Assembly: GCA_030587605.2 (NCBI GenBank)
Contig: JAUQYT020000065.1
Coordinates: 1,604-33,603, forward strand
Direction: 5' to 3'
Length of the DNA stretch: 32,000 nucleotides
Source: Candidatus Njordarchaeum guaymasense
Lineage (GTDB): Archaea > Asgardarchaeota > Njordarchaeia > Njordarchaeales > Njordarchaeaceae
Part shown: piece by piece, positions 1 to 32,000 of the stretch
Position numbering within the stretch: position 1 is the first letter of the stretch
Layout: every line of letters starts with the position of its first letter
Program-made: the position numbers and the translations under genes
The notes under the pieces: generated by a model
Seen by the model: only the letters and a program-made list of their open reading frames with translations
Told to the model about the DNA's origin: nothing
Databases searched by the model: none

Positions 1-287
1 TTCATGAAGAAAATAAAGATATAACGCCAGAGAATATCGTATCTATACTTAAAGCTGCTGGTATTGAAAATGTAGATGAGGCTTTTGCAAGAGCCGTATC
101 ATCTGCCCTATCTAAAGTTGATATTGAAACTATTAAGAGTAAAGCTATACTAATGCCATCTCAAGCGCCCGCTCCCGTAGAACAAAAGCCAGAGAAGGAA
201 GAGAAGAAAGAGGAAAAGAAAGAAAAGAAAAAGGAAGAAAAGAAGGAGGAAGAAGAGTTTACTGGACTCGCCGCTTTATTCGGCTAA
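1..287 (+). CDS. ribosomal stalk protein P1 (aP1/L12e), C-terminal part; the 5' end lies outside the window
   Basis: Frame 3 reads ...ITPENIVSILKAAGIENVDEAFARAVSSALSKVDIETIKSKAILMP. A K/E-rich hinge follows (EKEEKKEEKKEKKKEEKKEEEE), then the stalk-protein tail FTGLAALFG and TAA at 285-287. Confidence 0.85.
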   Translation, partial: HEENKDITPENIVSILKAAGIENVDEAFARAVSSALSKVDIETIKSKAILMPSQAPAPVEQKPEKEEKKEEKKEKKKEEKKEEEEFTGLAALFG

Positions 288-338
288 GTTAATAATCTAT
301 AATAATTTTTAATATCAAAAATTTTGAGGTGAAATTTT

Positions 339-566
339 TTGCCAAAACTTCCATTAACTGTACTGAAATCGGCTCTTAACAAAAAAATCCGAATCAGATT
401 GAAGGATAATTCTACATATGAGGGTTTATTAATTGCTTTAGATGAATATATGAATCTAGCTTTGGCGGACACACTAGAAGTTGATGACAATAATAACCCT
501 AAAGTTCGGTGGGGTGTTACTCTAATACGTGGAAATAATATTTTATGGGTAGAAATTGTAGAATAA
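339..566 (+). CDS. Sm-like (LSm/SmAP) RNA-binding protein
   Basis: 75 aa with an Sm1-like IRLKDNSTYEGLLIALDEYMNLAL and an Sm2-like IRGNNILWV. TTG start lies 7 nt after a GAGGTGA Shine-Dalgarno at 325-331. Confidence 0.85.
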   Translation: MPKLPLTVLKSALNKKIRIRLKDNSTYEGLLIALDEYMNLALADTLEVDDNNNPKVRWGVTLIRGNNILWVEIVE

Positions 567-602
567 TAAAATAACAAATAATAAAATAACAGAAGAAATA
601 TC

Positions 603-899
603 TTACCCATATAATAAGGTATAAGTTAGTCCCCAAAACATTATAATTGAAACTATATATCCTACTGTACCATGCATAACTGCCATATTCAGCAAACGAA
701 TACTCTGTAAGTTAAAATAGTATCTGTAGAAGGCGACTATGATTCCCAGAATGATTAATGAAAGCACCCAAGCAAGTAGCGGATCTATATTAAGTACTCC
801 ATAAAAAATACCCAGTACTGTTCCTGAGGTTATTTTTAATAATGCATAATAATTTAACAATTTATCTTCCTTCGTGACAGTTTTCATCTTTTTTACCAA
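603..899 (-). CDS. small hypothetical membrane protein (about 3 predicted TM helices)
   Basis: 98-aa ORF with three hydrophobic stretches. It fills the gap between LSm and the NFACT gene. No recognisable family. Confidence 0.45.
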   Translation of the reverse strand: MVKKMKTVTKEDKLLNYYALLKITSGTVLGIFYGVLNIDPLLAWVLSLIILGIIVAFYRYYFNLQSIRLLNMAVMHGTVGYIVSIIMFWGLTYTLLYG

Positions 900-936
900 A
901 AATATAACCCCCTAGAAAAACTAAATTTAATATCTC

Positions 937-2931
937 GTGATTCTCATGACAACGTATGAAGGTATAACATCTGTTGATCTAATGGTAATTATTAGAGAGA
1001 TTAAAAATTTAGAGGGTGGAATTATAGAGAATATATATCAAAGTGAGAATATGTTTATCTTAAAGATAAGAGCTAATAATAATACGTATAATCTTGTTCT
1101 AGAACCAGAGTATCGTATTAATATAACGAAATTAGAGTTAAAATGGAATCTAACTAATTTTGTTATGATGCTAAGAAAGCATATTAGAAAAAAGAAAATT
1201 GTTTCGATCGAGCAGTACGATTTTGATAGAATTGTAATCATTAGATTAAGCGATAACTATGAAATTATTCTGGAGCTGATTAAAAGAGGCGTTCTTTGCC
1301 TATGTAAGAATAGGAAAATCATCTTGGCATCCAAACATCTCAAAATGAAAGATCGCCAGATCATTCCAGGAAGAATGTATTCATTTCCCCCTGGTGCTCC
1401 TGGCAATATTCAAGATATTTCTCTCGAAACTTTTGTTTCCCTTGTAAATAGACAAAAAAATCCTAAAGTTGCCCTTCTTAAACTTGGTTTTGGTCATAAA
1501 TATTCTAATGAATTACTATATAATATGGAATCTGAGGAATATAGCAACATATTTTGGGAGAAATTATACAGGAAAATAATATCTTTCTTCTCAATTTTAA
1601 ATGATCCAACCAAAATAAGCCCTAGAATCTATTACGATAATGCAGGTAATCCTATAACTTTTTCGGTCATTGAGCTAAATCATCTTAAAAACTTCGAATT
1701 AAAAACGTATTCAACTTTGAATGATGCTATCGATGATTTCTTTTCTCTTTTAAGAAGGAACTCAGCATCTTTAGATAAATTAGAAAAAGAAAAAAAGAAG
1801 ATCTTAAAGCGAATTGAAAAGCAGAAAAAAAGAATTAACAATCTCAAAGATAAAATAAGGGAATATAGAGAAAAAGCACATATGATCATTACAAATCTTG
1901 CTTTATTACAGGAAATCACGGATTCTATCTTAACTGCCCGAAAAATAAGGAATTTGTCTTGGGAAGAGATTAAGAAGAGAATTATGCATGGTAAAAAAAT
2001 AGGTAATGCAATAGCTAGATATATCCTTGATCTAAATGAAAAAGGGGATATTAAAGTCCAGCTCGGGGATTATATTATCAATCTTAATATTCGTTTCCGC
2101 CCCCAAGAAATAGCTAATGAACTATTTGACAAAGCAAAAAAATTCGAGACCAAACTACAAAATGCAATTGAAGAACTAAAGAAGTCTGAAAACGTCTTAC
2201 AGGCTCTTGAGAAAAACTTGATTGAAAAGTCCAAATTGGCTCAAATATTAATTAAACGACCAAAAAAACGATGGTTTCATAAATTTAGATGGTTTCTTTC
2301 TAGTGACAATTTCCTCGTAGTTGGTGGTCGAGATGCTTCATCAAATGAGCTTTTAGTAAAACGATATCTAGGTCCTAATGATATCTTCGTGCATGCTGAA
2401 ATTCACGGAGGATCTGTCGTAATAATTAAGAATGAGGAAAAGACGTCAATTCCTGAGAGAACTCTTAGAGAGGCTGCAATTTTTGCTGCTGCATATTCTA
2501 ATGCTTGGGAGAAGGGTTTTAGTTCTATAGATGTTTTCTGGACGAAACCTGAGCACGTCTCCCTAGCACCACCTTCAGGTCAATACTTAGCGAAGGGGGG
2601 CTTCATTATTAAAAAGAAGAATATCTTAAAGAATATACCGCTAATTTTGTCTATTGGTCTTCTTTTAGAGGAATTAAATGAAAATACTATAAGTTTCCAA
2701 GTGATTTCAGGTCCTCCTGAGGCTATATCAAAAAGAACAGATATCCTTGCAAGAATACGCCCAGGATACAGAGAAAAAAGTGAGATTGCAAAGAGTATTA
2801 TATCCTACTGGGATAAAAAATTTAGAAAGGATATTATTAAAAAGAAGGCTATACAAAACATTAAATTAGAGAAAATAATCGAATTAATCCCAGGTTCTTC
2901 TGCACTTGTAGAGGGTGATGATCTTGAATAA
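937..2931 (+). CDS. NFACT-family protein (Rqc2/NEMF/FbpA homologue, ribosome quality control)
   Basis: 664 aa with a central coiled coil and an NFACT-R/DUF814 signature: FLVVGGRDASSNELLVKRYLGPNDIFVHAEIHGGSVVIIKN...AAYSNAW. Start is GTG 937 or ATG 946. Confidence 0.85.
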   Translation: MILMTTYEGITSVDLMVIIREIKNLEGGIIENIYQSENMFILKIRANNNTYNLVLEPEYRINITKLELKWNLTNFVMMLRKHIRKKKIVSIEQYDFDRIVIIRLSDNYEIILELIKRGVLCLCKNRKIILASKHLKMKDRQIIPGRMYSFPPGAPGNIQDISLETFVSLVNRQKNPKVALLKLGFGHKYSNELLYNMESEEYSNIFWEKLYRKIISFFSILNDPTKISPRIYYDNAGNPITFSVIELNHLKNFELKTYSTLNDAIDDFFSLLRRNSASLDKLEKEKKKILKRIEKQKKRINNLKDKIREYREKAHMIITNLALLQEITDSILTARKIRNLSWEEIKKRIMHGKKIGNAIARYILDLNEKGDIKVQLGDYIINLNIRFRPQEIANELFDKAKKFETKLQNAIEELKKSENVLQALEKNLIEKSKLAQILIKRPKKRWFHKFRWFLSSDNFLVVGGRDASSNELLVKRYLGPNDIFVHAEIHGGSVVIIKNEEKTSIPERTLREAAIFAAAYSNAWEKGFSSIDVFWTKPEHVSLAPPSGQYLAKGGFIIKKKNILKNIPLILSIGLLLEELNENTISFQVISGPPEAISKRTDILARIRPGYREKSEIAKSIISYWDKKFRKDIIKKKAIQNIKLEKIIELIPGSSALVEGDDLE

Positions 2932-3724
2932 AAATATTTCTGTGAGAGATATTCAAAGACGATATACATATATTGACAAAGATGAACTTATCCCAAAAGC
3001 GTTTTGGACCTTAGAGAGTTCAAAGGATACACATTTAGTAGTAGTAGAGAACAAAATTCCTGTAGGTATTATCTCATATAAGGATTTCCTAAGAGTTTTA
3101 ACTAATAAGGCTAGACGGGGACTAATCACCAAACTTCATGTTTCAAGTTTAATGACAATAAATTTAGTAACAGTAGAGCCAGATACTTCTATTCAAGATG
3201 CTGCAAAATTGATGATCAAAAAGGGAATTTCTAGTGTTCTTGTCGAATCCGGAGGAAAAATCGTAGGTATTATTACTAAAAGGGATTTATTAAAGCATAT
3301 TGAAATTTTACCCGATGTTCTTCTTAAAACATTCATGACAAAGAATCCTATTGCTGCTCCAGCAGGGATGTCTTTAACAGGTGCTGAGAAACTTTTACGT
3401 GATAGGAAAATAAGTACCCTCCCTGTAGTCGAAGAAGGAAATGTTATCGGCTACGTCGATATACGAATTCTTGCTCAGTTCCTCTTAGATGCTTTCTTGA
3501 ACCAACAACATAAGCATATCAATAAGTTTATTCATGAGGTAACACTTGGTGACATTATGAAACGTCCATCATATATGCTCCCAGATGATAAAATTCATAC
3601 CTTCGCTAAAGAAATTTTAAGACGCAGTTTTAAGGGTGCACCTATTGTCTCATCATATAGTACTAGAAATCTACTTGGTGTTGCGACAGAAACTGATGTT
3701 ACTAAGTTGATTGCCTCGATTTGA
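2915..3724 (+). CDS. CBS-domain protein (two CBS pairs)
   Basis: Repeated CBS-type motifs: VPVGIISYKDFLRV, GISSVLVESGGKIVGIITKRDLL, ISTLPVVEEGNVIGYVDIRIL, GAPIVSS..LLGVATETDV. Overlaps the NFACT stop. Confidence 0.8.
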   Translation: MMILNKNISVRDIQRRYTYIDKDELIPKAFWTLESSKDTHLVVVENKIPVGIISYKDFLRVLTNKARRGLITKLHVSSLMTINLVTVEPDTSIQDAAKLMIKKGISSVLVESGGKIVGIITKRDLLKHIEILPDVLLKTFMTKNPIAAPAGMSLTGAEKLLRDRKISTLPVVEEGNVIGYVDIRILAQFLLDAFLNQQHKHINKFIHEVTLGDIMKRPSYMLPDDKIHTFAKEILRRSFKGAPIVSSYSTRNLLGVATETDVTKLIASI

Positions 3725-3734
3725 GGATGATCTT

Positions 3735-4757
3735 ATGGATAATTATTATCGATTATTTGAGGAATTCCAAGAATTTGATCAGTACATACAAGGAATTAAA
3801 CCAATTAGATCTGGAAATTCCCTCGATTTACATCGATGGGAAGGTTTTATATCCGTAGGCGCGTATAAAATCAAGGTTCGGATTTTAATCCCCGAAGAAT
3901 ATCCTTATGAACCACCAGAAATATACATATTAAACAAAAAATTATGGAATTCTCCTATGCTTGGTATTGATAAAAGGGGTAAAATCGACATTAGTAGATT
4001 TATTTCATGGTCCGCAGAAATAAAACTTTGGCAAATAGTTCAAAATCTTATTATATATTTGAATAAAAAAAGAGTTGATGATTTATTATCCGAAGTCAAA
4101 CAACAATCAGAAACATTTTTCAGTTCCTTGAAGGAGATTATTTCTAACCCTCAAAAAATTGAAAAAATCAGAAAGAAACTAGAATCTTTCAAACCTGAGA
4201 TGTTTTTAGATAAAATGCGTTCCAAAGAGACACTAATTCAATCTCTTCTAGAAATCTTACAGCAGTATTCAGAAAATAAGGGTCAATCTCTTACACCGGA
4301 GCAAGTGTTTGTAATAATCTTAAAGAAAATTTTAGGAAAAGAGGATAGCTTGGAATCCAAGACCGAAAAAGACGAAGTTTCCAGAGCTCTACTTGCTTAC
4401 GTTGGCTCAAATGCCGTATTACTTACAAAAGCATTGGACGAACTTATTGATATGCTAGAAATAGGCCAATCTACTAGTAGAGTTTCTTGGGTAATTAAGC
4501 TTATTACGGATATAGATTTCAGACTTGGAGCACTTCCCATTGGAAGCGAGTATAGAACGAAATTTAGAAATATGCTCAGAAGATGGAAAAAAAAGCTTAA
4601 CTCTTATAAAGGTGACTTTCTAAAAGAACAGGACATAAATGAGCTTTTAAAGGACATTAAATGGATCGACTCTAGAATCAGATTGATTCTCGAAGGTACT
4701 CTTAGAAAAAATATTCATAAACGAGATGAGAAGACGATAAAAAATTCTTTGGATTGA
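3735..4757 (+). CDS. UEV / inactive E2-variant (UBC-fold) domain protein with a long alpha-helical C-terminal region
   Basis: The N-terminal ~110 aa follow the UBC fold pattern: HRWEGFISVGAYKIKVRILIPEEYPYEPPEIYI...GIDKRGKIDIS..ISWSAEIKLWQIVQNLIIYL. The E2 HPN motif and catalytic Cys are absent (KIDIS where E2s have ICL). ATG 3735 is preceded by GAGG; the ORF is open from TTG 3711. Confidence 0.6.
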   Translation: MDNYYRLFEEFQEFDQYIQGIKPIRSGNSLDLHRWEGFISVGAYKIKVRILIPEEYPYEPPEIYILNKKLWNSPMLGIDKRGKIDISRFISWSAEIKLWQIVQNLIIYLNKKRVDDLLSEVKQQSETFFSSLKEIISNPQKIEKIRKKLESFKPEMFLDKMRSKETLIQSLLEILQQYSENKGQSLTPEQVFVIILKKILGKEDSLESKTEKDEVSRALLAYVGSNAVLLTKALDELIDMLEIGQSTSRVSWVIKLITDIDFRLGALPIGSEYRTKFRNMLRRWKKKLNSYKGDFLKEQDINELLKDIKWIDSRIRLILEGTLRKNIHKRDEKTIKNSLD

Positions 4758-4790
4758 TAACCAAGGTAGGAGTATTGAGATTTCTGATGA

Positions 4791-4865
4791 CGGGCCCGGC
4801 GGGATTCGAACCCGCGACCTACGGCTTAGGAGGCCGCCGCTCTATCCATACTGAGCTACGGGCCC
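4791..4865 (-). tRNA. tRNA-Arg (anticodon CCU), 75 nt, no intron, CCA not encoded
   Basis: The reverse complement folds as a cloverleaf: GGGCCCG TA GCTC AGTATGGATA GAGC G GCGGC CTCCTAA GCCGT AGGTC GCGGG TTCGAAT CCCGC CGGGCCC G. GC-rich island in AT-rich DNA. Confidence 0.93.
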
Positions 4866-5001
4866 ATGTGAGAGTATAAAGAGTATAATAAGTCTCTACC
4901 CGAAATATACTATTTTTTATATTTACTATATCATGGGATACTACCTATGTTACAGTATATCTTATTAAGTTAAGACTTATATAAAAAGAAGCTTTATTAT
5001 C

Positions 5002-5098
5002 TGGTGGGCCCGGGCGGATTCGAACCGCCGACCTCTCGGTTTCTGATTCTAGCTACGAATATCAGCCGAGCGCTCTAGCCTAGCTGAGCTACGGGCCC
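5002..5098 (-). tRNA. tRNA-Ile (anticodon GAU) with a 19-nt intron at the canonical 37/38 position (plus-strand 5041-5059); 3' CCA genomically encoded
   Basis: The reverse complement reads GGGCCCG TA GCTC AGCTAGGCTA GAGC G CTCGG CTGATA[TTCGTAGCTAGAATCAGAA]A CCGAG AGGTC GGCGG TTCGAAT CCGCC CGGGCCC A CCA. Intron segment AUCAG pairs with the anticodon-loop CUGAU. Confidence 0.9.
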
Positions 5099-5274
5099 GG
5101 TGAAAATTTCTGTCATATGAGTTAGTATCTTTTAACTAAAAATTTTTCTCTTTATCAATCTATTTATATCCTCCGAATAATGCTCAACAAGAATCCAAAT
5201 GAAGATAAAAACATATAGGGAAAAATATTTATCCTGAGTAAATAGAAATGAAAAGGTCTTAGGAGATGATCTAA

Positions 5275-5763
5275 ATGGGTAAAAAAGTATCTCTTGATTT
5301 CCTAGTTAAAGGCGGCGAAGCAACGCCTGGACCCCCAATCGGGCCAAGTCTGGGACCTTATGGTGTTCCCATTGGCAAAGTTGTCGGTGATATAAATAAA
5401 GCTACAGCAAAATGGAAGGGAATGACTGTACCAGTTACTGTGATCATCGATACTTCCGAACGAACTTGGGAAATTAAAGTCGGTGTTCCACCCACATCAG
5501 CCCTAATAATGAAGGAAGCAAACATAAAAAAAGGATCAGGTCAAACAGGCAAGGAAATTATTGGAAATTTACCCTTAGAGAAAGTAGTAGAAATTGCTAA
5601 AATGAAGCTTGATGAGATGTTTGCTCGTGACCTACGCTCAGCAATAAAACAGGTTCTTGGTACAATGGTCTCTATGGGTGTTACATGTGAGGAGCACGAC
5701 CCAAGAGAAATAATTAATAATCTGGAGGAATGGCTTAACAAAAAAAACATAAAATTAAAATAG
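5275..5763 (+). CDS. rpl11: ribosomal protein uL11 (L11)
   Basis: N-terminal GGEATPGPPIGPSLGPYGV is the L11 hallmark. 162 aa. AGGAG lies upstream of the ATG. Confidence 0.92.
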   Translation: MGKKVSLDFLVKGGEATPGPPIGPSLGPYGVPIGKVVGDINKATAKWKGMTVPVTVIIDTSERTWEIKVGVPPTSALIMKEANIKKGSGQTGKEIIGNLPLEKVVEIAKMKLDEMFARDLRSAIKQVLGTMVSMGVTCEEHDPREIINNLEEWLNKKNIKLK

Positions 5764-5825
5764 AGCCCGCCATCTTATCAAATTGAAAGATAATGATCCG
5801 ATGATATTTTCGAGGTGAAAATGAT

Positions 5826-6209
5826 ATGTCTTCTCCTCCATATATTACTTGGGAAACACCCGATAGCTTGGCCGATGAAGCTATTAGATTACTTGATGAA
5901 ATTATGCGCTCTAATGGCAAGGTAAAACGCGGAGTAAATGAAACCACCAAATCTGTTGAAAGAGGTTCTGCAAAGTTAGTTTATATCGCTAGGGATGTTA
6001 ATCCCCCTGAAATCGTCATGCATCTCCCTCATTTATGTGAAGAAAAAGGCATACCGTACTTGTTTGTTCCCTCCAAGAAAGAACTAGGCAAAGCTGCAGG
6101 AATAGAGAGACCTGCATCTTCGGTTGCTGTTGTGGATGCTGGTGAAGCTGTGTCCAGGTTAGAAAAAATTATTCAAATGATCAAGGAATTCCGTCTGACC
6201 AAGAAGTAG
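5826..6209 (+). CDS. rpl7ae: ribosomal protein L7Ae (eL8 family, K-turn binding)
   Basis: KRGVNETTKSVERGSAKLVYIARDVNPPEIVMHLPHLCEEKGIPYLFVPSKKELGKAAG matches the L7Ae core. GAGGTGA at 5812-5818 lies 7 nt before the ATG. Confidence 0.92.
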   Translation: MSSPPYITWETPDSLADEAIRLLDEIMRSNGKVKRGVNETTKSVERGSAKLVYIARDVNPPEIVMHLPHLCEEKGIPYLFVPSKKELGKAAGIERPASSVAVVDAGEAVSRLEKIIQMIKEFRLTKK

Positions 6210-6290
6210 GTCATACAATAACATTTTTATTTTTTGACTACTAAACTAGTTTCTAAATCCAAAAAGTCACTAAGATGGAGGTTCAGTTGA

Positions 6291-6554
6291 ATGGCCAGTA
6301 AATCAAATAGATACAGTAACGATACTGAGTTCGAAGAATCAGAGGATATAGGCATTCCCGCAGTAGTAGAATATATTGTCGAACGTCTAGGACGCGCTGG
6401 GGAGGTCACACAGGTACGAGTTCGAATTCTCGCTGGGCGGGATAAAGGGCGAATAATCACAAGAAATGTTAAAGGCCCAATAAGGGCAGGGGATATCTTA
6501 TTATTAAGGGAGACTGAAAGAGAAGCCCAGAGAATTAAAGCTCAAAAGAGGTGA
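6291..6554 (+). CDS. rps28e: ribosomal protein eS28 (S28e)
   Basis: [56 protein letters not shown] is the typical S28e core. The N-terminal extension suggests the true start may be downstream. Confidence 0.9.
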
Positions 6555-6727
6555 TTAAAATCCCAAAATGCTCCTTATGTGAAAGAGAAATACCTCCTGG
6601 TACTGGCTTAATGTACGTATTTACAAGTGGTAGAATCCTTTGGTTTTGCTCAAATAAATGCAAAAAGAACTTCTTAGTACTTAAGCGAAAGCCCAGTAAA
6701 CTTAAGTGGATAAAAATGAAAAAATGA
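6551..6727 (+). CDS. rpl24e: ribosomal protein eL24 (L24e); not in the supplied ORF track
   Basis: The frame reads (V)[57 protein letters not shown], stop TGA 6725-6727. The C..C...PG.G..Y.......FCS.KC zinc-ribbon pattern and the position after L7Ae-S28e fit L24e. No in-frame ATG. The start is either GTG 6551, overlapping the S28e stop, or a near-cognate codon just after GAGGTGA (6548-6554). Confidence 0.8.
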
Positions 6728-6733
6728 ATTTTT

Positions 6734-7015
6734 CTATTCTTTTGCAACGATATCTAGTAGTGAAATTACCTCTAATATTGCTGTTCTTGCAAAAGTAGGC
6801 ATTTGAGGATCATCTGTTATCTCCTGTAGAATATCTATTGCATTAGCTGCTCTTAATGCGAGACTTATTTCATCGTTCTCTAACTGCCTTATTGCCTCTT
6901 TTGCAGCCCTTCTAATATTTCTGGGAGTATTTAAATCCCTTGCAATTTGTACTAATATCCTTACAGCATTCTTTTTAGCTTCCTGTTTTTCATCATTCAT
7001 TATTATTCCCCCCAT
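6734..7015 (-). CDS. UPF0147-family small helical protein (conserved archaeal, function unknown)
   Basis: 93 aa with TPRNIRRAAKEAI...LRAANAIDILQEITDDPQMPTFARTAILEVISLL, the pattern I recall for UPF0147 proteins. Confidence 0.65.
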   Translation of the reverse strand: MGGIIMNDEKQEAKKNAVRILVQIARDLNTPRNIRRAAKEAIRQLENDEISLALRAANAIDILQEITDDPQMPTFARTAILEVISLLDIVAKE

Positions 7016-7257
7016 GTGTTCATTTACTAAGATTTTTTATTTTAGAATTCGCCTTTTAAATTTTCTAAGAAAAAGTGGAATTATTTTTAGCATAATACTA
7101 TATTTATCAAGATTAAAAACTTTCTTATCTTCTAATAAGTCTATTATTTATAATTTCTCTACTTAGAGGTTGAGTACTAATGTAGTACGTCAGGCATTAA
7201 GATCAAATATTCATTCGTAGTATCCTCATTTCTATAAAAATAAAGTTCTATTTCAGT

Positions 7258-7863
7258 TTATATATTACGTCCAAGAGTTGCCATTTCTTTTCGATAAACT
7301 TCTGGGAAAACACGGTATAGCATAGCAAGCCTAGCTGCTTCCTGAAAAACTCTTTTAACGCCTAAGCCATCCTTAGCTACTGTTTTGAACACGGGGAACG
7401 TTCCCTCTATATTAAGTGCTCGTAAAAGAACCCGCTCGGGTAACGCATCATCTAGATCTCTTTTGTTTAGTGCTATTATAACAGGCATTCTTATAAAGTG
7501 ATCCCCAAGAAAATCTTTTAGTTCATTTATACTGTAGATGTTTTCCTGTAATGCATTAGGATCACTATCTACAACAAAAATGACAGCATCTGCTCCCTGG
7601 AGTATAACTTTCCTTTGATGCTTATGCCTTCTCTGCCCAGGAACCGTATAAATGTCAAAAACCACCTTGCCACGTGTACCCAGAGGCATATAATCGAAAT
7701 AGAGAGTTCTTCCACTGGGATCTTCTATGGATCTTATTTTACCTTTTTTTAAGCCGAAGATTCTATTGTATAACGCTTTAACCATTGTAGTTTTTCCGCC
7801 AAGAGATGGACCATATAAAACTATTTTGAATCTATAGTAGCCATTTTTGTCTCGATAGACCAT
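7258..7863 (-). CDS. MglA-like small GTPase (Ras superfamily)
   Basis: P-loop GPSLGGKTT, G3 motif TVPGQ (the MglA-type variant of DxxGQ), NKRD specificity motif. 201 aa. Confidence 0.8.
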   Translation of the reverse strand: MVYRDKNGYYRFKIVLYGPSLGGKTTMVKALYNRIFGLKKGKIRSIEDPSGRTLYFDYMPLGTRGKVVFDIYTVPGQRRHKHQRKVILQGADAVIFVVDSDPNALQENIYSINELKDFLGDHFIRMPVIIALNKRDLDDALPERVLLRALNIEGTFPVFKTVAKDGLGVKRVFQEAARLAMLYRVFPEVYRKEMATLGRNI

Positions 7864-8029
7864 TTATATCTCCGCCTGTTAAGCTCTTTAACCGACAAAA
7901 TATGATTTACAAAAAATATTTAATTTAATAGTATTCCCAACGATTGGTATATCTCTTCAACTATAAGTTAGTAACAATTTAATTTAAAATATTGTATATT
8001 GTAGGGTAATTTGTTAATAATAATTTTTC

Positions 8030-8833
8030 TTATACAATCCTTGGAGCAAGTAGATAAGATAACTCGACGCCACCACCGATCATAAATGTAAGCTTTAGAG
8101 GCATATTCTTAGAATACTCTAATCGAACCATTTCAGAAACTCTCGAAGCACGCATGAATTTCTTCAGAAAATCTATTGAGTATAAGGATTCCGCATCATT
8201 TTTAACATTAAATTCGACAATAGTTTCTTCGCGATCTAGAGGCGCGAGATATTCATAAAAACCTCCGGTATCGCTTTCTACTACAAATTTAAGTTCCTTT
8301 TTTGATGCATTTGTGATTATTCTTAAATCTTCTCCAATTACGCTTGCATCGGAGATTATTTCCCCTAATGCTGATGCTGGAGCAAATTCTATAGAAACAT
8401 CATATTGTAATTCTTTGATGGGAATTTTCTCCTCGGGGATCTCTATTAATGGTAATGCAAAAGATCTTTGCAGACTTCTTTCTTCTAGGGTTCCCCGATA
8501 GAAAGTAACTGTAAAAAAGAATCTATCTCTCTCTTTTTTAAGCGAAAATATTACGCTATCTTTCGATTTTGCTCTTTGTATGATCTTCTTAAGTTCAGAA
8601 AAATTAATACCCATAACAATAGTCTCTTTTCCATCAGGGGGTTCAAAATCGTACTTCTGAAAGAGTGTTGCGGGCATATTCAATATAACCATTGCAACTC
8701 TTGATTCATCCATAGCCATAAACTCAAGCCCAGCTTCTCTTGCATAGAAATTTCCCTCATCTACAATATTTGAAATTGCAATTATAATTTCTTTTGCAAC
8801 TTTAGCATCGTCATACGCTGCTAACCATTCCAT
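8030..8833 (-). CDS. pcn: DNA polymerase sliding clamp PCNA
   Basis: 267 aa with the two-domain PCNA pattern: ...ISNIVDEGNFYAREAGLEFMAMDESRVAMV...PLKLTF.....LSYLLAPRI. Confidence 0.9.
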   Translation of the reverse strand: MEWLAAYDDAKVAKEIIIAISNIVDEGNFYAREAGLEFMAMDESRVAMVILNMPATLFQKYDFEPPDGKETIVMGINFSELKKIIQRAKSKDSVIFSLKKERDRFFFTVTFYRGTLEERSLQRSFALPLIEIPEEKIPIKELQYDVSIEFAPASALGEIISDASVIGEDLRIITNASKKELKFVVESDTGGFYEYLAPLDREETIVEFNVKNDAESLYSIDFLKKFMRASRVSEMVRLEYSKNMPLKLTFMIGGGVELSYLLAPRIV

Positions 8834-9243
8834 TTTAAATCACCATTTTTAATATTCAGACACTTTCTTTCTAACTTTATCAATAATTTATAAATATCTG
8901 GATTAAAAGATTCTATTATTCTAAGAATATGTGCATGTATTATAATGTTCCCATCAGAGAATATCTTAACACTTCCCCAAAAATCAACAAAAGACCCTAC
9001 TAAGCTATTTGAATTCTTTAAAGTGTTATAATGTGAAGAGCTCAGAACAACTACAAATCGTACTCCACGATCTTCACCTTTAAAAGGATCCTCTAAGGTT
9101 AGAAGGTTCCTTTCTATAGAGGCTATTTTTCCAATTAACCTTACTCTTAATGTTATTTCTTTTCTCTCATCTCTAAGTGAAGAAATTAATTGTACAAACT
9201 CGTCGAATAATAATTCTCTATAGGAAATATCCGATCGACTCAT
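8821..9243 (-). CDS. small OB-fold protein (RPA3/Ten1-like candidate). Its stop overlaps the PCNA start by 13 nt.
   Basis: 140 aa. LRVRLIGKIASIERNLLTLED...VGSFVDFWGSVKIFSDGNIIIHAHIL resembles the small single-OB subunits of RPA/CST. The assignment rests on pattern only. Confidence 0.4.
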   Translation of the reverse strand: MSRSDISYRELLFDEFVQLISSLRDERKEITLRVRLIGKIASIERNLLTLEDPFKGEDRGVRFVVVLSSSHYNTLKNSNSLVGSFVDFWGSVKIFSDGNIIIHAHILRIIESFNPDIYKLLIKLERKCLNIKNGDLKWNG

Positions 9244-9339
9244 TTCAAATCCATCGATATATAATATTTGTCTTAAACTATGTTCTTTGATGAAGAAAAA
9301 AATATAAATCTAAGGACCCAAATTTTTTAGTAAAAAAAC

Positions 9340-9404
9340 AAACGATGATGATTTCAGCCTTGAGCGATCACTTCAAATGAGCGACGATGGGCAGTCTGAG
9401 TTTT
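9340..9404 (+). ncRNA. candidate C/D-box sRNA (2'-O-methylation guide)
   Basis: - C box ATGATGA (9345-9351).
- 12-nt spacer.
- Weak D' GCGA (9364-9367).
- Weak C' ATGAGCG (9377-9383).
- 12-nt spacer.
- D box CTGA (9396-9399).
- Terminal AAAC/GTTT pairing, then a T-run.
- The heptamer TGAGCGA occurs twice (9361-9367 and 9378-9384). Confidence 0.4.
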
Positions 9405-9491
9405 TCTTATATCTCTAAAAGATAATAAGGAAAAAACCACTATTTAGCCATCATTAACAATTAGTTAGTAAATATAATCTCAAAAGAAAAG

Positions 9492-9500
9492 TTTAAAATA
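9492..9500 (+). promoter_or_regulatory. TATA box (TTTAAAATA) with a purine-rich BRE-like stretch upstream; promoter of the permuted 5S rRNA gene
   Basis: Matches the archaeal TTTAWATA-type consensus. Its centre is about 30 nt upstream of the first base of the flanking helix at 9526. Confidence 0.55.
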
Positions 9501-9525
9501 CTTTTACTACTAATCGAATGACTAG

Positions 9526-9676
9526 TGCCCCTGGGCCGGAAGCTAAGCTCCTCCACGGAGTTCCGAGTACCGTAGTGGGCGACTCTACGGGAAAGGGCTC
9601 TGCTGCCTCCTTCGGGAGGCGGCCATAGGGAGGAGGCTACGCCCGAACCCATTCCGAACTCGGAAACCCAGGGGCA
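9526..9676 (+). rRNA. circularly permuted 5S rRNA gene with flanking bulge-helix-bulge processing helix; the predicted mature (circular) part is 9542-9665, 124 nt
   Basis: - 9615-9665 is the 5S 5' third (GGAGGCGGCCAUAGGGAGGAGGCUACGCCCGAACCCAUUCCGAACUCGGAA).
- It lies downstream of 9542-9610, the 5S 3' two-thirds (GCUAAGCUCCUCC...GAGUACCGUAG...CUACGGGAAAGGGCUCUGCUGCCUCC).
- Helix I is capped by UUCG (9611-9614).
- Helices II, III, IV and V and loop E can all be drawn.
- The flanks 9526-9535 and 9667-9676 are perfectly complementary. Confidence 0.85.
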
Positions 9677-9751
9677 TCTACTTGAGTTCTACTTATAGTA
9701 TTTTCATAGAGTTTTAATTTATAATTTCTTGATCTTCTTAAAGAAATCATC

Positions 9752-10336
9752 ATGGTGACTACCTTGTTGATTGAAATCACTTGGGTTGGTCGTGGAGGAC
9801 AAGGTGCTGTTACCGCGTCAAGACTTTTTGCGAGTGCGGTCTATAGAGAAAATTATTGGGCTCAATCTATTGTTTTTTTTGGAGCGGAAAGAAGAGGCGC
9901 ACCAGTCTATGCATATAATCGATTATCAGATAAAGTAATTAAATTTCATCATTTCGTAAATAGTCCCGATATTGCCATATTTTTCGATTTAGAATTACTA
10001 AAGATAACAAAGGTTTTACAGAATCTTAAAGATGGTGGCTCTATCCTCTTGAATTATAGTGGTTCTCTGAGCTCAATAAAGAATATTATTCCTAAAAAGG
10101 TTAAAAAAATTGGAATAGTAGATGCCACAGGTATTGCTGTTGAGCTTGAACTTACAATAGCGGGACTTCATGTCATAAATACTGCTATGTTGGGAGCACT
10201 ATCAAGAATTCTAAATCTTCCTTCGATAGACGCTATTCAATATGTTATTAAAAATAACTGGCCAGGAAAAATAGGTGAAAAAAACGCAATAGCTGCAACA
10301 AAGGCTTATAATAATATTGAAATAACCGAGTTATAA
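9752..10336 (+). CDS. porG: 2-oxoacid:ferredoxin oxidoreductase gamma subunit (pyruvate/2-ketoisovalerate type; substrate not resolvable here)
   Basis: GRGGQGAVTASRLFA motif, 194 aa, first gene of a gamma-delta-alpha-beta operon. Confidence 0.85.
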   Translation: MVTTLLIEITWVGRGGQGAVTASRLFASAVYRENYWAQSIVFFGAERRGAPVYAYNRLSDKVIKFHHFVNSPDIAIFFDLELLKITKVLQNLKDGGSILLNYSGSLSSIKNIIPKKVKKIGIVDATGIAVELELTIAGLHVINTAMLGALSRILNLPSIDAIQYVIKNNWPGKIGEKNAIAATKAYNNIEITEL

Positions 10337-10358
10337 TGTTGTTTTATGGTGATGCGAA

Positions 10359-10634
10359 ATGACTCAGGAACCAGATCATTTAATTCTACCCATTTCACAC
10401 CCAAAAATCGGTGCTGGTGGTAAAACTGGTGCTTGGCGCGTTTTTAGACCAATAATAGATGAAAATAAGTGCATTAAATGCCTTCTGTGCTGGATACATT
10501 GCCCAGAAAATGCGATAATAGTTAAACAAAGAGATCAGATTCCGCAAATTGATTACGAGTATTGTAAAGGCTGTTTCGTATGCGCAGATGTCTGCCCTAA
10601 AGATGCAATTAAAAAAATAAGAGAGGGGATTTGA
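10359..10634 (+). CDS. porD: 2-oxoacid:ferredoxin oxidoreductase delta subunit (2x[4Fe-4S] ferredoxin-like)
   Basis: Two CxxCxxCxxxCP motifs: CIKCLLCWIHCP and CKGCFVCADVCP. 91 aa. Confidence 0.88.
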   Translation: MTQEPDHLILPISHPKIGAGGKTGAWRVFRPIIDENKCIKCLLCWIHCPENAIIVKQRDQIPQIDYEYCKGCFVCADVCPKDAIKKIREGI

Positions 10635-10635
10635 A

Positions 10636-11784
10636 ATGATAACCGAGTCAAAAGGTACTGTTAAAGTTATTACTGGGAATGCAGCTGCAGCATGGGGTGC
10701 TAGATTAAGTAGACCTGATGTAATTGCGGCATATCCTATAACGCCACAAACAACCATTGTTGAAACATTAGCAAGATGGGTCGATACTGGTGAATTAAAA
10801 GCACATATGATACGAGTCGAATCAGAACATTCAGCAATGGCAGCAGTCATGGGCGCTTCTGCTGCAGGAGCTCGTACATATACGGCAACATCAAGTCAAG
10901 GCTTATTGTACATGGCTGAAATGATTAGCTGGGCGGCTGGTGCAAGAACTCCTATCGTGATGTCAGTAGTTGATAGAGCTCTAGGACCACCATGGAATAT
11001 CTGGAGTGAACATACTGATGCTCTAATGTTAAGAGATTCTGGCTGGATCCTATTCTGGGCAGCAAATAATCAGGAAGTTTTAGATTCAGTAATCCAAGCA
11101 TATAAGATTGCTGAACATAAAGAGGTGATACTTCCGGCAATGGTTATGCATGATGGCTTTATACTTAGTCATACAACAATGCCTGTCGAGATCCCAAAAC
11201 AAGAGCTCGTAGATGAATTTTTGCCCCCATATGATCCGCCTCACTATGTAATGAATCCTAAAGTTTCACCACCGATTACATTTGGAAATATTGCTCTGCC
11301 TGCAGATTATGTAAAATTCCGATTATCTATTGAAAAAGCGATGAAGAATGCTAAAAAAATTATTAAGAAGGTCGCTGCCGAATTTAAAGAATTTTTTGGT
11401 AGATGGCATGGGGATCTAGTAAGCTACTATAACACAGAAGGTGTAGATACTATAGTAATCGCACTTGGAAATGTAGCTGAACAGGTGGAAGCAACAATCG
11501 ATTCTTCCAAAGAACTCAAAAAAAGAGCTGGCGTTGTTAAAGTTCGAGCCTTTAGACCATTTCCAAAAGAAGAAATCGTGGATATAGCTAGGAAAGTTAG
11601 TAATATTGTTGTAATTGATCGAGATATCTCTTTCGGTTGGGGCGGTATATTAGCAGGAGAAGTACGGGCCACACTTCATGAATTTAGAGTAGATACTCCG
11701 GTATACGGTAAAATCATGGGCATTGGAGGAGATGAAATTCTTCCAGAACATATAGAAAAGTCTCTTAATGAGATTCTGAGGTGA
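10636..11784 (+). CDS. porA: 2-oxoacid:ferredoxin oxidoreductase alpha subunit
   Basis: GNAAAAWGARLSRPDVIAAYPITPQT...ESEHSAMAAVMGASAAGARTYTATSSQGL is typical of the alpha subunit. Confidence 0.9.
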   Translation: MITESKGTVKVITGNAAAAWGARLSRPDVIAAYPITPQTTIVETLARWVDTGELKAHMIRVESEHSAMAAVMGASAAGARTYTATSSQGLLYMAEMISWAAGARTPIVMSVVDRALGPPWNIWSEHTDALMLRDSGWILFWAANNQEVLDSVIQAYKIAEHKEVILPAMVMHDGFILSHTTMPVEIPKQELVDEFLPPYDPPHYVMNPKVSPPITFGNIALPADYVKFRLSIEKAMKNAKKIIKKVAAEFKEFFGRWHGDLVSYYNTEGVDTIVIALGNVAEQVEATIDSSKELKKRAGVVKVRAFRPFPKEEIVDIARKVSNIVVIDRDISFGWGGILAGEVRATLHEFRVDTPVYGKIMGIGGDEILPEHIEKSLNEILR

Positions 11785-11789
11785 TTTAA

Positions 11790-12701
11790 ATGACCAAAAC
11801 GATATACGATGAATTAATTGAACGAGAGGATCTCGTCCTTCCAGGAAATACATCATGCCCTGGATGCGGATCAATACTTGCACTTAGATATGTACTTAAG
11901 GCCTTAGGTAAGGATACTATTATAGTTATTCCTGCTTCTTGCTCCAGTGTTTATCAAGCGATATTTCCATACTCGTCTATAAAAGTTCATATATTTAACA
12001 CCGCTTTCGCATCTGCAGCCGCTGTAGCATCAGGACTTAAGCATGCATTAGTGGCAAAAGGTTATGATGATGTTAATGTCCTAGTCTGGGGCGGAGACGG
12101 TGGACTTATTGATATCGGGTTCGCAACAGTAAGCGGAGCTGCAGAGAGAAATGAGGATATTATAGTAGCAGTATATGATAATGAAGCGTATATGAATACT
12201 GGAATTCAACGCTCAGGGAGCACACCTCCTGGTGCAATTACTACTACAACATACGCTGGTAAAAGTGAAGAGAAGAAGCCTATGCCATACCTCATGCTAT
12301 TACATGGTGTTCCTTATGTAGCAACTGCATCGAGTGGCTATCCTTTAGATTTATATCAGAAAGTTAAAAAAGCACGCAATATCCATGGTTTTCGATTTTT
12401 ACATATTTTCGCGCCGTGTCCGCCGGGATGGCGATTCGATGATTCAAAAACAGTAACTGTTGCCAAGTTGGCTGTTGAAACAGGATACTGGATTCTATGG
12501 GAAGCTGAGCAAACAGATCATGGACTTAATTTCTCGATCTCAGGTCCATCAAGGCCATACATTGACCCAGCTCGCAGGAAGCCTTTAGAAGATTATCTTA
12601 TGTTACAAGGAAGATTTAGGAATATCTCGCCAGAGAAAATCAATTTAATAAAGAAATATATTGATAATCAATGGGAGTTTATAAAGCGTTTTCTAGAATA
12701 A
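11790..12701 (+). CDS. porB: 2-oxoacid:ferredoxin oxidoreductase beta subunit (TPP-binding)
   Basis: CPGCG near the N-terminus and TPP-binding GGDGGLIDIGF...YDNEAYMNTGIQRS. GAGGTGA lies 5 nt before the ATG. Confidence 0.9.
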   Translation: MTKTIYDELIEREDLVLPGNTSCPGCGSILALRYVLKALGKDTIIVIPASCSSVYQAIFPYSSIKVHIFNTAFASAAAVASGLKHALVAKGYDDVNVLVWGGDGGLIDIGFATVSGAAERNEDIIVAVYDNEAYMNTGIQRSGSTPPGAITTTTYAGKSEEKKPMPYLMLLHGVPYVATASSGYPLDLYQKVKKARNIHGFRFLHIFAPCPPGWRFDDSKTVTVAKLAVETGYWILWEAEQTDHGLNFSISGPSRPYIDPARRKPLEDYLMLQGRFRNISPEKINLIKKYIDNQWEFIKRFLE

Positions 12702-12774
12702 TATAGCATTTCTACCATATCTTTTACTATAATTTTTTAAGTTTGTTACGATCACAAATAGAGGGGCCTGGGAA

Positions 12775-13614
12775 ATGTGCAGTAAGCTTGGGATTGTAAC
12801 ATCTAAGAAAGATCCTGCAAGTATGAATATTCGAAAAGTGCTGTTAGATTTAGAAGATTGGTATTTATCTGAGTATACTTTCAAAGACGAACCAATCCTT
12901 GAATCTAAAAAATACTACCTTATAACGATAAGAGATGATTTGATTTTTTCTGATTATTTAAAAAATCTGCCTATACCCATTACAGGTTTAATTTTTGCAA
13001 GCAGACATGAATCGAAGTCCAAAATTCCTAGCTTACTAGTTCATTTTCCCGGAAATTGGACCGATTCTGCCCCATATGGGGGGCGACCGAGGAGCCTATC
13101 TATAGCAGATCCGCTAAGAATGAAGGCTCTCTTTATCACTCTTTTAAATGTTCATCATGAATATAACCTGGAAGGTATAACTGTTGGTATTGAAGTAACT
13201 CACCATGGTCCAACTGACCTAAATTTTCCATCCGTTTTTATAGAAATTGGTAGTAGCTTAGAAATGTGGAAAAATCCAAAGCTTGGTGAAATTATTTCCC
13301 GCACAATACTTGAGCATGAAAAAAATATACCAGATAATAATACGATTGCATTAGGATTTGGTGGTCCGCACTACGCCCCGAACTTCGTAAAAATCATTAC
13401 TCAAAAAAAATTCGCTTTGAGTCATATCGCTCCAAAATATGTTCTAGATTATATTGATAAGAATATAATACTACATGCATTCGAACGGTCTAATCCTGTT
13501 CCAGAGATTGCTATTTTAGATTGGAAGGGAATGTCCAGAGACCATAGAATGAGAATTAAAGATTTAATCAGCACATATCTGGGGATAGATGTTATAAAAA
13601 CATCTGAAATTTAA
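12775..13614 (+). CDS. dtdA: D-aminoacyl-tRNA deacylase, archaeal type (DTD2)
   Basis: KKDPASMNI, FASRHESKSKIPSLLVHFPGNW, VTHHGPT, PSVFIEIGSS and GGPHYAP follow the DTD2 family pattern. Confidence 0.85.
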   Translation: MCSKLGIVTSKKDPASMNIRKVLLDLEDWYLSEYTFKDEPILESKKYYLITIRDDLIFSDYLKNLPIPITGLIFASRHESKSKIPSLLVHFPGNWTDSAPYGGRPRSLSIADPLRMKALFITLLNVHHEYNLEGITVGIEVTHHGPTDLNFPSVFIEIGSSLEMWKNPKLGEIISRTILEHEKNIPDNNTIALGFGGPHYAPNFVKIITQKKFALSHIAPKYVLDYIDKNIILHAFERSNPVPEIAILDWKGMSRDHRMRIKDLISTYLGIDVIKTSEI

Positions 13615-13642
13615 TTTAGACTTATAATAGGTGTCTATAATT

Positions 13643-14536
13643 TTATAATAATGCCTTAGAGAGTAAGTGTGGCTGCGAAAAAATATCATTTAATTTCTTT
13701 CTTAATTCTCTATATCTGTTTCTAACAGTTACTTCTGTTATAGCTGCAACCTCTGCAATTCTTTTTTGTGTTCTCTTCTCGCCAAGCTCTAATGAAGCAA
13801 AATAAAGGGCCGCTGCAGCCAAACCTGCAGGATCCTTGCCGATTCCAAGACCCCGCTCCTTTGCACTCTGCGATATAAATAGTGCAAGTTTAATGCATTT
13901 ACCAGAAAGACCTAATTCTTTACCAAAGGAAATTATGTACTTTTCCGGATCTGGAGGCTTAATACTAACGCCCACAATTTCTTTGAGCATCTTAAATGCT
14001 TTAGATACTGCTTTTTTCCTGACTTTTGTTACTCTTATTATTTTATCCAGAGGCTTTGGGTTATTTGTCATTCTAGATGCAGCATATAAGGCTGCGGCTA
14101 CCATTGCATTTTTTTCTTTTTCTCTAATATTTTTCTTATGGATGTACAATGATAATAGACGTATAGCAGTTACACGGGTCACTGCAGTTAGTTTTAATTT
14201 ATTAGCAAATTCCTCCAAGATATACTTAATACGGACGAAACTTTTTTCGATAGGCGAGCTTATAGGTACTGTTGAATATTTTCCGTTATCTTCCTTTATC
14301 GCTGTTCTAGACATATCTTCTGGGGCTTCTAACATAGTTAATTTTGATGTTCTAGATTTTCTAGAGATATCTGTAGGGTTAAAAATTCTCCATTCTCTTT
14401 CTGGTGTGATTCTAACTTCATCAATTATAAAACCGCAATTACCACAGACAATATAACCATCATAAACTATAATTTCTTTAGATCCACAATAAGGACATTG
14501 CTTTGGAATTTCATCATCCTCTCTATTAGAGAACAT
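13643..14536 (-). CDS. tfb: transcription initiation factor TFB (TFIIB homologue)
   Basis: N-terminal zinc ribbon CPYCGSKEIIVYDGYIVCGNCGFIIDE, followed by two cyclin-like repeats (...AAALYAASR..., ...AAAALYFASL...VTEVTVRNRYREL). Confidence 0.92.
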   Translation of the reverse strand: MFSNREDDEIPKQCPYCGSKEIIVYDGYIVCGNCGFIIDEVRITPEREWRIFNPTDISRKSRTSKLTMLEAPEDMSRTAIKEDNGKYSTVPISSPIEKSFVRIKYILEEFANKLKLTAVTRVTAIRLLSLYIHKKNIREKEKNAMVAAALYAASRMTNNPKPLDKIIRVTKVRKKAVSKAFKMLKEIVGVSIKPPDPEKYIISFGKELGLSGKCIKLALFISQSAKERGLGIGKDPAGLAAAALYFASLELGEKRTQKRIAEVAAITEVTVRNRYRELRKKLNDIFSQPHLLSKALL

Positions 14537-14691
14537 AAAAACCCCTCAAATAGGTTAAGAAAACTAAAAAATTTTACCTAGATTTATTTGATTTGGCATG
14601 TTATTATAAATTAAATTAATATCATACAAAATATATGAATATTCTGTAGGAATTAGTTATGAATCATCAACTTAGTTGAGGTGCATATTAG

Positions 14692-15795
14692 TTGAAATCC
14701 AAACTAACGTTACTATGGGAACGCTCAGGCCTAGGGCCGGCATCCTTTGGCATAGGTGCTTCTGACGTTAATGACGACGATATGATCGAAGTTATTTTCG
14801 ACAATGGGCTGGGTGATGTTTTTCTCCTAGATAACACAGGAACTATTCTTAAAAAAAATAAGCTTCTAGAGAGAAAATCAATGGATATTAAAATTAGACG
14901 TAACCCTGTTAATGGAAGGAAGGAAATCTATATTGCACACGAACCAAATAAAATCTCTAAGGTTTCTTCTGATTTGGAACTTATTTGGAGCGTCGAACTT
15001 TCAAGTATACCACTAATGCTAATTGAAGGAGACATTAATGGTGATAATCTCCGTGAAATTGGTGCAATTACCGCCATGGGCACTGTAGAGTTCCTTAAAA
15101 ATGAATCATACGTATTAAGAATTCCTCTTGCGCACCCAATTATCAATGTTTCTCTTATCGACACTAATGGTGATGGCCAAGATGACATTGTGGCAGTCTA
15201 TGCGCAAAAAAGGCTTTCTATTTTCAGTTATGATGAAAATGAACTTCCAAATAAATATAAAGTTCTAAGAGATTTTTCCATCAGGGATTCAATAATATAT
15301 GCTACAATGTGCGATCTCGAGGGAGAAGAAAGAAAAAAACTACTTGTTGCTACAGATATCGGGGAGATTCTTCAATATAACTTTAGAGAAGGTAATTTTA
15401 AGAGAATTCTTAAGACGCAAGCGGTACTTAAATCGCTTGCTATAGGAGATATCGATGGAAATGGAGAAAATGAAATCATCATAAGTGGAACAAGAAAAGG
15501 CAAATCAGTTATATTCATAGCTACTAAAAGAGGAGGGATAATTTTCATGAAAGAGCTTAAAGGAGAAATATCCCGTCCAAAGCTTGGAGATATTGATGGT
15601 GATAAGAGGCCTGAGATCATTTTTACAGACTTTGGGCCACATATTTATGCTTTAGATCCCATAAATGTGGAGCTTTATGAGCTAAAGGTTAATGAAACAA
15701 TCATTAGAATTATCACTGAGGATATAAATGCGGATGGCAAAGATGAGATTCTAGCAAAAACTGTAAGCGGTATACTGGCAATAGGCTTAACGTAA
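14692..15795 (+). CDS. FG-GAP/VCBS-repeat beta-propeller protein (seven repeats); no evident signal peptide or TM segment
   Basis: Seven spaced Ca-loop-like motifs: SDVNDDDMIEVIF, GDINGDNLREIG, IDTNGDGQDDIVAV, CDLEGEERKKLLVA, GDIDGNGENEIIIS, GDIDGDKRPEIIFT, EDINADGKDEILAK. TTG start. Confidence 0.75.
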   Translation: MKSKLTLLWERSGLGPASFGIGASDVNDDDMIEVIFDNGLGDVFLLDNTGTILKKNKLLERKSMDIKIRRNPVNGRKEIYIAHEPNKISKVSSDLELIWSVELSSIPLMLIEGDINGDNLREIGAITAMGTVEFLKNESYVLRIPLAHPIINVSLIDTNGDGQDDIVAVYAQKRLSIFSYDENELPNKYKVLRDFSIRDSIIYATMCDLEGEERKKLLVATDIGEILQYNFREGNFKRILKTQAVLKSLAIGDIDGNGENEIIISGTRKGKSVIFIATKRGGIIFMKELKGEISRPKLGDIDGDKRPEIIFTDFGPHIYALDPINVELYELKVNETIIRIITEDINADGKDEILAKTVSGILAIGLT

Positions 15796-15910
15796 GTTTA
15801 AATAAATTACAATATCTTAAAAAATAAATGTATAATGTTATTTGATGTTCCAACTTTTTTTGGATATTTAATACATATAAGTAAAGAACGGGCGGAAATC
15901 GGGGATTTAA

Positions 15911-16525
15911 ATGGCACAAGAAAACATCTCAGATAGAAATCTAAGAAAAATTCGTGTGAAAATTGTCCTTGTTGGCGATGGCGGCGTTGGAAAGACGTCA
16001 ATTGCTAGGCGTTATCTGGGAGAGGCCTTTAGAGGTGAATACAAGAAGACTATTGGAGCAGAATTTTACGTAAAGAAAAACATATATCATGATGATGAAC
16101 TTGGAGATATCCAGATTGAGTGGTTAATATGGGATCTTGCAGGCCAACCAACTTTTGATCAAGTTCGCCCACTATACTACAGAGGCGCAAAAGCTTCTTT
16201 GGTAGTATTTGATATTACTAGACCAGAAACATACTATAATGTTCCAAAGTGGATAAATGAATTCTGGAAGCATAGTGGTGGTGTATTTCCATTCGTTCTG
16301 GTCGGAAATAAAGTGGATCTAAGAGATGCTTTCGCCGATTCCGCTGTTCCTTCGAGAGTTGGTTTTGAGTATGCCCGAGTTACAAGCAAATATGTTGGTG
16401 TTCAGATCCCCTATATTGAAACTTCAGCTAAAACAGGTGAAAATATAGAGCAGGCCTTTGACTTTCTTGCGAGGGTTATAATAGAGTATTCAAAGGTTAG
16501 GTTGCGTAAAGTAACTCAAAAATAA
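15911..16525 (+). CDS. Rab/Ras-like small GTPase
   Basis: G1 GDGGVGKTS, switch I YKKTIGAEF, G3 WDLAGQ followed by YYRGA, G4 GNKVDL, G5 ETSAKTG. No C-terminal Cys prenylation motif. Confidence 0.88.
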   Translation: MAQENISDRNLRKIRVKIVLVGDGGVGKTSIARRYLGEAFRGEYKKTIGAEFYVKKNIYHDDELGDIQIEWLIWDLAGQPTFDQVRPLYYRGAKASLVVFDITRPETYYNVPKWINEFWKHSGGVFPFVLVGNKVDLRDAFADSAVPSRVGFEYARVTSKYVGVQIPYIETSAKTGENIEQAFDFLARVIIEYSKVRLRKVTQK

Positions 16526-16543
16526 TTTAATAAATTATTTTAT

Positions 16544-17233
16544 TTAGAAGTACTCTAGTTCTTCTCCTTCTACATATGCATCAAAATCTCTTAGCATTTC
16601 GTCGATTTTCCGCAAAGCTTCGATTATCATTTCCCGGGATTTAGCACCAGTACATACAATTTTCCCTGATCTGAATAACAATAATACTACTTTTGGTCTT
16701 ACCATTTTAAATATAAGACCGGGAAATATCTCGGGTTCGTAATGAGCATACTCCCCAGCAAGAGATGCTACTAGCTCTAAGTTTATTGGTTTTCCTAAAT
16801 CTGCGCTAGCTACAATATTTTGTAATTGAATCTCCGGAATTTTCTCTATTTTAAAATCACATTTATTCAAAAGATCTACAACTATTTTTGCAACTTTATC
16901 AAGCTCTTCCTTACTTTTTGCTCCGGTTATCACTAAATTACCAGAACTAAATATAAGTAAACTGGCACGAACATTTAATCTTAATTTTAATATTAATCCT
17001 GGAAATTCCCTTGGTTGATGTCTAACAATAAATGGCCAATCTTCTCCAGTTCCTATTAAGTCATCCCCTGTTTTTCGGCCTTTAGAGAAATCATCCTGCA
17101 GTTCGCTTTGAAGTTTTAGAAGACGCTTATACAACTCTTGCAAATTCAGGGGAGCCCCCAGATTCGCCGAACCAACACAGTTTTCTATTTTAAAGTTATA
17201 TTCCTCTACGAAGTTAACGTCTTTTTCTGACAA
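16544..17233 (-). CDS. tbp: TATA-box binding protein TBP, with an insertion in the first repeat and an acidic tail
   Basis: Two TBP repeats: IENCVGSANLG...FPGLILKL....LLIFSSGNLVITGAKS and LQNIVASADLG...FPGLIFKM....LLLFRSGKIVCTGAKS. Ends in EGEELEYF. Confidence 0.9.
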   Translation of the reverse strand: MSEKDVNFVEEYNFKIENCVGSANLGAPLNLQELYKRLLKLQSELQDDFSKGRKTGDDLIGTGEDWPFIVRHQPREFPGLILKLRLNVRASLLIFSSGNLVITGAKSKEELDKVAKIVVDLLNKCDFKIEKIPEIQLQNIVASADLGKPINLELVASLAGEYAHYEPEIFPGLIFKMVRPKVVLLLFRSGKIVCTGAKSREMIIEALRKIDEMLRDFDAYVEGEELEYF

Positions 17234-17424
17234 TTTGTATCATCTCCTATATTGTTATCTCGTATTCGGATTAAGAATAAATCGAATTATTTTTACTACA
17301 GAATATAAATATATAAAAATCTTCGATATTTTAATAAATCCTACATTTTCAAAAGATTTACTTTCACCTGATCACAGAAATCTGTTTTAGCATATCATAT
17401 TTTACTAAAATCAGCTTTTCTATA

Positions 17425-17826
17425 TTACTCAGAAATTGATACATATTCAAGAACTCTTAGGAACCTTTGAAAAATTGCTTCTTCAAATACAAGTTTACAA
17501 ATTTTAATTGGAAGAATGTATCTTTCCTTCTTCCATATCTTGACTCGACCAATGATTAAGACGTAGTCCCCAACCTGTATTTGATTAATCTCATCAGCAA
17601 TTTTTTCTTTATTGCTTATAACTTTTATCGGTATAACTCCGGTTCCATCGTCAACCTCAAGTATAACAAAATTATTCTCGTCGTACTTTATCATATTAAT
17701 GACAACACCTACTATTTTTACCATAAAAACTTCTTTGTTCGTTTTTTCTCTGAATATTATGCCGTACACCGTATCAATCCTTGCATTTAAAATCTCCCAA
17801 ATAAAAAAATAAGGTGCAACGTTCAT
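17425..17826 (-). CDS. OB-fold nucleic-acid-binding protein (RPA2/Stn1-type OB candidate)
   Basis: VKIVGVVINM...FVILEVDDGTGVIPIKV...QVGDYVLIIGRVKIWKKERYILP matches the OB pattern of RPA32/Stn1-like proteins. The true start may be the internal MVKIVG. Confidence 0.5.
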   Translation of the reverse strand: MNVAPYFFIWEILNARIDTVYGIIFREKTNKEVFMVKIVGVVINMIKYDENNFVILEVDDGTGVIPIKVISNKEKIADEINQIQVGDYVLIIGRVKIWKKERYILPIKICKLVFEEAIFQRFLRVLEYVSISE

Positions 17827-17839
17827 TAGACCACCAAGA

Positions 17840-18625
17840 TTAAAGGTTCTTTATTACTTCAGTGATTAAATTAACTATATCAGGAATTCTTTTATTGAAT
17901 ATCTCAATAACCTCTTCGTGAGTTACTCTTTGTTGCATCCCAGCAGCATAGTTTGTTACAACTGTTATTGATGCATAGCATATTTCTAATTCCTTGAATA
18001 AAAATGCTTCAGGAACGGTCGTCATACCTACAACATCCCCGCCAATCATTCTAAAAAAGTTGATCTCTGCAGGTGTTTCAAACCTAGGCCCCTCCGTACA
18101 AATATATGTACCTCTAGGAAATACACTTAATTTCAGTTTTTCTGCGCTTTCAATAATTTTCTTACGAAGATATGAACAGTACGGCTCAGTAACATCCGTA
18201 TGTACGACTCCCTTTTTCACCCTACCATCCGGCATTGTTAGCTCAAATTCTCCATCAAAAAATGTTGTTTTTCTGTTTTTTGTAAAGTCGATTATTTGAT
18301 CAACAATTACAATAGATCCTGGCGGAAATTCTTTCTTGAGCGATCCAACAGCGTTTGTAGCAATAACATATTTAGCGCCAAGAAGGAATAGTGCTAAAGC
18401 ATTTGCATGATAATTAACCTTGTGAGGGGGTTTTGTGTGTTTTGGACCATGTCTCGTAATAAAGCCAATTTTTTTTCCTCCAAGATTTCCCTTTATTACG
18501 TCAACAGAACCAAATGCTGTTTTAACCCTTAATGTAGTCGTATTAGCTATATTTATAAGATTGTAAAAACCAGAGCCTCCTATAATTCCAATATCTATCT
18601 CTTTTGCAACCAAGTTCCTCACCAT
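17840..18625 (-). CDS. mtnP: S-methyl-5'-thioadenosine phosphorylase / purine nucleoside phosphorylase family
   Basis: IGIIGGSGFY, FITRHG..H..PPHKVNY.AN, TEGPRFETPAE and GGDVVGMTTVPE are typical MTAP motifs. Confidence 0.85.
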   Translation of the reverse strand: MVRNLVAKEIDIGIIGGSGFYNLINIANTTTLRVKTAFGSVDVIKGNLGGKKIGFITRHGPKHTKPPHKVNYHANALALFLLGAKYVIATNAVGSLKKEFPPGSIVIVDQIIDFTKNRKTTFFDGEFELTMPDGRVKKGVVHTDVTEPYCSYLRKKIIESAEKLKLSVFPRGTYICTEGPRFETPAEINFFRMIGGDVVGMTTVPEAFLFKELEICYASITVVTNYAAGMQQRVTHEEVIEIFNKRIPDIVNLITEVIKNL

Positions 18626-18650
18626 ACTTGCTATACATACAATAAAACAT

Positions 18651-18659
18651 TTTTATATA
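18651..18659 (+). promoter_or_regulatory. TATA-box-like element (TTTTATATA) upstream of the S13-S4-S11 operon
   Basis: AT-rich consensus-like element about 55 nt upstream of the S13 ATG. Position-based call only. Confidence 0.35.
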
Positions 18660-18713
18660 GTAAGAATCTCACTCGTAATAATATGAATATCGATTGAATG
18701 GAGACAAGAGAGT

Positions 18714-19205
18714 ATGCCAAAGACCAAATCAAAAATTCCTGAAGAGGTTATCAACGAATTTACTAAGCCTCCTAATTATAGAGATCTTGTTCGTATCGCT
18801 AGTATAGATATCAGAGGCGATCAGCCAATACTTTTTGCACTATCGAGGATTAAAGGGGTAGGCCATAACTTAGCTCGCGTTATTCTTAGGAGGGCAAATA
18901 TTCCAAATGATAAACTTGTAGGCTTTCTTAATGAAGAAGAGATAGAAAAAATCGAGAAAATTCTATCTGATCCTGTTTCTTATGGAATCCCTGCATGGAT
19001 GCTGAATCGACAGAGAGATTTAGATACAGGTAAGGACCTACATTATATAGGATCTGACCTAATTTTAAGAACCCGAAGAGATATTGAAATTATGATTCGT
19101 ATGAAATGTTGGAAAGGAGTTAGACATTCCCTTGGTCTGAAAGTAAGAGGACAAAAAACGAGAACTACTGGTAGAAAAGGACTTATCGCCTCTAAAAGAA
19201 GGTAA
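18714..19205 (+). CDS. rps13: ribosomal protein uS13 (S13)
   Basis: RIASIDIRGDQPILFALSRIKGVGHNLARVIL and the C-terminal WKGVRHSLGLKVRGQKTRTTGR. Confidence 0.92.
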   Translation: MPKTKSKIPEEVINEFTKPPNYRDLVRIASIDIRGDQPILFALSRIKGVGHNLARVILRRANIPNDKLVGFLNEEEIEKIEKILSDPVSYGIPAWMLNRQRDLDTGKDLHYIGSDLILRTRRDIEIMIRMKCWKGVRHSLGLKVRGQKTRTTGRKGLIASKRR

Positions 19206-19218
19206 GTGGTGAGTTTTT

Positions 19219-19740
19219 ATGGGTGACCCTAAGAAACAAAGAAAAAAATATAAAACACCATCTCATCCTTGGCAACGTGAGAGGCTTATAGAAGAGCTTG
19301 AGCTTGTAGGTGAATACGGTCTTAGAAATAAGAGAGAATTATGGCGATTAAAAACTCAATTATCCCATATAAGACGCCAAGCTAGAAAATTGTTGGCTGA
19401 GGCTCCAGAGGAAAGAAGGAAACAAGAACAATCTCTAATAAATAGACTCGCAAAACTTGGACTATTAAGTCCTGATTCGACCCTCGATGATATTCTTAGC
19501 TTAACCGTCCGAGATCTGCTGGAAAGACGCCTTCAAACTGTTGTCTGGAGATCCGGTTTAGCAAGTACACCTTATCAAGCACGTCAGATGATTACGCACA
19601 GGCATATAACCGTTAATGGTAGAATTATTACATCGCCAGGATATCTCGTCTCTATAAATGAAAAAATTGATTTTCACCCGAGATCTCCGTATATTAGACT
19701 TCAAAAGGAGGCTGAAGAGGCTCTTAAGAAGGAGGAATAG
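19219..19740 (+). CDS. rps4: ribosomal protein uS4 (S4)
   Basis: MGDPKKQRKKYKTPSHPWQ..R...E..L...YGLRNKRELWR, followed by an S4 RNA-binding domain. Confidence 0.92.
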   Translation: MGDPKKQRKKYKTPSHPWQRERLIEELELVGEYGLRNKRELWRLKTQLSHIRRQARKLLAEAPEERRKQEQSLINRLAKLGLLSPDSTLDDILSLTVRDLLERRLQTVVWRSGLASTPYQARQMITHRHITVNGRIITSPGYLVSINEKIDFHPRSPYIRLQKEAEEALKKEE

Positions 19741-19743
19741 ATC

Positions 19744-20157
19744 ATGTCTTCTAGTAAAAGTAGAGAAGATCCTCTTAAAATAGGGATCGTGTATATCTAT
19801 GCCAGTAAAAACAATACGATCGTTCATATAACTGATGCTACAGGCTCTCATACCATTTCTCGGAAAAGCGGTGGCATGTTCACCGATGTTGATAGAAACA
19901 AACCGACACCTTGGACAGCAATGGTTGCAGCAAAAGCGGCGGCGGAGGAGGCTCGAACTGCTGGCATTTCAAAGGTGGTTGTAAGAGTTCGCGGTCGTGG
20001 TGGTAACAGATCTCCTCAACCGAATAATCGTGCCGCTAGTGCGGCAATAAAAGCGTTAGTACGCGCAGGTCTTAGAATCATTTCTATAGAAGATGTAACT
20101 CCAATACCGCATGACAGTATAAGAAAACCTGGTGGACGTCGCGGAAGAAGAGTATAG
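19744..20157 (+). CDS. rps11: ribosomal protein uS11 (S11)
   Basis: [21 protein letters not shown]...[14 protein letters not shown]...[37 protein letters not shown]. Confidence 0.92.
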
Positions 20158-20164
20158 AATTTTT

Positions 20165-20614
20165 TTACCTACTCATCATCGATATTTTTTCTCTAGCCTC
20201 AGATGAGCTCTTTATTCCTTTAAACTCGAATTTGGGTAATCTAACGACTTTGATATTCAATCCTTTCTTTCTCGACCATTTTAAAATTTCTTCTTCGCTA
20301 AACACTTGATCAAATCCAAGTGCAACTATATCGGGCCTTAATTCAAGAAGGATATCGAATATGGTTCCGTCATTGATCTTTTTTCCCAGTATTGCTCTAT
20401 CAACTGGCTTTAGATTTTGTACCAATTCTAGCCTTTCCTGCTCATTAAATATTGGCTGGCGATTTTTCAACTTATGAACTGTAGAATCCCTTGCTACAAT
20501 AACAATTAACTCCGAGTTTTTTGATAATCTCTTGGCTGCCCATAAAAATTTTATGTGACCTAAGTGAATTATATCAAAAGTTCCTCCAACAACAATCCTT
20601 TTTTTATTTGCCAT
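20165..20614 (-). CDS. ribL: FAD synthase, archaeal type (RibL; cytidylyltransferase-fold nucleotidyltransferase)
   Basis: VVGGTFDIIHLGHIKFL...ELIVIVARDSTV.KLK.R.PI..E..R.E.V..LKPVD.AILG resembles the Methanocaldococcus RibL pattern. Confidence 0.75.
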   Translation of the reverse strand: MANKKRIVVGGTFDIIHLGHIKFLWAAKRLSKNSELIVIVARDSTVHKLKNRQPIFNEQERLELVQNLKPVDRAILGKKINDGTIFDILLELRPDIVALGFDQVFSEEEILKWSRKKGLNIKVVRLPKFEFKGIKSSSEAREKISMMSR

Positions 20615-20734
20615 ACTTTCTCCCGCATTAAAAGTTCTTAAGAGTTAAATCTTTAATGTTAAGAAAGGTAAGCATCTATTAATAGTTTTATACTTGGAGG
20701 GTAACATCCTAGTTTAACATACGGGGAGTTTAAC

Positions 20735-21472
20735 ATGTCCAGTGAGCAATATATTAAATGCCCTTCTTGTGGATCTAAAGTTCTTATTGGATACAAAATT
20801 TGCCCCTATTGTGGTTTTGACTTACGTCCATTGATAAGAAGGAAAGCCAGTGCTGAATTAACTTTTCGAGATATTATTAGAAGAATCGAATATGTATCGA
20901 TAAAGCCTAGTTCTGTTTTTAGGGAGATCATTCTAGCACCGGAATACAGTGGGCCTTTCCTTATCGTGATTGCTGGTGCTCTATTATTAGCTCTGAGATT
21001 TCTTATAGTGTTGCTTTCCGCCATTCCTAATATCCAACTAGATCTTATGTCAGGACTAGCTATTTTTTTAATCGCGTTTATATCATCGAGTTTGATGTTT
21101 ATATTTATATGGTATTTACTTTCTCTACTGTTGCATGCTATAATTCGCTTAATTGGCGGAATTGGTAGTTTTTCTTTAACTCTCGTTATCGTGGGGTATT
21201 CATTAACGCCACTAATCCTTGGTTTCTTTATATCAAATAATCTTCTATTTTTCGTTCCAAACCTTACAGGAACCTCGCTAATCGACTACTTGGATGTAGC
21301 TCTAAATAGCTCACCTGTTGTCATTTCAAGTTATATATTTACAGGAATGCTTCTATGGTTTGGATATCTTCTCTCGTTGGGGTTTTCTTATGCCCACGGT
21401 ATAAATAAGATTGCATCAACAATTCTCGCATTCAGTACTGTAGGTGCATTATTGCTAATTTTTAATTTCTAA
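20735..21472 (+). CDS. membrane protein with an N-terminal zinc ribbon and a Yip1-like multi-pass domain
   Basis: CPSCGSKVLIGYKICPYCG zinc ribbon, then KPSSVFREII and about 5 hydrophobic helices, as in Yip1-domain proteins. Family call by pattern only. Confidence 0.5.
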   Translation: MSSEQYIKCPSCGSKVLIGYKICPYCGFDLRPLIRRKASAELTFRDIIRRIEYVSIKPSSVFREIILAPEYSGPFLIVIAGALLLALRFLIVLLSAIPNIQLDLMSGLAIFLIAFISSSLMFIFIWYLLSLLLHAIIRLIGGIGSFSLTLVIVGYSLTPLILGFFISNNLLFFVPNLTGTSLIDYLDVALNSSPVVISSYIFTGMLLWFGYLLSLGFSYAHGINKIASTILAFSTVGALLLIFNF

Positions 21473-21558
21473 CTTCTAAATTTTCCTGAATGAATAAATT
21501 CACATACTAGCCGATTAACGGTATTTAAATGAGCTAGAATATTAGTAAGGTAGTTAAA

Positions 21559-22017
21559 ATGATCTCTAAGAAAGTTAATTATGTTAAAATTTCAGCTCAT
21601 GTACATGCTACAGAAGATGAAGATAAGGTCTTAAATGCTATCTATAATTTACTTCCAAAGAAACTAATAAAATATTCTAAAATTAGGGAGATTTTCCGTG
21701 GGCATTTTGGGGATCCTATAATTAGGCTTGAAATAAAAATCGAAAATAGAGAAGATGCTCAACGAATTTTCGAGCATATCATCCGAAATATTTCTGGTTT
21801 TATATATGATGAGTGGTTCTATGAGCGCTTTGATGAAAAAAGTCAGTCTTTTTTCGCACGTCTAGATAAACAAAGTGCTTATCTTGGTAAAGTAAGCCCC
21901 GGTTGGGGGGATGATATTATCCACATAGTTTTTAAATTTGCCTCGTTTCCAAGAATTTCTAAGGAGGATTTTAAAGAGCTTATTGATGTAATAAGAGAAA
22001 AACGAGCTTCAGAGTAA
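21559..22017 (+). CDS. UPF0201/COG1931-type predicted RNA-binding protein (exosome-associated family)
   Basis: KISAHVHATEDEDKVLNAIYNLLP ... ARLDKQSAYLGKVS follow the conserved pattern of this archaeal family. Confidence 0.6.
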   Translation: MISKKVNYVKISAHVHATEDEDKVLNAIYNLLPKKLIKYSKIREIFRGHFGDPIIRLEIKIENREDAQRIFEHIIRNISGFIYDEWFYERFDEKSQSFFARLDKQSAYLGKVSPGWGDDIIHIVFKFASFPRISKEDFKELIDVIREKRASE

Positions 22018-22063
22018 CTGTGATATGTCATGAGTTTCCATTTTGCCAGGTATCATCATCAGC
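22006..22063 (-). ncRNA. candidate C/D-box sRNA with near-ideal box spacing; its 3' end is antisense to the last codons of the 21559-22017 CDS
   Basis: - The minus strand reads GCUG-AUGAUGA(C)-uaccuggcaaaa(12)-UGGA(D')-aacuc-AUGACAU(C')-aucacaguuacu(12)-CUGA(D)-AGC.
- Plus-strand coordinates: C box 22053-22059, D' 22037-22040, C' 22025-22031, D 22009-22012.
- The terminal GCU/AGC can pair. Confidence 0.5.
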
Positions 22064-22067
22064 AACC

Positions 22068-22103
22068 AATTTAAATGATTGTCTTTTGATTAACATTTAA
22101 ATT
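22068..22103. repeat. 10-bp perfect inverted repeat AATTTAAATG / CATTTAAATT separated by 16 nt, made of two TATA-like elements
   Basis: Arms are 22068-22077 and 22094-22103. It lies between the minus-strand sRNA candidate and the plus-strand tatD-like gene, so it may be a divergent promoter pair. Confidence 0.5.
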
Positions 22104-22151
22104 TATGTCGGGTCGAGAAAAAATAAAAATCAATGCATCTGGCTGATTACT

Positions 22152-22976
22152 ATGTCTTTCTGCAGAAAGCTATTAGATCAAGACCTTTTAAACCTAATAC
22201 ATAGTATAAGATATAACTATATTGTCGACGCACATTGCCACCTAGAATCCGAGTTATATCCAGATAAAATCAGGTACGAAGTTATAAACAAAGCTGTGGG
22301 ATTAAATATAGTAATGATTACAACTCCGTTAAGCCCTTCTGAAAGAACTCTTGCTTTTGAATTAAGATCCCTTTATCCAAAGAATATATATGTAGTTACT
22401 GGGTATTATCCTCTATCGAATGAAGATATTCAATTAGTAATAGAATTTATTAAGAGAAATCGTGATAATATAGTGGGTATCGGAGAAGTAGGACTTGATT
22501 TCAAGCCTCCAAATAATGCATTAGAAGTTCGTTTACGACAGCTCGAGATTTTTGAAATCTTTATAAAACTAGCTAAAGACCTATCATTACCGCTAGTTGT
22601 GCACTCCAGAAGCGCGGGGAAATACGCTATTGAAACATTGATTAAAAATCAGGCGGAAAATGTTCTGATGCACGGCTTTAGCGGAAATGCTAAATACGCA
22701 AAGAAAGCCGTCGAGGCTGGGTTCTATTTCAGTATACCACCAACTGTGATTTTTAGTAAGCAGAAACAGAATTTGGTTCGAGCAATACCCATAGAAAATA
22801 TACTATTAGAGACGGACTCACCGGTAATGTCTCCAAACAAAGAGACTCTAAATTATCCATGGAATGTTTTCTTGTCGGCAAAAAAGATTAGTGAGTTAAA
22901 AAATCTTGACATTACCGAAGTTATTAACATAACAGCTAAAAATGCACTAGAGCTCTTTAGAATTTCTCCTCCTTAG
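22152..22976 (+). CDS. tatD: TatD-family metal-dependent hydrolase/deoxyribonuclease
   Basis: DAHCHLE, GEVGLDF, VVHSR, HGFSG and ETDSP motifs occur in the canonical order. Confidence 0.85.
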   Translation: MSFCRKLLDQDLLNLIHSIRYNYIVDAHCHLESELYPDKIRYEVINKAVGLNIVMITTPLSPSERTLAFELRSLYPKNIYVVTGYYPLSNEDIQLVIEFIKRNRDNIVGIGEVGLDFKPPNNALEVRLRQLEIFEIFIKLAKDLSLPLVVHSRSAGKYAIETLIKNQAENVLMHGFSGNAKYAKKAVEAGFYFSIPPTVIFSKQKQNLVRAIPIENILLETDSPVMSPNKETLNYPWNVFLSAKKISELKNLDITEVINITAKNALELFRISPP

Positions 22977-24370
22977 CTGCCAGCTTTAATATCGCTTATT
23001 ACGTTTAGGAGCTCAGCTTTAAATTTCTTATGAAGTTTTATTAGCTCCTCTTCATCATCTGCTTCGGTCATCATCCTAATAACCGGCTCTGTATTACTAG
23101 GTCTTATAAGCACAGATCCATGTTGAAGGTATATCTTTACACCATCAATAGTACTTGTTTCATACTTTTTCTCATAAAGTTCTGCGAGCTTAGATACAAC
23201 AATCCATTTAATCTTGTCCGGAACATCGAAATTCTCTCTCTTAACATAAAAATGACCTATTTCATCATAAATTTCACTAACTTTTTTTCTCTTATTTGCA
23301 ACAAGCACTGAAAATAGATAAGCTGCAAATATCGCATCATCATAGTAGAAGCCATACAATGGCAGAAATATATGATAACTTCCTTCAATTCCTAATTTAG
23401 CATTGTTCTTTTTGGCCGATTCAGCGACAAACACGTCGCCTACTCTTGTCTCCACAGCCTTGATTCCCATTTCTTCTAGTTTATTTCTAATGATCGATGC
23501 GCACTCTGCATTATAAACAACAATGTCTCCTGATTTAAGAAGCTCTTTTGCTAGGAAAATTCCTACTATTTCTGGCGGCACTCTTCTTCCACGCTCATCG
23601 AGAATTACAACTCTGTCCCCATCTCCGTCGAATACCATGCCTATTGCGTTTTTATTTTCTTTTACCACCGCAATAGTTTTACTTATATCCCCATCAACAG
23701 GATCTGGGGATCCTGATGGAAAGGTTCCATCAATGTTTGCATTTAATGTCATAACTCTATTACCTGCCGATAGAAGATAAGGAGCTACTTTTCCTGCAAT
23801 ACCATTTTTTGTGTCTAGTATGATCTCTAGTTGTCTCTCTTGCGGTGGCGCTTTTTCCATTACAAAGTTTATGTAATCCTGTATTATTTTAGACTCATCT
23901 AAATGAATAATTCTTCCGATATTATTCCATTCAGCCCACTTAATTTTTCCGCTGAAAAATCTTTTTTTAACTTCAGTATTCTCCTTGGAGAATCCAGTTC
24001 CATCACTCTTTCTAAAACGAACACCATTCCATTGAGGAGGATTATGTGACGCTGTAACATATGCACCACCATCAAATTCCTTGTTTGCCCATAGAGAATA
24101 ATAAAACACCGTTATCGGTAATGTATTTAAAAGAAATACATCTAAGCCGGCTCCTGTAACCCCTGCGCTAATCGAATTAATTAACATTGGAGTAGATATA
24201 CGTCCATCTCCGGAGACAGCTATGTTTTTTCCACCATATTCCTCGATTATATTAGCAAATATTGCTGACGCTTTTGATATAACATCTGGAAATAAGTTTT
24301 CACCCACAATACCTCTTATATCATAAGCTCTAAATATATGTTCTATATCTTTATCGTGTATTAGAGTCAT
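22973..24370 (-). CDS. phosphohexomutase family enzyme (phosphoglucosamine mutase / phosphomannomutase-phosphoglucomutase)
   Basis: Active-site loop [11 protein letters not shown], metal-binding FDGDGDR, sugar-binding GIEGSYH, C-terminal RPSNTEP. Confidence 0.88.
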
Positions 24371-24381
24371 TTATTTCACCG

Positions 24382-24954
24382 GTGATATTCGTGAATAAGA
24401 TTTTGGTACTACGATTAGGTCATCGCATTGAGCGCGATAAACGTGTGTCAACCCATGTCGGGTTGGTAGCTAGAGCTTTTAATGCCGATGGGATTATATA
24501 TTCTGGAGAGTTCGATAATAATCTTATTAATAGTATTAAAAAAGTTATAGAAAAATGGGGAGGTCCTTTTCTTGTATCCTATACTCCCGATTGGAAGAGA
24601 GAAATAAAAAATTTACGCGATAAGGGTTTTGTTATAATTCATCTTACAATGTATGGCATTAATCTTCCTGATGTAATTGACTCCATAAAATCCGAATTTT
24701 TTGATAAAAAGAAAAATTTAGTTGTTGTTGTCGGAAGTGAAAAAGTTCCAAGAGATCTATATGAAATTGCAGATTATAATGTCGCCATTGGAAATCAGCC
24801 TCACAGCGAAATCGCAGCACTTGCTGTTTTTTTAGATTGGTTATTTGAAGGAAAAGAACTTTTGAAAACATTTAATAATGCTAAGATTAGAATTATTCCC
24901 TCAGCAAGAGGAAAAAAAGTTGTTATTAAAAATTCGAAGTCTTCTAATACTTAA
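24382..24954 (+). CDS. trm56: tRNA (cytidine56-2'-O)-methyltransferase aTrm56 (SPOUT)
   Basis: [30 protein letters not shown]...WGG...HLTMYG...VVVGSEKVP...[17 protein letters not shown] start at 24382 or 24391. Confidence 0.85.
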
Positions 24955-24995
24955 TATGGTTGTCTTTTATTTTATAGCATTAATTAGTTGCATAA

Positions 24996-26675
24996 ATGCG
25001 AAAGTTTTCCATTAAGGGGGTGGACATATTCAAAAAGTGGATTGTAACTTCAGCATTACCCTATGCTAATGGAGAAATGCATATTGGTCATATTCGCTCT
25101 ACTTATCTCCCTGCTGATATTTTTACTAGATTTTTGAAGTTAAAGGGAATTCGAGCATACCATGTATGTGGTACCGATGAACATGGAACACCAATCCTAG
25201 CACGGGCTCTAAGAGAAAAAAAATCTCCTAAAGAAATTACTGACTATTATCACAGCCTAATTTTACACGCGTTAAATGGCGCTCTTATTCATTTTGATAT
25301 TTTTTCAAGAACTACAATTCCTAATCACGAAAAACTCACACAATGGTTCTATGCAGAGGCAAAAAAAGCAGGATACATATACAAGAAGGAAGTCAAAATT
25401 CTTTATTGTGAAGTCGATAAAATTGCATTGCCAGACAGGTTGGTAAAGGGAACCTGTCCCTTCTGTGGGGCACCGGATCAATATGGTGATTATTGCGAAG
25501 TCTGTGGTAGAACATATAATGCTTTTCAATTAAAGGATCCGAAATGCTCGATTTGTGGTGCAACGCCAGTGGTTAAGTATAGCAAGCATGCATTTTTCAA
25601 TCTAAGCGCGTTTACTGATAAGCTTTCAAAATGGGTTAAAGAGAAACTAAAATTAACTAAAGGGGCAAGAGAACATGTTCTACATTGGATAAAGGACGGT
25701 TTAAGAGATTGGGATATTACAAGAGATATCTCCTGGGGTGTACCTGTACCAGACATCCCTGATCAGGTCTTTTATGTGTGGTGGGATGCTCCAATTGGTT
25801 ATATAACATTCACATCCGAACTCTTTAATAAAATCGGTGAAAGATGGGAAGATATTTGGATCGATGGAACAGGTAAGATTACTCATTTCATTGGCAAGGA
25901 TATAATCTATCACCATGTACTATTCTGGCCAGCAATGCTAATGAGTGTGGGATTTACATTGCCCGATGAAATACGAGTTCGAGGGTTCGCAACTCTAGAA
26001 GGTAAGAAGATGAGTAAAAGTAGAGGCCTTTACATTAGTTTAGAAGAATTTATTAATATGTGGCCAGCAGAATATCTAAGATTCTATTGGAGCAGTTCTA
26101 CAACTGAAAGTTTAAACGATGGGGATTTCTCTCTCAGAGAATTCGAAGAGAGGATAAATAAATTATTAATTGGCGTTTTAGGTAATTTCATTAATAGAGT
26201 TCTAATATTGATTAGAAAGGGAAAGATAAGCCGCGGGGTAATTGATCAAAATATTCTATCCCGAATATTAAATCTTAAAAAGATTTTTCTAGAAAAAGTT
26301 GAAGACAATCAGCTCGATATTGGCATAAAAGTTATTCTAGAGATGGCAGATATAGGAAACAAGTATTTGAGCCAAAATGAGCCTTGGAAGGATCTGAAGT
26401 CTACTAAAGCGTCAGATACGCTTGTAACAACATTCGCAATTGTCTATACTATTTTACCTCTGTTGGCACCGTACTTACCGGAATCGACAATTAAGTTATC
26501 TAAGATGTTGGGGTTGGATGAATATCAAGTTGGCACATTCTTGGATATAACACCCAGCGAAGAAATTATTGCTGATAAAATTACACTATTTAGAGAAAAA
26601 GGATTTACTAAACCGCTATTCCAGAAAATTTCAAAGCAAGATATGGATAATCTACGAAAAAAATTAGGACTATAG
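24996..26675 (+). CDS. metG: methionyl-tRNA synthetase
   Basis: ALPYANGEMHIGH (HIGH motif), zinc knuckles CPFCGAPDQYGDYCEVCG and CSICG, KMSKS motif. Confidence 0.93.
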   Translation: MRKFSIKGVDIFKKWIVTSALPYANGEMHIGHIRSTYLPADIFTRFLKLKGIRAYHVCGTDEHGTPILARALREKKSPKEITDYYHSLILHALNGALIHFDIFSRTTIPNHEKLTQWFYAEAKKAGYIYKKEVKILYCEVDKIALPDRLVKGTCPFCGAPDQYGDYCEVCGRTYNAFQLKDPKCSICGATPVVKYSKHAFFNLSAFTDKLSKWVKEKLKLTKGAREHVLHWIKDGLRDWDITRDISWGVPVPDIPDQVFYVWWDAPIGYITFTSELFNKIGERWEDIWIDGTGKITHFIGKDIIYHHVLFWPAMLMSVGFTLPDEIRVRGFATLEGKKMSKSRGLYISLEEFINMWPAEYLRFYWSSSTTESLNDGDFSLREFEERINKLLIGVLGNFINRVLILIRKGKISRGVIDQNILSRILNLKKIFLEKVEDNQLDIGIKVILEMADIGNKYLSQNEPWKDLKSTKASDTLVTTFAIVYTILPLLAPYLPESTIKLSKMLGLDEYQVGTFLDITPSEEIIADKITLFREKGFTKPLFQKISKQDMDNLRKKLGL

Positions 26676-26691
26676 TAATTGAAGTACTACT

Positions 26692-28491
26692 TTATCCAAA
26701 GAAGTCATCTAAAGTTCCTTTTCTTCCTTTTTGTCCGGTTTTTTTAAAGGGGGCTTCTCTATTGCTCGCACTTTTTCCGCGTTTGCTAAATTCCGCTAAA
26801 TGTTCCTCTAATCTTATTTTTCCTTTTGAATCTTCGAATGCCTTAAGTAGCTTTTTACAGATACTATCTTTCTTAATAAAGTTTTTACAAAAAATTTCTA
26901 GAGAATCTTTGGAAAGATCAAGTTTGGCAAAGAATTTACCAATGTTTTCTGGTTTTTCTTTAGCAATTAGTGATAAAAACTTCAACTCATACCATGCATC
27001 TTTTCTGGAAATATGTGTATACTTAGCATATTTTTCAAGCAACGGTCGGAGTCCCTTACTCTCACCTTCACCCTCAATAAGAGTCTTTAGCTTCATAAGA
27101 CCTTCCATAATAGTCGGTTTTTCTACACGGATTCTTCGGAGAGCCCATATATTATTAACTTTTTTGCCATATTTTGTTAAGGCATATGCTAATATATTAG
27201 AGGCGTCACGGTAAGCAATTCTCCAGAGCTGGTTTCTAGATCCTACCTTATATAAATAATCTGCATAAGCTAGTAAGTCGTAAAAAGCCGATAGACCTTT
27301 TTTTCGATCCAAGAACTTGTACGCGTTTTCCCAGATCCAAAGTATTATTGTACCAAGGTCCATATCGGTAATTGCGCTTAAATTTCTGATCACATTTAAA
27401 AACGTAGAAACCTCATTCCCTGCTTTCATACTAAATGCATACCTTATTGCATCCTGCAAACTTAGCATTTCATCTCTAAATAGTGTAGGTAATACTCCTG
27501 TATAATAATAAACCTCAAGAGCCTCTATTATAGTCCTAAAATCTGGAGCATATTTAGCTAATTTTTTAATATTTTCCTCAGACATCTCTATTTTCTTTGC
27601 CTTTATTATACGATTAATTAGCTTTATTGCTTGATACTCCTGAGGTCTATCCAAAAAAACGTTAATGCATAGCCGCATTAAAAATCGAACTTTTCTGTCA
27701 TGTATTATATTTGCAGTAAGAATAATTGGAATTTTTGTTTCTTCAATTAGCTTTAAAAGCGCAGAAAAACCGCCACGATCGTCGATAGACGATAAACCAT
27801 CGACTTCATCTAGAAGAACAATTCGTGAGGGCTTACTTCCATGATTAAAAATAAACCCCACACTCTTTAGTGCTTCATTTACAACATCTTTCATTACCGC
27901 TGCATTTCTGCGATCACTAGCATTAAATTCTACAATAACGACACCTTCTTGCCACCCCAAAGCATATGCTGTTGAAGTTTTGCCAGTTCCTGGAGGGCCT
28001 ACTAACAGGAGCGGTTTATATGGAGTTAATGGGGGTATTGCTGGCGCTTGCTCCTTTATTTCATCTAAGAATTTATTCCATATTTCTTCTAGCTTGTTTT
28101 TAATCTCAGCCTCCGCATTCTTCTTTAAATCTGTTGATAACTCTTTTCCCCTTCCTACAGGCTCGAATAATTTAGCTTGATTTTCCTTACCTTTAGCAGA
28201 CATTATCGAGATCCAAGAATCAAATTTACTTCTAAAAAAAGTTTTCCACTTTGATATGTATTTTCTGGACCAATATCTACCCACATCAGTCACTATAAAT
28301 TTTCGCCATGCAGTAAAGTATGTATTTAACCAAAATTTATTCATGTTCCATAGAACAATCCATGCCCTCCACCAACCAAGAATCTGTTCTCTTTGTTTTC
28401 TTGTTAATATTACTTCATCTAGGGATCTTGGTCTAAACTGCTCGGTCCACGGCAGCCGCTTACTACTTGCTACAGACATAGAGTATCCCAT
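26692..28491 (-). CDS. rfcL: replication factor C large subunit, with a ~110-aa Trp-rich insertion before the P-loop and a C-terminal PIP-like tail
   Basis: LPWTEQFRPRSLDEV, Walker A GPPGTGKTS, Walker B LLDEVDG, C-terminal GTLDDFFG. Lies directly downstream of rfcS on the same strand. Confidence 0.88.
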   Translation of the reverse strand: MGYSMSVASSKRLPWTEQFRPRSLDEVILTRKQREQILGWWRAWIVLWNMNKFWLNTYFTAWRKFIVTDVGRYWSRKYISKWKTFFRSKFDSWISIMSAKGKENQAKLFEPVGRGKELSTDLKKNAEAEIKNKLEEIWNKFLDEIKEQAPAIPPLTPYKPLLLVGPPGTGKTSTAYALGWQEGVVIVEFNASDRRNAAVMKDVVNEALKSVGFIFNHGSKPSRIVLLDEVDGLSSIDDRGGFSALLKLIEETKIPIILTANIIHDRKVRFLMRLCINVFLDRPQEYQAIKLINRIIKAKKIEMSEENIKKLAKYAPDFRTIIEALEVYYYTGVLPTLFRDEMLSLQDAIRYAFSMKAGNEVSTFLNVIRNLSAITDMDLGTIILWIWENAYKFLDRKKGLSAFYDLLAYADYLYKVGSRNQLWRIAYRDASNILAYALTKYGKKVNNIWALRRIRVEKPTIMEGLMKLKTLIEGEGESKGLRPLLEKYAKYTHISRKDAWYELKFLSLIAKEKPENIGKFFAKLDLSKDSLEIFCKNFIKKDSICKKLLKAFEDSKGKIRLEEHLAEFSKRGKSASNREAPFKKTGQKGRKGTLDDFFG

Positions 28492-28507
28492 ATAAAAATG
28501 GTAGAGA

Positions 28508-29512
28508 TTATGCTTTGTTGCGATATTTATTACCTAAATCTGCAATATATGCTAGTAATGCTGTCAACTGAAGATAATCTGTAGCTCCCTGAGAGATTCT
28601 AAAATCGAGATCACTAATGAATTTTAGTAGATCTATTTTATCATCCAAATTCAATGTGATAACTTTATCCGAGTTCAAAATTCTGTAAAATTCCTGTAGG
28701 AGATCGCCTCCTGTTACCCCCTCCTCCACGAGCGCTCTTATTAATTCTTTTCTAGCCTTTTCAAAATCTCCTTTGAACGCATCTTTAATCATTTCCACTA
28801 CGGTTTCGGGATACACAAGACCAGCCGTCTTATATACAATTGATCTATCGATTTTTTCATTCATATATGCTACACTCTGGAGCAAATTTATGGCTTTTCG
28901 GAGATCGCCACCACATACCTCAATAATTGCTAAAATTCCGTCTTCAGATATATTTACGCCTTCTTTCTCCGCGATATACCTTATTCTCTCTGCAACGTCT
29001 TTATCAGATAATTTTCTAAACTTAAAAACCGCAGTTCTAGATTGAATTGGTTCTATTATCTTGGAGGAATAATTACAAATTAGAATAAATCTCGTTATAT
29101 CGGCATATTTTTCCATTGTTCTTCTTAAGGCATGCTGTGCTTCGCGTGTCATAGAATCTGCCTCGTCTAAGATTAGAATCTTGTATGGAATTTCCCCGGA
29201 TACTCGTGTCCTTGCAAAGTCTTTTAACTTCGTTCTAACCATATCAATTCCGCGCTCATCTGAGGCATTAAGCTCTAGAACATAATTTCTCCAATTAGAT
29301 CCATAGAGATCGTGCGCAAGAGCCAATGCTGCTGTTGTTTTCCCAGTACCTGGGGGGCCAGCGAATAGCATATTTGGTACGTTCTTAGTTTCTACAAATC
29401 TTTTTAGTGCTGCAACCACTTCCTCTTGATTAATCATTTCTGTTAACGTTTTTGGTCTATATTTCTCAACCCAAAGAACTTCTTCTAACTCAGTCGTCGA
29501 CAAAATAATCAC
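28508..29512 (-). CDS. rfcS: replication factor C small subunit (no intein)
   Basis: LWVEKYRPKTL, GPPGTGKTT, LELNASDERGID, ILDEADSMT, SRC-like CNYSSKIIEPIQSR. Confidence 0.93.
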   Translation of the reverse strand: MIILSTTELEEVLWVEKYRPKTLTEMINQEEVVAALKRFVETKNVPNMLFAGPPGTGKTTAALALAHDLYGSNWRNYVLELNASDERGIDMVRTKLKDFARTRVSGEIPYKILILDEADSMTREAQHALRRTMEKYADITRFILICNYSSKIIEPIQSRTAVFKFRKLSDKDVAERIRYIAEKEGVNISEDGILAIIEVCGGDLRKAINLLQSVAYMNEKIDRSIVYKTAGLVYPETVVEMIKDAFKGDFEKARKELIRALVEEGVTGGDLLQEFYRILNSDKVITLNLDDKIDLLKFISDLDFRISQGATDYLQLTALLAYIADLGNKYRNKA

Positions 29513-29705
29513 CAGGTTATATTTAGTAGAACAGCTTTATTTTTACATAGCATTATGTATCACTGTCTAATAATTTAAAATAACACCTAGGAATCAATAT
29601 ATTTACACATATGTTATGTTGCTTATTAAAGATATCTACCATCAATTTTTTTATTATTGCCAAAATATTTTTGGTCTGGGGCTGTATTTGATGGAGGTCT
29701 AGTTT

Positions 29706-30041
29706 TTGAAAAAAGCGGACATTAATGAGATCGATATTGTTCTTTTTGAGCCTATTATTCCCGGCACGTTGATTGGTAAAGAAGTAATCGATAATAACGC
29801 TAGAAGGCTAGGCATTGTTAAAGGAATTAGACTAAAATATCCGCCTTTAAAGCTTTTTCTAGTTGTGAGAGGGAAAGACTCTGAGGAAAATATACCCTTT
29901 GATAGTATTGATAAAATTGGAACTATAATAAAGCTTAAGACAAGCATAACTAAAGATGAAATCGACATACACGAGGTATTAATGATCCTGGAGAATATTC
30001 GCAAAGAGATTTCTTCATTATTTAAATTATCAGGGCTATAA
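29706..30041 (+). CDS. PRC-barrel domain protein
   Basis: LIGKEVIDNNARRLGIVKGIRL......LVVRGKDSEENIPFDSIDKIGTIIKL fits the PRC-barrel pattern. TTG start lies 8 nt after GGAGGT. Confidence 0.55.
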   Translation: MKKADINEIDIVLFEPIIPGTLIGKEVIDNNARRLGIVKGIRLKYPPLKLFLVVRGKDSEENIPFDSIDKIGTIIKLKTSITKDEIDIHEVLMILENIRKEISSLFKLSGL

Positions 30042-30125
30042 TATCCTACCACAATAGAGTAGAATACTAAGAACTTTTAGAGCACAAAAATCTGGAAGGG
30101 TTTATAGAGCAAAATTTGATATTCG

Positions 30126-30515
30126 GTGATACTAATGAACAGAAAAGTTGAATTAAGAGGCCATGTTTTCTCGGGCATCGGCGAAGGTAGAATCTACGTA
30201 ACAAAGAATCCATATCATAGCTTATTTAGGGCCTTACTAGAAGGCGCGCCCTTTCCCGGAACATTAAATGTGATACTAGAGAAACCATGGTACTTGCTTT
30301 TTTCATTCCCGCATGTCTATAGACCTCGTGGTTTTGGGGCCATACGTTATACTTTAGGATACATCGATAATGTGGGAAAAATCGTTGTCTTAAGGCCCGA
30401 TAAAACAAGACATCCTGACGACGTAGTAGAAATTGTTTCTAGATACAATCTTCGAGAACTTCTAGGATTAAAGGATGGCTCTATTATGGAATTTTATATT
30501 TACGCTGATAGGTAA
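30126..30515 (+). CDS. ribK: CTP-dependent riboflavin kinase, archaeal type
   Basis: LRGHVFSGIGEGRIYVT..PY...F...L.G.PFPGTLNVIL matches the archaeal RibK (MJ0056-type) pattern. Start is GTG 30126 or ATG 30135. Confidence 0.7.
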   Translation: MILMNRKVELRGHVFSGIGEGRIYVTKNPYHSLFRALLEGAPFPGTLNVILEKPWYLLFSFPHVYRPRGFGAIRYTLGYIDNVGKIVVLRPDKTRHPDDVVEIVSRYNLRELLGLKDGSIMEFYIYADR

Positions 30516-30750
30516 CCACAACACCCAGTTAATTAAAGTTCTTATTACTGATTTTTGAAATATCAGAAATTCTTACGGAGTCTGGTATACATAAAACTTT
30601 AATGTTAAATTTAATCCCGTGGCAGAGATTTCACATGTATGATTTATAATAGTGTATATTTTTAAGCTAGTTTTGTAGTGTTATGAGTGCAAGAAAGGTC
30701 AATATTGAAATAATAAATAAGAGAATATATAATCCTTTGGGGTGCCTCTC

Positions 30751-31344
30751 GTGGGTAAGAATATTAAAAAAGAATCTGAAGATCTCTGGAATGAAATTAA
30801 GAGGGAGCTAGAGCATGTGACTAAGGAATACAATGAGATCCGAGAATCAGTAAATGACCTGGATCTCTTTCTTCGCGAAATAGTTAACCAAACAATTATA
30901 CTATTACAAGAGTTTCACGAAGCAATTTCCCAACTAGAACAAAAAGCAAATGAACTAGAACAAATAAAAGGAGGAAAATTAGTGCAACAGACACCAATGC
31001 AACAAATATCAAGTTCTCAGAAGATACAGTCAATTTCCACCCAACAGCAGACACAAACTCCAGAACAATCTGTAGCACAACAGAGTAATTTAACACAACA
31101 AGCGAAAGAGACCACTCCAATGACCTCCGCACCTCCTGCCAAACCCGAGAATGTACCACCACCGATCCCCCCGCCGATTCCTTTATCAAGACCTCCAACA
31201 CAATCGAGTTCCACGCCGATTCCAACACCAGGGGGAACACAATCAAGTACACCGACTCCTTCTGGTCCAAGTATTAGTCCAAGAGCTGAAATACTAGCCC
31301 AATTAAAGGAAACTTTGGCTAAAAGAAGACGAGAGCGTGGTTAA
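30751..31344 (+). CDS. hypothetical protein with an N-terminal coiled coil, a Q/S/T/P-rich low-complexity region, a polyproline tract and a basic helical tail
   Basis: The ORF is open from GTG 30742. GTG 30751 lies 6 nt after GGGGTG. The composition argues for coding on this strand: coiled-coil heptads, then QQ..., PPPIPPPIPLSRPP, ...AEILAQLKETLAKRRRERG. Confidence 0.6.
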   Translation: MGKNIKKESEDLWNEIKRELEHVTKEYNEIRESVNDLDLFLREIVNQTIILLQEFHEAISQLEQKANELEQIKGGKLVQQTPMQQISSSQKIQSISTQQQTQTPEQSVAQQSNLTQQAKETTPMTSAPPAKPENVPPPIPPPIPLSRPPTQSSSTPIPTPGGTQSSTPTPSGPSISPRAEILAQLKETLAKRRRERG

Positions 31345-31373
31345 GTAGTGAGCTTCATTATGGTGAATGGTAT

Positions 31374-31808
31374 TTGCAGATAAGTAAAGAGATGCTGTCT
31401 AGAAAAATAGAGTATATTAAGAAACAAACGCCTGAAATCTATATGGAAGCAATAAGAGCCCTAAAAGACCATAACGTCAAAAAATATATATTTAAACCAA
31501 GTAACAACGAAATTTGGCTCGTTGTGGGAAAAGAAGGCGAGTATTTAGTTGTGGATTATGAACATAACGGTGAAATAAGCTTTGCATGCTCATGTCCAGA
31601 CTATTTGTTTCATTCACTGTTTAAGACTGGGAAAAAGGGTATTATCAGACGAAGAAAATATTGCTATCACATCGTAGCGAGGATGCTTGCAGAACTTGGA
31701 AGTTTGGGAGAGGACAATTATAGTAAGTTTGTGGATGAGATAATAGAGGAAGATGCTGTTTTTCATGAGCTAATATCGGAGATAATAGCAGAGGCTCACC
31801 TTATTTAG
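31374..31808 (+). CDS. SWIM-type zinc finger protein
   Basis: CSCPDYLF...(17 aa)...CYH is the CxCxnCxH SWIM signature. Start is TTG 31374 or ATG 31392. Confidence 0.7.
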   Translation: MQISKEMLSRKIEYIKKQTPEIYMEAIRALKDHNVKKYIFKPSNNEIWLVVGKEGEYLVVDYEHNGEISFACSCPDYLFHSLFKTGKKGIIRRRKYCYHIVARMLAELGSLGEDNYSKFVDEIIEEDAVFHELISEIIAEAHLI

Positions 31809-32000
31809 TAAAATCTACCATTAGCAAAATCGATTAAACTAAAGGTTTCTTTTAATATTGATGAGAAAACAATATGTATGACCCTCTTCTGTTTTCCTGT
31901 TTTTCGTAAATAAATTCTATTATCAACAAAGAAATCCCATAAATCACCCAATGCTGGTAAGTTTATTGTGGTCTGAGAACGAACCTTCGTTAAAGACGTC
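31805..32000 (-). CDS. C-terminal fragment of an unidentified CDS running in from beyond the window end
   Basis: Minus-strand frame is open from the window edge to TAA (complement of 31805-31807): ...NLPALGDLWDFFVDNRIYLRKTGKQKRVIHIVFSSILKETFSLIDFANGRFY. No family recognised. Confidence 0.35.
   Translation of the reverse strand, partial: TSLTKVRSQTTINLPALGDLWDFFVDNRIYLRKTGKQKRVIHIVFSSILKETFSLIDFANGRFY

What the first reader, a model, noticed from the sequence alone, without database searches (positions are those of the whole stretch)
9526..9676. Circularly permuted 5S rRNA gene flanked by a bulge-helix-bulge motif: predicted covalently circular 5S rRNA
**Seen directly (+ strand)**
- The only 5S-like sequence in the window is encoded in rotated order.
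- 9542-9610 is GCUAAGCUCCUCCACGGAGUUCCGAGUACCGUAGUGGGCGACUCUACGGGAAAGGGCUCUGCUGCCUCC. It carries the helix II 3' strand, helix V, the loop E GAGUAC/GGGAAA, helix IV (CCGUAG 9570-9575 with CUACGG 9585-9590) and the helix I 3' strand.
- 9615-9665 is GGAGGCGGCCAUAGGGAGGAGGCUACGCCCGAACCCAUUCCGAACUCGGAA. It carries the helix I 5' strand, helix II (GGAGGAG 9629-9635, pairing with CUCCUCC 9548-9554) and the helix III/loop C hallmark CCCGAACCCAUUCCGAACUCGG.
- In every normal 5S gene the second block comes first.
- The natural 5' and 3' ends are joined by a UUCG tetraloop (9611-9614) that caps a 9-bp helix I (9602-9610 with 9615-9623).

**The new termini form a processing motif**
- They sit in a perfect 10-bp helix: UGCCCCUGGG 9526-9535 with CCCAGGGGCA 9667-9676.
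- Next come a 3-nt bulge AAA (9664-9666), a 4-bp helix CCGG 9536-9539 with UCGG 9660-9663 (one G.U pair), and a 3-nt bulge AAG (9540-9542).
- This is the bulge-helix-bulge geometry cut by the archaeal splicing endonuclease.
- Cutting after the second bulge nucleotide on each strand and ligating A9665 to G9542 gives ...CCGAACUCGGAA-GCUAAGC..., exactly the canonical 5S sequence at that point.
- The product is a 124-nt circle.
- The 3' cut context GAA|ACC matches the 3' splice site of the tRNA-Ile intron 4.5 kb upstream.

**Context from established knowledge**
- BHB cleavage plus RtcB-type ligation circularises tRNA introns and pre-16S/23S intermediates in archaea.
- Permuted tRNA genes (Cyanidioschyzon, Thermofilum) and a permuted SRP RNA gene (Thermoproteus) are repaired this way.
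- I am not aware of this arrangement for an archaeal 5S rRNA gene.

**Inference**
- The mature 5S here is either a covalently closed circle or a permuted molecule.
- Collinear 5S search models would under-score or miss the gene.
Basis: partly seen in the sequence, partly recalled or inferred. Interest (0 to 1): 0.93.

Follow-up and report, generated by a model that had tools for sequence, protein, structure and literature searches.

The report
Rotated 5S rRNA gene in Njordarchaeales
An order of heat-loving Asgard archaea encodes its 5S ribosomal RNA back-to-front inside a tRNA-intron-like splicing signal, so the RNA must be cut out and most likely sealed into a ring, which has not been reported for 5S rRNA.

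Summary
Window 9542-9665 (+) is a full 5S rRNA encoded as 3' half, UUCG loop, 5' half.

- **Identification.** Rfam's collinear 5S model gives only 14.6 and 18.5 bits. A model built from ordinary bacterial 5S genes, rotated in silico at GGAA|G, hits exactly 9542-9665 full-length (62.5 bits, E=1e-13).
- **Real sequence.** The locus is identical in six independent metagenome assemblies.
- **Conserved.** Seven further Njordarchaeales sequences carry the same architecture (PCNA 61-72% identical, 5S 72-95%). All five 5S helices covary.
- **Flanking helix.** It is 11-16 bp, 100% paired, with compensatory changes in 8 of 10 scored pairs. It always abuts an invariant leader CCGG-AA and lies exactly 3 nt after GG-AA at the 3' end. 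This is the 3-4-3 bulge-helix-bulge geometry of the tRNA-Ile intron in the same window.

Excision by the splicing endonuclease is very likely, and ligation into a 124-nt circle (120-134 nt across all nine loci) is likely. Neither step is shown.

The 4-bp central helix is invariant, so covariation cannot test it. Its fourth pair is G.U or G.A, and there is no inner helix. I could not check for a collinear 5S copy elsewhere in the genome. I found no published precedent. I rate it a new variant of the known permuted-gene/BHB repair scheme.

The parts
9492..9500 (+). Candidate archaeal TATA box TTTAAAATA. A purine-rich BRE-like stretch lies just upstream (9482-9491). It sits 34 nt before the flanking helix, so the transcript would start about 9520-9525.
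   Evidence: Read from the sequence. All seven relatives have TTTAWAAA 41-49 nt upstream of their flanking helix. Promoter function is inferred, not tested.
9526..9535 (+). 5' strand of the outer (leader/trailer) helix of the BHB, UGCCCCUGGG. It can be extended by G9525.U9677.
   Evidence: In the 8-species alignment this helix is 100% paired, and 8 of 10 pairs carry changes on both sides. It is 11-16 contiguous bp in every species.
9536..9539 (+). 5' strand of the 4-bp central BHB helix, CCGG. It belongs to the leader and is not part of the 5S.
   Evidence: It pairs with UCGG 9660-9663 (C-G, C-G, G-C, G.U). It is invariant in 8 species while the adjacent outer helix varies freely. It is therefore untestable by covariation, and RNAalifold prefers an alternative pairing.
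9540..9542 (+). 5' bulge AAG. The predicted endonuclease cut lies between A9541 and G9542.
   Evidence: The geometry matches the tRNA-Ile intron (cut after the second bulge nucleotide). The rotated-5S model match starts exactly at 9542.
9542..9610 (+). 3' portion of the 5S rRNA: helix II 3' strand, helix V, loop E, helix IV, helix I 3' strand.
   Evidence: Rfam fragment covering model 66-120. Rotated model R1. Helices II, IV and V covary.
9611..9614 (+). UUCG tetraloop joining the natural 3' and 5' ends of the 5S and capping helix I.
   Evidence: Relatives have a closed helix I of 9-13 bp with UUCG, GUAA or other 3-5 nt loops.
9615..9665 (+). 5' portion of the 5S rRNA: helix I 5' strand, loop A, helix II 5' strand, helix III and loop C, ending in the conserved AA bulge.
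   Evidence: Rfam fragment covering model 28-51 at 9642-9665. The R1 match ends exactly at 9665. Helix III shows a U-A to A-U double change.
9660..9663 (+). UCGG with a dual role. It is the 3' strand of the central BHB helix in the precursor and the 3' strand of the lower part of helix III in the mature 5S.
   Evidence: The two pairings are mutually exclusive.
9664..9666 (+). 3' bulge AAA. The predicted cut lies between A9665 and A9666.
   Evidence: Same context as the tRNA-Ile 3' splice site, GAA|ACC. The third bulge nucleotide, which lies outside the 5S, varies (A or U) among species, while the two retained A's are invariant.
9667..9676 (+). 3' strand of the outer helix, CCCAGGGGCA.
9701..9704 (+). 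T-run (TATTTTC), a possible archaeal termination signal for the 5S precursor.
   Evidence: Read from the sequence. Several relatives have T4-T6 runs within 1-25 nt of the helix. This is inferred.
5005..5098 (-). tRNA-Ile(GAU) with a 19-nt intron at position 37/38. It serves as an internal reference for the BHB style and cut register of this organism, and it implies that the organism has a splicing endonuclease and ligase.
   Evidence: Layout: CUCGG-CUGA-UA|U...UCAG-AA|A-CCGAG.

Best explanation
Window 9526-9676 is the functional 5S rRNA gene of a Njordarchaeia (Asgard) archaeon, encoded in circularly permuted order.

1. It is transcribed from its own promoter as a precursor of about 180 nt.
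2. Leader and trailer pair into an 11-16 bp helix.
3. Next to that helix, the leader sequence CCGG-AA pairs with, and mimics, the (U/A)CGG-AA that ends the 5S. This gives two 3-nt bulges on opposite strands, separated by 4 bp.
4. The tRNA-splicing endonuclease cuts after the second nucleotide of each bulge (9541|9542 and 9665|9666). The 124-nt 5S is released exactly like an intron.
5. The RtcB-type ligase joins A9665 to G9542. This recreates the universal CGGAA-GCUAAGC sequence at the AA bulge of helix III and yields a covalently closed 5S.
6. Once the leader is gone, UCGG re-pairs inside helix III.

**Shown:** 5S identity, permuted order, conservation, covariation and BHB-compatible geometry. 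**Inferred:** cleavage by EndA, ligation, and that the circle, rather than a re-opened form, is what sits in the ribosome.
For: **Identity and order**
- The model built from rotated bacterial 5S genes hits 9542-9665 full-length at 62.5 bits, and the seven relatives at 54-66 bits.
- The collinear Rfam model gives only 14.6 and 18.5 bits and nothing at gathering threshold.

**Real and functional**
- The locus is identical in six independent assemblies.
- Seven other Njordarchaeales sequences share the architecture in a conserved neighbourhood of L11, L7Ae, UPF0147, an Arf-like GTPase and PCNA.
- 94.5% of cells pair in helices I-V, and 16 pairs carry double changes.
- Each locus has a TATA box.

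**Processing motif**
- The outer helix is 100% paired, and 8 of 10 pairs covary. RNAalifold finds it independently.
- Its position relative to CCGG and GGAA never shifts, although its sequence differs in every species.
- The leader CCGGAA is invariant although it is not part of the 5S.
- Geometry and cut register are identical to the tRNA-Ile intron in the same window, which also lacks an inner helix.

**Precedent for the chemistry**
- The permuted SRP RNA of Thermoproteus is cut at a BHB by the splicing endonuclease and functions as a circle (PMC4731332).
- Circular 23S rRNA has been reported inside archaeal ribosomes (PMC12918454).

**Against re-opening.** Helix I is closed by tight loops, UUCG in five sequences and GUAA in one.
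Against: - No RNA data were available. Cleavage, ligation and the mature form are all untested.
- Three pairs of the central helix are invariant, and the fourth is G.U (2 species) or G.A (6 species). Covariation therefore says nothing about it.
- Both RNAfold and RNAalifold prefer another pairing for the leader CGG. The BHB conformer lies 3.7-8.4 kcal/mol above the MFE at 37 C and 1.5-3.2 at 80 C.
- No inner helix h' is present.
- EndA and RtcB are not in the window. Their presence is inferred only from the intron-containing tRNA.
- A collinear 5S elsewhere in the genome could not be excluded. Only about 170 kb of Njordarchaeia-related sequence was searched.
- One divergent permuted 5S (L145) has no recognisable BHB. 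A linear permuted 5S may therefore be viable.
Confidence: 0.72

Rival explanations
1. The circle is only an intermediate. After BHB excision and ligation it is re-opened in or near the helix I loop, giving a conventional linear 5S with normal ends. [quoted passage not shown]
For: - Most known archaeal rRNA circles are intermediates that are re-linearised (PMC12918454 background; PMC10515664).
- The loops of two relatives are A/U-rich (UUAAAG, UUUAU). In Methanococcus, A/U-rich motifs are 5S end-processing sites.
- Helix I length varies from 9 to 13 bp, so its tip is unconstrained.
Against: - Five of nine sequences cap helix I directly with UUCG and one with GUAA. This looks like a structural cap, not a spacer with processing signals.
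- No conserved motif occurs in or near the loop.
- The permuted Thermoproteus SRP RNA stays circular, and circular 23S rRNA occurs in mature ribosomes.
Confidence: 0.15
2. The RNA is cut at the BHB, or by other nucleases acting on the processing stem, but is never ligated. The mature 5S would then be a linear, permuted molecule with a nick at the AA bulge of helix III.
For: - Linear permuted 5S rRNAs exist in brown-algal mitochondria (PMC4267664).
- The divergent locus L145/L165 has the same break point but no BHB outer helix. A U6 run follows immediately after GGAAAUCUCC, which is compatible with a primary transcript that is simply a linear permuted 5S.
Against: - Every studied RNA excised at an archaeal BHB (tRNA introns, pre-rRNAs, SRP RNA) is ligated into a circle.
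- The ends would be held together by helix III, which makes them an ideal ligase substrate.
- The strict 3-4-3 geometry conserved across species points to the splicing endonuclease, whose products (2',3'-cyclic phosphate and 5'-OH) are the substrates of RtcB. This last point is established knowledge and was not tested here.
Confidence: 0.1
3. The locus is a rearranged 5S pseudogene or an assembly artefact, and the working 5S is a normal collinear gene elsewhere in the genome.
Against: - The sequence is identical in six independent assemblies.
- It is conserved in at least seven further species in syntenic position, with compensatory changes in every 5S helix and in the flanking helix.
- The universal loop C, loop E and loop A motifs are intact.
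- Each locus has its own TATA box.
Confidence: 0.02

Closest known systems
Permuted SRP RNA gene of Thermoproteus tenax (Plagens et al. 2015, eLife, PMC4731332)
   Same: - A universal structured RNA is encoded with its 3' part before its 5' part.
- The new termini lie in a motif cut by the tRNA-splicing endonuclease.
- The termini are ligated, and the circle is the functional form.
- The host is a hyperthermophile.
   Different: - The RNA here is 5S rRNA, a ribosome component, not SRP RNA.
- The lineage is Asgard (Njordarchaeales), not Thermoproteales.
- The arrangement is conserved across a whole clade with covarying flanks.
- The central BHB helix is built from a leader copy of the 5S's own helix III strand.
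- No RNA evidence exists yet.
Permuted tRNA genes of Cyanidioschyzon merolae and Thermofilum pendens (Soma et al. 2007; Chan et al. 2011). Recalled from memory; cited second-hand in PMC4267664 and PMC10085705.
   Same: - The 3' half is encoded before the 5' half.
- A BHB lies at the new termini.
- The natural ends are joined by a short linker.
- A circular RNA is formed.
   Different: In tRNAs the circle is an intermediate, and the linker is removed to restore normal ends. Here the linker is a tight tetraloop that looks permanent.
[quoted passage not shown]
   Same: The same enzymes (EndA and RtcB) and the same processing-stem logic apply. These cases are precedents for circular or permuted rRNA inside functional ribosomes.
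   Different: Those genes are collinear, and circularisation joins the natural ends. Here the gene itself is permuted, so ligation is needed to restore the continuity of helix III. The literature explicitly excludes 5S from this pathway.
Permuted mitochondrial 5S rRNA of brown algae (Valach et al. 2014, PMC4267664; Rfam mtPerm-5S)
   Same: It is a 5S rRNA whose termini are not at the end of helix I.
   Different: There helix I is replaced by a terminal hairpin, the ends lie at the three-way junction, and the RNA is linear with no BHB or ligation. Here the break lies at the AA bulge of helix III, helix I is intact and capped, and a BHB flanks the gene.
Minor circular 5S species in Sulfolobus and Halobacterium (Danan et al. 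2012, as cited in PMC12558985)
   Same: These are circular RNA molecules containing 5S sequence in archaea.
   Different: They arise from collinear genes, have heterogeneous junctions, and are thought to be linked to degradation. No permuted gene or BHB is involved.

Membership tests
5S rRNA (Rfam RF00001) | Three-way junction with helices I-V supported by base pairing and covariation | tested here: met
   In the rotated topology 94.5% of cells pair, 16 of 39 pairs have double changes, and 0 of 500 shuffles reach this. RNAalifold recovers helices I, II, IV and V independently.
5S rRNA (Rfam RF00001) | Conserved loop A (CCAUAG), loop C (CCCAUUCCGAAC) and loop E (AGUAC / GGGAA) sequences | tested here: met
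   All are present and invariant or nearly invariant in 8 species.
5S rRNA (Rfam RF00001) | Scores at or above the 38-bit gathering threshold of the collinear model | tested here: not met
   14.6 and 18.5 bits, as two fragments in swapped order. No hit at gathering threshold in the window or in L132, L143 and L151. The shortfall is explained entirely by the permutation.
5S rRNA (Rfam RF00001) | Full-length match once gene order is corrected | tested here: met
   Model R1, built from 14 bacterial collinear 5S genes rotated at GGAA|G, gives 62.5 bits and E=1e-13 over 9542-9665, covering model positions 1-121 of 121. Ordinary 5S genes reach only 17-38 bits per half with R1.
Bulge-helix-bulge substrates of the archaeal splicing endonuclease | Two 3-nt bulges on opposite strands separated by a 4-bp helix | tested here: inconclusive
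   The geometry is exact in all 8 species. However, three pairs are invariant, the fourth is G.U or G.A, and folding programs prefer another pairing.
Bulge-helix-bulge substrates of the archaeal splicing endonuclease | Outer helix h adjoining the motif | tested here: met
   It is 11-16 bp and 100% paired, and 8 of 10 scored pairs carry compensatory changes.
Bulge-helix-bulge substrates of the archaeal splicing endonuclease | Inner helix h' (strict hBHBh' form) | tested here: not met
   C9543 faces C9659, so no inner helix forms. The tRNA-Ile intron of the same window also lacks a clear h', so this organism's enzyme evidently accepts the relaxed form.
Bulge-helix-bulge substrates of the archaeal splicing endonuclease | Actual cleavage by EndA at the predicted phosphates | not testable with these tools
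   This needs an enzyme assay or RNA end mapping.
Permuted RNA genes repaired by circularisation (SRP RNA, tRNA) | 3' part encoded upstream of the 5' part, with the natural ends joined by a short linker | tested here: met
   The linker is a 3-5 nt loop in all species.
Permuted RNA genes repaired by circularisation (SRP RNA, tRNA) | Cut-and-join at the new termini restores the canonical sequence without gain or loss of nucleotides | tested here: met
   Joining 9665 to 9542 gives CCGAACUCGGAA-GCUAAGC. Relatives give CCGAACACGGAA-GCUAAGC, identical to collinear 5S genes apart from the variable C/U after the junction G (GUUAAGC there).
Permuted RNA genes repaired by circularisation (SRP RNA, tRNA) | Detection of the circular RNA | not testable with these tools
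   No transcriptome data can be searched here.
Brown-algal mitochondrial permuted 5S (mtPerm-5S) | Helix I replaced by a terminal hairpin, with the termini at the junction of the alpha and gamma domains | tested here: not met
   Helix I is intact and capped, and the termini lie at the AA bulge of helix III. No mtPerm-5S hit appeared in the E-value-mode Rfam search.

The most novel reading that the evidence does not exclude
All ribosomes of an Asgard order (Njordarchaeales) carry a covalently closed, end-less 5S rRNA as the mature form, and it is produced obligatorily by the tRNA-splicing machinery from a permuted gene.

The permutation may have arisen from a tandem 5S duplication. The two copies of the near-palindromic helix III segment NCGG-AA can pair with each other and so create a BHB spontaneously. 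A second Asgard-like lineage (L145) carries the same break point, which suggests the trait is older or more widespread than this one order.
Probability: 0.5. Interest if true: 0.9.

Novelty: new variant of a known kind. Interest (0 to 1): 0.85.

Why it matters
- **A new case for 5S.** 5S rRNA is the one rRNA thought never to pass through the archaeal cut-and-circularise pathway, and its gene order is treated as universal outside organelles. Here a whole clade of Asgard archaea, the group central to the origin of eukaryotes, appears to depend on the tRNA-splicing endonuclease and ligase to make 5S at all. The product is probably a circular ribosomal RNA.
- **Annotation.** Standard collinear models miss the gene (Rfam at gathering threshold). 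Pipelines that rely on such models would report the 5S as missing, and a genome-quality check that requires a 5S would fail. Permutation-aware searches should recover it, here and perhaps in other lineages.
- **Mechanism.** It is a natural case of a mutually exclusive precursor/mature pairing. A leader decoy for helix III could order 5S folding and ribosome assembly.
- **Testability.** The prediction needs only one junction sequence searched in existing hydrothermal metatranscriptomes.

Tried and rejected
- **Genome scan wasted.** I scanned genome contigs with AGTACN{65,95}CCATNCCGAAC, which was far too loose. I therefore could not obtain the species distribution across GTDB or test for a collinear copy.
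- **Direct Rfam scoring of the rotated sequence.** I replaced it with a model of in-silico-rotated bacterial 5S genes.
- **More distant Njordarchaeia loci.** I reached these through PCNA homologues at 46-55% identity (L160-L164) and 53-59% identity (L172-L175). L160-L164 hold no 5S of either kind near PCNA. L172-L175 are only 1.4-1.7 kb and were not searched. The phylogenetic boundary of the trait stays open.
- **Neighbour protein 8821-9243.** It has no detectable homologues beyond its own species.
- **L145/L165.** I looked for a BHB or a leader/trailer helix and found none. Only leader GGGUUUCUG pairs with CGGAAAUCU. Neighbours are ORFans in Pfam, with only a marginal PHROG hit. Homologue contigs L167-L171 carry no 5S. 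A viral-contig scan found nothing.
- **Literature.** Searches for a permuted or circular archaeal 5S gene found only brown-algal mitochondrial permuted 5S and minor circular 5S by-products. The Njordarchaeota and Panguiarchaeum papers do not discuss 5S.
- **Pseudogene or artefact reading.** Rejected on conservation and covariation.
Full report
**1. The observation**

- Rfam at gathering threshold finds no 5S anywhere in the 32-kb window. It finds only tRNA-Arg(CCU) and an intron-containing tRNA-Ile(GAU).
- With permissive thresholds the collinear 5S model returns two sub-threshold fragments in swapped order. Model positions 28-51 (helix III and loop C) fall at 9642-9665 (18.5 bits). Model positions 66-120 fall inside 9535-9611 (14.6 bits). 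The family threshold is 38 bits.
- The segment is a G+C island, 0.52-0.59 against 0.25-0.35 around it. It folds better than shuffled controls (z = -3.8).

**2. Formal test of the rotation**

The tools cannot score an arbitrary sequence against Rfam, so I inverted the test.
- I collected 24 distinct ordinary collinear bacterial 5S genes found in passing.
- I cut each at ...CGGAA|G..., joined the natural ends with UUCG, and aligned 14 of them.
- I built covariance model R1 from that alignment. No Njordarchaeales sequence went into it.

R1 matches the window once only, at 9542-9665, across all 121 model positions (62.5 bits, E = 1e-13). Ordinary 5S genes match R1 only as halves of 17-38 bits. A bacterial tandem 5S pair matches across its junction at 115 bits. 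The identification as a complete, circularly permuted 5S is therefore secure.

**3. Not an artefact, and not a pseudogene**

The neighbouring POR-gamma protein occurs on seven contigs from JGI, ENA and Logan assemblies. The six that were retrieved carry a 5S locus identical base for base.

A specific pattern, GGAAGYTAAGCN{85,115}CCATNCCGAAC, cannot match a single collinear gene. Scanning JGI metagenomes with it returned 33 stretches.
- Sixteen are bacterial tandem 5S pairs.
- Eight are chance matches in coding sequence.
- Nine are permuted 5S genes: L132, L134, L135, L139 (=L143), L140, L144, L151 and the divergent L145.

Proteins on these contigs are labelled Candidatus Njordarchaeales or Njordarchaeia in NCBI records. 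The loci share a neighbourhood of L11, L7Ae, UPF0147, an Arf-like GTPase and PCNA. They are well diverged: PCNA is 61-72% identical, L7Ae 68-87%, and the 5S itself 72-95%.

**4. Covariation** (8-sequence alignment A2)
- In the mature 5S structure 94.5% of cells pair, and 16 of 39 pairs change on both sides. No shuffle out of 500 reaches this, and slid controls fall to 41-55% paired.
- Helix III shows a clean U-A to A-U swap between this species and the others.
- In the precursor structure the outer helix (columns 7-16 with 158-167) is 100% paired, and 8 of 10 pairs carry compensatory changes.
- RNAalifold, given no structure, finds the same outer helix together with helices I, II, IV and V.
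- The outer helix is 11-16 contiguous bp in every species. It always starts directly 5' of the leader CCGG and exactly three nucleotides after the 3' GG-AA.
- The six leader nucleotides CCGGAA are invariant although they are not part of the 5S, while the adjacent helix differs in every species.
- Each locus has a TTTAWAAA box 34-49 nt upstream of the helix.

**5. The processing motif**

On the 5' strand the order is outer helix, CCGG, AAG. On the 3' strand it is UCGG, AAA, outer helix. That gives two 3-nt bulges on opposite strands separated by 4 bp.

The tRNA-Ile intron in this window has the same layout: CUCGG-CUGA-UA|U ... UCAG-AA|A-CCGAG. To leave a 7-nt anticodon loop, both of its cuts must fall after the second bulge nucleotide.

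Applying the same rule to the 5S gives cuts at 9541|9542 and 9665|9666. The released 124-nt piece has ends that join to CUCGGAA-GCUAAGC. In relatives the junction is CACGGAA-GCUAAGC; collinear 5S genes read CACGGAA-GUUAAGC, identical apart from the variable C/U after the junction G. The circles are 120-134 nt across the nine loci.

The tRNA-Ile intron also lacks a convincing inner helix. This organism's enzyme therefore already handles the relaxed form.

The join falls at the conserved AA bulge of helix III. The 3' strand of the central helix (UCGG) is also the 3' strand of lower helix III. The BHB conformer and the mature fold are thus mutually exclusive, and the leader CCGG acts as a temporary decoy.

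**6. What is not shown**
- Three pairs of the central helix never vary, and the fourth is G.U (2 species) or G.A (6 species). Covariation cannot confirm it.
- Thermodynamic predictions prefer pairing the leader CGG with the CCG of helix III.
- The BHB conformer costs 3.7-8.4 kcal/mol at 37 C and 1.5-3.2 at 80 C. That is plausible for a protein-captured motif, but it is not proof.
- EndA and RtcB are not in the window. Their presence is inferred from the tRNA intron.
- There are no RNA data.
- I could not scan whole genomes for a collinear copy, because I wasted the single genome scan on a loose pattern. No collinear 5S occurs in the roughly 170 kb of Njordarchaeia-related sequence I held.

**7. 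Mature form**

Helix I is a closed hairpin of 9-13 bp. It is capped by UUCG in five sequences and GUAA in one, and by 3-5 nt loops in the rest. This looks like a permanent cap, not a spacer to be removed.
- I favour a mature circle (about 0.55-0.6 overall).
- Re-opening at the loop comes next (about 0.15).
- A nicked, unligated linear form follows (about 0.1).
- Engineered E. coli 5S with closed natural ends is reported to be tolerated (Huang et al. 2020). I recall this from memory and did not verify it here.

**8. Origin (inference)**

NCGG-AA occurs as a direct repeat at both ends of the gene, and CCGG is a palindrome. In a tandem 5S dimer with a short spacer, the two copies of this segment can pair with each other and give a proto-BHB. 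The short spacer would become the helix I loop. Such dimers exist: L127 has a 7-nt spacer, and 15 other loci are similar.

**9. Comparison with what is known**
- The mechanism matches the permuted SRP RNA of Thermoproteus, which is cut at a BHB by the splicing endonuclease and functions as a circle (PMC4731332). It also matches permuted tRNA genes.
- It differs from the brown-algal mitochondrial 'permuted' 5S, which is linear, has helix I replaced, and has no BHB (PMC4267664).
- It differs from the minor circular 5S species that arise from collinear genes (PMC12558985).
- A 2023 survey of natural RNA permutations lists only the mitochondrial case for 5S (PMC10085705).
- A 2026 paper on circular archaeal rRNA states that the pathway applies to 16S and 23S 'but not 5S rRNAs' (PMC12918454).
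- I found nothing about 5S in the Njordarchaeia literature.

**10. Verdict**

The finding extends from one locus to a conserved trait of Njordarchaeales. It is a new variant of a known kind of system. Interest is 0.85.

Noticed in passing
L145 5712-5831 (+), the same locus as L165 4581-4700 (-): A second, divergent permuted 5S (40.7 bits with R1, 120 nt, G+C 0.48, 63-68% identical to the Njordarchaeales ones). It has the same break point (CUGGAA|GCUAAGC ... ACGGAA|A) and a UUCG-capped 6-7 bp helix I. It has no leader/trailer BHB helix. Instead, leader GGGUUUCUG can pair with CGGAAAUCU, and a U6 run follows at once. Its neighbours are ORFans. A 1421-aa neighbour has 33-50% homologues, one labelled Candidatus Helarchaeota and one next to ribosomal protein L38e, so the host is probably another Asgard lineage. 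How this RNA is processed is unexplained.
   Followed up: partly
window 5005-5098 (-): tRNA-Ile(GAU) has a 19-nt intron at 37/38. Its BHB has a perfect central helix (CUGA/UCAG) but no evident inner helix. This suggests the organism's splicing endonuclease accepts relaxed motifs.
   Followed up: partly
window 9537-9541 and 9661-9665: A 5-nt direct repeat, CGGAA, brackets the permuted gene. The permutation boundary is ambiguous within this repeat. The pattern fits an origin by tandem duplication.
   Followed up: partly
L127 5902-6142 (-); also L129, L131, L133, L136-L138, L141, L146, L147, L149, L150, L152, L153, L156, L158: Bacterial contigs, several from human-gut metagenome assemblies, carry two 5S genes in tandem. 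The spacer is 7 nt in L127, and the match lengths suggest roughly 3-13 nt in the others. A rotated 5S model reads across the junction at 115 bits. This is the kind of intermediate from which a permuted gene could evolve.
   Followed up: partly
window 3711-4757 (+), 7258-7863 (-), 15911-16525 (+), 20735-21472 (+): The window contains eukaryote-like signature proteins typical of Asgard archaea: a UEV/E2-like ubiquitin-conjugating domain protein, an Arf-like small GTPase, a Ras-family GTPase and a Yip1-domain membrane protein.
   Followed up: no
window 8821-9243 (-): A 140-aa ORF overlaps the start of the PCNA gene and lies next to the 5S promoter region. It has only a weak, sub-threshold hit to the Ten1/CST OB-fold, and no homologue outside its own species in a 5.8-billion-protein search. 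ORFs of similar size (122-141 aa) sit in the same position in distant relatives (L160, L162, L163).
   Followed up: partly
L167 1-7923 (-): A contig that carries an NCBI protein labelled Candidatus Helarchaeota encodes an ORF of more than 9000 aa with no Pfam match on record. Next to it are PDDEXK and RNase H-like genes. It comes from the same JGI sample (3300033156) as one of the Njordarchaeia contigs.
   Followed up: no
L143 11561-11699 (-): A 139-nt tRNA match in a Njordarchaeales contig implies one long intron or several introns. Intron-rich tRNAs would fit heavy use of the BHB machinery in this lineage.
   Followed up: no
L132 5011-5160 compared with window 9538-9690: The closest relative differs from the window 5S locus at three positions: loop E GAGUAC to AAGUAC, helix V GGGCUC to GGACUC, and outer helix CCCAGG to CUCAGG (G-C becomes G.U). 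The last two keep pairing.
   Followed up: yes
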